Below, in pieces: positions 1 through 64,000 of a stretch of 64,000 bases of DNA (its first letter is position 1; every line of letters begins with the position of its first letter). This DNA comes from a virus (taxonomy: Duplodnaviria; Caudoviricetes): IMG/VR virus record IMGVR_UViG_3300032038_000059, positions 9,297 through 73,296 of that record. One strand, 5' to 3'. The translations under genes and the position numbers were made by a program. The notes below the pieces were generated by a model. The model was not told the DNA's origin. It worked only from the letters and a program-made list of their open reading frames with translations, and made no database searches.

Positions 1-1461
1 ATCAGTCTGCCGTTCGTAATCATTCGACCCCTTTGAAGCATCCATAATCATCGCTGTCATGAGGTTATCGAGAAGAATAACCCGTACATCATATTGCTGA
101 ATGACTTCTTCAATCACCTTCAATAGGTCTTTTGTCTCATTGCCAGTTTCCAGTACGGAATTGTCATAGAGATAGATGTAACCTTTATACCAGTCCGATA
201 TAAGCTGCTTATTCGTCTTGGAGATTGAATACCCCTGATATCCAGTATTCGGATTCTCATACTCGAAGACGCATTTCCTTCCTGCAACCTGAAATGTCAT
301 CCATGCTTTGAAGAGGTAATTCGGCAACTCTCCGCTGTATGCGAAGCATTTATATCCCTGATGTCTAGCCTGAATAAGTAGCTGACTTGCAAGTGTACTT
401 TTACCAGACCCGGCTTTCGCAGTAATCAGATGCACACCACCGAAGGGAAGCCCCCCGTAGAGCAGATGATCCAGACCTTTAATCCCAGTCTTCAGTTTTT
501 CCAAAGCGAAAATATCGACATCTTCGACATCGCAGAGATCAATTGTCTGCCGTACTGGAAGCGGAATTGCATTCTCGATGCAAAGTCTAATCTGCTCTTT
601 TCCGTACTTCTGAAGGATTTCATTTGCATCCTTGCAGTCTTTGTAGTCTTCCGTTCTAACGTGTTTTACTTTGTTCTGAAAGCGTCTGGAGATCTCATCA
701 AGTAAAGTGAGATGTCCATTTTCATTATCTCCGAAAACGATAATAGTATCAAAGTTCTGTATCCAATTCCAACAATACGGAATCCATGTAAATCCCTTGC
801 TCCCAGTAGGGACTGAAACGGCATTCTCAATTCCTGCTTCCACTACGGACATCGAATCGATCTGACCTTCCGTAAGAACTAAAGTCCCATTGTCCGAATT
901 GCAATGGTTCATCCCGAAGAGAATTGGCTTGCAATTCCTTTCGCACCACTCCTTTGACTTGTCCTTCTCTTTGTTGAAATCAGTCTTGCGATACTTTACA
1001 AACTGAAGTTGATCGAATTCATCGTAAAACGGGAAGACCAGAATATTATCACGATCCGTCTGAGTAGTAATTTCGTATTTCCGGGTAACCTCTTCTGAAA
1101 TTCCACGGGATTTCATATAGTTGACAGCAGGATCTTTTGAAATAATCGCAGCTTTCTTCTTGCCAAAGTTTCTGTACTGTTTTTTCTGCCTGAAGTACTC
1201 ATCCGCAAGCGTCCCAAGCGAATAATCGAAGTCTTTCGAAAGTGTTAACATATTCCCGGAAGCATTGCATGAATTCCTCTTGCAGTTAAACGCACCATTC
1301 TTTATATTGATGGCGAAAGTATATTTATCATTCTGACCTCTACCACCTTTGCAGTACGGGCAGATCTTAAACTGTAACTCATCGCCATGCCTTTTGGTTT
1401 CGATACCCTTGAAGTGTGCAAACTCAAGAGCATCCTGTTCCTTGAATTCGTAAAGTGACAT
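1..1461 (-). CDS. Primase-helicase (T7 gp4/Twinkle-like), 3'-truncated by the window edge; absent from the ORF track
   Basis: Manual translation from ATG at 1461: MSLYEFKEQD...CPYC...C..C zinc finger, TOPRIM motifs LVLTEGQIDSMS and FGDNENG, Walker A AKAGSGKST, VILLDNL; frame stays open to base 1. Confidence 0.9.
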   Translation of the reverse strand, partial: MSLYEFKEQDALEFAHFKGIETKRHGDELQFKICPYCKGGRGQNDKYTFAINIKNGAFNCKRNSCNASGNMLTLSKDFDYSLGTLADEYFRQKKQYRNFGKKKAAIISKDPAVNYMKSRGISEEVTRKYEITTQTDRDNILVFPFYDEFDQLQFVKYRKTDFNKEKDKSKEWCERNCKPILFGMNHCNSDNGTLVLTEGQIDSMSVVEAGIENAVSVPTGSKGFTWIPYCWNWIQNFDTIIVFGDNENGHLTLLDEISRRFQNKVKHVRTEDYKDCKDANEILQKYGKEQIRLCIENAIPLPVRQTIDLCDVEDVDIFALEKLKTGIKGLDHLLYGGLPFGGVHLITAKAGSGKSTLASQLLIQARHQGYKCFAYSGELPNYLFKAWMTFQVAGRKCVFEYENPNTGYQGYSISKTNKQLISDWYKGYIYLYDNSVLETGNETKDLLKVIEEVIQQYDVRVILLDNLMTAMIMDASKGSNDYERQTD

Positions 1462-1704
1462 TTACTTGAAAACCTCCCGACTTTTATTAAATCTGGTGAT
1501 CTTCTCGCACCTTCCGTAAAAATCAGATATGGCAGGTGGTCTGGAATTTTCATGAATATATTCCGTAACAGCCTTATTGAGTACGGTATGCTCAAATTTA
1601 CCAAGATGCTTGTACCATACATCCGCAAGATTCTCGGTTACTGTGAATGAAGGATATGCTCCGTCAATTTCACAGAGTATTGAAATAAATTCTTCTTTCG
1701 TCAT
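1462..1704 (-). CDS. Helicase loader/inhibitor (SPP1 G39P-like)
   Basis: MTKEEFISILCEIDGAYP...VWYKHL...PPAISD pattern; ATGA overlap with rep; lies between rep and helicase. Confidence 0.7.
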   Translation of the reverse strand: MTKEEFISILCEIDGAYPSFTVTENLADVWYKHLGKFEHTVLNKAVTEYIHENSRPPAISDFYGRCEKITRFNKSREVFK

Positions 1705-2471
1705 TTCCTTGCCCAACTTTCCAAATCTAGTTTTGTTCCCGAACTCTGCCTCCTGTTTCTACTATTCCACCCAGAAACAGCCATATGCCAATTTGACATT
1801 TTGTTCTTTCCGACCATCCAATTCTTACTTCCGTAAAAACTAACGAAGCTTTCAGGATCTATATTATCTAAATTCTTTTCTCTACAATATTCCGTAACCT
1901 CTTCAACTGTTGGAGGTATGAATCTCTTTATAGATTTATCTGTAGTATTAGTATTTATATCTATAGCATCTGTATTATCTATAGATTCATTATTAGATAA
2001 AGAATTAGATAAAGATATAGATATAGAAGGGGTGACATCACTTGTGATATCACCCGTGATATCACTTTTTTCTTCCAGTGCCAGTTGTCTCTGTTTTTCA
2101 CGGTATTTCTTTTGAGATTCCCGGTGCTTTTGCTGAAGTTCTTCAAGACGGTCACCATTTTGATACTTCAGCCAATTTGATACCATGTAGATATTGTCAA
2201 CAACCTCTATCATGTTAAGTTGCTGAAATATCTTCATCGCTCTCTGAACAACTCCGATATCCATATCGAACCGCTGTGCCAACATCTCATCAGTGTACGG
2301 AATCTCCCTTGTAAGCATCAGGAATCCGTTTTCATTGCACTTACCTGCCAAACAAAGAAGTTTAACCCATGCCAATTGTATGTTATTGCTATCAGGTAGA
2401 GTTTTAATGGCATCAAACTTCTCATCATCAAAAACGTTGACGGTAAGCTTTATCCATTTAATTTCGGACAT
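1701..2471 (-). CDS. Phage replisome organizer / replication initiator
   Basis: N-terminal IKWIKL..VFDDEK...WVKLLCLAGK (Phage_rep_org_N-like), low-complexity linker, C-terminal FIPPTVEEV...IDPE.F..FY..KNW domain. Confidence 0.9.
   Translation of the reverse strand: MSEIKWIKLTVNVFDDEKFDAIKTLPDSNNIQLAWVKLLCLAGKCNENGFLMLTREIPYTDEMLAQRFDMDIGVVQRAMKIFQQLNMIEVVDNIYMVSNWLKYQNGDRLEELQQKHRESQKKYREKQRQLALEEKSDITGDITSDVTPSISISLSNSLSNNESIDNTDAIDINTNTTDKSIKRFIPPTVEEVTEYCREKNLDNIDPESFVSFYGSKNWMVGKNKMSNWHMAVSGWNSRNRRQSSGTKLDLESWARK
1990..2065. promoter_or_regulatory. Putative replication origin inside rep (iterons plus AT-rich tract)
   Basis: Palindromic GTGAYATCAC at 2032, 2044 and 2056 (12-bp period) next to TTAGATAAAG/ATATAG repeats. 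Confidence 0.6.
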
Positions 2472-2481
2472 TTTTAACTCC

Positions 2482-2751
2482 TTAAAATTTCCCCTGATAA
2501 ATCAAAACGTTTTTCTTATGGGCAACAACCATCTGGTGAACGAATTTCTCTAATTCGTCATTGCTATGCATATAAAAATACTGTGGAGATCTATACATAT
2601 TCTCTGAATCGAAATCATCGATGTTATCGCTCACTGCGACTGTGTATTTGATTTCCTTTTCCATGCTAGTCCTTCCCATCGAGCACCCTATAGACGATAT
2701 ATGTTGTTCTATTTTATTTTGTCGTATTGTAGAGAGTAGTATAATTTGCAT
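2482..2751 (-). CDS. Hypothetical protein
   Basis: ORF co-oriented in operon; start uncertain. Confidence 0.5.
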   Translation of the reverse strand: MQIILLSTIRQNKIEQHISSIGCSMGRTSMEKEIKYTVAVSDNIDDFDSENMYRSPQYFYMHSNDELEKFVHQMVVAHKKNVLIYQGKF

Positions 2752-2816
2752 AACTGTTCTGAACTATGCTTTTTTTGAACGGCATACACCGTCTACAAGA
2801 TGCTCGATGCCTTTTG

Positions 2817-3416
2817 TTAGGTTAATATTTCCAGAATTTTTTTCCCGGCATTCCTAGTGGAGACAAAAACGAAGCTACATCCATACTTTTGTTCCATAGA
2901 GTAACAAGCTTTTTGCAGAACACTTCCTCGTGTGGCTTTTGGATAAGCTTGTTTTCCAGATCTAAAAATCCACAATCTCGGATTAACCCACTTATGAAGA
3001 TCTTTAAGATCCGTAATCGTATAATTTTCTATGGTTCTTCCATTTCTGGAATAGACAATTTCGTAATCATTTTGAACCAAAATGTAAAGTTTGATGCCGT
3101 TATTCTGAGCCAGAATGCATTCATCCCTGAATCGTTGATGTTGTTGCCCACAAATATCTGAAACTAACTCCTGAATCGAGAACTTTGAATCTACACAGAC
3201 ATTGTACGTGCCAAGGAAATCCATCTTCTTCGGTTCAATACCTCTGGCTGTCTTTCGATCCAAAACGTCCTGAACTTTATCGTTCATCAGGACGTAATCA
3301 CCGACAGGTAACGGAACACGGATGATTTCATATCCATGCGATTCCCAGTATCGATGTTTAACACTGTGCTTGTCTTCCTTCTGAGCCTTATCTTCAAGAA
3401 TGACCACCGCTCTCAC
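2817..3416 (-). CDS. ERCC4-domain nuclease (putative resolvase)
   Basis: LED...LPVGDY...VCVDSKFSIQELV.DI...RF.DE pattern. Confidence 0.75.
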   Translation of the reverse strand: MRAVVILEDKAQKEDKHSVKHRYWESHGYEIIRVPLPVGDYVLMNDKVQDVLDRKTARGIEPKKMDFLGTYNVCVDSKFSIQELVSDICGQQHQRFRDECILAQNNGIKLYILVQNDYEIVYSRNGRTIENYTITDLKDLHKWVNPRLWIFRSGKQAYPKATRGSVLQKACYSMEQKYGCSFVFVSTRNAGKKILEILT

Positions 3417-3502
3417 CTCCCTTCGTTTTAAAGCCCAAATTTGAATTTTTACCCCCTACCCTATAGATTGTAGGGTAAGGAGTGTTTCGTTGAAATTTGA
3501 CC

Positions 3503-3835
3503 TCAATCTTGTGATTCCTTGTGGGCGTGAACCGAATTCCTGATTCGCTCTGCCATCAACTCACGCTCCTTGTCCGAAAATTCACGGTCTACGATATTTA
3601 CTTTGATCGCTTTGACCGGGAGTGTGGCGATCAGCACACCATTCTTTTCGGATTTGATTTTCACATCATCCGGGAACTTCTCTGCAAGTCTTTTTACCTT
3701 GGTGATGTATTTCACTTGTGTAAAATTAACAGTGCAATTCTCATCACCATTCGTCCAGTAGATAGCATTTTCCCTGAGATCACCACTATCCGTAAAATTG
3801 ATTTCATCATTACTGACTTTTTCGAATTCCGTCAT
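3503..3835 (-). CDS. Conserved hypothetical phage protein
   Basis: ORF with RBS (AGGAGA); ENAIYW...TVNFTQ motif. Confidence 0.7.
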   Translation of the reverse strand: MTEFEKVSNDEINFTDSGDLRENAIYWTNGDENCTVNFTQVKYITKVKRLAEKFPDDVKIKSEKNGVLIATLPVKAIKVNIVDREFSDKERELMAERIRNSVHAHKESQD

Positions 3836-3849
3836 TTTATCTCCTCACA

Positions 3850-4272
3850 TCAATTGAAAGGTAATGATTCCCCGTCTAAGCTATTCTCGATCTGCATGAA
3901 GTCAGCATCTCCTGTCGAAGGTGCAGATGCAGGTTTAGTAGTCGCATTCCCAGACGCAGCTTTGCTCTCTGCGAATTCAATATCAGATGCAATGATGGTG
4001 ATCCGCTGATTATTTTTACCATCTTTATCAGTCCAACGATCCTGCTGGAGTCTCCCGGATACCTCAACCTTCACTCCTTTATCGAGATACTTCTCAGCGA
4101 ACTTTGCTAATCCGTTAAAGCAACTGACCTCGAAAAAATCTGTATCGTATTTCCCATCTTTGTTTTTGTACCTGCGATTGCAAGCGATGCCAAACTGAGC
4201 GATAGTTGTTTCACCTGAAGTACGCATATCAGGTTTGCGAGTCAATCTTCCCGTGATATTTACTGAATTCAA
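3850..4272 (-). CDS. ssb: Single-stranded DNA-binding protein
   Basis: MNSVNITGRLTRKPD OB-fold start, acidic C-terminal tail ending LPFN. Confidence 0.95.
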   Translation of the reverse strand: MNSVNITGRLTRKPDMRTSGETTIAQFGIACNRRYKNKDGKYDTDFFEVSCFNGLAKFAEKYLDKGVKVEVSGRLQQDRWTDKDGKNNQRITIIASDIEFAESKAASGNATTKPASAPSTGDADFMQIENSLDGESLPFN

Positions 4273-4285
4273 CTTATGTCCTCCC

Positions 4286-5002
4286 TTATAGATCTATACT
4301 CTCACCCCTGTGGGCGATGTTAACATTTACATTGTCACCGCAGACTTCTTTAAGTTCACTCAGGATTTTTTTCTCGTCTGCATACTTGTCAGAAAGATGA
4401 CAAGCGATGACATTTTTACATTTGTCAGAAATCGACTTTTCCAAGAAGTTTTTGACAACTTCCAAACTACTGTGACCGCGCAACCTGTGTTCCCTAGCTT
4501 CGTCATTCAGATCGATGTCTTCTGAGTGATTTACGGCTATCAGGAAATGATTTATTTTCCATGTTTTGACGGTAACTGGAATGTATTCGAAGTCGGTAAC
4601 ATAAAGTAATCTCTCGCCATTATCAAACTCGATGATGTACCCGGAATTCGGAGTATCTTCATGTGGCACTGGAATCGGGATGACTTTATAGTGACCGATG
4701 ATTCGAGTTATCTTGTTTGATGACAGACTCCGCACATATTCTCCAGTTATTATTTTGAGGTTTTTTGCAGTTCTATCTTCTGCATATACCGGGATGCCGT
4801 TTTTATTGAAATGGCGATAATACTGTGCGTGATCGCCATGTTCATGAGTTATCAGGCAAGCGTCTATGGCACTCACCCGAAACCCACAAGCAATTTGTAC
4901 ATCTTTCCATTTCATCCCGGCATCAAGTGCGAGATAATGACCGTCATTTTCGATTACATAGCAGTTACCGTTGCTAGAACTCCCTAGAACATGAATTTTC
5001 AT
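4286..5002 (-). CDS. MBL-fold metallo-hydrolase (YycJ-like); true start at 5002
   Basis: MKIHVLGSSSNGNCY, LITHEHGDHA (HxHxDH), PHED, RGHSS, ACHLS. Confidence 0.9.
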   Translation of the reverse strand: MKIHVLGSSSNGNCYVIENDGHYLALDAGMKWKDVQIACGFRVSAIDACLITHEHGDHAQYYRHFNKNGIPVYAEDRTAKNLKIITGEYVRSLSSNKITRIIGHYKVIPIPVPHEDTPNSGYIIEFDNGERLLYVTDFEYIPVTVKTWKINHFLIAVNHSEDIDLNDEAREHRLRGHSSLEVVKNFLEKSISDKCKNVIACHLSDKYADEKKILSELKEVCGDNVNVNIAHRGESIDL

Positions 5003-5834
5003 TTTTATTTTCCTTCCTTGCAGACCAGTAGAAGCCACCTGCTTTATAACGAAAATTGCTATATGCCGCCCTTGCAATGTTTCCTTTGTTGATTGATGTA
5101 ATTTTATGTGCTTCCAAAAATCCATTAAACTCATTCACTATATTCATGTTGGTATCGTATTGCGTGACCTTTATTGTTTTTGATTTTTCTTTTGCATATG
5201 AATCATTACTAGAAGCATACTTGCTAATCAATTCCCTTTGAAGGCAACCACAGCTTTTTGATCTTCCAGAAGTTAAAGACCAAGACTTTACCTTCTTTTC
5301 ATTTCCACAGTCACACCTACAATTCCACACTGCACATCTTTCATATCCGGCAAAAGATAATACAGTCCATCTTCCAAAACGTCTCCCGGTTAAGTCAGTT
5401 GTGTTATATCCGCTTGCCACTACTGGCTCATCTATTGCTCTGTTTTTCAATAGACGTTTTTGCAATGTTTTTTCATTTATTTCCAATAGTTCCGATAATT
5501 GAGCGAGAGTATATTTCTTTCCCTTATATTCAATTATTCTGTTGTTCCTCTTGTTTGACTGTTGTTGCTTGTTTGTAATCCACCTGCAATTAGATGGGCA
5601 GTAGCAGTTATTTACATCTATTCTGTCTAAAGTTAAGTTATCATTGTAACCGTTGTCTAAAGCCCAGTCTCTAAAAGTTATGTAAGAGTTCTTCCACTCA
5701 TCACATACAACTATGCCCCTACCACCGTAATTACCATATTTTCTTCCTTTCTCGTAATAGCACCTAGCTTTCATATTTAGCCAAGATTGGTATAATCTTG
5801 TATTGCTTTCTCCGTGCCATTCTCTTTTCTTCAT
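4974..5834 (-). CDS. Free-standing HNH homing-endonuclease-like protein with CDCG and NUMOD1-like domains
   Basis: RLYQSWLNMKARC...YGGRGIVVCDEW...TLDRIDVN..YCPSNCRW; DLTGRRFGRWTV...WNCRCDCG...SKSCGC; C-terminal VTQYD...KAGGFYW. Confidence 0.8.
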   Translation of the reverse strand: MKKREWHGESNTRLYQSWLNMKARCYYEKGRKYGNYGGRGIVVCDEWKNSYITFRDWALDNGYNDNLTLDRIDVNNCYCPSNCRWITNKQQQSNKRNNRIIEYKGKKYTLAQLSELLEINEKTLQKRLLKNRAIDEPVVASGYNTTDLTGRRFGRWTVLSFAGYERCAVWNCRCDCGNEKKVKSWSLTSGRSKSCGCLQRELISKYASSNDSYAKEKSKTIKVTQYDTNMNIVNEFNGFLEAHKITSINKGNIARAAYSNFRYKAGGFYWSARKENKNENSCSREF

Positions 5835-5854
5835 TTAAATAAACTCCATAACCA

Positions 5855-6775
5855 TCACGATATTTCCTCTGCATCTGCTTCGATGACAAGTTCTTCGGCA
5901 TTCGCCTTTTCTGCAATTTCAGTTTCTGCTGTTTCCGCAGGATCTTCAGGAAGATTATCTACGTACTTAACTTCCCCGGATTCATTCAGAACACCCATGT
6001 CAGATGTAAATGCACGTTGCAGATCAATGCTCATAACGCCCCATTTGGAAATTAACTGGCGAAGCATTGTTTTCTCAGCCATTCCGTCAAAATCTTTGTA
6101 CCAGAAGGATGAATAAAGCCATTCGTCTTTCGCAGGATATTTCCCGTCCAGATAATCCTGATACGAAACTTTCGGATATTTACCTCCCTTCGCATTAAGA
6201 CTGAATGCACTGCTGTATCGATCAGCATGAGCAAGCATCTTTTCTTTGCTCCAGTAGATTTCTTTCTTGAATCCGTTGATAAGTTCGAAAGCTGCGTAAT
6301 ACCCAACAACCGGGAGAGATTCCCTTAATTCCATATCCAAAATTGGTTCAAAAACATATTCTTCCGTAATTGGGTTGAATGACTTCAACTCTCCTTTTTT
6401 GACAGCAGATGCTACGATCTTTCTGTACTGACCGCTACGAATCGCAAGCTGCCGATAACCTTTACTCCCAAGCTGAAACTGGGCTTCAGTTACACCATTT
6501 TTATTTTTGTACGGAACGAGAAAAAATTGTCCCAATTGCGGTGAAGGAGATAACTTCAATGACTCTCCAAGCAACGCTGCGGAGAAAATGGAACTGTTTG
6601 TACACTCTGCAAGCGACTTATTTGCCTGTACAGCAGACACAATTGATGCAATAAAAGATTGCGTATTTTTCTCTCCAACCACACCTGCGATATTCTGTCT
6701 GACCGCAGGATTTGCACAAAACGTAGCAAACCCCACTTTCTGGGGTTGTGTATTAGTTACTGATGTCGATGCCAT
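5855..6775 (-). CDS. recT: RecT-family single-strand annealing recombinase
   Basis: LGESLKLSPSPQLGQFFLVPY, AQFQLGSKGYRQLAIRSGQY, MAEKTMLRQL. Confidence 0.95.
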   Translation of the reverse strand: MASTSVTNTQPQKVGFATFCANPAVRQNIAGVVGEKNTQSFIASIVSAVQANKSLAECTNSSIFSAALLGESLKLSPSPQLGQFFLVPYKNKNGVTEAQFQLGSKGYRQLAIRSGQYRKIVASAVKKGELKSFNPITEEYVFEPILDMELRESLPVVGYYAAFELINGFKKEIYWSKEKMLAHADRYSSAFSLNAKGGKYPKVSYQDYLDGKYPAKDEWLYSSFWYKDFDGMAEKTMLRQLISKWGVMSIDLQRAFTSDMGVLNESGEVKYVDNLPEDPAETAETEIAEKANAEELVIEADAEEIS

Positions 6776-6798
6776 ATAATCTCCTTTCTTAAATGTGT

Positions 6799-7233
6799 AT
6801 CATGCACCTAGAAGATGATTTGAATTATGCTGTTCTGTAGTGTTCTTTTGTGATAAAGGCTATGCTAGACAGTTCATTCAAACCATCATTTAGATGCACG
6901 ATGTTATTGTCCTGTCATTTCTTGCGGTTTCATGTTATGATAGTTATTATGTTTTCCTATTATGTAATGGATGCTTCATGCACCCGGAAAACAACTCGTA
7001 TTGTAATATGCTATTTTGTCGTGATTTGACCTGTGGTAAATTAAAGTGTCAGATCGTGTCGTAAACAACACAAGTTGTCATCTAGATGCATGAAAGCCCG
7101 TGTGCTTAAGAATGACTATAAAAGCCATGTCTTGCGATATATTGTTCTGTCCTGTCGTGTTCCGCGCTGTTGTGTCGTTTAGTATGCTATTGTTTGTTCT
7201 TATGACTCTTACAGCCACACCTCAACACACGGG
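6799..7233 (-). ncRNA. Pentamer-repeat guide-like array, downstream part (4 tracts: 6816-6875, 6903-6972, 6997-7071, 7128-7192)
   Basis: 5-nt periodicity T(G/A)TNN on + strand (NN-AYA on the gene strand), 12-15 units per tract, flanked by inverted repeats such as CCCGTGTG/CACACGGG. Confidence 0.85.
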
Positions 7234-7244
7234 CGAAATATTAT

Positions 7245-7877
7245 TTATGCTTCAACATTTGATACATGGAATCTTCCGTAACCAGATGTTCTTCCAGAAC
7301 CAATTCCACTACCGAAACCTGCGAGGTTAATCACATTTACAATCTGCTCAATTCCGTAAACATTCTCCGTATACTTAATAGTGAACGTTGCGCTCCACCC
7401 GGAAAAACGATTAAGGTGAACCAGAACAGGTGCTCCACGCTTCGGAGACATCAGCTTCTCGTCAATAAAGTGATCCGTAAACTTAATCGGGATAAGCCCA
7501 CCAGTTGCAACGATATTCAGTGCAGAATCCATTTTTGTGGAGTAAGTATCAATTCCGTTTCTGACAACTGCTGCGAGAATAGCTTTCTTCAGCCCGAATG
7601 CGGTGATGCATGGAGCATTATTCTGTAAAGCATTGATAAGTGCTTCTTCCGTAAATTCTTTCGGATAGCCATCTCTCCAGTGCATAGCCGTAATAATGCA
7701 TTCCCATTCATTCGGCTTCTCTGTTGACTTCGCCTTGTCTTTGCGCTGATCTGTAAGAGCACGAATTGTCGGTTCGTTCATTTTATTCAGAACCAGATCG
7801 CCATCGCCCTCAATTGTAATTATTGCAGTATTAACCTTAATCTCCTTTAATTCGATTGCCTGTTCCTTCTTTGCCAT
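7245..7877 (-). CDS. Small Cas7/RAMP-like protein (VIPR-like effector candidate)
   Basis: N-terminal ITIEGDGDLVLN strand, F.GWSATFTIKY strand, C-terminal glycine-rich loop AGFGSGIGSGRTSGYGRFHV typical of RAMP folds; sits between pentamer arrays. Confidence 0.8.
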   Translation of the reverse strand: MAKKEQAIELKEIKVNTAIITIEGDGDLVLNKMNEPTIRALTDQRKDKAKSTEKPNEWECIITAMHWRDGYPKEFTEEALINALQNNAPCITAFGLKKAILAAVVRNGIDTYSTKMDSALNIVATGGLIPIKFTDHFIDEKLMSPKRGAPVLVHLNRFSGWSATFTIKYTENVYGIEQIVNVINLAGFGSGIGSGRTSGYGRFHVSNVEA

Positions 7878-7942
7878 AATTTTTCTCCTTTTGTTTTTAA
7901 TTAATTAATTGATATTGTGTTGTGTTGTTCGCGAATAAACAC

Positions 7943-8718
7943 AATTACAGACACTTCTGAAATCCTATGTAGTAAGCTGTCCTATATTATGCTTTATTGA
8001 ATTAAGCTGACCTTTCCTTTTGATTTCCTATCCTGATATGTCCTACTACGGGAGAAATGCCCGTAATTCTATCTATTCGCTTTATACGCTTAATTAACGG
8101 AGTAAGGTATGCTGTAGTATGCTTATTTATGCTGTTGCGTCATGATCTAAACTGTCATAACATACGGATTACTCCGTTAACTAAATGCATATATCATCCG
8201 CTCAACAAGCAACACTGTCTTCGGCTATGCTGAGTTATAGTGCGTTGAATTGACCTGTATTTTCCTACGCTTGGCAATGTTGCCAGTAGAACGGACGATA
8301 ATTTATTTTGTTCTTAATTGAAATCTAGGATTTTATCATTTAGTGTTTTGATTTGATATAGAGCAAATATGCGCTCAACTAGCGATACGAACTTTTGCAA
8401 TGTCCTATACTGAATTTGTCTGCGCTAAAGTATTCTTCGCTGTTGTATGACTATCATGAAATATCGTTAGCTATTTCGGCTCATATCGCCGGGTGAACGC
8501 ATATTGTTTTATACTGTTTTATATTGTTAAAACGTATTCCATAGAAAGCTGTTCTTTCCTGTAATATTGTTGAGCAATTGGCTCGGAAGATGATGCAATG
8601 TTATGTTTTGTGATATGCAGTATTATCATGCTGTTTGTTGTTGCGTCATTCTCTTTGGGATTCTATCTTGTTCTACATGGTGCAAAATCTATTACACCAT
8701 CATCAGAACCAACCGCTC
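7943..8718 (-). ncRNA. Pentamer-repeat guide-like array, upstream part (7 tracts: 7968-8048, 8103-8167, 8216-8275, 8299-8368, 8386-8461, 8500-8569, 8599-8678)
   Basis: Strict 5-nt phase, e.g. tgtct tcggc tatgc tgagt tatag tgcgt tgaat tgacc tgtat tttcc tacgc ttggc; stems such as TTAACGGAGTAA/TTACTCCGTTAA; most stem mismatches become G-U pairs on the minus strand. Confidence 0.88.
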
Positions 8719-8726
8719 AGATACAT

Positions 8727-9221
8727 TTATGAAACTCTTAAAAACTCATCAATAGCTTCAATCACAGAATCAAGTTCCGTTAATCGCTGATATCTATTTT
8801 TGATACCTTCAAGTTCAATCTTTGCCCGATCCAGAAGCTTTTCGTATTCATCTTTATTCTCATAAAAGAACTTCACAGGTTTGTATGTACCTGTTCTAGA
8901 ACTGTCTGCTTCAACTAAGCGAAAAACAGTTTTCTCTTCTTCTTTAGTTTCAGGGTCTTCCCGAATAAGGACGAAATTCTTTACAAGACGTTGAGCCTGA
9001 ATCACACGATACTTTTCAGAAGCTACTTTGTTGTCCCATTCAAAGTAGTTATGCATCGCAGACTTCTTGTTTCTGGCGAGATCTACGATATCTGAAAGCG
9101 TTCTACTTTCACCGTCTCCGTAGATTTCATCGTAAGTCTTCTGCGGATCAATCCCTTTCATAATTCCCGGAAGTTTCCACCCGGCTTTCTGTGAGAAACT
9201 CCACACCGTATTTCCTTCCAT
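8727..9221 (-). CDS. Conserved phage protein next to the RAMP/array locus (candidate accessory factor)
   Basis: MHNYFEWDNKVASEKYRVIQAQRLV motif; immediately upstream of the array. Confidence 0.7.
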   Translation of the reverse strand: MEGNTVWSFSQKAGWKLPGIMKGIDPQKTYDEIYGDGESRTLSDIVDLARNKKSAMHNYFEWDNKVASEKYRVIQAQRLVKNFVLIREDPETKEEEKTVFRLVEADSSRTGTYKPVKFFYENKDEYEKLLDRAKIELEGIKNRYQRLTELDSVIEAIDEFLRVS

Positions 9222-9234
9222 TACTCTCTCCCCC

Positions 9235-11142
9235 TTAGTTAACAGTCAGTTCCTTATCATCTGAAACCTTAAGCAACACCATCTGCCCATCCATCTCAGG
9301 AAGGTTATCTGAAGATAAACATTCTGCATTATCAATGAAAACCGGGAGTTCTACTCCGTACAGCTTTCTGAACGTCTTGATAATCTGAAGACCTGCCGTA
9401 ATACGGTGACCACTATTCAAAGATGAATAAGGAACTCCGTTGTAAGTAATGGAGCAAGTTTCTTTAATGCCACCATTGATCTGGTTTTCAAATAATTTGA
9501 ACTCCAGTCCATCAAACTGAGAATTAATCAACGAAGATAATGCCTTGACGTAGTTCTCCAGTACGAAAAGCTTTCTCTCCGCATCAGAGATTCGCTGTGC
9601 AACACTCTTAAGTTCTTCCGTTTTCGCATCGATATCAGCTTCGATCTGCTGATTAATGCCGACCTGCGCCAAACTCTGCTGCACGGCAGAAATATTAGCC
9701 TTTATCTCAGAGCGTTTCTGCTCTAACTGAAATTTCTGATTCTGAAGTTCCGGGAGATCAACCATCTCTCCGTAAAGTTCCTGAATCTGCTTTTCCAGTT
9801 CGACATATTCAGGGAGATCTTTTCCGTCAGATATTGGCTGAGATTCGGCAGTTTTCAAAGTAGCCGAAACTTCTTCAAGTCTCGTCTTTAAGTTTTCAAA
9901 GGTCTTTTTCTGATTCTCCAGAGATGATTCAGATTCTGCGATCTGCTTCTCCAGTTCGCGAGTCTGAAGATAAAGTTCATTACCCTTATTCTTAGCGTTC
10001 TCAGTTTCATCTTTGTGTCTCTTCTCCCAATCAACCTTGATCTTTTCCAGATCCGTAGTGGGAAGCTTCTGACCACATCTTGGACAATACGATTCATTTT
10101 CTGGGAACTTCTCTTCCAACATCTTCTTGTACAGCTTCAGAAGATTGTTAACCTGTTCCTGCTTAGTTTTAAGACCATTCTTCTTCCGATTAATGTTGTT
10201 TTCTTCAGAAGTTAGCGAAAACTCTGCTATCTGGTATTCTCTCTGCACTGCATCAACAGCACTTCTGGCTTCTCGGACATCGGCACTACGTTTATCATTA
10301 GCAGCCAAGATTATTACTTTCTGCTGTGATTTGAGTTCTGTGATCTTCGATTCAATCGCTGAATTATTTACTTTGGAAACCTTAAAGATCTCTTCGTTTA
10401 CGGAATCGAGATCTAAATTGAGGGAGGATTCCTTTTCTCTTAACGTCTTCTCATCTACCTCGCGTATCTGTCCGTGAAGAGTATTGATTTCCACTGGCAG
10501 CTGTTCTTGACGCTTAGTCAGTTCTTTCTTTTCCAGAGAATATTTCTTCTTTACGGCATCAGGCGATTCCTGAAGAATGTCCGCAGATATCAAATCAAAG
10601 TAATCAACGTTCTTCCCCACTTCTTCCGGGGAGATATTGATCAGGCTCAGAAGTAACTTTCTCTGTTCTTTCCAATCCAAATTCGGAAACGTCATCGGAT
10701 TTGAGAGAATCTGGAAGACGTTTTCATCTACTATTGATGCTATGAAGTCCTCATACTCTCTAGCGGATTTCGGGAAGCCATTAATGAGATAGCTGTCCTT
10801 ATTTCCTGAGAATTCCTGTTCTTCCTGACCGCGCTTTTTCACCCATTTTTCCTCTTGGATGCGCTGAAGCGTTGTCTCTGTTCCATCAATCTCAGCCACA
10901 AGCGTGACGGATATTTTGGTGTGGTGAACCTTGTCACCATTCGAATCCAGTTCTCTGATCTCGAACTTCGAGTTGCCGTGACTGTCCGTTCCGAAGAATA
11001 ACCACCAGATGCTATCAATTACGGTTGTTTTCCCGGTTGCATTACGTCCAGAAATAACATTTGCAAGATCGTTGAAATCTATCTGTAAATTCCTTATGCC
11101 CTTGAAATTTTCAAAGGAAAGAGACTTAAATTTGACGTTCAT
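9235..11142 (-). CDS. SMC/SbcC-like AAA ATPase with coiled coil and CxxC hook
   Basis: FENFKGI, Walker A GRNATGKTT, YCPRCGQ, signature LNSGHR, Walker B PVFIDNAE. Confidence 0.9.
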   Translation of the reverse strand: MNVKFKSLSFENFKGIRNLQIDFNDLANVISGRNATGKTTVIDSIWWLFFGTDSHGNSKFEIRELDSNGDKVHHTKISVTLVAEIDGTETTLQRIQEEKWVKKRGQEEQEFSGNKDSYLINGFPKSAREYEDFIASIVDENVFQILSNPMTFPNLDWKEQRKLLLSLINISPEEVGKNVDYFDLISADILQESPDAVKKKYSLEKKELTKRQEQLPVEINTLHGQIREVDEKTLREKESSLNLDLDSVNEEIFKVSKVNNSAIESKITELKSQQKVIILAANDKRSADVREARSAVDAVQREYQIAEFSLTSEENNINRKKNGLKTKQEQVNNLLKLYKKMLEEKFPENESYCPRCGQKLPTTDLEKIKVDWEKRHKDETENAKNKGNELYLQTRELEKQIAESESSLENQKKTFENLKTRLEEVSATLKTAESQPISDGKDLPEYVELEKQIQELYGEMVDLPELQNQKFQLEQKRSEIKANISAVQQSLAQVGINQQIEADIDAKTEELKSVAQRISDAERKLFVLENYVKALSSLINSQFDGLEFKLFENQINGGIKETCSITYNGVPYSSLNSGHRITAGLQIIKTFRKLYGVELPVFIDNAECLSSDNLPEMDGQMVLLKVSDDKELTVN

Positions 11143-11399
11143 GTATCCTCCTCAACATTTAAGATTTTTCGAAGCACTTCGATCTTCACGGAGTCCGAAA
11201 TGCTGTAAATATCAATAGCCAAGATATTCTTGATGCATTCCATCTGCGCTTGCATCTCAGCGTTTTCCCTGATAAGATAAGAGATGTCTTTATTTATCTG
11301 GGCATCTGAGAGTATTGCCGTACTCATATCAGATGTCCTTCTCTTTTCCCCGGCGTAGATTTCTCCGTTCTTATATATCGCCAATGTCAATCCTCCCAA
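11139..11399 (-). CDS. Hypothetical protein
   Basis: Overlapping ORF in operon. Confidence 0.55.
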   Translation of the reverse strand: MGGLTLAIYKNGEIYAGEKRRTSDMSTAILSDAQINKDISYLIRENAEMQAQMECIKNILAIDIYSISDSVKIEVLRKILNVEEDT

Positions 11400-11680
11400 A
11401 ACAACTTAATCAATGCATAGATGCCAAGGTAACCACCTGCAATTGCGAGAAGCACGATAGATGTACTTGTGATTCTGTCTGCAATCTCGATCTCCCCGGC
11501 AACGCCGACAATCAGAAACAGTGCTGTAATGAGAAGCACTCCACCGATAAACTCGCCTATCGACATGAAGTCACCTTCGTAAGCTTCCAGAAATAATTTC
11601 TTTGCTTTCGTCATGAAAGCTTTTTTCATATTTTCGCGCTTAACCATCTTGCGCTCTTTCTTAAGTTCCTCGATACTCAT
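11387..11680 (-). CDS. Small membrane protein
   Basis: Two hydrophobic segments. Confidence 0.65.
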   Translation of the reverse strand: MSIEELKKERKMVKRENMKKAFMTKAKKLFLEAYEGDFMSIGEFIGGVLLITALFLIVGVAGEIEIADRITSTSIVLLAIAGGYLGIYALIKLFWED

Positions 11681-11910
11681 TGCTCTCTCCCCTTAATAAT
11701 TATTTCAATCCCCAGATACTTCCCCATTTCCCGGAGATCACCCAATTTGACGTTATCGATATCTGCAAGGCGTTTACTCAGCATCGGTTGCGAAATCCGC
11801 AGCTTCTTGGCGAGATCTTTCTGCTTGTAACGTCCGATCATCGCTTTCCTAAAACACAATTCGATATCTTCAGTTGCCCGATCGTAATCAGATAATTTCA
11901 CTTTCGGCAT
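11677..11910 (-). CDS. Small HTH DNA-binding protein
   Basis: KQKDLAKKLRISQPMLSKRL helix-turn-helix. Confidence 0.75.
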   Translation of the reverse strand: MPKVKLSDYDRATEDIELCFRKAMIGRYKQKDLAKKLRISQPMLSKRLADIDNVKLGDLREMGKYLGIEIIIKGREQ

Positions 11911-12689
11911 TATGTATGTCCGCAGTACCCGTTATCTTCTCTATTGAGAAAGCGATTCACGAAATACTGTTGTCCCTTCCCGGTCACCATAACCGTTTTT
12001 GTGATCCTTACAGACCCGTCTGGATTATTAACAGTACGTTCCTTGATCTTGAATAGCTCTCGTTCCATTGCATACTGTGTAGGAAGGTTCCTTGCCTCGC
12101 CTTTCTTCATGAGGTATCCATTATTACGAAACCAGTCGAATAATCGGTTCTGTCCTATTTCAATGCCGTTCCCCTTGAGGATCTTGGCAAGTTGTCCGAT
12201 TAGGATTGCATCGTCAGATATAGAAACTGCATCAGCGAAAATCTCTTTAGGTTTCATCCTGTGGTTATCTTCAAGGAGAAGACCGTTCTGCTTTTCAAGG
12301 CGCTCCGCTTCTTCTGCTTTATCAGCTAAAGCCCGAAGTGCTTCTGCATATGTCTGAGGAAGCTGATAACCACCAGTTTTACGAATGGACGGAAGGACTT
12401 CTGATGTAACCCAATGCTTAAACCGTTTCGCAGAATCCAATTTGCTTGAGAGAACTAAACTATAAAGACCAGATTCGTTAATAAGCCATCCACCTCTCTG
12501 CCCTAAACTCGATAACGATTCGTTATTGAGTTTGTCATCGTCATCAACATGATCCGCAAGTGCTTTACTCGGATTCTGGTATCCAAGTGCGACCGCAACG
12601 TCTTTGCCAACTAACCACGGTTCATTATCAACCATCACTGTCCTGACCGATCCAAATTCTGAGTTTTCAAAGATCTTGATGTCGTTCAT
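11910..12689 (-). CDS. Phage antirepressor (BRO-N plus ANT/KilAC)
   Basis: IFENSEFGSVRTV...PWLVGKDVA...INESGLYSL...FKHWVTSEVLPSIRKTG; MKPKEIFADAV...GQNRLF...VTGKGQQYF. Confidence 0.95.
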   Translation of the reverse strand: MNDIKIFENSEFGSVRTVMVDNEPWLVGKDVAVALGYQNPSKALADHVDDDDKLNNESLSSLGQRGGWLINESGLYSLVLSSKLDSAKRFKHWVTSEVLPSIRKTGGYQLPQTYAEALRALADKAEEAERLEKQNGLLLEDNHRMKPKEIFADAVSISDDAILIGQLAKILKGNGIEIGQNRLFDWFRNNGYLMKKGEARNLPTQYAMERELFKIKERTVNNPDGSVRITKTVMVTGKGQQYFVNRFLNREDNGYCGHT

Positions 12690-12937
12690 TCAGTTACCTC
12701 CTCTTTAAGTTCCGTTTCGTGAACTTTAGGAGTAAAAAAATATAACCCGATATCATCAGGCATGATGTCCAGTAGTTCACATGACTTTACGATATCTCCG
12801 TGCGTAAAGAATGTCTCCCCATTAAACACCAGAGATACAAAGTTGTGACTTCGCCCTAAAGCTTGAGCAAAAGCACCTTCCGTCTTCATCTTTTCTCTGA
12901 TTAAGCCACGGAGTTTAGAGTAATCATATTCGACCAA
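12686..12937 (-). CDS. Cro-like protein (DUF739-like)
   Basis: YDYSKLRGLIREK...FAQALG...IGLYFF; first gene of the lytic operon, divergent from the repressor. Confidence 0.85.
   Translation of the reverse strand: MVEYDYSKLRGLIREKMKTEGAFAQALGRSHNFVSLVFNGETFFTHGDIVKSCELLDIMPDDIGLYFFTPKVHETELKEEVTE
12708..12725. promoter_or_regulatory. Operator-like palindrome AGTTC-N8-GAACT upstream of the antirepressor
   Basis: agttccgtttcgtgaact; near-identical copy at 12972-12989. Confidence 0.65.
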
Positions 12938-12971
12938 AGCTGTTTTTCACCACCTTTCTATGTTTTAACTT

Positions 12972-13094
12972 TGTTCCGCTTCGTGAACTGTAATGATAAT
13001 ATCATGGTTATATACCATTGTCAACAAAAAAGTTTCGATTTGTGAATTATTTTTTCCAAGACCGATTGTAAATGTGAACTTTATAATGTATAAT
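12972..13094. promoter_or_regulatory. Lysis-lysogeny switch: divergent promoters and three operator-like sites
   Basis: Leftward TTGACA(13024-13019)-17-TATTAT; rightward TTGTAA(13066)-17-TATAAT(13089); GTTC-N8-GAAC-like sites at 12972, 13031 and 13063. Confidence 0.75.
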
Positions 13095-13128
13095 CATAGG
13101 TACAAACAGGGGAGAGAAATGGAGTGGT

Positions 13129-13518
13129 ATGGTTAGTACAGCAAAAAGATTGCAGGAATTGATAGATTATTACGGCATAAGTGCAGCCGAATTATCAAAG
13201 AGTGTTGGTATTGCTAAGTCTTCTATTTCAATGTGGCTTAATGGTCAGCGAACCATGCGTCAGGATAAGATCGGCTTAATCGCAAGACACTATAACATCG
13301 ACCCGGCTTGGCTCATGGGATATGATGTGCCGATGCATAGAACGGAAGATGTTTCTCAGGAAGATCCCGGAATTGTCGTAACTGATAAGGATAATCGCTT
13401 CAGTATTCATTTTCGTGACGGCAAGACGATGAGTGATGAAGATAAAAAGTTGCTCAAAGAACAGTTGGAAAACACTATCGATATCTTTTATAAATTGAGG
13501 GGAATTGATAAGAAGTGA
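13129..13518 (+). CDS. CI-like XRE-family repressor
   Basis: RLQELI...ISAAELSKSVGIAKSSISMWLNG...IDPAWLMGYDVPM. Confidence 0.92.
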   Translation: MVSTAKRLQELIDYYGISAAELSKSVGIAKSSISMWLNGQRTMRQDKIGLIARHYNIDPAWLMGYDVPMHRTEDVSQEDPGIVVTDKDNRFSIHFRDGKTMSDEDKKLLKEQLENTIDIFYKLRGIDKK

Positions 13519-14129
13519 TTAAGCCTAACTACAATAAATGCAAACAAACTGCAAATAAGATCCTTTTAGCACAGGAAGAATTGCCGCTAACTCCAAATGT
13601 CTTCCATATGCACTCCGATAAAAAGATCATCATCTCTTCCATTCAAGACTACTGTAAGATGCTTCATATTAACATTGGAGCATTCACATATGGGTATAAG
13701 ACGCTTAATGGCGTGAAGATCTATGACCGGGAGCGAGATATCTATACAATTCTATATAACGGATATTCAAACCGTTTAATCAGTGTTCGGTGGGATATAG
13801 CGCATGAACTTGGGCATATATTTCTTGAGCATAAAGATGAGAGCGATGTTGAAGAAACTGAAGCGAACACATTTGCAAGACAGTTGCTGATGCCTGAGTA
13901 TACCGTATTGCGAATCTGGACGGATTATAAAATTATCAATACACAAGCATTCTCGGCTATCTTCGATGTATCGCCTACTGTTGCAAGTTACCTAATTCAG
14001 AATCTTAAGAAACGAGGATGTATCAGAGTAACATCCGATGACATTGAAATATGGGAAAGGCAGAAAGGATATGTAGAAGAAAGAATCTCTTATGCAGAGA
14101 GGTTCTATGATCTAGAAGCAATGATTTAA
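13515..14129 (+). CDS. ImmA/IrrE-family metallo-endopeptidase (anti-repressor protease)
   Basis: RWDIAHELGHI (HExxH) and E.EANTFARQLLMP; directly after the repressor. Confidence 0.9.
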   Translation: MIKPNYNKCKQTANKILLAQEELPLTPNVFHMHSDKKIIISSIQDYCKMLHINIGAFTYGYKTLNGVKIYDRERDIYTILYNGYSNRLISVRWDIAHELGHIFLEHKDESDVEETEANTFARQLLMPEYTVLRIWTDYKIINTQAFSAIFDVSPTVASYLIQNLKKRGCIRVTSDDIEIWERQKGYVEERISYAERFYDLEAMI

Positions 14130-14136
14130 CCATCAT

Positions 14137-14168
14137 AAAATGCACGTTCCATCTACGTGTATTTTTTG
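14137..14168 (+). terminator. Hairpin/terminator between immA and int
   Basis: AAAATGCACG-ttccatcta-CGTGTATTTTTT. Confidence 0.5.
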
Positions 14169-14193
14169 TACTCATTTTTAAGGGAGAATAATT

Positions 14194-15222
14194 ATGGCGA
14201 AAGCAACATTGACACCATCTGGAAAATATAGATGCCAAGTATACATAGGCACTGATGCTGATGGAAAGCGTAAGTACAAAGTATTTACAGATGCAGATAA
14301 GCGAAGATGTGAAAGGAAAGCATCTGAGTTCGCAGATGAGCATCGAGTCGCAAAAAACTCAGATGAGATTGGTCATGCAATAGAACATTATATAACAATC
14401 AAAGAAGCTGTTTTAAGCCCTTCAACGATCAGGGGGTATGAAGCTATCAATCGAACCATTAAAACGTCCTATAGCGCGTTCTACGAGCGCAGAATGGCTA
14501 CTCTGGATAAGGATACTCTGCAGGAGTTCATAAATGACTTGCTGATGGATGGAAAGAAACCAAAAACGATCCGAAATATGGTTGGACTGGTAACGGCAGT
14601 CATCGATTACAATGACTACCATGTGCCGAAGACAAGACTCCCTGAACGCAAGAAACCAGACTTGCATATTCCAGACACGAAGGATGTGGCAAAGATCATC
14701 AAAGAAGCAGAAGGGACAGAAATGGAGATCCCGGTTTTACTCGCAGCTTTAGCTTCGATGAGAAGAAGCGAGATATGTGCTTTAACTCTTGATGACATAT
14801 CTGGCACAACAATCCATGTCCATAAAGCAATGGTTCTCAGTCCACGCGATAAATTTGTAACGAAAGGGACTAAGACGTATGACAGTGATAGATACATACC
14901 GATGCAAAAAGAGATCATCGACAAGATCATGAAGAAGGGATGCATCACCAACATCAAAACTCCCGGAGGACTTACAACTGGATTTGAGCGTATAGCTGAG
15001 AAGGTTGGATGCAAGGGGACAAGATTTCATGATCTCCGTCACTGGTGTGCAAGCTACCTTCATGCAAAGGGAGTCCCGGATCAGTACATCATGATAAGGG
15101 GAGGATGGAAGACGGATAGAGTGATGAAAGCTGTATACACACATGAACTCGCGTCCGAATCCGATAAATGGAATAAACAGATCGATAAGTATTTCGAAGA
15201 GGCTGTCAAGTTGCATGGCTAA
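14194..15222 (+). CDS. int: Tyrosine integrase
   Basis: MRRSEICAL (R), FHDLRH (HxxR), GGW, VYTH (Y); N-terminal arm-binding and SAM-like domains. Confidence 0.95.
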   Translation: MAKATLTPSGKYRCQVYIGTDADGKRKYKVFTDADKRRCERKASEFADEHRVAKNSDEIGHAIEHYITIKEAVLSPSTIRGYEAINRTIKTSYSAFYERRMATLDKDTLQEFINDLLMDGKKPKTIRNMVGLVTAVIDYNDYHVPKTRLPERKKPDLHIPDTKDVAKIIKEAEGTEMEIPVLLAALASMRRSEICALTLDDISGTTIHVHKAMVLSPRDKFVTKGTKTYDSDRYIPMQKEIIDKIMKKGCITNIKTPGGLTTGFERIAEKVGCKGTRFHDLRHWCASYLHAKGVPDQYIMIRGGWKTDRVMKAVYTHELASESDKWNKQIDKYFEEAVKLHG

Positions 15223-15527
15223 TTTTAAATCGCCAATAAATGCAGTAAAATTAAGTTGCTTCAAGTTGCATTTTAAGTTGCACAGCAAGTTGCATCGATA
15301 TTCTTTGTGCAAATTTACTATAACTCTCAGGAATAAAATATAAGCAATATGAATAAAAAACGCCTGATTTTTCGTGAAAATGGCACAAAAAAAGACCGAT
15401 TAGCCCTTGAAAAATAATGGAAAATCGGTCTAAAAACGGAGAGTGTGGGATTCGAACCCAGAACTAACCTCTAAAAAGCGTTGATTTTACTGCATTTTTT
15501 AACGCTCAAGTTGCATTTTAAGTTGCA
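15206..15527. other. attP: core matching a tRNA-Ser 3' end (15437-15460) flanked by arm-type repeats
   Basis: Reverse complement of 15437-15460 is TGGGTTCGAATCCCACACTCTCCG (T-arm plus acceptor); AAGTTGC(A/T) occurs once near 15206, four times in 15251-15295 and twice in 15506-15527. Confidence 0.85.
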
Positions 15528-15536
15528 TATTTAAAA

Positions 15537-17282
15537 TCACGAACCCTTTCGTCCTTCCTTTTTTCCGTACTGGATGAAGTGTTTATAGTACGATTTTAAG
15601 TCATCGCCGAATGCATTTCTGAGATCTGCATATCTCTTCCTGTACTTATGTACATTAAACTTGGATGAGCCTTGTCTACCTTCCTTCATGCCATATTCGC
15701 AGAAGTGATCAAAGTATTTTTGTTTGTTCGTACCAAATGCCTTGCGGAGATCTGCGTACTTTTTCTTGTAATAAGTATAGTTGTAAACAGGTGAGTAATT
15801 CAATCCATTCCATACAGTTGAGTATTTAGTTTTCTTCTCCGTCTTCTCTTTGTAAGCTTTCTCTAACGCAGATTTAGTAGCTTCATCATAGTGACCGTTC
15901 ACTGTCATCCCGGAAGCTTTCTGGAATGCCTTGAGCGCATTCTCTGTATTTGTTCCGAAACTTCCATCCGCTCCATACGAACCACATGAATATCCGCAAG
16001 CTATAAGCATCATCTGCATTGTCTGGACAGCATCGCCAGAATCGCCTTTGGAAAGATAGTCATTCTTGATGATATCATGGTCATACGGAAGAGTGATTGT
16101 TCCGTCCTTACGATACTGTTTCAGGTTTGCTTTGAATTCATCCCAAGTCCATGAAGTTCTCAGGTTGTTATTCTTGACGTAGGGATTTGGACAAATCTTC
16201 CCGGTCACATCATAATGACGGATTACATGATCTATACTAATGTCGTACTCATCCATAAGTTTACTCACCAGATAGACAAGCGATTCCTGAGTCTCTTCCG
16301 TAAAATACCACTTGTTGGAATCGCCGTCAGCATCCTTCACGTTTTCTGTGTAGCAGACTCCACACTCGATACCTATGGAATTGTAGTTCGTGCAGATCTG
16401 GAAATATTTATGACCGTCAGAACCTTGAAGTCCTCCTCCACAATGCCATACTACGGCAGTCTTCGGATCAGCAGCTTTATAGATCTCGCCATTGCGTTTG
16501 ATATTGTAATGACCACCATATCCTCCACCATACAGATAGGGGTTGTCTGCATTCGGGACTCCTAGATAATGACAGACGATGAACTTAATCTTGTTGCCAT
16601 TTCTAGATCTGGGGACTTCAGAGAGATTCTCTTTCGTGATGTCATGAATAGTTTTATTCTGAATCTTGATTACGCACGGCTCAAGCTGATCGTCCGGGAT
16701 CTCTTCTTTGATGATATCTGATGGTTTAACATCGGAAAGATTATCATACTTTGTCAGATCATGTTTGTTAATGATCCGCATAACACTTGATGGATAGGTG
16801 CTTCCTGTCGCATACCCAAGTGAAGCTACCTTCTTAATCAATGCGGAAGGATCTCTCATGGAAAGAACTGCTTTGCCGTACTTAGGTTTGCCACCCTTCC
16901 CGTAATTCGAAGCATAGGTCAGGAACAGAAGAAAATCACAGAAGGATCTCTCAATACTATCATATACCCGGAAATCATCTTCGATTGTAACCATCTTGCC
17001 ATCGTATTCTTCAGGCGTATCCTTAGTAATGCTCTCGCCTTGCCATACAGTGTATTCGTCCCATGAATCATTCAGTAAGTTGCTCTTAATTCCCACCATA
17101 TTATTCGCTTTGAGAAGTAAAGCTATTTGCGGATTATCCCAGTAGGACTCAATTCCGTATCCATTCTCCAAGCATGATTGGGCAATAAGAACGGAAGGGA
17201 GATAACCGTAGCGTTTACACGCTTTCTGTGCAGGTATTGCTACTGCATTGATGTATTCCTGTTCTGAGGTGCATATTTTCAT
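15537..17282 (-). CDS. Modular endolysin: GH73 glucosaminidase, Amidase_2, PG-binding domain and C-terminal repeats
   Basis: LPSVLIAQSCLENG...GYAT; IVCHY...WHCGG...SIGIE...HYDVTGKICP; LSKGDSG.AV..MQ..L; two YKK.YADLR.AFG...HF..YG.KEGR repeats. Confidence 0.9.
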   Translation of the reverse strand: MKICTSEQEYINAVAIPAQKACKRYGYLPSVLIAQSCLENGYGIESYWDNPQIALLLKANNMVGIKSNLLNDSWDEYTVWQGESITKDTPEEYDGKMVTIEDDFRVYDSIERSFCDFLLFLTYASNYGKGGKPKYGKAVLSMRDPSALIKKVASLGYATGSTYPSSVMRIINKHDLTKYDNLSDVKPSDIIKEEIPDDQLEPCVIKIQNKTIHDITKENLSEVPRSRNGNKIKFIVCHYLGVPNADNPYLYGGGYGGHYNIKRNGEIYKAADPKTAVVWHCGGGLQGSDGHKYFQICTNYNSIGIECGVCYTENVKDADGDSNKWYFTEETQESLVYLVSKLMDEYDISIDHVIRHYDVTGKICPNPYVKNNNLRTSWTWDEFKANLKQYRKDGTITLPYDHDIIKNDYLSKGDSGDAVQTMQMMLIACGYSCGSYGADGSFGTNTENALKAFQKASGMTVNGHYDEATKSALEKAYKEKTEKKTKYSTVWNGLNYSPVYNYTYYKKKYADLRKAFGTNKQKYFDHFCEYGMKEGRQGSSKFNVHKYRKRYADLRNAFGDDLKSYYKHFIQYGKKEGRKGS

Positions 17283-17294
17283 ACTATACCTCCA

Positions 17295-18293
17295 TTACAT
17301 ACTGTATTTTGTGTATGAATTCTTAATCTGACTGCTGTCCGTATAAACATATTTCATCGTTGTGTTGATGTCGCTGTGTCCCAGAAGAGCCTTAATCTCC
17401 TGTACATCCATTCCTCTCTTAGCAAGGTTTGTGGCAAAGGTTCGCCTGAATCGGTGTGGATGCACATTCGTTACCCCTGTTCTTCGTTCTATCTCTTTCA
17501 GAATGAACTGGATGCCACTTGAACTTATCCTCTGCTTCTTGTTATTCAAAAATAAGCAAGGCAGTCCGTCATTTCGCGTTTCCAGATATTTCTTCAAATG
17601 CTCTTTGGCTACAGGAGTCAGGTATGTGATCCTCTCTTTCGAGCCTTTACCAAAACGAACATGAACTTTTAACTCGCCGAAGTTAACATCGCCAATGTCC
17701 ATGTTTGATAGTTCCGACACACGAACTCCAGTTGCGAGAAGGAACTCGATTAACGCTCTCTCCTTCAGCGATTTACATGAACTCCGCATGGAATCGATCT
17801 CGACATCACTGAAGGGGAATTTAACTTCTTTGTTGCATTTGATCGGTTTGATCTTCATGCATGGGTTCTTTGCAGTCTCTTCCTCAAGAGTTAACCACTG
17901 GAAGAATGCCGAAAGATTTGCTCTTGTGTTTTCCAGAGTGACATTTGAGATGCCACGCTCTTTTTCTAGAGCCAGAAACATACGGATGTCATAAGCATTC
18001 ATCTCCGTGTATTTCTTCCCGGACATCTCAGCAAGCTTTCTACAAGTTCTCGCATACTGGTAGATTGTACGATCTGACTTACCATCTACTCTCAGGCAAC
18101 CGATGTATCGCTTCAGTAGTTTGTTATTCGTATTGTCATACGGAACAATCTCAGTGCTTTGTTCCGCAATTGTGTATTTCCCCAGAATCAGGATCACCTT
18201 GCTTTCGAATCTTTCCCTATCATCTGGGCTGATCATGTCATATGTTTCGGCAAGGATCGTGCTGATAACTTGCTCCCTATAATCTATGGACAT
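17295..18293 (-). CDS. Second tyrosine recombinase (XerD-like)
   Basis: ATGVRVSEL, GKGSKER, HPHRFRRTFAT, LLGHSDINTTMKY. Confidence 0.92.
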   Translation of the reverse strand: MSIDYREQVISTILAETYDMISPDDRERFESKVILILGKYTIAEQSTEIVPYDNTNNKLLKRYIGCLRVDGKSDRTIYQYARTCRKLAEMSGKKYTEMNAYDIRMFLALEKERGISNVTLENTRANLSAFFQWLTLEEETAKNPCMKIKPIKCNKEVKFPFSDVEIDSMRSSCKSLKERALIEFLLATGVRVSELSNMDIGDVNFGELKVHVRFGKGSKERITYLTPVAKEHLKKYLETRNDGLPCLFLNNKKQRISSSGIQFILKEIERRTGVTNVHPHRFRRTFATNLAKRGMDVQEIKALLGHSDINTTMKYVYTDSSQIKNSYTKYSM

Positions 18294-18416
18294 TCACTAT
18301 GCCCCCTTAAGATTTATAGTTTTGTAAAAAAAATAAGCCACACTCCCAAAGCTGAGAATGTGGCTCATATTACCCGTTATTTAATTTTTGCTACAGAATA
18401 GCCTGCTTTAATTGAG

Positions 18417-18629
18417 TTACAGTCTAGGATCTTCCCAATCAGTATGCTTTTGACTGTGCCAATAATCGCAGTATGCATCAGTCTGTCTCAAAGCATCAAT
18501 TTTCTCCTTCAAAAGTTCTGCCAGCATATTTTTTTCGTCAACTGATTCAAAAGTTAATGTATCAAAACCACAAGTCAGCTTATCCAATAACGCTTGATAC
18601 TTAGTAATTTCTTTTTTATAAATTGACAT
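18417..18629 (-). CDS. Hypothetical protein
   Basis: ORF with RBS; followed by a hairpin/poly-T at about 18330-18370. Confidence 0.55.
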   Translation of the reverse strand: MSIYKKEITKYQALLDKLTCGFDTLTFESVDEKNMLAELLKEKIDALRQTDAYCDYWHSQKHTDWEDPRL

Positions 18630-18678
18630 TCTTGCCCCTCAACGAAATAGGATTTTTATGTTTTCGAAACAACCTGCT

Positions 18679-21549
18679 TTAAGTCAGTGCATTGATTTCT
18701 GCATCCAAAAACTTGCATCGCTGCGAGTACCATTCTACAACCTGAGCAACAGTTCCTGTGTCTGTTGCCGGGAGTAACGGATATTTTTTGATATCAATAT
18801 CCTTTAATCCCTTCGGGATAACCGCAGCGAAGTTATAAAACTGACGCATTACATTTGATTCAGACATTGTACTCGCACGCAAAGCCGTGTATCTTGCCTT
18901 CAATGCTGGCTTTTGATATGTATAGATGTATTTCATCAAATCGCTTTGAGTGGCATAATCCGCAAACGTTGGAATTGCATTTGCGGGATTGTACGATCCG
19001 CCCGTCCAATGATTGCCGAATGTTGTGTCAAGATCCCATTCGCTCATATACCACTTTGTACCATCAAATGTTGCAAGCAGATAGTTCTTGTCGATTATGT
19101 CCGTACCACCGATCAAGCAGGCAAAGATATAGTGGTCAATAACGCTTTCAAGGTCAATATACTGGTTGATTGTTTCGGCATCAGATGAACTTGTAGCGTT
19201 CATTACTGCCGTGATTGCTTGTGAAACGCTTGTTGCCATCCATCCTATGTTATCCTCGTCCGGTGCGTACTCTACTGAAAAGGCATTTTCAGCAATCAGA
19301 TCAGATTCTGAAATAGTTGCTTTAAACTGAGTAGGAAGCGAATGGGTTTCCGCTCCAAGAATACCCTCATGCTCTGTGGATCCTGTCATACCGAACATCC
19401 ACTTGTCTTTCGGGATATTCATGTCAAACAGACCGAGATACTCATTATTCAGCACCACGATCATGGGGAATCCATCAGTTGCACCGCCATTCGGCAAATT
19501 ATACAGATACGGATTTTGAACCGATCTACTCTTGACAATCGCTCCCCACAGTTTTGCGCTGACTACGTTACGTGCTTCTGTAAAATCAATGTAGTTTGCT
19601 TTCAGGTTGTATTTCTTTTGTGGTCCCCATCCTTTACCGAAATCAACATTACTGCTGAATTTAATCGTGTAATTTTTCTTTGAATAAGCGATAGATGATG
19701 AGCCTTGCCATTTGAGTGTGCACTTTCCACTGTTGCCTTTGTAATACCAATCGAGGTTTGCTTCGATATCTTTTGTCATGGCACTTGTATCACCCACAAG
19801 GTAAAGAGTAGGCAGTCCAACAGTCAAAGAAGACGTAACAAATGTTTCTCGATATTTCTTGTAATTTTCAAGAAAATCGGCATTTGCCACACGTTTTCTT
19901 TCAACTACCATGTCTTTGACGTATTCGCACGACAAACACGCATAATTTATGTTTGTGAAAATCGTGTTATCCGATTCGATTTCAATCGGATGTGGAGTTA
20001 CACTGTATTTAGTAGGTGGATTGATTGCACTGCCAGTGCTCGACATAGTGGCTGTGATTTCTCCTGTAACAATGTCAATATATCCGCCATAAATCAATAC
20101 AGGGAATCCGATGATCATAATATCGGCATCTGTCTCCGCATAGTTGGATTCAGCGCTCTTGATTTCCGTGAGATGCGGACGGAATACAACATTGTTCATT
20201 GCAATTCCACTGTTCACCATAATTCGGACATCACGTGATTCATTAGCAGTTGGCGTGTACACACCAGCAGCACCAGTATCAACCGCATGGACGCCACCTA
20301 TAGCCATTCTGTAAGTGGTAGCACTTCCACCAGATGGGCAACCACTCAGCTTATATGTCTTGCCTGCCTCAAACTGCGTATCTGTTTGAATATAAAAACT
20401 TGTAAACGCTGTTGCAGTTCCGTTCACAACCACCGAACCATCTGAATTTCTTGCAAATGTCAAGCCGTTTATGTTCGTTGCTCCGGTTTTTATTGCTAAA
20501 ATATTTTCGTTATATTTTTCTGTTGTCTGATATGCGTACCGAAGCATCGGCTTGAAAGTCAATCCGTCTGTATTGATTCCGCTTGCGATTCTGATCCTTA
20601 CATCGTGCTGAGTATCTGTTGCCGGGGTAAATACGCCACCATCGCCAGTATCAAGCCCAAGTGTACCACCAAATGACATACTGTATGTTGCAAGACTGCC
20701 ACCTTTAGGGCATCCAGTTAATGCATAAGTAACACCAGATTTAAACGGATAAATGTTACGTATAAAAAATGTAGCAACCGCACTGGAAGTGCCAGAAGTT
20801 GTTATTGTTCCATCGGCATTTACGGTAAATGTAACACCGTTAATCGTTTGTGTTGGATTTATCCCACCAAGAAGGTTTTTGCCCTTTACGTTATAGATAG
20901 AGATCGATCCGTAACCATTAGCACTGTAAGGCAGTTCGCAAACAAGCGACTTCAGTTTGCTCCCAACTGCTCCACCATTAATGCGAACCGCATACCCCTT
21001 GTCGTTTCCGAAATAAACATTACTAATGTCAATTTCTTCATTGATTGCTTCGTCTGCCGCTTCTCTTGCCGTAGCTTCTGCACTAATCGCATTTGCTCTT
21101 GCGGTTTCTTCGGCTGTTAAATCTTCCTTTAATGTACTCAGTTGATCGCCAACTGTTTTAGCATCAGCAGCCTTATCTGAGACAGTAAGTGTCTTATCTA
21201 CGGTAAATGCAGCTGCTGACTGTGCTGCCTGTGCTGCGCTATTACTTGCCCTTGTAGCTGCCGTATTTGCATTGTTAGCTGCGGTCTGTGCTGCCTGAAT
21301 ATCTGACGTAATATCAGCTTCAAACTCAGTTGCGAGTTCTTCTGCAATCTCTTGCGTACTAAGCTCTACTTCCCTCTTAACATCCTCATGAGTAGCCATA
21401 CGCTTAACGCTTCCTGCGGAGAATGCCATATATACAGCTTCTCCATCTTCTGCATCAGGATGTCCGCTCTGGACTACAGCCCACTCACCCGGAAGTAACC
21501 GATTCGGATCAAAGTCCGAATACTTACCTCTTCTGCTTTGTATAGCCAT
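18679..21549 (-). CDS. Tail-associated protein with duplicated beta-rich modules and a C-terminal CotH-kinase-like domain
   Basis: AIQSRRG...LLPGEWAV N-terminus, coiled coil, two INGxTF..N.DG...G...LxGCPxGGS repeats, then KWQGSSS..Y.KKNY, KANYID, DGFP...YLGL, KNYL, WDLDTTFG. Confidence 0.75.
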   Translation of the reverse strand: MAIQSRRGKYSDFDPNRLLPGEWAVVQSGHPDAEDGEAVYMAFSAGSVKRMATHEDVKREVELSTQEIAEELATEFEADITSDIQAAQTAANNANTAATRASNSAAQAAQSAAAFTVDKTLTVSDKAADAKTVGDQLSTLKEDLTAEETARANAISAEATAREAADEAINEEIDISNVYFGNDKGYAVRINGGAVGSKLKSLVCELPYSANGYGSISIYNVKGKNLLGGINPTQTINGVTFTVNADGTITTSGTSSAVATFFIRNIYPFKSGVTYALTGCPKGGSLATYSMSFGGTLGLDTGDGGVFTPATDTQHDVRIRIASGINTDGLTFKPMLRYAYQTTEKYNENILAIKTGATNINGLTFARNSDGSVVVNGTATAFTSFYIQTDTQFEAGKTYKLSGCPSGGSATTYRMAIGGVHAVDTGAAGVYTPTANESRDVRIMVNSGIAMNNVVFRPHLTEIKSAESNYAETDADIMIIGFPVLIYGGYIDIVTGEITATMSSTGSAINPPTKYSVTPHPIEIESDNTIFTNINYACLSCEYVKDMVVERKRVANADFLENYKKYRETFVTSSLTVGLPTLYLVGDTSAMTKDIEANLDWYYKGNSGKCTLKWQGSSSIAYSKKNYTIKFSSNVDFGKGWGPQKKYNLKANYIDFTEARNVVSAKLWGAIVKSRSVQNPYLYNLPNGGATDGFPMIVVLNNEYLGLFDMNIPKDKWMFGMTGSTEHEGILGAETHSLPTQFKATISESDLIAENAFSVEYAPDEDNIGWMATSVSQAITAVMNATSSSDAETINQYIDLESVIDHYIFACLIGGTDIIDKNYLLATFDGTKWYMSEWDLDTTFGNHWTGGSYNPANAIPTFADYATQSDLMKYIYTYQKPALKARYTALRASTMSESNVMRQFYNFAAVIPKGLKDIDIKKYPLLPATDTGTVAQVVEWYSQRCKFLDAEINALT

Positions 21550-21564
21550 TTACATTTCCTCCTA

Positions 21565-21822
21565 TCAGCTTCTGTACGGTTCTGTGTATGTCATTGCTCT
21601 TGTGCTATCATTTAGGCTATGAGTAGTCGGATCATTTACCACGCCGATAATCGTCAGCACTACGAAGACCGCATCGACAACGGCGAGAATCTTCGTCTGG
21701 AAATCTGTCAGATCGATCTTGAAACCAAACACAGCACCGATAGCCTGAATCAGTACCAGAATTGCCGGGATGAATGCAATCCAGAAATTCTTGTTTTTGA
21801 TTCTTACTTTCCAGTTAATCAT
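21565..21822 (-). CDS. Holin (phi LC3 family)
   Basis: MINWKVRIKNKNFW...GVVNDPTT.SL.DS.RAMTY. Confidence 0.95.
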   Translation of the reverse strand: MINWKVRIKNKNFWIAFIPAILVLIQAIGAVFGFKIDLTDFQTKILAVVDAVFVVLTIIGVVNDPTTHSLNDSTRAMTYTEPYRS

Positions 21823-21837
21823 TGGGATACCTCCTCC

Positions 21838-22344
21838 TTAAATGAATTTATTTTCCTTTTTACACCTGTCGTAAACTTCTCTGATGTTATGCATAGCACT
21901 ATCTGCTTTGTCATTAGGGTAGGATTTATGTTCATCACAAAATGTGCGATAAAAACTGACATCCTCAAGAATTTGGTCAAAAAACTCAGAAGAATGGTCT
22001 ATTTTCCTCCGAAGTTCATCGTCAAACCTCAGTATCCGATTTCGGGCATTATTCGCTTCTCTTTCTTCTTCCCTTTCGTTTGTCTCGTCCAATTCTTTAT
22101 GAATGTTGCCTAAATCCTCTTTGATATCTTTTATCTCGTTCATTACATCGCCGTTAATCAGTTTCCCCATCCATTTAAAAAAACGTGACCACGGATCAAC
22201 CTTAATTGGAGCGATTTGGATCAGCGATAAAAGGACTACTCCGATTATCACGACATTTCCAAGCCCAACTCCCTTAAGCGCGTCCAGTATCTTTATTAAC
22301 TCCATCGGATTAGTCCCCCATATATAAAAAGAGATCTGCCACAT
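21838..22344 (-). CDS. Conserved lysis-region membrane protein
   Basis: Hydrophobic N-terminus LIQIAPIKVDPWS, RNRILRFDDEL...YPN.KA; start may be at MELIKIL. Confidence 0.7.
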   Translation of the reverse strand: MWQISFYIWGTNPMELIKILDALKGVGLGNVVIIGVVLLSLIQIAPIKVDPWSRFFKWMGKLINGDVMNEIKDIKEDLGNIHKELDETNEREEEREANNARNRILRFDDELRRKIDHSSEFFDQILEDVSFYRTFCDEHKSYPNDKADSAMHNIREVYDRCKKENKFI

Positions 22345-22440
22345 ATTAAGTTATGTGTAACAGACCTCCAGTATCATAGGCATTAAGCCTAATATCATAA
22401 ATAAATCATATAATTCGGCACTGCATCGAACAAGAAACCT

Positions 22441-22701
22441 TTAGTAAACTTTTAGTCCATCTTCGATTACTGATTCATATTTGTAAACGATCTTCTTTAT
22501 CGAAGTCGGCGTAGATGAGTATTTCTCCGCAAGTTTCTCAAAAGTCATACCGTTTACAAGTCTATCCCTCAGTATCTTGCGATGCTTATCGTTATGCACC
22601 CATTCATTGATGACGGACACGATGTTCGATGCCGTATAGTGATCCAAGAATCCGTAATGCATCTGTCTCTTAAGCATACCAATCCTCAAATACTCCACCA
22701 T
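22441..22701 (-). CDS. Small HTH-like protein
   Basis: RKILRDRLVNGMTFEKLAEKY. Confidence 0.6.
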   Translation of the reverse strand: MVEYLRIGMLKRQMHYGFLDHYTASNIVSVINEWVHNDKHRKILRDRLVNGMTFEKLAEKYSSTPTSIKKIVYKYESVIEDGLKVY

Positions 22702-23176
22702 CTACACTTTTTTCGTAGAATCCGGGATTTTCTAAACTTCCACCGTCTACATCTCTATATGGATCATTGACGGCATCCTGTATCTCTTGAAGTCTTCTGG
22801 TCAACTGAGCATACACGGACGGTGTAGGTGCAGTTGAGGACTCCATATTATCGTAATAGCCTGATTCCATAACAAAAACACTGGCTACATTAGTTGTAAC
22901 CAGTGCTCCTGCATAACAAGATACATAAATATATTTCTGATCTCCATTCAACACTTCATGTGGAACTAAGCAGTTATATTCTTCATCCAGAATTACTTCA
23001 TATGCTTTATCGCCACTTTTGAAGACGGCAGTAATGATACCTTGTTTAACCCACTCGTCTGTCTCAAAATCGAAATGTGCATATAGATAATTGATCGAAT
23101 CAGCAACTACCTTAAAATCATCGGTTCTCCTGATGATCTGATTTTTCAAAGAGAAATTCAGTTGCGCATCGCTCAT
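22670..23176 (-). CDS. BppU-like baseplate protein
   Basis: VADSINYLYAHFDF..DEW...TAVF...CLVPHEVL beta-sandwich pattern. Confidence 0.6.
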   Translation of the reverse strand: MSDAQLNFSLKNQIIRRTDDFKVVADSINYLYAHFDFETDEWVKQGIITAVFKSGDKAYEVILDEEYNCLVPHEVLNGDQKYIYVSCYAGALVTTNVASVFVMESGYYDNMESSTAPTPSVYAQLTRRLQEIQDAVNDPYRDVDGGSLENPGFYEKSVDGGVFEDWYA

Positions 23177-23391
23177 TTTGATTCCTCCTTTTTAGCAGAC
23201 TCTTCTTTGAGTTCCTTCTCATACTGCTTTTTAGCAGCTTCATATTCGGCATCGGCTTGTTCCTTGACCTGAAGCAAAACCTCCTTCAATACATCACCGA
23301 TCGCGAACATCGGAAGTTCAGCTTCATTAATAAGATTCACAACATCATTTACAAAATCATTTCTAGCTACAACAAGCGGTTTTCTTGCCAT
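23173..23391 (-). CDS. Hypothetical tail-region protein
   Basis: KPLVVAR.DF...INEAELP. Confidence 0.65.
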   Translation of the reverse strand: MARKPLVVARNDFVNDVVNLINEAELPMFAIGDVLKEVLLQVKEQADAEYEAAKKQYEKELKEESAKKEESK

Positions 23392-23404
23392 GTACTATAT
23401 CTCC

Positions 23405-23608
23405 TTATTCTGCGGAATCTACAAATGATTGAGCGTAGTCTTCAAGCTGACTGATGAGATTTTTCATATCTCTATCGGTCACTACGCGATCAACACGATT
23501 GTTATCTGAAATAACTCTCCCCGTTGATTCATCGATCTCAGAATAGCTTGCGCTCATTCTCTTACCAACTGCATCATTAAATACCGTTACAGATGTTACT
23601 GTTCTCAT
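23405..23608 (-). CDS. Hypothetical tail-region protein
   Basis: Overlapping ORF in operon. Confidence 0.65.
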   Translation of the reverse strand: MRTVTSVTVFNDAVGKRMSASYSEIDESTGRVISDNNRVDRVVTDRDMKNLISQLEDYAQSFVDSAE

Positions 23609-26600
23609 GAAGATACCTCTCTTTCACTTTGAATATCCTGAATATGTTGAATCGCCAAAGCAGAATAATCAATTCCACTATCAATATTTGGCATACTTTG
23701 ATCATATCTTTCGAGATTTAGTTGATCATAACCAATTTGCTTTGCTTTTAATTCCCAAGAAAATCTTAAGCCCGGTGTACCAGATACAATGAAATAATAA
23801 GGTTTCCGTTCTTTCACAAAGCAATCACCAGAATTGTGTTTTTGTAAAAAGACATAATAACTATCAGTCACTATAGTTTCGCTAAATATAGCTTCTATCG
23901 AAACGTAACACAAACCGTCTTCCGATATCACTCCCTCGCCAATATCGCCAAAACATGGAGTTGGGGTTTCATAACAATACAAGAGCCTTGTTGCATAATC
24001 TTTTGTCTTCACAACTCTGTTTTTTGGCTGAACAGTTCGCAAAGCGTTTGCGTAAATCTCATTTCTTGTGAAATAGAAATTTGAACCACCACTATACTGA
24101 AAAACTAATCCTGTAAGAGTACCTTCTCCAAGATATGTAGTAGAATACCCCTGTTGTATTTTGATGACTTCATTATAATCGATGGTTGTTGTATTTCCAG
24201 ATCTTCTATTGTAATAAGTCTCGCGATGTTGTCCAAAAAACGGGCTAAATACTGCATTAAAGGTTTCGTATCCATTTGATCCTGCATCGCTAGTCCAATT
24301 TAATTTAAGACCTAAATCAGTGTTAGCTTGTGTGCCAAAACCCACAGTACCAGAGATTTTCGTGTTGCCATTGGTTACTTTTAGTGGAAAAGTTAAGTAT
24401 GAACTAGAGTTCCCGGTAAGTTTAATATAATCAATCGCCATTAATGATTTGGTAGTTAAATTTCCACTTACATCAATCTCTGTCAAGTACTTATTTACAT
24501 TTGTCCCGGAAGTTATTCGTCCAAAATGCGCACCTGTATTATCAATTTTTATTTTTTGCACATCATTGGAATCATATACATATAACTGACCATTACCGTA
24601 TGTTTTTGTCTTATCAGTACCATCTGTTCCACCAAGTTTTAATGTTCCACCACGAATTGTGCTTGCACTAAGAGTGTTTGTTTGAATATAACCACCGTAA
24701 ATGCTAGTTGTTTTCCCCGTTTTTGATAAGTCATCGTGTTCTACAAATTTAGCAAATCCAGTGAAATTAATCTGTTCAGCTTTTATCGATGCTTTGTATT
24801 GTTCAAGATTGATTTGCGTTATGACTTTATCGGCATCGATTTTATGAGTAACTTGTGTAGAAAGATCTGATACGGTTGTTGACAAACCACTTACGCTTTG
24901 ATTAAGGGTTGTAATATCTGGATCTTTAACAAGAGTCCAACTTCCATTTATGGTAACAGTGAAGCTGCTACTATAAGTGTACTTCCAAAGTTGATCAAGA
25001 TTACTTCCATATGGGTTGTGTGCGCTTTGTGGATATGTGTTGCCTCTCACTTCTATTGGAGTGTAATTTGGTAGAAAGTCAACCGTTCCATAGACACGTT
25101 GATCTGAAGCCCTAGTGATAGAACTAAATCTGAACCCGTAATAATTGGATGCCGAGGAATCTGTATGAAAATAGACATAAAATTCATGTGAAGGAACAAA
25201 GAAAGTTTTGTTCGCTATAGTTGAGCCACCAAATCTCTCAGAAGCATAATAGTAATTACCAAGCTTATAATAAATAACAACATAATCGTTTACCAGACTC
25301 TCAGTCCTACTATCGCTACTAAATGTTAAAAGTAGACCTGTATTAGCTATGGCATTGTATTGATATGTATTATTCGTATCAGAATCTATATACATATCTC
25401 CATCGTGATTCTGTTTTTCTTCATTCGTTGCCCAAGATAGTGCCGGGTAATTGCTTGTTGTTGGCACACCTTTGCCATGATACGAACTATTCTTTTCATT
25501 TGCTTTTTGAATAAATGTAATTGTGATTTCATCGGATTTCTGAGAAATCATGGACTGAACATCACTAATTTTTGAATACGCAGTAAGATTTACTTTATTT
25601 GAGTCAATTGTTACCTCAGACTCTCCAGAGTTATTAATCGTAGCAATAATAGATGCTTTTTCTGCATATATACCAGATGACTTTACTGTTGCGTTGATTG
25701 TATTTGGAAGCACATCCAAGAATGAACTGAACTTCGGAATCTCAGAAGGTGTACCATCAAGCCAATTATCAATCTTAGCGTCATCAGTATACTTATTCCT
25801 AACCTTCCAGTCAGAATCTAATCCGTTCCCGGAAAGTCTTTGAGTGACGCAAGTCTTTATATCACCAGTATTGTCTTGTGTAGCATTAAACCACAAATCT
25901 CCAACATAATACGGAGGTTTCGGAACTGTATTGCCAGTAAAGACTTGTGCTTTACCATCAATCCGATCAAACACTTCTTTCGGAGCGTCTTGTTTTACCC
26001 ACGTAGAACCATTCCATCTATATGTCTGATTCTGAAGATATGTGGGATTGTTTATAGCAGTGCAATACCACAGGTCACCTTCATGCTCTTTTTTTAAATC
26101 GGAAGTATTCCATGCAGTAGAAGGATCTGTGCTCTGATACCACGTTTCTGCTTTTGCATCAAGTTGCCCCTGTATATCAGTGATCGTATTTTTGAATTCA
26201 CCGTCTACGAAGTAATTAAGTAGCTGCTCTGTTTCATTCGACTGGTCTTCAATTGCAGGACTCCAATCGGTAGCCTTACCACCCTTCTCAAGCTTAATAT
26301 TCCTGAGTTCGATAAAATCTCCAATGGCATAGTTACTGGATGTTGTACGCTCGTTTGCAATCAGCAGATACAGCTTAGTAACAGCCATATCGACCGTAAA
26401 CGTAAACTCACATCTCCCGGACATCTCAGTTCCTTTATCTGCCTGAGTAACATCTGCGAATGATTCCTGTTGATCTATTGCGAAGGTTGATGCCGATGCC
26501 TTATTCGTATACAGCATCGCTTTCATAGGATACATCTTTGTATCAGCCTTGCCCGTATCAGACGAAAGCACTCTCCATGAAGCATCGAAAGAAAGCGTAT

Positions 26601-29466
26601 ATGTTTCGCCTTGTTCAAGTCCGTTAAGTGTAGCGGAGGAAATGGTAGCTGAACCAAAGCGGATAAATGTTCGGCTTGCAGATGTGTTTGTCTGCCTGAT
26701 TCCATGAGCCGCAACAGTCTTCGTTCCTGTATTAAACGCAGTAACGGAAGATTGTTCAATAAGCATCGGATAATTATCAACATTAGATACATCAGGATTA
26801 AGCGTATTCTTGATTAAATTTCTTCCACCAATCTGAAGATCTTCGATTGCTGTATCATCAGTATACTTGTTCCGCTTTTGCCAGTCTTCCCCAACAAAAT
26901 CCCCCTCTGCTCTCGTGTTAATGCAAGTCATAATGTCAGATGTCGAACCATCAAACCACAAGTCTCCGACCGCATACGGTGTAGTAGGCTGTTCTATAAA
27001 TATCTGAGCCTTACCATCAATTTCATCAAAAACAGCTTTAGGAGGATTTGCATTCAATTCATCCCATGATGTTCCGTTCCATCTATAGTACGATTGAACT
27101 CCTTCTGCGGAATTATACCAGAGGTCACCAATATGTTCAGAACGCTTGCTAGGTGTATCCCAATCCGTTGCAGGATCATTTTCCTGTGACCATGTTTCAG
27201 CCTTGCCATCGATTTGACCCTGAATATTTTGAAGTGTTGTGGCGTAGCTTCCTTCAATAAAAGTATTTAACGCTGTATCATCCGTATACTTTGAGGCTTT
27301 GTTCCAATCAGTCGCAACATAATTGCCACTATCCCTATGCACAGCACACTTCAGGATATCTCCAGTTTCACCTTGTACCCACAAATCGCCAATATCATAC
27401 GGAGGAGTCGGTTGTGCAACAAAGATCCTTTTCTTTGAATCTGCCGTAGTCTGCGCAGCTTCTGCCTTGGCGATAGCTGTTGTAATGCCAGTGTCCTCAA
27501 TCAGTTGCCATCCCCATGTGCCATTATTATCCATAAAGCGATAGGCATGACCTGTAGATTTCCAATAGAAAACGTCACCTTCGTGCGCTTTCTTATCAGC
27601 TTCCGTAGTCCAATCAGATGCAGGAGCGTTCTGCATAGTAGGCTCATAATCGTAATACCAAGACTCAATCTTATCATCTAGTTGGTCTTGAATATTTCCG
27701 ATGATGGAATTTACTTCATCTTTATATCCTGCTATAGTTTGATCCGTATAAGTCTTAGAATCATTAAGTGCTTGAGTGGCACGATCTGTTGCAATCGAAT
27801 TAATCGTATCCCCAGATGTAAGACTAAATTCAGATGCGACAATCCTGACAAAACCAGTAGCTGTATCTGCCGAAAACGTTACATTCCCCTGATTATCCCT
27901 GATAACTAATTGACCAGTATCAATCCAATCCGCATTAATCCCAGTCGCAGTGAGAATTCTGGTGATCATGTCACCATCTACTGTTAATCCATACCAGTTT
28001 TCTCCACCGTCAGGCGTAACCATAACTCCGACATCTGAAATCTTAATCTGGACATCAGAATCTGCAAGTAATCTTTTATTATGAAGGTAAGTAACCGTTC
28101 CAGTTTGATCGGTCACTCGTGTTTCATATAAACCGCTTGCATTATTTACTCTATCTGTAAGGTCATTCTCGACACGTTCTCTTATTGTCCGTTCGTTTGT
28201 TAACCGCTTGCGGAGTTCCACGTAATTCTTAGTTTCCGCAGAGAATCTCGCAGAACTATTTCTTACTGGAGTCTGAGCAGATGATACTGTCTGTTGCGCT
28301 CCACTCGTAGAGAATGTTGTCTTCGAAACAAGAATCGGATAAATATTATTTTTACGGTCAAGAACAAGTGCAACATCACCTGCTTCGATACAAGGATCAG
28401 AGCCATGCGTAATGGATGCCTTTCGGAATTTAGTGCCGATAAGTTGCAAGCCAAGATATCCAACAACTTCATTTGCAGTATCAAGAGTAATAAATGGATT
28501 ATTCTCTACCTCGATAACATAACCAGTAGTTCCGCTCATATACTCATGAATAACATCAGTACTTGAAGCTTCATCTGTCTCATCTTTCACGAGAACCCTT
28601 ACGCCAGTAATAACTACATCATCAATAGAAACACTTCTATTATATAAAGAAGTGATATGATGAACCGTTACTATATCAGCGAATGTTCCTGCGTCATAAT
28701 CGTATCCAGTAGTCCACGGATTGAATGTTCCACCATCGGCAGTTGCCCCGGAAGCATAGGGAATAGCTTGGTCAAATATGCCACCATCAAGAATTGTTTC
28801 CGTATCTTCTTGCAGAGATAATGTAGGATACCATTTAATTTCCAATTGTCCATACGGATTACATCTAGCGAAACATCCTGAGATCTGAGTTGCCCACGCC
28901 AATACTTCACGATAAGTTGTTGATTCATCCTCCGGGCGAGTTGCAACAATATAATCATCATTTGGAAATGTCAGCGTATTAAGCTGAATGCCACACTCCG
29001 TACAAACATCTCGCACGATAGAATTGAGAGTAGCCGGGAATGTTAACTTACTATCATACGCTTTGTCGAATGCAATCATATTGTCAAGACATTCAAGTGA
29101 AATCAAATCTCCGTTGAATGTCGCATTATTAACAGTATATGTACCACGCCTTACGATTTCGGGTTCTCCGTCTAATGCAAGACCGATGCGCAAAACAACT
29201 TTTGCATTTGTGAAATCATAAGTATCGTAATCTCCGTAAATATTGTTGATAACAAGGTTGCATTTATTTACGATAGTAGACCCGATCTGCAAATCATTTT
29301 CGGCAGAAACGGCATCTTCGTAAGAAAATCCACCTTGCCAAAAATCTTTATTCTCCAGATTTAGAGTTACGCCATTTTCAAGAGCAATATCTGCGTATTC
29401 CAGATACTGTCTTTTATCATTTGATATGGCTAAGTGCCATGCGTTTGAAACATTTATCATCTGCAC
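23605..29466 (-). CDS. Large tail tip / host-specificity protein (1953 aa) with repeated modules
   Basis: N-terminal Tal-like region after the distal tail gene; three [WY...P...W...H.GD.WY / IF..QP.PPY..GDLW...DW....KYTDD] modules; CBM-like GGRNLIKNT...IKLEKG.KATDWSPA domain. Confidence 0.85.
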   Translation of the reverse strand: MQMINVSNAWHLAISNDKRQYLEYADIALENGVTLNLENKDFWQGGFSYEDAVSAENDLQIGSTIVNKCNLVINNIYGDYDTYDFTNAKVVLRIGLALDGEPEIVRRGTYTVNNATFNGDLISLECLDNMIAFDKAYDSKLTFPATLNSIVRDVCTECGIQLNTLTFPNDDYIVATRPEDESTTYREVLAWATQISGCFARCNPYGQLEIKWYPTLSLQEDTETILDGGIFDQAIPYASGATADGGTFNPWTTGYDYDAGTFADIVTVHHITSLYNRSVSIDDVVITGVRVLVKDETDEASSTDVIHEYMSGTTGYVIEVENNPFITLDTANEVVGYLGLQLIGTKFRKASITHGSDPCIEAGDVALVLDRKNNIYPILVSKTTFSTSGAQQTVSSAQTPVRNSSARFSAETKNYVELRKRLTNERTIRERVENDLTDRVNNASGLYETRVTDQTGTVTYLHNKRLLADSDVQIKISDVGVMVTPDGGENWYGLTVDGDMITRILTATGINADWIDTGQLVIRDNQGNVTFSADTATGFVRIVASEFSLTSGDTINSIATDRATQALNDSKTYTDQTIAGYKDEVNSIIGNIQDQLDDKIESWYYDYEPTMQNAPASDWTTEADKKAHEGDVFYWKSTGHAYRFMDNNGTWGWQLIEDTGITTAIAKAEAAQTTADSKKRIFVAQPTPPYDIGDLWVQGETGDILKCAVHRDSGNYVATDWNKASKYTDDTALNTFIEGSYATTLQNIQGQIDGKAETWSQENDPATDWDTPSKRSEHIGDLWYNSAEGVQSYYRWNGTSWDELNANPPKAVFDEIDGKAQIFIEQPTTPYAVGDLWFDGSTSDIMTCINTRAEGDFVGEDWQKRNKYTDDTAIEDLQIGGRNLIKNTLNPDVSNVDNYPMLIEQSSVTAFNTGTKTVAAHGIRQTNTSASRTFIRFGSATISSATLNGLEQGETYTLSFDASWRVLSSDTGKADTKMYPMKAMLYTNKASASTFAIDQQESFADVTQADKGTEMSGRCEFTFTVDMAVTKLYLLIANERTTSSNYAIGDFIELRNIKLEKGGKATDWSPAIEDQSNETEQLLNYFVDGEFKNTITDIQGQLDAKAETWYQSTDPSTAWNTSDLKKEHEGDLWYCTAINNPTYLQNQTYRWNGSTWVKQDAPKEVFDRIDGKAQVFTGNTVPKPPYYVGDLWFNATQDNTGDIKTCVTQRLSGNGLDSDWKVRNKYTDDAKIDNWLDGTPSEIPKFSSFLDVLPNTINATVKSSGIYAEKASIIATINNSGESEVTIDSNKVNLTAYSKISDVQSMISQKSDEITITFIQKANEKNSSYHGKGVPTTSNYPALSWATNEEKQNHDGDMYIDSDTNNTYQYNAIANTGLLLTFSSDSRTESLVNDYVVIYYKLGNYYYASERFGGSTIANKTFFVPSHEFYVYFHTDSSASNYYGFRFSSITRASDQRVYGTVDFLPNYTPIEVRGNTYPQSAHNPYGSNLDQLWKYTYSSSFTVTINGSWTLVKDPDITTLNQSVSGLSTTVSDLSTQVTHKIDADKVITQINLEQYKASIKAEQINFTGFAKFVEHDDLSKTGKTTSIYGGYIQTNTLSASTIRGGTLKLGGTDGTDKTKTYGNGQLYVYDSNDVQKIKIDNTGAHFGRITSGTNVNKYLTEIDVSGNLTTKSLMAIDYIKLTGNSSSYLTFPLKVTNGNTKISGTVGFGTQANTDLGLKLNWTSDAGSNGYETFNAVFSPFFGQHRETYYNRRSGNTTTIDYNEVIKIQQGYSTTYLGEGTLTGLVFQYSGGSNFYFTRNEIYANALRTVQPKNRVVKTKDYATRLLYCYETPTPCFGDIGEGVISEDGLCYVSIEAIFSETIVTDSYYVFLQKHNSGDCFVKERKPYYFIVSGTPGLRFSWELKAKQIGYDQLNLERYDQSMPNIDSGIDYSALAIQHIQDIQSEREVSS

Positions 29467-29733
29467 TTACCTCTCAATCAAATCAAAATTAAGCGATTCT
29501 ATAACGTGCTTTCCATCCCACCAATACTTAAATGGAGCAGAGCGGTCACCTACATAAAATGTTTTTGTGACATATCCACCATCAAGCAAGTCATAATAAT
29601 AAACACTGATATATTCCGGGTTTATCGCACGAAGTACAGTTGTCATTACATCAGGAGTTCTTGCTGAGTATCCAACCTGAATTTTTCGCTTCTGTGCTAC
29701 CCGGTTCTTATGCATTAGGGCATCGTCTGTTCT
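29467..29733 (-). CDS. Distal tail-like protein, exon 2
   Basis: RTDDALMHKNRVAQKRKI...YYYDLLDG...KTFYVGDRSAP; continues exon 1 in frame after intron removal. Confidence 0.8.
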   Translation of the reverse strand, partial: RTDDALMHKNRVAQKRKIQVGYSARTPDVMTTVLRAINPEYISVYYYDLLDGGYVTKTFYVGDRSAPFKYWWDGKHVIESLNFDLIER

Positions 29734-30019
29734 CGTTTGTTTTAACACATGGCTTTTTATCCATGTCTCTGTGGCATTACACCGCAGACTGGCGTACCTT
29801 TTCACCTACATCCATCTGGTGACGCGGACTCTTGGAAGGATTATATCTTTTCACCTTCTACGCTCTGCCCCTGAGTGTACTTTGTACACCCTTCGGTTCG
29901 GATGACGGTTGCAAACCGCTTCTCCGCTTAATTCCGCATTAATAATCCATGATCTACTTGATGGATTCATCATGGACGGCAATTCATCCGCTTCGCATTT
30001 AATTCGCGGATAAATGTTT
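29734..30019 (-). ncRNA. Group I-like self-splicing intron (286 nt, no ORF)
   Basis: Exon ends in U (GGT|), intron ends in G; core-like elements AATTAAGCGGAGAAGC, ATCCGAACCGAAG, CAGAGCGTAGA, AAGATATAATCC; removal restores ...GESG-RTDD... Confidence 0.8.
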
Positions 30020-30115
30020 ACCACTTTCCCCTAATGACACATCTTGGAGTCCCCATTGCCATGTAGTCGGGCAAGGCATAGCCACGCCATCGACTTTCCA
30101 AAATACCTCTGCCAT
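30020..30115 (-). CDS. Distal tail-like protein, exon 1 (32 codons; missed by the ORF track)
   Basis: RBS GGAGGG then MAEVFWKVDGVAMPCPTTWQWGLQDVSLGESG. Confidence 0.8.
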
Positions 30116-30129
30116 CTATACCCCTCCCA

Positions 30130-30172
30130 ATTAAAAAAGAAGTGCCACCAGATTATCTCCAGTAGCACTTCC
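30130..30172 (-). terminator. Putative terminator after the tape measure gene
   Basis: GAAGTGC...GCACTTC stem followed by a poly-U run on the minus strand. Confidence 0.5.
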
Positions 30173-30179
30173 TACTTAT

Positions 30180-33100
30180 TTAATAGCTATATTTTGGTGT
30201 AGCATTGTTTCTGTAATCAATCTGTTCTATACCGCGCATAACTGCTCTAGCTAGAGTCTCATTGTCTTCCGTCTTCAATTCTGCATACAGGTTTATAGAT
30301 GGCATATTCCCTTGGTTCGCCATCATTGCTTGAACCACGGCAGACGTAATATCGGACTGACTTACTCCCATGCCGTTTGAATTCTTCGTGATAGCATCAG
30401 CGATCATGCTCATCGTCTTCTTATTTTCAAGCGGAAGAACAGCTTCATCACCTGCTTCACCAACACCAATTAATGACGGATCTGAGAAAAGACCACCTTT
30501 CCTATACCATCCAACGCTATATCGGGGAACCCAAATCCAGTTATCGGCATCAATATATGATTTATCATATTTTGAAACGCCAATCCAAGGAGTTTTAATG
30601 TAAATATTTTCGATGCCACTCTTCAAAGCATTTCCAAGACTACGTCCTGCATCCTCAAAGTCCCATCTCTTTTCTTTGATCGCCCCAAGAAGACCTGCAA
30701 GCTTTCCAGATAATGTTTCTCTAAGAGATGCATCCTTAATGGCGTTTTTAATTGGGTTAACAATTCCTTCATTAGCGAACTGTTTTGATGTTCTAGACAT
30801 CTCACTCTTCTTATTAGACAAGGTTGTCTTAAAAGTATTAACAAGAGATGTGGCGAGTTCCTTGGCAGCTTTGTCAGTCTGTGTTTTTCCAGTCTGCAAT
30901 GCAGTCTTGATTCCGTCAATAACTGGCTGAGTAGCTTGTTTGAAACGATCTTTTGTAGCTGCTTCTTTGTAAGCATAATGCATATCATTGGCGAGTTTCT
31001 TGACGGCTTCTTTGATACTGGAAGCACTATTTGTCAGCGCAAGCTTAATTCCTTCTGGGATAGCTTCCGTAAGTCTCTGGAATAATTTCGAAGGAGAACC
31101 GCTTTCAATTCCGTCTTTATAGCCCTTTTCAAGATGTGCCTTAAATCCAAAGGTGGCATCGTGAAGTGCTTTCAAATTGGTTGCATTAGTAAGCGTTTCC
31201 GTGCTTCCGTCAACAATATTCTGTGCTTGATCGCTACTAGCTTTTTTAACTTCTTCCCCGGTTTTATTAATAGCGTCTATTTGATTATCTTTCCAACCAC
31301 CAACAACTTCATCGATCTTCTCCTTGCTGTCATACATTCTACTGACAAGACCTTGACCGATCTTTGTAACCGCTGTTTTAATAAGATCGATAATCCCCGG
31401 AGTTTTATTTGATGACTCGTTGTATGCATCAGAACTCTCAGTGGCTGACTTAGCAGAATCATCGAGTTCGGTCATGCTAGTCTTTGCATTTACTGTTTTA
31501 TCAAAGAGTTCACTCATCTTCGATTTAACGCCAGAAACACTTTCACCAACTTTATCAAGCGGAGAATTATTGAGATTCACCAGTTCATTTTTTGCCCCAG
31601 AAGCGCCTGAAATCAATTCATTAAACAATCCGGGCTGACCCAATCTTTCATCAATCGCCTTGCCGAGCGCATCAACTTCCTCTTTGCTTAAATGGAATTC
31701 TTCTATTACATCCTGTAATGCTTCCCCGATGTTACCATCCGATGCAAGTTCTGCAAATCTTTGCTGAATATTGCCTAAATTCTGATTTAAGGCAAACCCA
31801 GAATTACTTGCATCGCCAAATGACTTTTTAATACTCGAAACGGCTTTACTAGCGTCAATTCCGTAATTCTCAAATATCTCTTTTGAATTATCAACGTTAT
31901 CAGTAAGCCCTTTAATCGCAGTTTCAAGAAACTTTGTTTGTTCCTCAGTCAGTCCCATTGTTGAACTAAGTTCTTTAATGTATCGTTCTGCCTGAGATGC
32001 ACTTACTCCTGCATCAGAAAGAGTATCGACAACAGATTTATAGAACGAATCGTCATCAATTTCTCCGTTTTCCCATGACTCTTTTAACAAGAATAATTTT
32101 TGCTTTGTATCGTCCGCTATTGCTCCGACAGATTGAAGTTTGCTTAAGAAGGAATCAAAACCACCACCCTCTTCTGTAAGTTGTCCGTTTCCACCACGAA
32201 TAGCTTCATTCAATTCCTGAATCTTCTTTGTGGCTAATATTGCAAGTGCGATAACACTTCCTTCTACGCCAACACCACCAAGAGCGGTTTTTATTCCAGT
32301 GAAAAATTCATCAAAGAATCCGCTTTCTCCAATAGTTGTTGCTATATTGCCAATGGAAGTTTTAAGCCCGGAGAAAAGCCCTTTAATTTTTAATGTGACA
32401 GTAGCAGCTTTTGTTGCAACTCCACCAAGAGCGGTTTTTATTCCAGTAAAAATTCCACCTGCTGCATTTTTAACGGTTTCAGATACCCCAACTTTTGTAA
32501 ATATTCCTGCGATCTTATCAATCAGGGCTTTTTTAAGACCTGCGAACGTAAGAGCACCAACTGCTTTTGCAAGCTTACCTGCCAAAATCAGACCAACAAT
32601 CAAGCTAAGTGAACCCCAATCTAATTTCGCAAAAAAGGATGTGAAATTGGCGATTATCTCATCTTTATGCTTAATCAAAGCAGCTACCGCAGAAGTAATT
32701 AAATCCTTGAGCGCATTAGTTATAGCATTGATTGCTCCTGCTGCTTTTTCGGCAAGTTCGGCGTCAGTAAGAAGGCTTGAAATTCCTTCCCCGATTTTCG
32801 TCCCTAAATTACCCCACGTTTCACCATCGCCAAAGAACTCCATTATATCTTCAGCGATCTTTTTGGCTAAACCCTTAAACGTATCAGCGGCATCCTTGAA
32901 ATCGATGCCGTCCACAATCTTAACAAGCGCATCATGGAGAATTTCGCCAATACCTGTACCAGTTCCATCCTTACCATTACCAAGTGCTTCTACGGCATTT
33001 TTAAGGATCTTCCATCCCTTATTCCAAAGCATTTTCAATGTAACGCCGATATTTTCACCGCTTACAGTATTAATTGCTTTTCTCAAGGCAGTACCGATTT

Positions 33101-36100
33101 TAGTTCCTACATCTTCAGCAGGAAGACCTTCGATTGCACCTTTTAAGAACTCCCAAGCATCATTGAATATGTTTCCAAGTAGAGTACCTACTTCATCCGC
33201 ATCAACGTGATAGATAATGCTATATACGCCGATTGCAAGCCTAATACCGAGCCGTTCGAAGTTTACTCCTTCGTTCGGATCAAAGATCTTATTGAATCCA
33301 GTAACGATGCCTTGGATCAGTTCTCCCATTGCACTTCCAATTTCAGCGGTTGGGAGTTTGTCGATAAAATCATTAACCTTATCAGCAATTAGCTGACCGT
33401 TTTCTGCCCACGGGAAGTTCTGAGCGAATGTCCTTACTGTATCAGATATTCCCTTCAGACCACCAGTAACAGTATTGATCATTGCATCGTAATCGACCTG
33501 TTTGACGAAATTATCAGCACCCTCAGATAATCCAAGTCCGAGTTCAGTCCAGTTGAAGTCATCAACAAAACCTGATGCAATTTCCCAGAATACATTCAGT
33601 TTGTTCGCAAAAAACTGTCCAAGCTGATCCCACTCAACATCATGAACAAGACCGTTCGCCCATTCAGCAAGCTTTTTTCCTAAGTTTTCCCAGTCTATCT
33701 TTGTGAGGATTCTGTTTGCTTCTTCGAGTAGGAAGTTTAATCCTCTCGCCATAGCAGATCCAAGCTGACCGAAATGAATATTATCAACCAGAGAATTAAA
33801 CGTTTCAATGAATCCATCTACCCAAGGATCTATCTTCTTGTGCAGCTTATTTGGGTCAAGGAGATCATATAACTTCTGGATTCCTTCATTGATCCCATCA
33901 GCAAGTGCTTCGCCAAGACCTTTCCAGTCTTTATCAAGGAATGCTTTCTTAATTCGCTCTGCCCATTCATTAATAGCATCAGGAAGTCCATTGCCTTTAA
34001 AGGCTTCCGACATTTGATCCAAAAGTCCAGTACCAACATCGCCAAGACTAGAATCGCCAATGCCACCACTTGAGCCACTTGGAGATTTTGCTTCGCTCTC
34101 TTCCTTCGGTTTTGCAAGCTGATTTAATTCATCGAACGGAAGGACTGAAAGTTCTTTTTTGAGTTCCTTCGCATTATCCGCAGCATCTCCTAAATTATCT
34201 GATGTAGCACCAGTCGCATTTGCCGTATCCGATGCGAAATCGTCGATATCTTCGTAATCATTAACAGTAATTCCACCGCCAGAGATATTTTTGCCAAAGA
34301 GAACTTCCATGAAATCACGGAAGACCTGTGCCACAGAAAGGACTCTTTTTGCTATAGTATTAAGCCAATGAACCACATGACGTAATGCACTGACGAATCC
34401 TTCACCAAGTGTTTCCGTAATTGCTTCTACGTATGCTTTAAAGGTTCTCAGGCTATTAGCCATCGACATATTAGTGTTCTTAAAGTCATTGGCTTGATTT
34501 GTTGTGGCGTTAAGCAAATACTGGTAGCGAAGCATTGTCTTCTCTGCTTGCGTCATCTGGGCATATGTCTTACCCATACCTTGAGCCAGAGCATATTCAT
34601 TTAAGCTTGCCACAGACAAGTCAATACCAAAATCTCTCAATGGTCTGACCATACCTGCCATACCACTCTTTAGCTTCTGAAATACGGTTGCTGTATCTAC
34701 GTTGTAGAATGATGACAAGTCACCTGCCATGCCGACAAGATCCATCGACATCTGCGCAGCATCTTTGTACCCGATTCCAGATGACTGGAACATAGCAGAA
34801 AGCGTACCTGCATATCGTTTAGCGGAAGTCTGAGCAATACCGTAATTCTCTATCGCATCTTTTGCCCAGTTATTTACCTGATCAGATAAATCCCCGAATG
34901 TCTGCTCAATAATATGATTCGTCTCAGCTACATTTGCACCTGCTTCAGTAGCATCCTTAACCCAGTTAAATACTCCAGTAACTCCACGAATACCCACGAG
35001 CAGACCAAGGATCTCTTTAAGCTTTTCTCCAAAAGACTTAAAAGATGTCCCTGCATTGTTAAGTTCCTTAATCTTTCCGATAAAATTCTTAATTCCATCA
35101 GCACCTTTCGTGCCGAGTTCCTTTGCAACATTTGCAAGGTTCTTAAGAGGCTGAATATAAACAGCTTTGCCAAGCTTTTGAAGAACAGCGAAGAACTTTT
35201 TAAATATTGCTGTTGCGTCATTGATGGCAGTATCAACTGCTTTCGTAATAACTGTTACCGCTTCAGATTGAGATCCATAATTACTCAATCCCTTCGTACT
35301 TTGTACGCTTACCTTACCAAGATTCGACAAAGCTTCGGTCATTCGTACAGTGTTTTCACTTATTTCTGGCATATTTGCCAATGATTCATAGAAAGTTCCA
35401 AGCGTAGCAGATAATGCAGTTAATCTCTGATCCACACCATCCATATCCTCAGTAACTTTCAGTAGCCGATTCAGGGCGTTGACAAAAGTCCCTATTCCTT
35501 TTGCGGATTCTGTAACTCCTTGAAGTTGAGTCATTGCCTGAAGTGATTCTATGAATGGGGTAAATGCACTTAAGTTAAGCTTGCTTAGATCTACCTTGGT
35601 AAGTCTTATTATTGAACTGGCAATATTGCTTACACCAGTTGCTTTCATATCAAGACCGCTAAACCCAGAAAATGCGTTTTTAATTCCTTCAAGATCAGAT
35701 GCGACTTTCTGCATATCTGTCTTAGAAAGTCTAGAAATGGCATTGGCAACATTTGTTACTCCAACACCCTTTAAATCAGCATCTTTCAAACTTGAGAATC
35801 TCTTAAGCCCATCAATAATTCCGTTAAAACTATTTGAATCAAACTTTGTCAGGTCTGTATTGGCAATTTGCGTTATCGATCTTAAAAGTCCAGTTACGCC
35901 AGTCTGACTTAATTTTAATTCCTTTAAACCACTAAAGGCTCTTTCCAATCTTTCTTTCAGACCGTCAAGCTTATCAATGCCATCAGTGTTTACTTTGACA
36001 CTAACCTTTTTTGTAAGCTTGTCTGGATTAATCTCACTTAATTCCTTAAGTTTTGAAACCAGTCCGTCAAGATTGGGAATTTTAATATCATTCAAAGCAG

Positions 36101-36266
36101 CTAGTGATCTCGCAAGACTGCGAACCGCTCCTGCGTTGTTTCCTACTTTAACAAGTGTTTTATTAAGTCCTAAAAGAGAAGTAGCCAATCTCTCGACTGA
36201 CTTCTCTGCGTCCGAAGAATCGGACTCAATTTGTAGTTGTATGCTGTCTATGGATACATCTGCCAT
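30180..36266 (-). CDS. Tape measure protein (2028 aa)
   Basis: Very long helical Ala/Gly/Leu-rich protein after the tail chaperones; GEAGDEAVLPL near the C-terminus. Confidence 0.95.
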   Translation of the reverse strand: MADVSIDSIQLQIESDSSDAEKSVERLATSLLGLNKTLVKVGNNAGAVRSLARSLAALNDIKIPNLDGLVSKLKELSEINPDKLTKKVSVKVNTDGIDKLDGLKERLERAFSGLKELKLSQTGVTGLLRSITQIANTDLTKFDSNSFNGIIDGLKRFSSLKDADLKGVGVTNVANAISRLSKTDMQKVASDLEGIKNAFSGFSGLDMKATGVSNIASSIIRLTKVDLSKLNLSAFTPFIESLQAMTQLQGVTESAKGIGTFVNALNRLLKVTEDMDGVDQRLTALSATLGTFYESLANMPEISENTVRMTEALSNLGKVSVQSTKGLSNYGSQSEAVTVITKAVDTAINDATAIFKKFFAVLQKLGKAVYIQPLKNLANVAKELGTKGADGIKNFIGKIKELNNAGTSFKSFGEKLKEILGLLVGIRGVTGVFNWVKDATEAGANVAETNHIIEQTFGDLSDQVNNWAKDAIENYGIAQTSAKRYAGTLSAMFQSSGIGYKDAAQMSMDLVGMAGDLSSFYNVDTATVFQKLKSGMAGMVRPLRDFGIDLSVASLNEYALAQGMGKTYAQMTQAEKTMLRYQYLLNATTNQANDFKNTNMSMANSLRTFKAYVEAITETLGEGFVSALRHVVHWLNTIAKRVLSVAQVFRDFMEVLFGKNISGGGITVNDYEDIDDFASDTANATGATSDNLGDAADNAKELKKELSVLPFDELNQLAKPKEESEAKSPSGSSGGIGDSSLGDVGTGLLDQMSEAFKGNGLPDAINEWAERIKKAFLDKDWKGLGEALADGINEGIQKLYDLLDPNKLHKKIDPWVDGFIETFNSLVDNIHFGQLGSAMARGLNFLLEEANRILTKIDWENLGKKLAEWANGLVHDVEWDQLGQFFANKLNVFWEIASGFVDDFNWTELGLGLSEGADNFVKQVDYDAMINTVTGGLKGISDTVRTFAQNFPWAENGQLIADKVNDFIDKLPTAEIGSAMGELIQGIVTGFNKIFDPNEGVNFERLGIRLAIGVYSIIYHVDADEVGTLLGNIFNDAWEFLKGAIEGLPAEDVGTKIGTALRKAINTVSGENIGVTLKMLWNKGWKILKNAVEALGNGKDGTGTGIGEILHDALVKIVDGIDFKDAADTFKGLAKKIAEDIMEFFGDGETWGNLGTKIGEGISSLLTDAELAEKAAGAINAITNALKDLITSAVAALIKHKDEIIANFTSFFAKLDWGSLSLIVGLILAGKLAKAVGALTFAGLKKALIDKIAGIFTKVGVSETVKNAAGGIFTGIKTALGGVATKAATVTLKIKGLFSGLKTSIGNIATTIGESGFFDEFFTGIKTALGGVGVEGSVIALAILATKKIQELNEAIRGGNGQLTEEGGGFDSFLSKLQSVGAIADDTKQKLFLLKESWENGEIDDDSFYKSVVDTLSDAGVSASQAERYIKELSSTMGLTEEQTKFLETAIKGLTDNVDNSKEIFENYGIDASKAVSSIKKSFGDASNSGFALNQNLGNIQQRFAELASDGNIGEALQDVIEEFHLSKEEVDALGKAIDERLGQPGLFNELISGASGAKNELVNLNNSPLDKVGESVSGVKSKMSELFDKTVNAKTSMTELDDSAKSATESSDAYNESSNKTPGIIDLIKTAVTKIGQGLVSRMYDSKEKIDEVVGGWKDNQIDAINKTGEEVKKASSDQAQNIVDGSTETLTNATNLKALHDATFGFKAHLEKGYKDGIESGSPSKLFQRLTEAIPEGIKLALTNSASSIKEAVKKLANDMHYAYKEAATKDRFKQATQPVIDGIKTALQTGKTQTDKAAKELATSLVNTFKTTLSNKKSEMSRTSKQFANEGIVNPIKNAIKDASLRETLSGKLAGLLGAIKEKRWDFEDAGRSLGNALKSGIENIYIKTPWIGVSKYDKSYIDADNWIWVPRYSVGWYRKGGLFSDPSLIGVGEAGDEAVLPLENKKTMSMIADAITKNSNGMGVSQSDITSAVVQAMMANQGNMPSINLYAELKTEDNETLARAVMRGIEQIDYRNNATPKYSY

Positions 36267-36319
36267 GTCTGCCCGTATCCTCCTCTCTACGCATAGAAAA
36301 AGTGGGCAATAGGATTAAC

Positions 36320-36793
36320 CTACGCCCACTCCATTTGTTGTTCGAAATTATTTTGCATCTCTGTGAGATTCGAGAAAAATACTTCTGTTAAGTAAGCTTT
36401 TTCCTCATCAGACATGTCTTCTCGTGCCACAATCTCATCCCTGTTTGAATTATCTTCACCACCGAGCGGATGCTTCGGGTATTTACTGCGCTTACTCATG
36501 ACAGATGCTACTGCATTCGCTACATACAACCCATGCAACCATGCAGTGTAATTAATGACTTCAGATTCGCGCTTTAACGCATCCTCTTTTTCTCTGGATT
36601 TCTCCTCCAGAAAAAGATAAATGTCGGACGGTGTAGAATGAAAGAATTCTTTCTTCGACATTCCATATTTAATCACCGCCCGGTAAATATCACCGAGAAT
36701 TAATTCCCGGAAGCTTTTGTCTTCCTCTTGTGGTCTTGCGGAACAACTTTCGGTTTCTTCTCTGACGTTCCGAGTCCCACCAGATCGAAAAAA
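36320..36793 (-). CDS. Tail assembly chaperone extension (gpT-like), reached by -1 frameshift
   Basis: -1 frame relative to 36700-37152; SFRELILGDIY...GMSKKEFFHSTP...AWLHGLYVANAV. Confidence 0.7.
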   Translation of the reverse strand, partial: FFRSGGTRNVREETESCSARPQEEDKSFRELILGDIYRAVIKYGMSKKEFFHSTPSDIYLFLEEKSREKEDALKRESEVINYTAWLHGLYVANAVASVMSKRSKYPKHPLGGEDNSNRDEIVAREDMSDEEKAYLTEVFFSNLTEMQNNFEQQMEWA

Positions 36794-37152
36794 CCGTCTT
36801 CCCTCATCTGATCCGCACAAATCATCAGAAGATCATACCAATTATCAACATCGGTATCTTCACCTTTGATTAATGCGATAGCAAGCTTCTTAGCGTCCTG
36901 AAGATTTTTAACACGCCCATCACCACTCTCAAGATTGTGATGCTCCATCAGTCCTGCATAGAAACATTGAAGCGTAGTTCTTGGAAGATCTGAAATTCCT
37001 GCAAGTAGAGATCTCATATCGTTTTCACCTTCCGCATTGGCAACCACCATCATAAGAGTAGCGATGCGATCAATGCATTCACCATAAAGAGATGCTTCAA
37101 CGGAGAACTCCAGTTTGTATTCTTCTCCATTAATATTAAGAACCTTATACAT
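36700..37152 (-). CDS. Tail assembly chaperone (gpG-like)
   Basis: Position between the major tail and tape measure genes; slippery site near the end. Confidence 0.85.
   Translation of the reverse strand: MYKVLNINGEEYKLEFSVEASLYGECIDRIATLMMVVANAEGENDMRSLLAGISDLPRTTLQCFYAGLMEHHNLESGDGRVKNLQDAKKLAIALIKGEDTDVDNWYDLLMICADQMREDGFFDLVGLGTSEKKPKVVPQDHKRKTKASGN
36787..36793 (-). other. -1 slippery heptamer T TTT TTC
   Basis: GAC GGT TTT TTC GAT (DGFFD) in the chaperone, in the correct XXXYYYZ phase. Confidence 0.75.
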
Positions 37153-37187
37153 ATAAATGCTGACCTCCTATATGTTTCAAATTAGCA

Positions 37188-37667
37188 TCACGCTGTCGGA
37201 GTAACCTTGGTGTCAAGACCTATGTACTCATCGATGGTGATAGAGATATCGCCCGTGAGCAGTTCGTTCTGACCGAAATCGGGCATCGGGACTTTTGTAC
37301 CCGGTTGTCCGACCACAAAAAAGGCTTTCGTAAGGTTCGGGGCGGCGACTTGGAACCAAGTTCTCTTGTTTTCAGAAAGTGCTTCAGAAGCTGCTTCCAT
37401 CATTGCTTCAATAAGCGGGATTGTTTCATTTGTGAGGTTGAAAGTTACGCTCCATTCACCGCCAGTACTCTGTCTACCTGCGATAGTTCTCTCTTGATAA
37501 TCCTCAAGGGCAGAAGCATCGATAGTCTCTGTGTCAAGTTCGATACCAGAAATCGAATTTACACGGGGGAGTTGAGTAAAGGTAGCAGGTTTAGTTCCTG
37601 CGGTTGTCTCAACACCATATGAAAGTGTAACGCCGAGAGTGGAAATACCAGAAATAGATACTGCCAT
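37188..37667 (-). CDS. Major tail (tube) protein
   Basis: GVETTAGTKP..F....ETIDASALED...IAGRQSTGG. Confidence 0.88.
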   Translation of the reverse strand: MAVSISGISTLGVTLSYGVETTAGTKPATFTQLPRVNSISGIELDTETIDASALEDYQERTIAGRQSTGGEWSVTFNLTNETIPLIEAMMEAASEALSENKRTWFQVAAPNLTKAFFVVGQPGTKVPMPDFGQNELLTGDISITIDEYIGLDTKVTPTA

Positions 37668-37738
37668 TGTATTATTCCTCCCATAGATTTTTTAGGTTAG
37701 CGGTTGCCTCCTATTGGCAATCGGTAATGTATTAAGTT

Positions 37739-38164
37739 TCAGAATGATCCAAGCGGTTTAAGGAAATATCCGCAATAATGAGCCATCGTGAATCGACTTG
37801 TAATCTTTGTAACAGTATCACTTACTCTTACTATTTCTGAATCTCCCACGCGCCTGAATCCTAGTTCAAGAAAGAAGTCTGCGCTTGCATCATCAATGCC
37901 GTAAAGCACTGAATAACGATTATTATTAATGTATCCTTCGGCTTCATACGTCAGTGTAACGGAAGCTTCATCGCCCTCCAGATCACTACCATTTGTAGGT
38001 CTGCCGATCAGTTTAAGGTTTGCATACGGAAATTCAGCTTGTTTTGTCGCATCAAATACAGTGCCGAAGTGAGTTGCATTTGACTTTCCGAGGAGATATA
38101 CTCTCCACGCCTTATATATGGCATTTGTATCAATCCTAATTGATTTTCCCATATCACTTACCAA
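37739..38164 (-). CDS. Tail terminator / completion protein
   Basis: FPYANL motif and synteny. Confidence 0.65.
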   Translation of the reverse strand: MVSDMGKSIRIDTNAIYKAWRVYLLGKSNATHFGTVFDATKQAEFPYANLKLIGRPTNGSDLEGDEASVTLTYEAEGYINNNRYSVLYGIDDASADFFLELGFRRVGDSEIVRVSDTVTKITSRFTMAHYCGYFLKPLGSF

Positions 38165-38678
38165 ATACCTCTCTAGCTACACTAATGAATTGATTTCGAA
38201 TCTCTTCATCTGCGCTGCTCATCGGTTTTGCTGCGCTAGTTCCGTAAGTAAATCTTACTCTACCAAGATCTTGATCATAGTAAAACCAGTAATCGTTCGC
38301 ACCCTTGCCTTGACCATAAGAGCCAATTGTTAACCCAAGTTCTCCACCTTTTGGGTGAGGACTTGTCCCTACTGGAGTGTTGTAATGAATACCTGCACCG
38401 AATTCAACAAATGCCACATCTCTACCTGCCAGAACAAGCGTTGCTGTTACTTTGCTGTCGTTTTCATCTAGCCAAATATATGTATTAAGATCGTTTCCGT
38501 TTGAAGATCCACGAAACGAGGTTTTCTTCTGCTCAACGATCTTTAGTCCAAGTTCGGCTAGTCTTTGGACGAAAATCGAAGACTTCAGACGAAGTTCTTC
38601 TTTATATTCTCGCAACAGCTTTACTGTTTCATTAATTGAAGCCGATGACAGACGCATCTTAATAACTCTTTTAGCCAT
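38154..38678 (-). CDS. HK97 gp10-like neck protein (start at MAKRVIK)
   Basis: VAFVEFGAG motif and synteny. Confidence 0.75.
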   Translation of the reverse strand: MAKRVIKMRLSSASINETVKLLREYKEELRLKSSIFVQRLAELGLKIVEQKKTSFRGSSNGNDLNTYIWLDENDSKVTATLVLAGRDVAFVEFGAGIHYNTPVGTSPHPKGGELGLTIGSYGQGKGANDYWFYYDQDLGRVRFTYGTSAAKPMSSADEEIRNQFISVAREVFGK

Positions 38679-39060
38679 TTCCTGCGATCTTCTTAATCCC
38701 GTATCGGGCGATTGTTCCCTTCTTCGTATCCATAACGTGTGACAACACATAATCTGGCTGAGTATACGGGACTCCATTCACATCTACAGCAAGCTTCCCT
38801 GTAGTTGTCAATTGTGGAACGATGTCCACAAACAGAAGCATCCCTTCTGTCGGCTTGAAATCTCTGTCAAATACAACGATGTATCGCGTATATTCAGCAA
38901 CGATACCGACCGGGAGTTCATGTGGAGTGCCAGATGTATTGGATACTGTAACTCGATGTTTTTCTGGCTTGCTGTAATTCAGCTTAATTTCCTGTTCGGA
39001 ATCATCTCTCGTTGACGTACAAAACCAGACATCTTGTTTTCTTCTTTGCAGACTTCTCAT
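38671..39060 (-). CDS. Head closure protein (start at MRSLQRRKQ)
   Basis: MRSLQRRKQ.VWF...PDYVLSHV; synteny. Confidence 0.7.
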   Translation of the reverse strand: MRSLQRRKQDVWFCTSTRDDSEQEIKLNYSKPEKHRVTVSNTSGTPHELPVGIVAEYTRYIVVFDRDFKPTEGMLLFVDIVPQLTTTGKLAVDVNGVPYTQPDYVLSHVMDTKKGTIARYGIKKIAGNG

Positions 39061-39164
39061 GAATGCGACCTCACTTAAAAATTGTTCCAGACCCTCCAGT
39101 TTCAATTGGAACACCCTACGCCATAGCCGGGAGGTCAGCTTCGCGTCCATGACGCACTCTCTTC

Positions 39165-39533
39165 CTACTTATTTTTTTGTAGAACATTTGAGACTGGAAT
39201 GATGCCCTTGAAGTAGCTATCAGGTGTACCTCCGCTTTCCCATGATGTCGTTTGACCAGACTCATAGAAAGTTGTTACACCTTCTTTTCCGATCTTGTCA
39301 TAGTGATACTCCATGATTCTGCGGATGTTACTCCTGTAATGATGCAACACCTCTTCTGTCTGACGGTCAAATTGCGCATCCGTCTTGTAGCCAAATGGAT
39401 ATCTCGCATTCCTAACTTCTTCGATGGCATCATCTACGATGGACTCAATGAGGTCTGCCTGTTCATCTTTGTAGTCATCAGCAGCGTATTGAATTAAGAT
39501 ATAAATTAATTCTTCTCTCGTTGTGTCCATCAT
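39165..39533 (-). CDS. Head-tail connector protein
   Basis: YDKIGKEGVTTFYESG; synteny. Confidence 0.75.
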   Translation of the reverse strand: MMDTTREELIYILIQYAADDYKDEQADLIESIVDDAIEEVRNARYPFGYKTDAQFDRQTEEVLHHYRSNIRRIMEYHYDKIGKEGVTTFYESGQTTSWESGGTPDSYFKGIIPVSNVLQKNK

Positions 39534-39539
39534 AGCGAA

Positions 39540-39713
39540 TTACTCCCTTCTGGGTCTTCCACGCCTATGCTGAGAAGCTGTAACTTCTTCAGTTTTTTCT
39601 TTCACGGCAACTTTCTTCTCAACATCCACGGACTTCTCTTCTTCTTCAATCGGAACATCTTCGCCCGGAGCGTAATAAATGCCGTTATGATTGACGTTGT
39701 AGTTAAATTTCAT
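39540..39713 (-). CDS. Small capsid-adjacent protein (57 aa, not in the ORF track)
   Basis: MKFNYNVNHNGIYYAPGEDVP...RRGRPRRE. Confidence 0.6.
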   Translation of the reverse strand: MKFNYNVNHNGIYYAPGEDVPIEEEEKSVDVEKKVAVKEKTEEVTASQHRRGRPRRE

Positions 39714-39714
39714 G

Positions 39715-40782
39715 TTATCTCACCTTGATGACATACAGACCATCCATACCCTCAAAGGACGGAAGCGCGATCTGAGAAACAGTGGTTTCATGTCTGACAG
39801 GCGGTCCATAAATGTTCTGAATAGCAACCGCGATACCAGAATCAAGGACTGCCACGTCAACCTTAGAATCACCCATAAGAGTTCTCTCTTCCGGGGTTAC
39901 ACCGAAATACATCGTACCAAGCTTCTCCTCGCCGATAATGGATACATAGCCATCCGGGTAAAACTTATGCTCAGTTCCGTCATAGTCCTTGTATTTCTTA
40001 TCGTAGATGATCGGTGTAAGACCAGTCTTACGAGAGAAGACTTCTCTTGCTGTCTGACGATCAAGGAAATCTACTGCATTACCAGTGATGGTAATAAGCG
40101 CATTCTTAATCTGGTTAGAAGCTACAAGAAGGTTAAGAGTGGTGGAGTTCATCATCGCATAACGTGCGATATAGCCTTTATCAGAAAGCTTATCTACGCC
40201 TGTCTGAATATCATCGAGCGGTTTCGCTGTAGATGCATTATTCCAAGTGGCATTGCCAGACAGTGCAAGATAATTACCAGTCTTCCAACTTCCATCAGAA
40301 TCGTAATTATAGTTGTAAATCGTGTTATCCTTTGCACCGATAACGATCTTCAGGTTACCAGAATCCGGGGCGATAAGGGACATCCTCATTCGTTCCGTGG
40401 CGATTCTTGCACCAGTCACAAGATTTGCAACATCGTCATAAACGTTGTTGATCGCATCCTGCACATACGGATCGTTAGACTCCGTTGCTCTCATGATATC
40501 GGAGAGATCCTTTTCGGAAACCTTCATAGATTCACGGAAAAGGGGCATCTCTTCACGAACAACGTTGAAACCTTCGCGAGGTCTAATCGTTGCGAGTGCG
40601 TCATAAGCAGACGGAGCAAGCGTAAGACCTACGCCTGTATGCTGCTTAATCCAAGAAAGATCGATCCCCATTTTCTTCTGTGCCGGGAAGAATGCTTCTC
40701 CAAGATACGGCACTTGATTACTGGGATCGTTTGTAAGACGGAACGCGAGGGAACGCGCTGTAAAAACGTCATTAAAACGCAT
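39715..40782 (-). CDS. Major capsid protein (gpE family)
   Basis: YLGEAFFP, MPLFRESM, ERMRMSL, YFGVTPEE, TTVSQIALPSFE. Confidence 0.93.
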   Translation of the reverse strand: MRFNDVFTARSLAFRLTNDPSNQVPYLGEAFFPAQKKMGIDLSWIKQHTGVGLTLAPSAYDALATIRPREGFNVVREEMPLFRESMKVSEKDLSDIMRATESNDPYVQDAINNVYDDVANLVTGARIATERMRMSLIAPDSGNLKIVIGAKDNTIYNYNYDSDGSWKTGNYLALSGNATWNNASTAKPLDDIQTGVDKLSDKGYIARYAMMNSTTLNLLVASNQIKNALITITGNAVDFLDRQTAREVFSRKTGLTPIIYDKKYKDYDGTEHKFYPDGYVSIIGEEKLGTMYFGVTPEERTLMGDSKVDVAVLDSGIAVAIQNIYGPPVRHETTVSQIALPSFEGMDGLYVIKVR

Positions 40783-40854
40783 AATTAATTCCTCCCATAA
40801 ATGTTTTAGGTAAGCGACTACTTTCCAAATTAGTAGACGGTATTATTTCAATTA

Positions 40855-41223
40855 TTATTCGAATGCGATTCTGCATCCTGTAGCATTAAGGGCAGTTGTC
40901 AGAGCTTGATCATAAGTAAGACCAGAATTCTCCTGCGCACGAGCAGTATTAATATAACCAACCTTAACAACTGCGCCCTGTGGATGTCCTTCGTATGTGT
41001 CATGGAGCAGAATGCCTACCACAGAATCCCAAGGAGTAGACGTTACAACTTTACCAGATCCAAGGATCGGAGTTCCTGCCTTAACCACCTTTTCACCGTT
41101 CTCAGTGGCTGTTACACCAGTAAAATCAACGGTCATAGCTACGGCTTCAAACTCCTTGCGGTTAAGGATTTCGATTTCCTGACTGACAGCAAGCGTGTCA
41201 ATCTTCATATCGCCTCTTGCCAT
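40855..41223 (-). CDS. Head decoration protein
   Basis: KVVKAGTPI...VGILLHD; lies between scaffold and capsid genes. Confidence 0.75.
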   Translation of the reverse strand: MARGDMKIDTLAVSQEIEILNRKEFEAVAMTVDFTGVTATENGEKVVKAGTPILGSGKVVTSTPWDSVVGILLHDTYEGHPQGAVVKVGYINTARAQENSGLTYDQALTTALNATGCRIAFE

Positions 41224-41238
41224 TTTTTATTTCCTCCG

Positions 41239-41913
41239 TTAAATATAATTTTTTAAGATATTTTCATTCACGCCTCTTGAACCCATATGTTTAAGGGACG
41301 CTTTTGCAAGTTCCATTGCAGGATCATCTTTATCGAGATCTCCATGACCGGCATTGATATCAGGTCTGCTCTTAAGGAGATCCTGAATCGCATTATCAGC
41401 AGCCGTCTTTTCCCGTGCTTTTACAAATGCTCCAAGCGTATTGAAGAATGCGTCTGCATCTTCCATCTCAGGCATAGTGGAAGCAAATTTATCCGCATCT
41501 TCCTCAGTCATACCAACACCGACTAAACGCTTCGAATACTTACTTACACGGAGTTCTTTTTCCATCTCCGCAAAACGCTTTTCTCTGGCTTCCTGTGCTT
41601 CCTTCTCAAGCTGATCCGTGGTCATGAGATTTCTTGCCTTGTCAGACAGTTCTTTTTTCTCTTTTGTTAGCTTGTTGATGGAATTCTTATAGCGTTCTGC
41701 ATCTGCTTTTGACTTTGCGAGTTCAGCTTTGAGTGCTTCGATGCTTTCATGGTCATCTTCCTGCTGATCGTCCTGAAGACCAGAAATATCAGCACTGGCA
41801 TCGGAAGAACCACCACTTACACCATCATCTGGATCTAACATTAGCGGAAGCTTAAATCTGGCATTGTTGAAAAGTCTCGCATAGCCAAAATGGTTGTTCA
41901 TGTTTTTTCTCAT
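41239..41913 (-). CDS. Capsid scaffolding protein
   Basis: Acidic N-terminus, coiled coil, position before the capsid gene. Confidence 0.8.
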   Translation of the reverse strand: MRKNMNNHFGYARLFNNARFKLPLMLDPDDGVSGGSSDASADISGLQDDQQEDDHESIEALKAELAKSKADAERYKNSINKLTKEKKELSDKARNLMTTDQLEKEAQEAREKRFAEMEKELRVSKYSKRLVGVGMTEEDADKFASTMPEMEDADAFFNTLGAFVKAREKTAADNAIQDLLKSRPDINAGHGDLDKDDPAMELAKASLKHMGSRGVNENILKNYI

Positions 41914-41924
41914 AAAAGATTTTC

Positions 41925-42028
41925 CTTTCGTGTGATTACCCTTTCTCTAGGGGTTCTTGTGTAATAATTCGTGTGATTTTCATCTGCTTTCTCTAGCAGC
42001 TGTGTTATTTTACGTCCTTCTCTGGACG
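41925..42028 (-). promoter_or_regulatory. Three hairpins with identical AGAGAA loops in the scaffold leader
   Basis: cgtcc-AGAGAA-ggacg, ctgct-AGAGAA-agcag and ccct-AGAGAA-aggg, with recurrent AAT(C/A)ACAC spacers. Confidence 0.7.
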
Positions 42029-42055
42029 ATATATAAAATCCTTTCGGATATTATT

Positions 42056-42694
42056 TTATGAGTAAGACAGGGAACATCTGCAATTTACGATTTCCTCATC
42101 GCTCATCCCAAGTTCGTCTGAACGCGGATAGTAGCAATCGCCACCTTGCAGATGAAACACATCGTTAATCGGAATCGTCACCCCATTTACCTCTGCATGA
42201 CTTTCCCTTTCCTTGCCATCCATAATTGTTTCCCAAGTCTTGTAATGATACCCGTTATCAATTGCATCTTGGAACTCATCATAGTTATATATGGAATTTG
42301 CTTCATTTTCAGATATCAGTCTTGCACGATCTGCGGAATAATAGTATTCCTCATCAGGATGCCGATATGTTACAGAAATAATATCCGTAAGTACTGTCTC
42401 TGCATGATTTAAGAGATACTCATCAGGATTAAGGATATTATTTAGAATCAGGATGTATTCTTCATAGGCTCTGTCATATGCATCCGCATAAGGAATAGTC
42501 CCTTGTTGTTGCGCATAGAACATGAAGGACAGAAGACCTATCATTACATCTTCGAGTTGCTCCGCTAATTCAATACGCTTTCGCTTCTGCGCTTCAGAAA
42601 TTTTCATCGGAGCAAAATATTTTTCAAATGGTTCTGAGCGATTAAATCCTACAAGTTGATTTAACTCATCCCATGACATATTTGCGAAAGCCAT
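42056..42694 (-). CDS. Minor head / head morphogenesis protein (SPP1 gp7 / Mu F-like)
   Basis: KTWETIMDGKERESH..VNG...EIVNCRC. Confidence 0.88.
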   Translation of the reverse strand: MAFANMSWDELNQLVGFNRSEPFEKYFAPMKISEAQKRKRIELAEQLEDVMIGLLSFMFYAQQQGTIPYADAYDRAYEEYILILNNILNPDEYLLNHAETVLTDIISVTYRHPDEEYYYSADRARLISENEANSIYNYDEFQDAIDNGYHYKTWETIMDGKERESHAEVNGVTIPINDVFHLQGGDCYYPRSDELGMSDEEIVNCRCSLSYS

Positions 42695-42696
42695 AT

Positions 42697-44283
42697 TTAT
42701 GTTCCTTGTTGCAACCTTGGACTATTGCTTATTTGGTCTGATTGGTCTTGAAGAATTCTATCATCAGAACCCATTTCCTTCTCCGGGTCTGTAGCTTGTC
42801 CACCAGTCTGTGTTGGCTGTTGGATACAAACTTTCTCCTGATAAGCCATCATCATATCTTTAGAGTCATTCCAAACCTGTTCGGAATCTTCGAACAACTC
42901 AACAATCTTGATTGCATGACGAGGATGTACGCCACGCCCGACAAGTGTTGCAAGCGCATTTGCCTTAACTGACATATCGTAGTTACGTCTTCTGGCAAAA
43001 TGGATGTCGATATCCGTATGATGTAATTTCCTAATAGGATTGTCTAATGGCAGAACATTTTCTGGAACAAACTTAATTGCCTTAAGAATCAGCTTTAATT
43101 CTTTTCTCGCAGCATACTCGATGACGTTCTGTTCACCGAGTGCATCGAGTTCCAAAGCAGACCAACCTGCCGACATATCCATAGCAGACCCGGTTGAACC
43201 ACCACCAGATGACTCAGACTGAATCGGGACGAAACACTTCTGAAGAATATGGTTAAATTTCCTGTAAATCTGATTCTGAGAGGATGCTCCGTCATAAGTA
43301 CTTGCCAAAGGAGCAATCTTTGCATCGGACGCTCTATCATTTAATCCTTGTGGAGTTACTGTAAGCACCCATTCACCGGATTTCGGTTCGATAACATTGC
43401 CATTTTCATCGGTTGGAAGCCCGATATTATGTCCCCACCAAATATCCTGCGTTCTCTGTGTGGAATCGTTAGCCACATCGGATACCTGTGCATCAAGCGC
43501 ATCCATATCATCAATGCAATGCTCAAAGCATCCAGTCATCTTAACATCTCTATCCCACTCGACAATCGGGATCATGCCGAGAAGATTAACTGTTTGAGAT
43601 ACAATTTCTCCACCGACTATCTCGAATATGAATCGATCTGTAAAACAAGTAAAACGCTTCGTCATATCTTCCAGAAGCGTAAATGTAACTCCAAGCACTT
43701 CTTTTCGACCAATTCCGTTATAGTAAACGATAAATGTATTCCGGGAATCCAAATCATATATATGGCACAAAGAGCCAATATACTCCCCTTGGTCAGTGAC
43801 CAGAATGTCATCATTCTTAAACTCATCTGCGGATTTGATATCCACCATCGAATAGCCTACACCTGCTTTTTCTACAAAATCGGCAATGCGTTGACGTTTT
43901 GAAGCGATATCCTCCCCATTCCGCATCATTTCGTTTAATCCCGCAATTCCCCTGTCATCCACTTCCTTCTGCGAGACATGAATTTCTTCGTTGCCACGCT
44001 GAATGTACATCGCAGGAGTTCCCCAGAAATAAGATGTCCTGAATCTTGTTACATAGTGAGCGATATTATCAACAACATGATAATCGATATCTTCACGAAC
44101 TTCCTTTTTTCTGTCTCTGATCTTCGGATGTATCCCGGATTCATAATCAATCAGGAAATCAATATCATTTACATTCGCACAATGCTTCGCATAGGCTTTC
44201 CCGAGCACGGAAACCACATTTGAAGCATCTATGTACTTTTCATCCGTGTATATTCGGCTTCTGCCTACGTGATTGAGTTCCAT
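42697..44283 (-). CDS. Portal protein (SPP1 gp6-like)
   Basis: DNIAHYVTRFRTSYFWGTP, LLGMIPIVEW; follows terL. Confidence 0.9.
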   Translation of the reverse strand: MELNHVGRSRIYTDEKYIDASNVVSVLGKAYAKHCANVNDIDFLIDYESGIHPKIRDRKKEVREDIDYHVVDNIAHYVTRFRTSYFWGTPAMYIQRGNEEIHVSQKEVDDRGIAGLNEMMRNGEDIASKRQRIADFVEKAGVGYSMVDIKSADEFKNDDILVTDQGEYIGSLCHIYDLDSRNTFIVYYNGIGRKEVLGVTFTLLEDMTKRFTCFTDRFIFEIVGGEIVSQTVNLLGMIPIVEWDRDVKMTGCFEHCIDDMDALDAQVSDVANDSTQRTQDIWWGHNIGLPTDENGNVIEPKSGEWVLTVTPQGLNDRASDAKIAPLASTYDGASSQNQIYRKFNHILQKCFVPIQSESSGGGSTGSAMDMSAGWSALELDALGEQNVIEYAARKELKLILKAIKFVPENVLPLDNPIRKLHHTDIDIHFARRRNYDMSVKANALATLVGRGVHPRHAIKIVELFEDSEQVWNDSKDMMMAYQEKVCIQQPTQTGGQATDPEKEMGSDDRILQDQSDQISNSPRLQQGT

Positions 44284-44284
44284 G

Positions 44285-44461
44285 TTATTTCTCCATTTTT
44301 TCCTTCTTTTTAAGCATCGACTTATATTCCTCAGTGGTCATGTAGACTCCACGAAACTGTACTCCAGACGATGTTCTGATATCCTTTGACGGCATCCTGA
44401 CCCATATCAGACCACCATATGTGTTCCAATCGTTTAACCGACTTTTTTCTGTCTTCTTCAT
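44285..44461 (-). CDS. Small hypothetical protein (58 aa)
   Basis: Manual translation MKKTEKSRLNDWNTYGG... Confidence 0.4.
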   Translation of the reverse strand: MKKTEKSRLNDWNTYGGLIWVRMPSKDIRTSSGVQFRGVYMTTEEYKSMLKKKEKMEK

Positions 44462-44518
44462 TTCATAGTCTTCCTATGATATCATCCTAACAAAAATTTC
44501 TATGCATTTTATGCGGAT

Positions 44519-44938
44519 TCAAAACTTGTATTTATCCAGTATTCTGCTGATTAAACTCTGGTCATAATGCATAGCCATCGCTATCTGTAATTGACTCTTT
44601 CCGTCCAAATAGTAGTATTTGCAAACGAGTCTATCTCTGGCATCATCAATCGCCTTAATATAATCGAGTATCTCCTGAGTTAATTCAACCAGTTCAGCTT
44701 CATCATTCTCATACTGATTAAGCTGCAACATCAATCTAGTCTTCTTAAGGGTATAGTCACGAATCGGCACACCCTCTATGAGAAAGTGCTGTATTCCACC
44801 GTCCCCACCAGTTACACTATCCTTAACTGTCCCAAGGCTTTCGATATCAGCGAGTTGTTTTTTAGTTCTTGATATCCTTCTTTCAAGATCCTTCAGTTCT
44901 TTTTCAAGATATCTGTACTGTTTTAACTTTGATGCCAT
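44519..44938 (-). CDS. ArpU/RinA-like late transcription regulator
   Basis: LKQYRYLEKE...RLVCKYYYLDGKSQLQIAMAMHY. Confidence 0.75.
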   Translation of the reverse strand: MASKLKQYRYLEKELKDLERRISRTKKQLADIESLGTVKDSVTGGDGGIQHFLIEGVPIRDYTLKKTRLMLQLNQYENDEAELVELTQEILDYIKAIDDARDRLVCKYYYLDGKSQLQIAMAMHYDQSLISRILDKYKF

Positions 44939-44948
44939 TGGTTTCCTC

Positions 44949-46655
44949 TTATATCAGGCTTTTTACAATTCTTGTCGGAATCGGGTTTCCACCTTCAATG
45001 AACATTTCCAACTGAGTCAATCCGTCAGCTGCATCATCATGGTCATTCTTACCCATTGTCACTGTCATACATAACTCTTCCATCGCTTCCTGATATTCCG
45101 GGGTGCGATGTTCTTCATCCAAGAAATGATATTTCCGTTTAATATCCCCAGAATAAGCAATGATTTTCTCCATCTTCGCCATAGTTGACGGTGCTTTTTT
45201 TGAAGTGCAGCTGCATTTGTAATTATGTTCTTGAAGTCTTTCATTTACATACTGAGCATACAGATCACCACCCGTATTACCTTCGAAACGGATCTGCCGA
45301 ATCTCATTGCTCATGATCTGCCCGGTTACTAACGGCAGTGTCTCTTCCTTCTTGCCCTTGTTAAACACCCATGCGAAAATATAAACATCTCCGTTTTCAT
45401 ACTCTCTCCCAATGGGCATAGATAAGCTATCTCCACCGCCCCATGCAACATCAACCGCAGATACTACTCTGCTGTCACCTTCAGGGAGAACTCCGTTATA
45501 AAATTGCAATTCATCTTCTGGGTACAGAAGTCCTTCACGGACAAATGGTTTTTGCTGATACTTTGCTTCCCACTCATTCTTATCGAGCCTAGATCTCACT
45601 TCCTTGAAATATTCTGTGGAAAACCCAAGTCCGTAAGCATAATCAAAATTGCTTTCGTCCTTCTCATTAAGCGCAGGAACTCTGATAAAGTGATACAGAG
45701 GATCGTTTTTCTTCTCTGTTTTCACCCTGTTTAGTGGATCAATTACATTCCACATTGTGCCTACCATAAGTTCTTTTGATCCGTCATTCTTACGGTCTAC
45801 AAGAACATTCAGGTAATCCTGATAGCGATTTTCCAGACGAGTAGGACTCAGTGATTCCATTCTGTCGCGTACTAAGTCATCGACATACAAATATCCATCA
45901 GAGGAAATATCAACAGCACCTGTCCACGTACCGTCAATTCCCCGACAGGTTAATGTCGGGAAGCGATCTGGTTTATCGAGGTTAATCTCTTTTTTATCTG
46001 CCGATTTTTTTTGAATCGTAGCAATCGGGAAAATTTCACGGAATGTGTATTCTTCTGTGGCTATCAGGTTTAATATTTCTCCGTAAAATCCATCTGCAAG
46101 AATTCCAGAATGTCCAGACATAGCATTGTGGCTATTTGGACGTTTCCCCATGATCCATGCCAAGAAGAAAATACAAAGTGTGGATTTGCCCACGCGAGGT
46201 GGTAAACTCACTCCGAGGAACTTATATTTCCCGTCTTCAAGATTCTGCAACTCCTCCGCTACTATATGAAGTGTCTTTTCTCTAGGGCGATAAAACTGTC
46301 TTTCTATAGGACGGTTCTTCTCCATGTAATAGATGAATGAAGTGAAGATATTCGGTGCTTCAAACTTCAGCAACTTCCAGTACAAATCATCAAACTGACC
46401 ACTACCAGTCTGCTGTGCTTCATAAGCAGCCATCTGATGTGTATACTTGCTGATCTTCATGGCATAGTTCTGGAGTTCTTTATCTTCATAGAAATTTGTA
46501 TTTTCCCGAAAATCCAGAAGCAACTGAAATATGTCATATTGATTCGAAAACAATGACAGATCTTCGTTGACTAGCTGTTTGAAAATCTCCTGATATTTAC
46601 TTACGTCCATAAAAAAAGAGCCTCCTGTCGCATAGTGTCCTGCGACAAGAGACAC
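44949..46655 (-). CDS. terL: Terminase large subunit
   Basis: SLPPRVGKST Walker A, LYVDDLV Walker B, VDVAWGGGDSL and HDDAADGL nuclease motifs. Confidence 0.95.
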   Translation of the reverse strand: MSLVAGHYATGGSFFMDVSKYQEIFKQLVNEDLSLFSNQYDIFQLLLDFRENTNFYEDKELQNYAMKISKYTHQMAAYEAQQTGSGQFDDLYWKLLKFEAPNIFTSFIYYMEKNRPIERQFYRPREKTLHIVAEELQNLEDGKYKFLGVSLPPRVGKSTLCIFFLAWIMGKRPNSHNAMSGHSGILADGFYGEILNLIATEEYTFREIFPIATIQKKSADKKEINLDKPDRFPTLTCRGIDGTWTGAVDISSDGYLYVDDLVRDRMESLSPTRLENRYQDYLNVLVDRKNDGSKELMVGTMWNVIDPLNRVKTEKKNDPLYHFIRVPALNEKDESNFDYAYGLGFSTEYFKEVRSRLDKNEWEAKYQQKPFVREGLLYPEDELQFYNGVLPEGDSRVVSAVDVAWGGGDSLSMPIGREYENGDVYIFAWVFNKGKKEETLPLVTGQIMSNEIRQIRFEGNTGGDLYAQYVNERLQEHNYKCSCTSKKAPSTMAKMEKIIAYSGDIKRKYHFLDEEHRTPEYQEAMEELCMTVTMGKNDHDDAADGLTQLEMFIEGGNPIPTRIVKSLI

Positions 46656-46661
46656 TCAATA

Positions 46662-46859
46662 TTATTTCGTATTCACCTCATAGGCATTCTTGCACTTCTG
46701 GCACTCGAAGAATTGCCCTTGTATGATAGCACCCGGCGTAAGTTTGAATTGCTTTTTTCCGCAGTATGGACAGATAATCCACGTAAAGATCCCGATCGTT
46801 TCAGCTTTTGCCTGATAATCATCAGGTATCGGCTCATTTAATATGTAATCGTTCGCCAT
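46662..46859 (-). CDS. Zinc-ribbon protein
   Basis: CPYC...CQKC. Confidence 0.6.
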   Translation of the reverse strand: MANDYILNEPIPDDYQAKAETIGIFTWIICPYCGKKQFKLTPGAIIQGQFFECQKCKNAYEVNTK

Positions 46860-47517
46860 GCTTATTTACTATGTACGGATAAATCACATCATAGATACCG
46901 ATACTTCCGCAGTTATCACATTCATGGATAAACTTGGGCTTTTTACCTTTTGTCCGTGATCTGTAAATCATATGCCCATCACCGCAGTCATCACAGATCA
47001 TATCTATCTCAATATATTTGATCTTGTGTTTGACTTCTCCCATATTACTTCTCCGGGATTTGATAAACTGTATAATCAGGATCTGGGCAGTCGAGCCAAT
47101 CTGCAATGAGATGATTCAGAACGTACTTCGCTCTTTCTTCCGTAGCGAAAAATCCAATCGGAATCGGTTGACCACCACTAACAAGATACGCATGGACATA
47201 TTGCCCACGGCATTGAATAACGGCGATATTGTCATAGTTCAATATGCATTCGCCATTCTGGGAAATAATATTGATCATAACTTTCTCCCACACATTGGAC
47301 AGAAACGAATCGGATATCTGCCGTGAGTGCTCATAGCACTTCTCGACCACCGGGAAGATTCATTCTTCGTTCTGCACTTCCAATCAGAGATAATAGCGAC
47401 CCTATAATACCGTCTGGTTTCGACCTTACAATCAGGATCGGCATTATCTCTATCGATGCTCTTCTGCTCTATCTTCTTGATGTAGCGATAATCATCGCAA
47501 AATTTACATCTCTGCAT
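46834..47517 (-). CDS. Three small overlapping ORFs (two with CxxC pairs)
   Basis: ORFs 46834-47106, 47045-47350 and 47275-47517; true starts are probably internal. Confidence 0.5.
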
Positions 47518-47830
47518 TAGCTTCTGCTTCTTTCTTCTTTTTCCGTTGAAGTTTACGCTCTGCTCTACGTTTCAGGTCTGCATAGGCAAGAAAATTGATT
47601 TTATAATGTTCAGGAGTAACAGCTTCTTCTCCCGACATATAATGCTTCGCCATAACTCTCCTACCAAGATGTTTTAAATGAAAAGAACCGAAGTTTCGAA
47701 TCTGGACGATCTTTTCAGTCATAACGGAATCACTGATGACTTTGAAAATGTCCGTAAGAATTGGTTCGACAACTTCGGAAGAATATCCTGTATCCTTTGA
47801 TACTTTGTTAATAATGTTTTTTTCCGTCAT
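47504..47830 (-). CDS. HU/IHF-family DNA-binding protein
   Basis: IINKVSKDTG...VQIRNFGSFHLKHLGRR...INF. Confidence 0.85.
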   Translation of the reverse strand: MTEKNIINKVSKDTGYSSEVVEPILTDIFKVISDSVMTEKIVQIRNFGSFHLKHLGRRVMAKHYMSGEEAVTPEHYKINFLAYADLKRRAERKLQRKKKKEAEANAEM

Positions 47831-47866
47831 AATATATGCCTTTTTTGTTTTTCAGAAATTTTTGAA

Positions 47867-47938
47867 CAGCCCTAGTCAGGATCGAACTGACGCATCTGGC
47901 AGTCAAAGTGCCATACCTTACCACTTGGTTATAGGGCA
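47867..47938 (-). tRNA. tRNA-Gln(TTG)
   Basis: Full cloverleaf: GCCCTA/TAGGGC acceptor, TGGCA-CTTTGAC-TGCCA anticodon arm, GTCAG-TTCGATC-CTGAC T arm. Confidence 0.88.
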
Positions 47939-48082
47939 TTGGGCGAGTTTCTGAAACAAGAATGAATTGTCATCATTACAGTGCTACCGACACAAGTGTA
48001 GCCAACTTAGTTTCAGCATTTTTATTCTCTTTGAGGGCTATCTCGCAATCCTCTCAAATCATCCGGGTGCGACCCGTCCTCA

Positions 48083-48143
48083 TCGGAACGGTAGGATTCG
48101 AACCTACGACACAATTTCCTCTAGCCAACTGAGTTACGTTCCG
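48083..48143 (-). ncRNA. tRNA-Pro-like RNA lacking the anticodon arm
   Basis: CGGAACG acceptor, D arm and GTAGG-TTCGAAT-CCTAC T arm are intact, but only about 8 nt lie between the D arm and the variable region. Confidence 0.65.
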
Positions 48144-48277
48144 AAATGGGCAGTCCATCCAAAGTTCGGTTCCAGTTGTCCTCCCTCCGTAGGATTATCT
48201 CCATCCCAATAACGGTAATGGCTTCACGCATTTCCCTTGTGAAAAATTCACTGCCCTGTTAGTATTTCATTTCTAAG

Positions 48278-48389
48278 TGGAAGCGGAAGGATTCGAACCT
48301 TCGTTTTCTGATGATGGGTCAGACTGTTGCCATTGACATACTCTAACAAGCACATCACTCTTGTGCCATTTGTCTACACTTACACTCCC
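48278..48389 (-). ncRNA. tRNA-like RNA (CAT loop) with a ~38-nt insertion between the D and anticodon arms
   Basis: GGGAGTG/CGCTTCC acceptor, TCTGA-CCCATCA-TCAGA arm, GAAGG-TTCGAAT-CCTTC T arm. Confidence 0.55.
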
Positions 48390-48737
48390 ATTACTTTGAC
48401 TTTAACCTATTCTCTGGAACTACTCTTGCTTATGAGTATATTCGACCCCAATCACAAGAACTGTGATGCCCACTATCCCATGTCTTCCGGCATCTATAGT
48501 AGCGTTCCACATATCCATCGTCTTATGGACTTTGTGGCAAGCTGTCTCTTGTGTAATGTATGCATCCGCCACACATTTGCATTGTCAAAAATTTAAGATT
48601 AACTGGCGGCGGTCTTGGCCTTCGACCACACTTTAATGCTCATTAACAAACCAGTCTCATGTATGTCGATCCATTCACAAGGCATTCGTTGTACACCAAA
48701 CGCCGCCATACACGTTTACAAGCTACTGCTTGTAAGC

Positions 48738-48821
48738 AATCCCGTCAGGAGTCGAACCTGAACCTCTCCAAACCACGGAGTGAACTACTAGTCTAATCCG
48801 GTTTCCATTATTCTACGGGAT
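48738..48821 (-). ncRNA. Degenerate type II tRNA-like RNA
   Basis: ATCCCGT/ACGGGAT acceptor, long variable stem CTCC/GGAG, TCAGG-TTCGACT-CCTGA T arm; non-canonical anticodon loop. Confidence 0.5.
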
Positions 48822-48824
48822 TAA

Positions 48825-48955
48825 TTGTCAGGGTGAGGATTTGAACCTCACATGATGCCTTAGTATCCCGAAACAATCGTCTTGAATCACATTTCAATTG
48901 CCCGGTCTTGCTACCCATCTTGAACTAAGCGTCTACCCATTCTCGCCACCTGACA
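48825..48955 (-). ncRNA. tRNA-Leu(CAA)-like RNA with a ~54-nt structured insertion in the anticodon loop
   Basis: GCG-AGAATGGGTAGA-CGC D arm, CTTAG-TTCAAGA-[insert]-CTAAG, TGAGG-TTCAAAT-CCTCA T arm. Confidence 0.6.
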
Positions 48956-48978
48956 ACGACCGCACAGCAGTCATTCGC

Positions 48979-49464
48979 TTAAAACCGAATACCAAAACCA
49001 GATTCCGTGCAGAAAAACACTCCAGAATCTTCGAAAACGGTTCTGGCAAGATCTTCATACAGAGTAGAGATATTGCCATGAATATCGCTAAGATTATCTG
49101 CCCAATACTGGACTACATCTTTTTTAAAGACAAGATGGCATTTCTTATTTGAGAGCGGATCAGCATCTTCTTTAATGTACGCAAATGCTTCATTCCCTTC
49201 AAACGCAGCTTTAAAGAGATCTGCTTGCGTTTTCATCTCATTTGCCGGGATGACTTCGATCTTGACAGTCACGCCACCGAAATTCTTCTCTTTCGGTAGA
49301 AGCTGTGCTAACGCTTCAGCTTTGCGATCTCCGTCAATATACAGTTTGATGGTTTTGTTCTCGTCATCATATACTGTCTTGACAGCCTGATCTTTCGCAA
49401 ATAGTGCTTCGATTGCTTTGTAGTACAGTATCCAAGGTGAAGATAATTTTAATCCGTCATTCAT
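48979..49464 (-). CDS. Conserved hypothetical phage protein
   Basis: LSSPW..YY...F..D...VVQYWADNLSD.HG. Confidence 0.75.
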   Translation of the reverse strand: MNDGLKLSSPWILYYKAIEALFAKDQAVKTVYDDENKTIKLYIDGDRKAEALAQLLPKEKNFGGVTVKIEVIPANEMKTQADLFKAAFEGNEAFAYIKEDADPLSNKKCHLVFKKDVVQYWADNLSDIHGNISTLYEDLARTVFEDSGVFFCTESGFGIRF

Positions 49465-49555
49465 ATAAAGTGTCCGTTTAACCTATACCCCGGACAAAGG
49501 TAAAAAAGTAAGGAGAGTAAAATTATGAAAGTGGTCATGAGCAGTAATGACCAGA

Positions 49556-49634
49556 CGAGTTACTAGCGGATTCGAACCGCTCATCCGATTTGTGTCGCAA
49601 ATACTGGGAATGCCATCCATCATGGAATAACTCC
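49556..49634 (-). ncRNA. Degenerate tRNA-like RNA
   Basis: GAGTTA/TAACTC acceptor-like stem and AGCGG-TTCGAAT-CCGCT T arm; aberrant anticodon region. Confidence 0.45.
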
Positions 49635-49796
49635 TACAAGAGGTGCTAAACACGAAGTCTATACTTCACGGCGATAGACAGCCGTCAATCACTCAGAGTG
49701 CCTTGAGGACTGATACAACCACGGCGAGTGTTGAAACTCTTAACAGGACTTCTCATCCTACCGTGGTTAAAAGGAGAATGATAATGAAAAAGAGAT

Positions 49797-50347
49797 TTAT
49801 CTAAATGTTGTGGAAATCAAGTATGTGTTGAGAATCATAGTGGCTAACATGGCAATCATGATCCGTAATACGATCTTGCTGTCATCAGGCTTAAATGCCA
49901 TGATTGAAGCCGTCAGAAAAACCGCATGAACCAGATTCAGCACTATAGCCAGAAAACTCAGGTATCTAAGCACTCTGCCACCTCCAAGATTCCGTCTAAA
50001 ATCGCATTTGCTTTGTCGTAATTGCAAACCTTTTTATCTTCAAGATCCGTTAGTGTATTGTATATGGACTTGACAAGCATATCTCTAAGCGAGTTATCGA
50101 TATTGCAGACAAATTTCAGAGATCCAATCAACTCCGTAAATGTCATAATGTCAAACGTAGATGAGATAATACTGTCATGTTTAATCTCTGACCTAGTCGG
50201 GCTGAGTTCCAGATGAACTCTTGGAAGTTCATTCGGATCATAACTGATCTCACAATGCCTGACTCCATGTATCTCTTCTTCGTTTACAAAGATATGCTCT
50301 TCTGTTGGTTTTGTCTGTACCAGACGAAATGTAGCAAATGCTGACAT
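49797..50347 (-). CDS. Two small ORFs (49958-50347 hypothetical; small membrane protein ending at 49797)
   Basis: ORF track; the second has two hydrophobic segments. Confidence 0.5.
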
Positions 50348-50974
50348 CGTATACGCCTTTTTTATATCAAAAAATTTTTATAAAAGGGTAATATGTGATA
50401 TCTATATCAAATGTATGGGAATTATATCGGGGATATGTGTAATATGTATTTGGGATATGGGTTTATATATTATATATGGGTTATATGAATGATATAGAGT
50501 GTTGGTGTATGTAAATTATATATAAGGCTTTTTTGTTAAAAAAATATTTGAGGGGGTAATTCGCCCATCCGGGGGTACGGGGTTAAAGACCCCTAACCAC
50601 TGTTATACTATGCATTTTGTCGTTCACTTGTTATCGTTTTGTGTTCCGTCAACAGTTCAATAATTGTTCGCGAGTGATAAACCTGAAACGTGAACCGGGT
50701 CAAAAAAATATTTTTGTTTTCAAAAAACTGTACCACTCCATTGTGACATTGTGTTAATTGTGTTTGAATTGTGTATCATGCACGTCATGTTGTCGTATAA
50801 TATCTATTATCCGACTATCAGACAATCAACAATGCTTGCAAGCGCTGTATTTTCAACGCTTTTCAGTTCCGCAATTGTCATGCAATTGACGGTTACATGA
50901 AACGCTTTATTGTTTACTCACAAGTGAACGCTAAACAACAATTGTGCTAATTGTGTATCAATTGTTTTGACGGT

Positions 50975-51580
50975 TTACAGTTCAATCTTTTCAGGCAATA
51001 CAGCAGAACTATGTCGCGCTGCTATTTGTTCGGCAGTATCATGCTGTAAATCATTGTTTGTGTTTATGTTGATTGTTTGTGCATCACTGTAATTAAATCC
51101 AGCTTTCAACAGAAATATTGCACCAATTGAATTTTCACTTGCCACTTTACTGTATAAACCTGATTCACATACACTATACCAGTTTTTGACTAATTGTATA
51201 TTTATTGGATTTACTTTTGATCCATTAGATCTATGTATCCCATTCTTTATGTCCGTTAAATTAGTATTGTCTATGTGACAAAATACACTAAAACCTAATA
51301 TAGACGGATTTATGTTGTATTTATAGCAGAGTTTTATATAAATCTTATAAAAGATATCATTTAACAGTTTATAATCATTCTGTTTTGTATCTGCTAGGAT
51401 ATTTTTTAACAAGTGATCATAAATGAATTCTAACATACCAGTAAATACAAGAGATTTATATATCATTTCCGGATTATCTAAAGTTTGTATATATTCTTCT
51501 ATAAGAAGCTCTATATCACTTGTATATATTGATATATCATTATGTTTTATAATCTCTATATCCGTACTATTTACAGCCAT
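50975..51580 (-). CDS. Terminase small subunit-like DNA-packaging protein
   Basis: C-terminal IGAIFLLKA.FNYSD motif of P22 gp3-like small subunits. Confidence 0.6.
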   Translation of the reverse strand: MAVNSTDIEIIKHNDISIYTSDIELLIEEYIQTLDNPEMIYKSLVFTGMLEFIYDHLLKNILADTKQNDYKLLNDIFYKIYIKLCYKYNINPSILGFSVFCHIDNTNLTDIKNGIHRSNGSKVNPINIQLVKNWYSVCESGLYSKVASENSIGAIFLLKAGFNYSDAQTININTNNDLQHDTAEQIAARHSSAVLPEKIEL

Positions 51581-52174
51581 GGTTTATACATACGTCCTTT
51601 AATAATCCATTTTGTATTACTGGTATATGCATTTCTGTTTTACAATTACGGATTATAAAACCATATCTCATACAATGTCAATATACCAAAAACCGCATAA
51701 ATACAGCACTTGTCAAAATTCGATTTTTTAACGATAAATTTTGACGGAATCGAAAAAACTCCATTATGCAAAATTCACAAATACAGCCGTAAACCCTTTA
51801 AACATACGGCTTTATGCGAGTATCATGTATTTATCGGATATCGTCAAAAACTAGCAATTATGGCACTCTCAATTATTTTGTTGTGCATTACGGAGAATTT
51901 TCTTTTTTGATTGCTTTTTAGCAAAATGCACACAAAATTTCTTTAGCAAAATGCTCGAATTTTAGCAGAATGCATATTTTATGGAATGTGTATCTATGAT
52001 CACAAAAAATACAGCCTGAATTATTCAGGATGCTAACGCACTCCAAACAACCGACAATTTACAAACTGCCGTGATTGTATGGTATGGAGTCGTTTGTTTT
52101 CTGTTTGTTGTACTAGTGACAATTCAAATGAATGATACTCTCATAATTTACGGCAATAAAAAAAGAGACATTTT

Positions 52175-52387
52175 TCACAATGTCTCAATTTTTAATAATT
52201 CAAGATTGTTTTCCCGTACTGAATAATATTCAATTTTATTAAATTTACCTACGGAAACCTTATAAAGATCATTATTGATTAAAATATGCATATTGCGCAC
52301 AACTGTTTTTAATGTCTTACAATTGAAACGCTCAAATGTAACGGCCTGCTCATTATCTCTTAAATAAACTCTGAATGTCTCTTTCAT
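52175..52387 (-). CDS. Hypothetical protein
   Basis: RBS GGAGG; terminator-like hairpin at about 52155-52190. Confidence 0.55.
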   Translation of the reverse strand: MKETFRVYLRDNEQAVTFERFNCKTLKTVVRNMHILINNDLYKVSVGKFNKIEYYSVRENNLELLKIETL

Positions 52388-52554
52388 TTTCTCATTTCCT
52401 CCATTATCATTAAACTCTCAATTTCAGTTTCAAGAATTACGGCTTTTAAACCGTATGCACTTTCTAATTCAGATTGCTTTTCTCTGATTGCTGACTTAAT
52501 CTCTTTTATTGTCATATCATTACACTCCATTTTTAGTGATAGAATCAGGATAAA

Positions 52555-53421
52555 TCAATTATCCTGATTCTTTATGATTTTAAGAACCTTTTCAAATGCT
52601 TCCTTGTCTTTTTTTCCTGCTTTGTAATTTGGCGTTGAATGCTGTATAAATAAAACGTAGTCGCACTCTTTTCCAACTTTTTTGCATCCATGTTTACAAT
52701 CACTACAATGTTTCTGAAATGGAGTGCCACACGCGCATATATGCACGCGATACCCGGCTTTAGTTAACTTTTCATATAATGAAAGCAGATATTCACAAGT
52801 CCCAAAATTAATCCCAAATGGAGTTAATGATGGTACAATTGATAAATTTTCCAAACTTGCCAACATTTCAAGTGCTGTTTCCTGCTTTGTATATGTCCAG
52901 AAGTTGCATTGTTTCTTTGTTTCCGTGATAATATTTTTCCATGCTATCACATAATCGCGTGTACAAAAATCACCTTGTGCATGAATTCTGCATTGCTTAT
53001 ATTTTTTTGCTTTAATTTGTGCGGTCACTGCTTTTTGATACCATTCAGGAAAATATCTAACAATAATCAGTCTAATTATTGCCCACTTTTTTACATCAGG
53101 ATAACTATAATTTCCGTTATCACAATAACAGTGTGGGCAATGGCAGGGACAGGATCCTTGTACTTCTTTTATCCCTACTTTATCCATGACCTCTTTCACA
53201 AGTTCGGGCATGTCTTCATAATGAAGCGTTTCATTTCCGTGATAAATTGCACTTGTGGCTGCTTTACCTACTTTTGTATTTGTTCCATATGTAAGCATTA
53301 ATGGAGTCCACATTGCGAGCGGTTCACAATAAATGTGATTATTTTTATATTCGATACCATAAGACGCGAACACGTCCTTTTGAGTTATCCTTTTTGTCTT
53401 TCTTGTGGTTTTTTTCTTCAT
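52555..53421 (-). CDS. Gp88-like Cys-rich protein
   Basis: GSCPCHCPHCYC, CRIHAQGDF, FWTYTK, C-terminal CxCG...CSDC..GC. Confidence 0.6.
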   Translation of the reverse strand: MKKKTTRKTKRITQKDVFASYGIEYKNNHIYCEPLAMWTPLMLTYGTNTKVGKAATSAIYHGNETLHYEDMPELVKEVMDKVGIKEVQGSCPCHCPHCYCDNGNYSYPDVKKWAIIRLIIVRYFPEWYQKAVTAQIKAKKYKQCRIHAQGDFCTRDYVIAWKNIITETKKQCNFWTYTKQETALEMLASLENLSIVPSLTPFGINFGTCEYLLSLYEKLTKAGYRVHICACGTPFQKHCSDCKHGCKKVGKECDYVLFIQHSTPNYKAGKKDKEAFEKVLKIIKNQDN

Positions 53422-53770
53422 AACACGTTCCTCTTTTATTCTTTCCGGGAACGTGCTATAATTGACACGTTCCCTATATTCCTTTTGGTTTATAGTGGTT
53501 CTTGTGGCTATTCCAGGAAAGTTTGCCGACTGTATACGGAATAGCCGCTTTTTTATTTCAGGAAGTTATTCAGTTTTCAATGATGCGAGTTTAGGGCAGT
53601 GCCCCATCGATTATTAGTTGCTGTTCTTTATTTGATAATGTAAGTATACACTATAATTCGTGTTTTTTCAAGTATATCTTTACATTTAATTTCGTGTTTT
53701 TTCAATCTGAATAAACGCACAAAAATAAGAGATTGCCATGTAAAGCAATCTCTTTTCATATCCGTATGTT

Positions 53771-53859
53771 CTACGGTTGGGACGTTCCCGGCTATGATCA
53801 GGCTCTACGGTTGGGACGTTCCCGGCTATGATCAGGCTCTACGGTTGGGACGTTCCCGG
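53771..53859. repeat. 34-bp tandem repeat, about 2.6 copies
   Basis: ctacggttgggacgttcccggctatgatcaggct at 53771 and 53805, partial at 53839. Confidence 0.95.
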
Positions 53860-54064
53860 AGTCCACTTCAATATATTTTATGATGTTTCCGGGCTGCATG
53901 TCTAACAATCTGCAAAGTGTGTCTAGCACCTTACTTCCTACCATTTTCCCAGTCCTGAAATCTTGCAGTGCTGATTCATTAATCAGCTTTTCTTTTCTCA
54001 ATCTTGTTGTTGTATATCCTGCCTCTTTCAAAGTTTCCAATACGTTAATTTTGTATACAAGCAT
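53798..54064 (-). CDS. Cro/C1-type HTH (HTH_26-like) regulator; start at MLVYKINV
   Basis: YKINVLETLKEAGY...LCRLLDMQPGNIIKY. Confidence 0.85.
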   Translation of the reverse strand: MLVYKINVLETLKEAGYTTTRLRKEKLINESALQDFRTGKMVGSKVLDTLCRLLDMQPGNIIKYIEVDSGNVPTVEPDHSRERPNRRA

Positions 54065-54086
54065 TTTTGCTTCACCTCCTGATTCT

Positions 54087-54176
54087 ATAATATAGGATGC
54101 TCTTAAAATAGTCAAGAAAAAAACTTGTAAAATCATGTAACTTTTTCTTGACAATGCACTTTATATCGTGTATCAT
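54087..54176. promoter_or_regulatory. Back-to-back sigma-A promoters
   Basis: Rightward TTGACA(54148)-17-TATCAT(54171); leftward TTGACT(54115)-17-TATTAT(54092); GTCAAGAAAAA...TTTTTCTTGAC inverted repeat. Confidence 0.75.
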
Positions 54177-54778
54177 TAAATCAACAACAGAACAGCACCA
54201 CAGAGCAGATCGCTAGTGGTTTGGTCATCGCGACTGGGCAGTGATCTGATGAAACGGAAGTGTTCTGGAAACTTTGAAAACTTAAGAAGGAGGAATTCCA
54301 TATGAATAAATTTGGAATCGAAAAGACACTTCATGAAATCATTCGCGATATCCCTGATGCGTACAGAGCGAACAGGAATTACGAGCGTGGGTTTATCACA
54401 TTTGAGGAGTGCATGAAAACGATCACGGACGCATACAATGCAGAACAAATCCGTATATCAAAGGAATTCTGGAAGGAGGTTAATCAGGCATGAAGAACTA
54501 CACAATCTCTTCCACGGGAATCGATTCGTACCTATACGATGTACGGAGATCCGCACGTAAGTCACTCGGCATTGATGAAGGTGACCGGGCAATGTATCCG
54601 CTCACATACTACATCAATACAGGACGGGCAAGCACAGGATTTCTGCATAAATTGTTTGCTGTATCGCCTACGCGAATTGCAAGAGTGCTCACAGGCACAG
54701 GCAGCGATGCGGAGATCATGGAACGTGTCAAGCGCACGATCCGCTTTGTGGGTGAGTGAAAACTTACCCACAGCACAC

Positions 54779-54970
54779 AAGCCCGACCGGGGTTTGAAAA
54801 AATCTCGGTCATCAGGCACAGTCCTACCCTATCTGGGGAAGAAAATTTTCAGCCGATCACAGGCGAGTCCTACCGGGGTCAGGGGTAAGAAATTCTTCAG
54901 AAACCACACACGAGTCCCACCGTCATCTGAGGGTAAGAAAAATCAGATCTGGGACATACGAGTCCCACCC
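54779..54970 (+). repeat. Degenerate ~47-bp tandem repeat, about 4 units
   Basis: AGTCCYACC...GGG(T)AAGAAA...TCAG...CG recurs at 54820, 54866, 54913 and 54961. Confidence 0.7.
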
Positions 54971-57265
54971 TATGAAAGGAGTTACACCATGGAACTGTAC
55001 GAAAGAATCCGCGATATGCTAAACGACAGTGTCACCGACATTTTTCTGAAGCTTCAGGAAGAATTCCATATTGAATGCAGCGATTGCCCGCCGGATCTGG
55101 AATGGGATATCAACAATGCGGTTGACGATCTCGCGGAAACTATGAAGACGGCTATCAAAATTCAGATGGATTGAGGAAGGAGTGCCACCCATGAATAAGC
55201 TTTATGTCATCCGCTTCAAGATCTCCCATGACTATGTAGTCTCCACATGGAGCGCATGGACGCAGGAAGAAGCAGAGAAGAAAATGCTTCTCAATCCTGA
55301 ATGGTCTTTCACACTTGTGGAAGACAACGAGACACACAAGATCTGGGACGCACGATAATAAGTCCCCGTCACTCTGAGAGGCAGGTATACGGTTCGATCC
55401 CGTAGGTGACGGTTACTGAAAATTAAATCAGGGACAGAAGTCCCATACCATTTATGAGAGGAGAAAAACATGAAGTATAGAGTTTCCACATGGACGGAGA
55501 ATGAAGAAGAAATCGCGATGACAGTTTCTTGTAGACGCGATGCAAGCAACGAGGTACTTTTCAAGAAATGCGCTATCGAGATCCACCATGAACTTTGCAA
55601 GCGCGGTTTAGCACCTAGCAAGATCAGTTTTAATGGAGATCTTCCGAATATCTGGAGAAACGGATATTGCGGTTCGCTCTGGCTTGTTGACCCGTATTAC
55701 AACATCACCATTGTCGAAAACAACGGAAATGGTTGCATTCTTGCACAGTGAAAGGAGTCCCCTACCATGAAAGTTGAGAACAGGTTCTGGGAAATCGAAG
55801 TAATTGCATATATCAGGCATGGCAAATACTATGCCAAATTCAGGAACCCGGAGAAACAGTCCGAAAGGATGATCGGACGCTTCAAAACTGAAAATGATCT
55901 GTTCAACTTCTTTCATAAGTGGGACGGTCAGCAGTATTACAAGATCATTAAGTGCTTTTGAAAGGAGTCCCCGTCCATGAATGAAAGACGTATAGCCGAT
56001 CTCTACGAGTCCCTGTCGGCAGCTAGGCGATGTCTCCTGAAGCGTTTACGTAGGTATACGCATGACAGGAACATCCGCAATCTTGAAGAGTCTCTGAAGA
56101 GACTGGATGCCATGCAAGAGAATATCGACAAAATCCGGGCTGAGATCTCATCTGAGATTACAAGACGGGCTGAAATAGTCCCATGACGCTCTGTAAGGAT
56201 CATACAGCGCATTTATCGTTTCACCTGATAACTTGTCAGGGTATGAGTTTAAAATTGATTCTAGGACGTTTTAGAGAGTCCCATAGGGATCTAATAAAAC
56301 TGAATGATCGCTCAGTTACAGTATCTACTGTTGACAGGCAGGAGCAAACAGTGTATACTGTATATAGATCAAGAGATAAGGAACTCCCGAAGCGGAGTCC
56401 CACACATAGAAAAGGAGAAAAGTTATGAAGCAGTATAGAAATTTAGACACAGGCGAAATCTGGACAGAAGACGAGATCAAAAAGATCTACGAAAGCGAGT
56501 ACAACCTCAGGGAAGCGTACTCGACATTTGCGGAGTACATGAATTACCTTCTCAATCAAGGCGGGATCGTTGAAGCCTACTGGTACGCAGTAATGCGTGA
56601 TTGTGATGATCAGGATTGGGGCTACGGCAGCTACGTTCTTGATGAAGCAAAAGAGATGTGCGAGAAGTACCCGGAAGGATACATCGCAGTTATCGACAAC
56701 AACACTGACAACCCTGTGTGCATCGAAGAGATGCATCAGGATGAGTTTTGAAGGGAGAATAACATGAGCACAATCGACAAGGCTCTTGAGAAGAGCCATA
56801 GCTATGAACTCAACAACGATGAGTGCTTCGCTCTTCTGGGAGCAATTGAGAGCCGCATCCGCTTTCTGAAAGCCACTATCGAATCAGAGAGTGATGGAGG
56901 AATTATCGAAGCAGCTATGAAAGACAAGGAACTTCTGGAAGAGGTTCTGGAAAAACTGGGATTCTGATAGGAGTCCCAGTGGGTAACTCTAATTGCTGAC
57001 TGGTCATCAGCATGGACTACGCAAGAAAAGGAGGTGAGAACAACGATAAACCGTGAAGGAAAGGAGATCATCTCCTGCGCCATGACGGATGACACTAGGA
57101 GGTACGCTCCATGTGCCACCTGTCTCCACAATCGGAACTGGGTGAACTGCTCAGATATCCGTGAAGGTGAACCCGGATACTGCAATGATCGCAGTGCGGT
57201 CACCAAACAGGGTTGACCACCCTGATATATCAATTAATGAGTCCCCCACCAAGAAAGGAGTGTAA

Positions 57266-57655
57266 ATGGAATATAGATACGGCATGAGACTCCGGGGTTT
57301 CTCTCCCGGATGTCAACCAAAGGAAGGGCTACTCCGCAGAGAGGATGACACCACAGGTCGGTATTACGACATTCTGGTATATGACCGTAAACTAAATCAG
57401 GACGAGATCCGCAACTACGAATTAGATGATCTGAATCGGAAATATCCACAGGAGATTTTGGAAGCCGTCTCCCAGTCTATGAATCGCAGTATAGATGACA
57501 GCTATCTGGAAACGCTCTCACCTAACGAGGTTTTCGATTACGTCTGCACATGGGAAGGATTGATTAACTACGGAGACACGATCCGCAGATGGATCAAGAA
57601 CATATATGGAATCGACTTAGATAAGGTCAGTGAAGAAAGGAGCAAGCAACTATGA
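57266..57655 (+). CDS. Protein with a DarA_C-like N-terminal domain
   Basis: YRYGMRLRGFSPGCQP...GRYYDILVYDRKL...YEL resembles the DarA C-terminal domain (from recall). Confidence 0.45.
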   Translation: MEYRYGMRLRGFSPGCQPKEGLLRREDDTTGRYYDILVYDRKLNQDEIRNYELDDLNRKYPQEILEAVSQSMNRSIDDSYLETLSPNEVFDYVCTWEGLINYGDTIRRWIKNIYGIDLDKVSEERSKQL

Positions 57656-57847
57656 TGCATTTATATGAGTTCTCAGGTAAAACCGTAATCGACATTGACG
57701 CAGAAGTCCCGGAGGAAATTCTGGAAGACATCGATTGGAATATGCTTGAAGTCGGCGATCCCATTCATGATGATTCCGGGTTGCCAATCGCAAAAGTGGC
57801 TGAAGTTACGGAGTATGCCGTAACGATAGTCCCTGTGGAGGAATGAC

Positions 57848-58042
57848 ATGGATGAGAAGTTGAAACAGAAGATCCTGTACAACAGGGAGTATGATGCTTC
57901 AAACACTGTACAGGTCAGGCTGAAGTTAAACAAGAAGACCGATTCAGACATTCTGGATAAGCTCGATGCAGTCCCAAATAAACAGGGCTACATCAAGGGT
58001 CTGATTCGGGATGATCTAAAAAACAAAGTCCCTCCCCATTAA
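57848..58042 (+). CDS. Small RHH-like DNA-binding protein
   Basis: TVQVRLKLNKKTDSDIL..L...PNKQGYIKGLIR; followed by terminator TCCCTCC...GGAGGGA-TTTT. Confidence 0.6.
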   Translation: MDEKLKQKILYNREYDASNTVQVRLKLNKKTDSDILDKLDAVPNKQGYIKGLIRDDLKNKVPPH

Positions 58043-58495
58043 GCGAGGAGGGATTTTCTTTGTTTTTATCGGCGTATTTGCTTCAAATTTGAACGAAACT
58101 GGTTCAGAGGTATATTTCCCTACCCTATGCTGTTTTTGTTCGATTTCGGGTCAATTTCATGCATTGTTTATTTGATGAGTCCGACAGGGGTAAATTATTT
58201 CCGTAAATGTAATTTGGAGTCCCACTGGGGTCAAAGGTTCCTTCTGAACCACAAAGAAATATCTATAAATACTATAATGCTATAGCATATATATTATAGC
58301 TAAAGCATTCTAATAAAAAATCTTTTAAAAAATAAATAGATACGGTCATTTTTGCGTAAGCATAAAATGACACCGTTACTTACACGATATTGCTATAAGT
58401 ATATATCGTTAGATATATACAAATACAAGTATTACATTACGGTTCTTACAGAACCTATGACTAAGGTTCTTGCAGGACTTCACGATTACGGAGTG

Positions 58496-58933
58496 TCACT
58501 TTTCGTCTTTGTTATAGGGTAAGTCCTCCCATGTTAATCCGTCATGGATATAGTAACCGCAGAGCCAATGTTGACTCTTAGTGCCGTCAGGTCTGACTTT
58601 ATATACACGGCACATTGAAATAAGTTTGCTTGCTTCCAGTTCAATCTTTGCTCGTTTTACGGTTGACACGCTCAGATTACATTCCAGTGCTAGATCTTCA
58701 TTTGAGCAATAGAACCAATCCTTCGTATTCTCTACACCTTCCCAGAATAATGTTTCTTCGTTGTTTTCTTTCCCGGTAAAACTGTTTTCCAGTTCCTTGA
58801 GTGTCATAAATACCCATTTAGCGTTAACGGATAATGAATGACCATAACCTTTTTTGTAGAACTTGCCATCTTTTCGTCTTTTGAGCCAGAATAATCTTGG
58901 CATTCGGTCAAAATTTCTATTCAGTTCTTTCAT
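58496..58933 (-). CDS. Winged-HTH protein resembling a replication initiator N-terminus
   Basis: NFDRMPR...LSVNAKWVF..L...WFYCSNEDLA....LSVSTVKRAKIELE...LI. Confidence 0.65.
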   Translation of the reverse strand: MKELNRNFDRMPRLFWLKRRKDGKFYKKGYGHSLSVNAKWVFMTLKELENSFTGKENNEETLFWEGVENTKDWFYCSNEDLALECNLSVSTVKRAKIELEASKLISMCRVYKVRPDGTKSQHWLCGYYIHDGLTWEDLPYNKDEK

Positions 58934-59306
58934 GAAACCGATTCCTTTCTTGACGGTGTGCAGAAAGGATGGTAAGATGAAATAAGAACAGCACTCCAAT
59001 GTTTACAATTAAACATAGTTCTTGCATCATTACCTTACGCCGTACAGAACTCCCAATTCTGGACGGCATTTTTTCTGCATTTTTACCTTAATGCTTCACT
59101 CCAATTATATCATACAAACTGTAATTTGTCTTTATTTCACACGTTGGCATTCTGCTAAAAAGCACCGCAGCTACTTGATGTTTTACGGATTCATGATATG
59201 ATAATTACCATAAAATTCATTCATGTAACATCCTTTCTGAAAAAGTGTCACCTTTGCCGGGGTGACATTTTTTATGCAAAAAAATAAGGGAGTCCCACTC
59301 CCCTAT

Positions 59307-59690
59307 TTATCGTTCCCAGATAACTGCCACTTTGATTCCAGTTTCATCATACAGAATCTTTTTGTAATCATCCCATGTAGCAAAGTTGTCATTCAGGCAT
59401 CTGGCTTTCAATGTCATCCTGTCATTCAGCCTGTTCAGACGTACTTTTCCGAAGTCGAATTCATCCCGGAGTCCTAGTAGGGTCATTGCTACTACGGATT
59501 CATACGCCCACTGCTTAATTTTCCCGGATGCTTCGTTTAATTCCTGCGGACTAATAGTAATCGCGACTTTATGATTAGTCCTCCACTCCATCTCTTTATC
59601 GAATTCATCCATGCCGACTTCTTTGATTCTGCGTCTGGCATATTCCATAGCTTGAAGCCTAGCATCGGCTAACTTATCTGCTTGACTCAT
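59307..59690 (-). CDS. Conserved hypothetical phage protein
   Basis: LRDEFDFGKVRLNR motif. Confidence 0.7.
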   Translation of the reverse strand: MSQADKLADARLQAMEYARRRIKEVGMDEFDKEMEWRTNHKVAITISPQELNEASGKIKQWAYESVVAMTLLGLRDEFDFGKVRLNRLNDRMTLKARCLNDNFATWDDYKKILYDETGIKVAVIWER

Positions 59691-60114
59691 TTTTTCAAAT
59701 ACTCCTCACATGAATTTCCGTAATCTGTCCATTGATGATAGCAATCACTATACGGACACTTACAGATCCATCCTTCCTTTGGCTTGTACTGATAGTGTTT
59801 ACAAGTTCCGCAGCATTCCTTTTTCTTTTCCTTCTTCGACATCTATTTAATCTCCCCCAGAAATATTAAATATGGCTGTCCAGAATATGACCGTAAATAT
59901 AATTACGGCTATGATAGCTATGATTTTCATTTCGGTTCTCCGCAACTGCAAAATCCTGATGCTGAAATTTGTGGTCTGTAGAAACCTAACCAGTCCCTGA
60001 GCGCAGACGGACATTCAGCCGTCATATAATGTTTGCAGTCATGGCATCTGACAATTTCCACAGAATCGACTTCTTCTTCCAGTTTCTCTGAAGCTTCCTT
60101 CACTGAAATGTACT

Positions 60115-60720
60115 TCATTGCCTTATCACCAGTCTGTGTATGAGGAGTCCCCCTATAGTATTCCCGGAAATATTCAGTAAGATGTACAGAATGCCCCTGA
60201 GACTTCCTAGAAGCCCCGATACGGTCATGTAATATGTGTTGGCGATAGAATGTTCAAATCCACACGTTATGAACACTACAACGCAAAATACGGTGATGAC
60301 TGGATTTTTATTTGCAACGGCATAATAGATCAGGAAATTGCAAAACATCCCCAGAATGATGACTGCCCACCAAGGCTCAGATAATTTATTTCGGCAGATC
60401 TCTTCCGCAAATCCGATCACAGACGGACGAGTCATGGCTACAAGTGATCCGACTATAATGCATGACAAGATATTTCCGACCAGAATCATCAACAAATTGG
60501 GTATGTTGGCTATCTCGGCAAAACAAACTTTACCTGTGAATAAGTTATGTCCCATCTCAATAACAAGTAGGAGTCCGATAGAAAAAAGAACCGCTCCGGG
60601 GAGTCCCCCACCTACCGACAAGAATGCTGTGCCTCCAATAGATATGCACAGACCTGCAAGCAAAGACGATATAAACATCCCTGTTGTAATTGAATTACTC
60701 GACCGCATACTCATTGTCAC
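60115..60720 (-). CDS. Formate/nitrite transporter (FNT) family protein
   Basis: LAGLCISIGG, GAVLFSIGL, LFTGK, GNIL, GMFCNFL, FITCGFEHSIAN, GNTIGG. Confidence 0.9.
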   Translation of the reverse strand: MTMSMRSSNSITTGMFISSLLAGLCISIGGTAFLSVGGGLPGAVLFSIGLLLVIEMGHNLFTGKVCFAEIANIPNLLMILVGNILSCIIVGSLVAMTRPSVIGFAEEICRNKLSEPWWAVIILGMFCNFLIYYAVANKNPVITVFCVVVFITCGFEHSIANTYYMTVSGLLGSLRGILYILLNISGNTIGGLLIHRLVIRQ

Positions 60721-62831
60721 CTTCCTCCCAGTTTTTCGGTTTATTTTTATATTTCTTCTGGAAACTGCATGGCTTGCCTTTGAAGTCTACGGATATTAAA
60801 ATCCTACATTTGCCATTGTCTCCTCTTCCGAAACACGCTCCCTTAAATGGACAGCGCAGATCTACTTCGTCAGCAATGCTTCCCATTAATCGTCTTCCTC
60901 CTCGTAGTCCTCCCAAATTTCATTGAAGAATGCCATGAAATCATCTTTACGGAAAATGTGTGCTTCTCCTACTGGCACAAGCCCAGATATCACAAGTGTA
61001 TCAAAAATGGATGTGTCATCACCTTCCTGAACGAAAGATGAAACATCCTGCGGATTGATAAACAAAACAGCTTCCTCATCATCCCGAATACCTTCTTCGG
61101 TATACTCTAACGGACACCATTCTTGCCGATCTTGCATGACTTCTGAAAAGCATCCATCCGCGCCATATGTCCGTCCGATGATTCTCTGCATCGGAACGCA
61201 ATAGCTACAGTTTTCAGACTCTGACCGTAGCTTGCATTCCGTACAATCATGTGGCATTTCTTCAATTTCCAGTATTGCTTGTGGCATTAACGTCCTCCCT
61301 TTTCTCCTTTTCATCACTCCAGAGTTCTTCTGGGAGTGTTACATAATCATACGGATATTCAGTTTCTGGTTTTGATTTATACCCACATTGATAACACACA
61401 TACCTAGTTATCGGAGGTATACTTGCTGTGGATACGCAGGCCATAATTCCTTTACATTTCGGGCATAGATACATCAATTCCGTTCACCTCTCCTTTTTAG
61501 CCACTTTTTCAACTTCGTCTTCAATGATGGTTTATACTGCAAACACTCACCAGAATAATAAATATTCCAAACTCCCGTCTTACATGGTTCCTTTTTATCG
61601 GAACGAAAATTGTATTTGCATCCCACGCATGATTTTTTCATTCCTGTTCACCTCGCATATCCGCACCGCAGTTCTGACAGAAGTTAGATGCATACATGCT
61701 AATGATATTGCAGTTCGTACACATCAATGCTCTAGGTCTGCCACCCATTATTCCATCAAAGATATGTTCTCTCCATTCCCCTGTATTGCGTTCCGCATCT
61801 TCATACGGTTTCAGTCTATTTATATGCATATCTGATATGTACCACCACGGAGCATCAACACATTTATAAAACGCAAATCCATCTTCTAACATTGACGGCA
61901 CATCTTCAATTTCAATGATGTATTTAGCCATTCTGTCCACCTCTCATATCTGCGGCGCAATTAGGGCAATAATTCATTCCAACAACATCATCTTCATACA
62001 TATGAGCTTCCCAACCACACACTGAGCATCTTCCTCTGATTCTGTTGTAGGCATCATCTACCTCTATCCATTTCCCCGTCTTGCGTTCTTCAATAGTAGG
62101 TGCGTCACATACTTTACCGACTGCAATTCTGATACCTGCATCAACATATGGAGCACCCGGATATCTAATTCCATTCAATTCCGCAATCAGTGCGTCCGCA
62201 TCAATCAGTCTGCTCATCTTTCGCCCTCCCAATCAATCGCCTGACCGCATCTCTTACAATGCAGATCGCCAAACCGCAATCCTGTCTGTGTTTGCACAAA
62301 TTTACTAACTCCTAACGTTCTCCCACATACAGGACAGCAGTCAGTTTTGACTACTTCTACCTTTTCTGAATCGGTCTTCTTCATTGCTTCCCTTAACTTT
62401 TCAGGAAACGCATAACCAATGACAGGCTTCTGCGGTATCTGCTTCCGCATCGCCTCCACCGCAATCTCAGCCGCCCACGGATCGACATCGGTAGCGGTCT
62501 GGATGTGCCGGATTGCGTTCTCGATGCGGTCAATCTCTCGTGGTGTCATCAATCCCATTCCTTTCTGTATTTAATTTCTCCACATTTTATGATGCTTGTG
62601 ATCATCCAGTCATAACCGCAGAATCCTTTCGATTTACGCTCAAGTTTTCTTGCTTCAGAAGCCGGACACTGCCTAACAGAAACACAGGCTGTCCATCCAT
62701 CGTCCCAACGGTAATAAAAATCCTTATCCCAATACTCTTTTGGAACTTTCCGTTGATCCATCGTACGCACAAAACACTGCCCTTCCTGCGACCATTTCCC
62801 ATTCCATGATCCTTTATTCGGCATAGATAAT

Positions 62832-63044
62832 TCAAACACAATCATCCTTCGCCCTCCCGTTCCATGCTTCGACTGCTTCTTCTTTCGTCTTAAACTCAAA
62901 GTCAGTACCGCCGTAACATCTGTCGTCAAAATAATCAAACCATTTATTGGCGTGAACAATTCCATATCTCAGTTTTTGATTTACTATTTTGTATTCAACC
63001 GCCATCTTTCTTTTACAAAGCGGACATGGTTTAAGTTCGCTCAT
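62832..63044 (-). CDS. Lar-family (restriction alleviation)-like protein
   Basis: MSELKPCP.C ... TKEEAVEAWN.R signature. Confidence 0.6.
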   Translation of the reverse strand: MSELKPCPLCKRKMAVEYKIVNQKLRYGIVHANKWFDYFDDRCYGGTDFEFKTKEEAVEAWNGRAKDDCV

Positions 63045-64000
63045 TCTTCTCTCTTCTCCCACTTACTCGCCTGTTCTCCCGGCTTTGATTCATCAAGACA
63101 TTCTCGACAATAATCCATTTCTTCACGGGACGGCTCATCTTCTATAGCCCAGAGGAAATGTTTACAATCTTCACACCATTGAATCATTCTTCCCGCCTTT
63201 CTGCCCAACACGGCAACTGCGCCATTGACATTTTCATCGCGGTCTGTACTGTGCTACACCACATTTTCAGATTATCTAACTCAATTTGACTGCATATTTC
63301 AGCAGGATTGATATCAAATATCAGGTCATTCAACCTTTTAGCGGCGTTTTCCGATTTGGGAGGAATCCAACATTTCTGCTCTAATTCCTGACGGATTAAT
63401 TCATCATCACTCACCTCATCTAATATGAGGCGTTTTGCCACATTAACCGCATCGTCAAGCGTTAACATCAGATTCATTCTTCCCGCCTTTCTGCCCTACT
63501 GCAAAAATCATCGTCAAGGCAAACATGTGAGTAATCATTAGATAATTCGCATCCATAAACATAATAGCCACCGTCTTTTCTGCGTTTATCCTCATAAAAA
63601 TTTTTGATCTGATGCTTGCAGTCCCGGCAGTGAATAATTTCGAGCTGTTCGGATGGTAATGCTTTAACAGCCTCATAAATCCTCTGTGTATTGCACGCAT
63701 ATTTCTCAACGATATCAAGTACCGCTTGCCTATTGATTAATTCCATCAATTCCATTATCTTTTCTCCAATCATTGACTATCCAACCCAATACCTCATATG
63801 GCGTATATCTTCCTTGTAATTCAGCACATTTTATCTGGTATTGTACAAGCCAAGTCATCACCGCTTTGGCATATGCTTCTGATATTGGTTCTGGCTGTGC
63901 GGGTGATAACTTTCTCAGGTCTTTTCTCAGCATTTTAAGTGCCGTCCTTATCGCCTTATGGCACTCTGTATCAGGGTCTTGATCTATCGGTCTGTCGCTG

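What the first reader, a model, noticed from the sequence alone, without database searches (positions are those of the whole stretch)
8500..8569. Guide tract decodes to an integrase helix of this phage's own family while avoiding self
Seen: TT GG GA GC CT GA CG TA AT AA GT AA gives L/F-G-D/E-A-L-D/E-R-Y-I/M-K/N-V-K/N. This aligns with the phage's own integrase segment IGHAIEHYITIK (just before EAVLSPSTIRGY), but only 6 of 12 dinucleotides match the self gene. Inference: the target is a related integrase, possibly of a phage competing for the same att site.
Basis: partly seen in the sequence, partly recalled or inferred. Interest (0 to 1): 0.85.

Follow-up and report, generated by a model that had tools for sequence, protein, structure and literature searches.

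The report
Phage VIPR guide aimed at integrases
One guide RNA of this temperate phage's VIPR system (a CRISPR-related gene silencer first described in 2026) spells, in its skip-one-base code, a helix of the integrase genes of other integrating elements but not the phage's own, so it is a good new example of a known kind of inter-virus weapon.

Summary
On the minus strand, 8564..8508 holds 12 pentamers, each two variable bases followed by a W-Y-A triplet.

The tract belongs to a VIPR system. The adjacent 210-aa gene is a Vipr homologue: its family profile hits the solved SUSP1 Vipr at E 6e-14, and it has a Cas7-like fold. Relatives carry the same arrays.

Read by the published one-base-skip rule, the guide matches the phage's own integrase at only 18/24 positions, which is no better than chance (P about 0.07).

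Exact sub-pattern scans of public collections returned only tyrosine integrase genes. All hits were in frame and at the same N-terminal helix:
- two IMG/VR phages at 21/24;
- one Acetobacter element at 22/24.

A sibling phage carries the same guide with only its last three dinucleotides changed, although its own integrase is different.

No perfect target was found. The best candidate phage carries a different tRNA-like att fragment, so the "same att site" idea is unsupported.

Recombinase targeting by VIPR and non-GGY repeats are both already in 2026 preprints. This scan has also noted integrase-directed VIPR guides on other DNA. Verdict: a new member of a known kind.

The parts
8508..8564 (-). 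The guide tract: 12 pentamer units (NN + W-Y-A). NN series TT GG GA GC CT GA CG TA AT AA GT AA. Three central triplets (uuu, aug, uuu) depart from the A-Y-A consensus.
8572..8584 (-). Small hairpin (GAGC-loop-GCUC) just 5' of the tract in gene sense. Similar small hairpins recur in the array and may be a processing or handle element (inferred).
8366..8505 (-). Long hairpin (arms 8481-8505 and 8366-8390) starting directly 3' of the tract and enclosing the next pentamer tract. RNA fold z-score -4.0 in gene sense.
7878..8726 (-). Upstream non-coding vrRNA array of about seven pentamer tracts, to which the guide belongs.
7245..7877 (-). vipr gene: 210-aa lone RAMP/Cas7-like protein, homologue of SUSP1 Vipr.
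6776..7244 (-). Downstream vrRNA array (about four tracts).
8727..9221 (-). 164-aa protein (phrog_15946), present upstream of the array in the close and mid-distance relatives examined (L007-L013, L064-L067). Candidate accessory (vap) gene; function not tested.
14368..14403 (+). Homologous helix (IGHAIEHYITIK) in the phage's own integrase. 18/24 guide positions match, below the published 80% threshold.
14194..15222 (+). The phage's own tyrosine integrase (PF00589).
15437..15460 (-). tRNA 3'-end-like fragment (T-loop plus acceptor strand) next to the integrase, the likely attP core. The isotype could not be assigned.

Best explanation
The tract is one guide (vrRNA guide region) of a VIPR system. 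It is transcribed with the vipr operon on the minus strand. Vipr protomers bind one pentamer each, sequester the W-Y-A triplet and expose the two variable bases. These bases pair with double-stranded DNA while skipping every third base. Read that way, the 12 dinucleotides specify codon positions 1-2 of [LF]-G-[DE]-A-L-[DE]-R-Y-I-[KN]-V-[KN]. This is the helix that precedes the conserved AVLSPSTIRGY motif in the N-terminal domain of tyrosine integrases, about 60 codons into the gene. The guide would therefore place a Vipr filament on the 5' part of the integrase gene of another integrating element (temperate phage, satellite or ICE) in the same host. That would block its transcription, and so its integration or excision, while leaving the carrier's own integrase (75% match, with mismatches spread over six units) untouched. 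Shown here: the tract and its phasing; Vipr homology; co-occurrence of gene and arrays in relatives; the gene-sense strand; and the in-frame integrase matches. Inferred from the published SUSP1 work: filament formation, the skip rule for this non-GGY subtype, silencing, and its biological consequence.
For: System identity:
- The family profile of the 210-aa protein hits PDB 36pp_D 'SUSP1 Vipr protein' at E 6.1e-14. hhalign against the SUSP1 gene product gives 98.5% probability.
- The AF2 model has pLDDT 96.5, and Foldseek's top hits are Cmr4/Csm3/Cas7.
- Homologues in L001-L003, L007-L013 and L064-L067 keep long non-coding gaps around the gene. In L001-L003 the pentamer tracts were scanned and lie in the same orientation relative to the gene.

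Strand:
- 11 of 15 non-Watson-Crick positions in the three long stems are G.U in gene sense, against 2 of 15 on the other strand.
- SUSP1 vrRNAs are also in gene sense.

Target:
- Exact scan of units 2-11 over 596 Gb of genomes gave one gene (two identical copies). It is a PF00589 integrase of Acetobacter estunensis reading VGEALERYIKVR in frame (22/24). BLASTP aligns it onto the own-integrase helix.
- Exact scan of units 1-9 over IMG/VR gave two phage contigs, both reading FGEALERYINER (21/24), followed by SAVLSPASIRKY. That integrase is 38% identical (E 6e-80) to the window's.
- In 103 of 121 homologues of the own integrase, the guide's best in-frame site is this same alignment column.
- In the complete 39.9-kb candidate phage G001, the guide scores 20/20 over ten units with a 1-base skip, but only 14-15 with skips of 0, 2 or 3. 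The other eleven tracts stay at background.

Sibling evidence:
- Phages with 98%-identical Vipr (L007-L010) keep units 1-9 and change only units 10-12 (AA GT AA to GA TC AG). That is 4 of the 14 NN substitutions seen in the whole 834-nt alignment.
- Both endings, YI[KN]V[KN] and YI[DE]S[SR], occur in the integrase family.
- The sibling's own integrase reads FGSCLEQYITRR, only 14/24.

Precedent:
- The 1-nt skip rule and the 80% threshold come from bioRxiv 10.64898/2026.04.26.720920.
- SUSP1 VIPR silences a satellite's excision recombinase (10.64898/2026.10.15.759431).
- Structural mechanism: 10.64898/2026.04.26.720927.
Against: - No 12/12 target was found in IMG/VR, GTDB species genomes or JGI metagenomes. 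Units 4-12 and the sibling's full pattern also gave nothing.
- The best matches miss the last two units (G001) or the first and last units (Acetobacter). The Acetobacter element cannot be the natural target of a 40% G+C phage whose integrase relatives are annotated as Lachnospiraceae.
- Three central triplets (uuu, aug, uuu) deviate from the consensus, so Vipr loading on this tract is not assured.
- The skip rule has been demonstrated only for GGY-type systems. Here the G-binding G-loop residues of SUSP1 Vipr (D177, W178) align with Ser and Gly.
- Across the whole array, substitutions between sibling phages are not enriched at NN positions (6.3% against 4.7%, p = 0.38).
- There are no expression data.
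Confidence: 0.72

Rival explanations
1. One reading: the target is the integrase of a phage that competes for the same attachment site (proposed to be tRNA-Ser).
For: The window's integrase is followed by a tRNA 3'-end-like fragment at 15437-15460 (-) whose acceptor strand could fit a tRNA-Ser (isotype not assignable). The guide's target helix belongs to the same integrase family.
Against: The best phage candidate (G001/G002, 21/24) has an integrase only 38% identical to the window's. It is followed by a different tRNA-like fragment with a different T-loop and acceptor sequence. The closest homologues of the own integrase (60-97% identity), which are the ones most likely to share its att site, match the guide no better than 18-19/24. 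The sibling phage keeps the guide although it carries a different integrase.
Confidence: 0.1
2. The guide regulates the phage's own integrase through the partial (75%) match, as an autoregulatory roadblock.
For: The best 1-base-skip match inside the contig is the own integrase helix, at 18/24.
Against: 18/24 is reached by 7.4% of shuffled guides and is below the published 80% threshold, which no self hit passed (10.64898/2026.04.26.720920). Mismatches fall in six different units. The sibling phage with the near-identical guide has an integrase matching only 14/24. Foreign integrases match better, at 21-22/24.
Confidence: 0.05
3. The tract is a decaying or idle guide, or a decoy, with no current target. 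Its integrase-like code is a remnant of a past target.
For: No perfect target turned up in three large collections. Three central triplets are off consensus. The repertoire turns over quickly: L064, with 98%-identical Vipr, lacks this guide.
Against: Units 1-9, including the off-consensus triplets, are conserved unchanged in four independent metagenome contigs, while units 10-12 changed to another real allele of the helix. The VIPR paper reports frequent internal degeneracy in working vrRNAs. The scannable collections sample gut phages poorly: most relatives come from Logan or ENA assemblies that cannot be pattern-scanned.
Confidence: 0.12
4. Pure chance: the resemblance to an integrase helix is a product of looking at many tracts and many proteins.
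For: The self-match alone is not significant (P = 0.074 per guide, with about 11 guides). The number of sub-pattern hits (one gene in 596 Gb for 20 specified bases) is about what random expectation gives by my estimate (1.2e12 positions / 4^20, about 1).
Against: All three independent hits are in frame, in PF00589 integrases, at the exact helix predicted beforehand from the own gene. Two other 18-base patterns gave no hits at all. Among about 2,300 windows from 19 arrays, only this guide and its sibling exceed 17/20 against 157 integrase N-termini.
Confidence: 0.03

Closest known systems
VIPR system of Escherichia phage SUSP1 (type II; Vipr + vap1 + four vrRNAs; bioRxiv 10.64898/2026.04.26.720920 and 10.64898/2026.04.26.720927; PDB 36pp)
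   Same: Both have a lone roughly 200-aa RAMP protein homologous by sequence profile. Both have non-coding arrays on both sides of the gene, on the gene's strand. Guides are built of 9-16 pentamers with three scaffold bases and two variable bases. The variable bases match coding DNA with every third (wobble) base skipped. Both are phage-encoded, and self sites stay below 80%.
   Different: The scaffold triplet here is W-Y-A (mostly ACA/AUA) rather than GGY. The G-contacting G-loop residues D177 and W178 align with Ser and a near-invariant Gly. Tracts are interleaved with long hairpins instead of a 5' hairpin plus 3' pseudoknot tail. The carrier is a temperate, 40% G+C phage with Lachnospiraceae-type relatives. 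The accessory gene is an unrelated 164-aa protein. Nothing here has been tested experimentally.
SUSP1 vrRNA4 targeting the excision recombinase of F5 satellites (bioRxiv 10.64898/2026.10.15.759431)
   Same: In both, a VIPR guide reads codon positions 1-2 of a recombinase gene of a competing integrative element. The expected outcome is loss of excision or integration.
   Different: In SUSP1 the carrier is a lytic phage, the target is a satellite, and the 6-unit footprint is verified by qPCR and genetics. Here a temperate phage carries a 12-unit guide against the N-terminal helix of a tyrosine integrase family that includes its own. The natural target element is unidentified.
Non-canonical VIPR repeat classes (GAC/NN, CAC/NN, WGT/NN, TGH/NN) reported from language-model entropy periodicity (bioRxiv 10.64898/2026.10.21.760802)
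   Same: Both are 5-nt periodic arrays with a non-GGY scaffold next to Vipr-like folds. The plus-strand reading of this array, T-[G/A/T]-[T/A/C]-NN, resembles their TGH/NN class.
   Different: That report gives motifs only, with no targets. The strand convention of those logos is not stated in the text I could read, so whether they are the same class is unverified.
Class 1 CRISPR Cas7 backbone filaments (Csm3/Cmr4)
   Same: Same fold (Foldseek E 1e-5 to 1e-6), and both use thumb-mediated periodic base flipping.
   Different: Here there are no CRISPR repeats, no cas1/cas2 and no other Cas subunits. The period is 5 with only 2 pairing bases, rather than 6 with 5.

Membership tests
VIPR system | A Vipr protein: a lone minimal RAMP (RRM core, thumb, glycine-rich loop) homologous to described Viprs | tested here: met
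   Profile A1 against the PDB hits only 36pp_D 'SUSP1 Vipr protein', E 6.1e-14. hhalign gives 98.5%. AF2 pLDDT is 96.5 with Cmr4/Csm3 as top folds. G187, G191 and G201 are invariant.
VIPR system | Flanking non-coding arrays of tandem pentamers (three scaffold + two variable bases), 9-16 units per guide | tested here: met
   Tracts lie only in the gaps around the gene, with none in 20 shuffles. They hold 12-19 units each. The same is seen in L001-L003. The guide in question has 12 units.
VIPR system | Scaffold triplet GGY (canonical) or a listed G-ending variant (NNNGG, YNNNG, NNNNG) | tested here: not met
   The consensus here is NN-[A/u]-[C/U]-A, with position 5 A in 77% of 192 units. Non-GGY scaffolds are reported elsewhere (10.64898/2026.10.21.760802), so I take this as a subtype difference and not as grounds for exclusion.
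VIPR system | vrRNAs transcribed on the vipr strand and bound by Vipr | tested here: inconclusive
   The strand is inferred from G.U pairs (11 of 15 against 2 of 15) and lower folding energies in gene sense, and by analogy with SUSP1. No convincing promoters were found. Expression and binding cannot be tested with these tools.
VIPR system | Variable dinucleotides match natural DNA targets with a one-base skip at 80% or more, mostly in frame with the skip at the wobble position, and no self hit at 80% or more | tested here: met
   21/24 (87.5%) in two IMG/VR phages and 22/24 (92%) in an Acetobacter element, all in frame. Self is 18/24 (75%). Skips of 0, 2 and 3 stay at background.
VIPR system | NN positions hypervariable between close relatives while the scaffold is kept | tested here: inconclusive
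   Not significant across the whole array (p = 0.38). In this guide, however, 4 NN changes cluster in units 10-12 and the two scaffold changes are Y-to-Y transitions. More distant relatives carry entirely different guides.
VIPR system | An accessory vap gene next to vipr | tested here: inconclusive
   A 155-166-aa gene lies upstream of the array in the relatives examined, and a 162-aa ORF holds the same position in L002. It has no Pfam family, only phrog_15946. It was not compared with vap1-6.
Tyrosine integrase (target gene class) | The matched genes carry the Phage_integrase catalytic domain, and the match lies at the helix homologous to own residues 59-70 | tested here: met
   PF00589 is found in the own gene, in L015:978-2081 and in L005:6752-7798. 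BLASTP aligns the three helices onto each other. PF14659 (SAM-like N-terminal domain) starts at the matched helix (residues 83-136) in the L015 protein.

The most novel reading that the evidence does not exclude
The two sibling versions of this guide differ only in their last three dinucleotides. Each version spells a real allele of the integrase helix (...YI[KN]V[KN] against ...YI[DE]S[SR]). This could be a caught-in-the-act case of vrRNA retargeting by local patch replacement or strong diversifying selection at one end of a guide. It would bear on the open question of how VIPR guides are renewed without Cas1/Cas2. It could also define a biochemically distinct A-type scaffold code (W-Y-A read by a Ser/Gly G-loop) in gut Firmicutes phages.
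Probability: 0.25. Interest if true: 0.7.

Novelty: new member of a known kind. Interest (0 to 1): 0.45.

Why it matters
VIPR systems were described only in 2026, and their natural targets are known for a handful of Proteobacteria phages. This tract gives a concrete, testable target class for a non-GGY VIPR subtype carried by temperate gut-type phages: the 5' part of tyrosine integrase genes. It extends to that subtype the published picture that VIPR immobilises rivals by silencing their recombinases. The pair of sibling guides offers a small natural experiment on how guide specificity drifts. None of this changes the known principle.

Tried and rejected
1. Period-3 regex of the 12 dinucleotides in the window with up to 3 mismatches: none.
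2. Full 12-unit pattern in IMG/VR, GTDB genomes and JGI metagenomes: none.
3. Units 2-11 in IMG/VR and metagenomes: none. Units 4-12 in IMG/VR: none. The sibling's full pattern in IMG/VR: none.
4. blastn of the array and tblastn of Vipr against INPHARED phages: no match.
5. The search for related loci with the own integrase: no close relative in IMG/VR.
6. Word-indexed protein search with the Acetobacter helix region: only itself. No database protein in the searched length range (191-609 aa) shares that exact stretch. Variants with D/E, K/N or I/M swaps would not have been seen.
7. Fourier power at period 5 did not single out the arrays. The in-phase triplet count did.
8. The family-wide mean score at the helix (15.6 against a null of 12.2 +/- 0.8, P = 0.005) is not independent of the self-match. 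It would not survive correction over the whole proteome, so I do not rest the case on it.
9. The other eleven tracts against the complete candidate phages G001, G003 and G004 and the fragment G002: background only, with one borderline 18/20. So there is no convergence of several guides on that phage.
10. Rfam found nothing in the arrays and could not type the att fragments.
11. The genome search 'relatives' is not available for a virus record, so no host pangenome could be searched.
12. The Acetobacter hit was rejected as the natural target on host grounds. I keep it only as evidence of what the code spells.

Full report
WHAT IS THERE

The window is 64 kb of a 73,296-nt viral contig from a temperate phage. 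On the plus strand it has a repressor, an M78 peptidase and a tyrosine integrase at 13129-15222. A long minus-strand early operon follows with Ant, an SMC/AAA_15-type ATPase, a 164-aa gene, a 210-aa gene, RecT and an HNH endonuclease. Two ORF-free gaps, 7878-8726 and 6776-7244, flank the 210-aa gene.

It is present 24/24 with a 5-nt period on the minus strand at 8564..8508. In gene sense each unit is two variable bases followed by a triplet that is mostly ACA or AUA.

Over 192 units in twelve tracts the unit composition is N, N, A (59%) or U (23%), C or U (74%), A (77%). In-phase triplet runs of this kind occur only in these gaps and at 1936-2774, only on one strand, and never in Markov shuffles. 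The one clarification is that the tract is a 5-nt periodic guide-type repeat read on the minus strand.

WHAT SYSTEM IT BELONGS TO

A literature search found the VIPR preprints. In these systems a lone RAMP protein, Vipr, polymerises on a vrRNA made of 9-16 pentamers (GGY + NN). The NN bases pair with double-stranded DNA while every third target base is skipped, and the skipped base usually falls on the codon wobble position (structures).

The 210-aa protein is a Vipr:
- A profile of 56 family members hits only "SUSP1 Vipr protein" in the PDB, at E 6.1e-14.
- hhalign against the SUSP1 gene product gives 98.5% probability.
- The AF2 model (pLDDT 96.5) finds Cmr4/Csm3 backbone subunits as its best folds.

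The family is large: 2,293 clusters at 90% identity and 527 at 50%. It is unannotated. Homologues at 60-98% identity keep long non-coding gaps beside the gene; where I scanned for tracts (L001-L003) they lie in the same orientation.

The RNA strand is the gene strand. In the three long stems, 11 of 15 non-Watson-Crick positions are G.U in gene sense against 2 of 15 on the other strand, and folding energies are lower in gene sense. In SUSP1 I found the GGY tracts on the vipr strand as well.

The scaffold differs from the canonical one, being W-Y-A rather than GGY. SUSP1's G-contacting residues D177 and W178 align with Ser and a near-invariant Gly here, which fits a changed scaffold code. This is an inference. 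Non-GGY scaffolds have been reported from a language-model survey, including a TGH/NN class that resembles the opposite-strand reading of this array.

THE SELF-MATCH

With a one-base skip, the guide's best site in the whole contig is the own-integrase helix IGHAIEHYITIK at 14368-14403. Six units match fully and six match by one base, giving 18/24. Shuffling the order of the 12 units gives 18/24 or better somewhere in the contig in 7.4% of 500 trials. Taken alone, and with about eleven guides in the locus, this is unremarkable.

Across 121 homologues of the integrase, the guide's best in-frame site is the same alignment column in 103. The column mean is 15.6 against a null of 12.2 +/- 0.8. This is correlated with the self-match, so I treat it as supporting evidence only. 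No homologue exceeds 19/24.

THE DECISIVE TEST

The full 12-unit pattern has no exact match in IMG/VR, in 596 Gb of species-representative genomes or in JGI metagenomes. Sub-patterns gave the following.

- Units 2-11 (20 specified bases) matched one gene, present as two identical copies on one Acetobacter estunensis contig. It is a 348-aa PF00589 integrase. The match is in frame and reads VGEALERYIKVR, and BLASTP aligns this stretch onto residues 58-69 of the window's integrase. Guide identity is 22/24.
- Units 1-9 matched two IMG/VR phage contigs from different samples. Both are in frame and read FGEALERYINER, followed by SAVLSPASIRKY. That integrase (367 aa, PF00589 plus a SAM-like N-terminal domain) is 38% identical to the window's (E 6e-80). 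It sits in an ordinary lysogeny module. Guide identity is 21/24.
- Units 4-12 and the sibling's full pattern gave nothing at all.

By my estimate, about one random hit is expected for 20 specified bases in 1.2e12 positions, so the number of hits says little. What matters is that every hit lies in frame on the very helix predicted beforehand. Both identities exceed the 80% threshold of the VIPR paper, and the self site does not.

In the complete 39.9-kb candidate phage (G001), the guide scores 20/20 over ten units with a one-base skip but only 14-15 with skips of 0, 2 or 3. This is a small internal control for the skip rule in this non-GGY subtype. Thirty-five further relatives of that integrase score 14-19/24, nearly always at the same helix.

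THE SIBLING GUIDE

Four metagenome contigs with a 98%-identical Vipr (L007-L010) have an almost identical array. This guide keeps units 1-9 and changes units 10-12 from AA GT AA to GA TC AG, and two scaffold bases change C to U or U to C. These four NN changes are 4 of only 14 NN substitutions in the whole 834-nt alignment.

The new ending decodes to [DE]-S-[SR]. "YIESR" is a common ending of this helix in the family (for example P0298, P0306 and P0314), just as "..V-K" endings exist for the window's version.

The sibling phage carries a different integrase (FGSCLEQYITRR) that matches either guide at only 14/24. The guide therefore does not follow its carrier's integrase. It looks tuned to alleles of a foreign one. 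A third phage with 98%-identical Vipr (L064) lacks the guide, and more distant relatives carry unrelated guides.

WHAT IS NOT SUPPORTED

The natural target has not been found. The Acetobacter element is in the wrong host range. The IMG/VR phages miss the last two units.

The suggestion that the rival competes for the same att site finds no support:
- The window has a tRNA 3'-end-like fragment at 15437-15460 (-), flanked by AAGTTGCA repeats.
- The candidate phage has a different tRNA-like fragment after its integrase.
- Neither fragment could be typed.
- The closest relatives of the own integrase match the guide no better than the own gene does.

The other guides of the array do not converge on the candidate phage. 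Three central scaffold triplets of the tract are off consensus, so loading by Vipr is assumed and not shown.

HOW IT MOST LIKELY WORKS

The following steps are inferred from the SUSP1 work. The array is transcribed with the early operon. Vipr coats each guide, hiding W-Y-A and presenting NN. The filament invades DNA at the matching NNx-periodic site, about 60 codons into a foreign integrase gene, and blocks its transcription.

For SUSP1, silencing a satellite's excision recombinase keeps the satellite locked in the chromosome. The same logic would let this phage, during lytic growth or induction, immobilise a resident prophage, satellite or ICE, or stop a co-infecting temperate phage from integrating. 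Reading only codon positions 1-2 makes the guide insensitive to synonymous escape.

COMPARISON AND VERDICT

This is a member of the VIPR kind with a non-canonical scaffold, and its guide is aimed at a tyrosine integrase helix. Three things are already in 2026 preprints: recombinase targeting, phage-against-phage use, and non-GGY scaffolds. This scan has also noted integrase-directed VIPR guides in several other genomes, mostly against catalytic motifs rather than this N-terminal helix.

I rate it a new member of a known kind, of moderate interest. The pair of sibling guide alleles is its most original feature.

Noticed in passing
window 15209-15295, 15437-15460 and 15509-15528: Likely attP. 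A tRNA 3'-end-like fragment (minus strand) followed by a terminator-like hairpin is flanked on both sides by six copies of AAGTTGCA, which could be integrase arm-type sites.
   Followed up: partly
window 2690-2774 (-) and 1936-2000: Another in-phase pentamer tract (9 A-Y-A units of 21) lies about 4.5 kb from vipr, in the gap between the genes ending at 2471 and 2817. It may be a stand-alone ('solo') vrRNA like those described for SUSP1-family phages. The 1936-2000 signal lies inside an ORF and may be coincidental.
   Followed up: no
window 9235-11142 (-): A 635-aa SMC_N/AAA_15 ATPase (phrog_77) sits upstream of the 164-aa gene in every relative from 77% to 98% Vipr identity. The homologue in L066 gives a weak DUF2813 (OLD-type) hit. 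It is absent within 3 kb in L002, so it may be an optional effector of the system or simply a conserved neighbour.
   Followed up: partly
window 7245-7877 (-), residues about 187-201: In the glycine-rich loop GIGSGR, the positions aligned with SUSP1 Vipr D177 and W178 (which hold the two guanines of GGY) are Ser and a near-invariant Gly. This may explain the A-type scaffold.
   Followed up: partly
L007-L010 compared with window 4974-6775: Sibling phages with 98%-identical Vipr and a near-identical array differ in the flanking modules. They have a different integrase and repressor region, and a 330-aa protein plus a metallo-beta-lactamase-fold protein in place of RecT/HNH. The VIPR cassette therefore moves between mosaic phage backbones.
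   Followed up: no
L015 (= G002) about 10301, minus strand: The guide tract at window 6972-6903 reaches 18/20 over ten units at a site inside the RecT gene of the candidate phage fragment. This is just above the 14-17 background and is unverified.
   Followed up: no
L004 3929-4975 (-) and L005 6752-7798 (+): The Acetobacter estunensis integrase carrying the 22/24 match appears in both loci fetched from one 540-kb contig, on opposite strands in locus orientation; I did not check whether the two loci overlap in the contig, so two separate copies are not established. In L004 it lies next to a tRNA-Glu gene.
   Followed up: no
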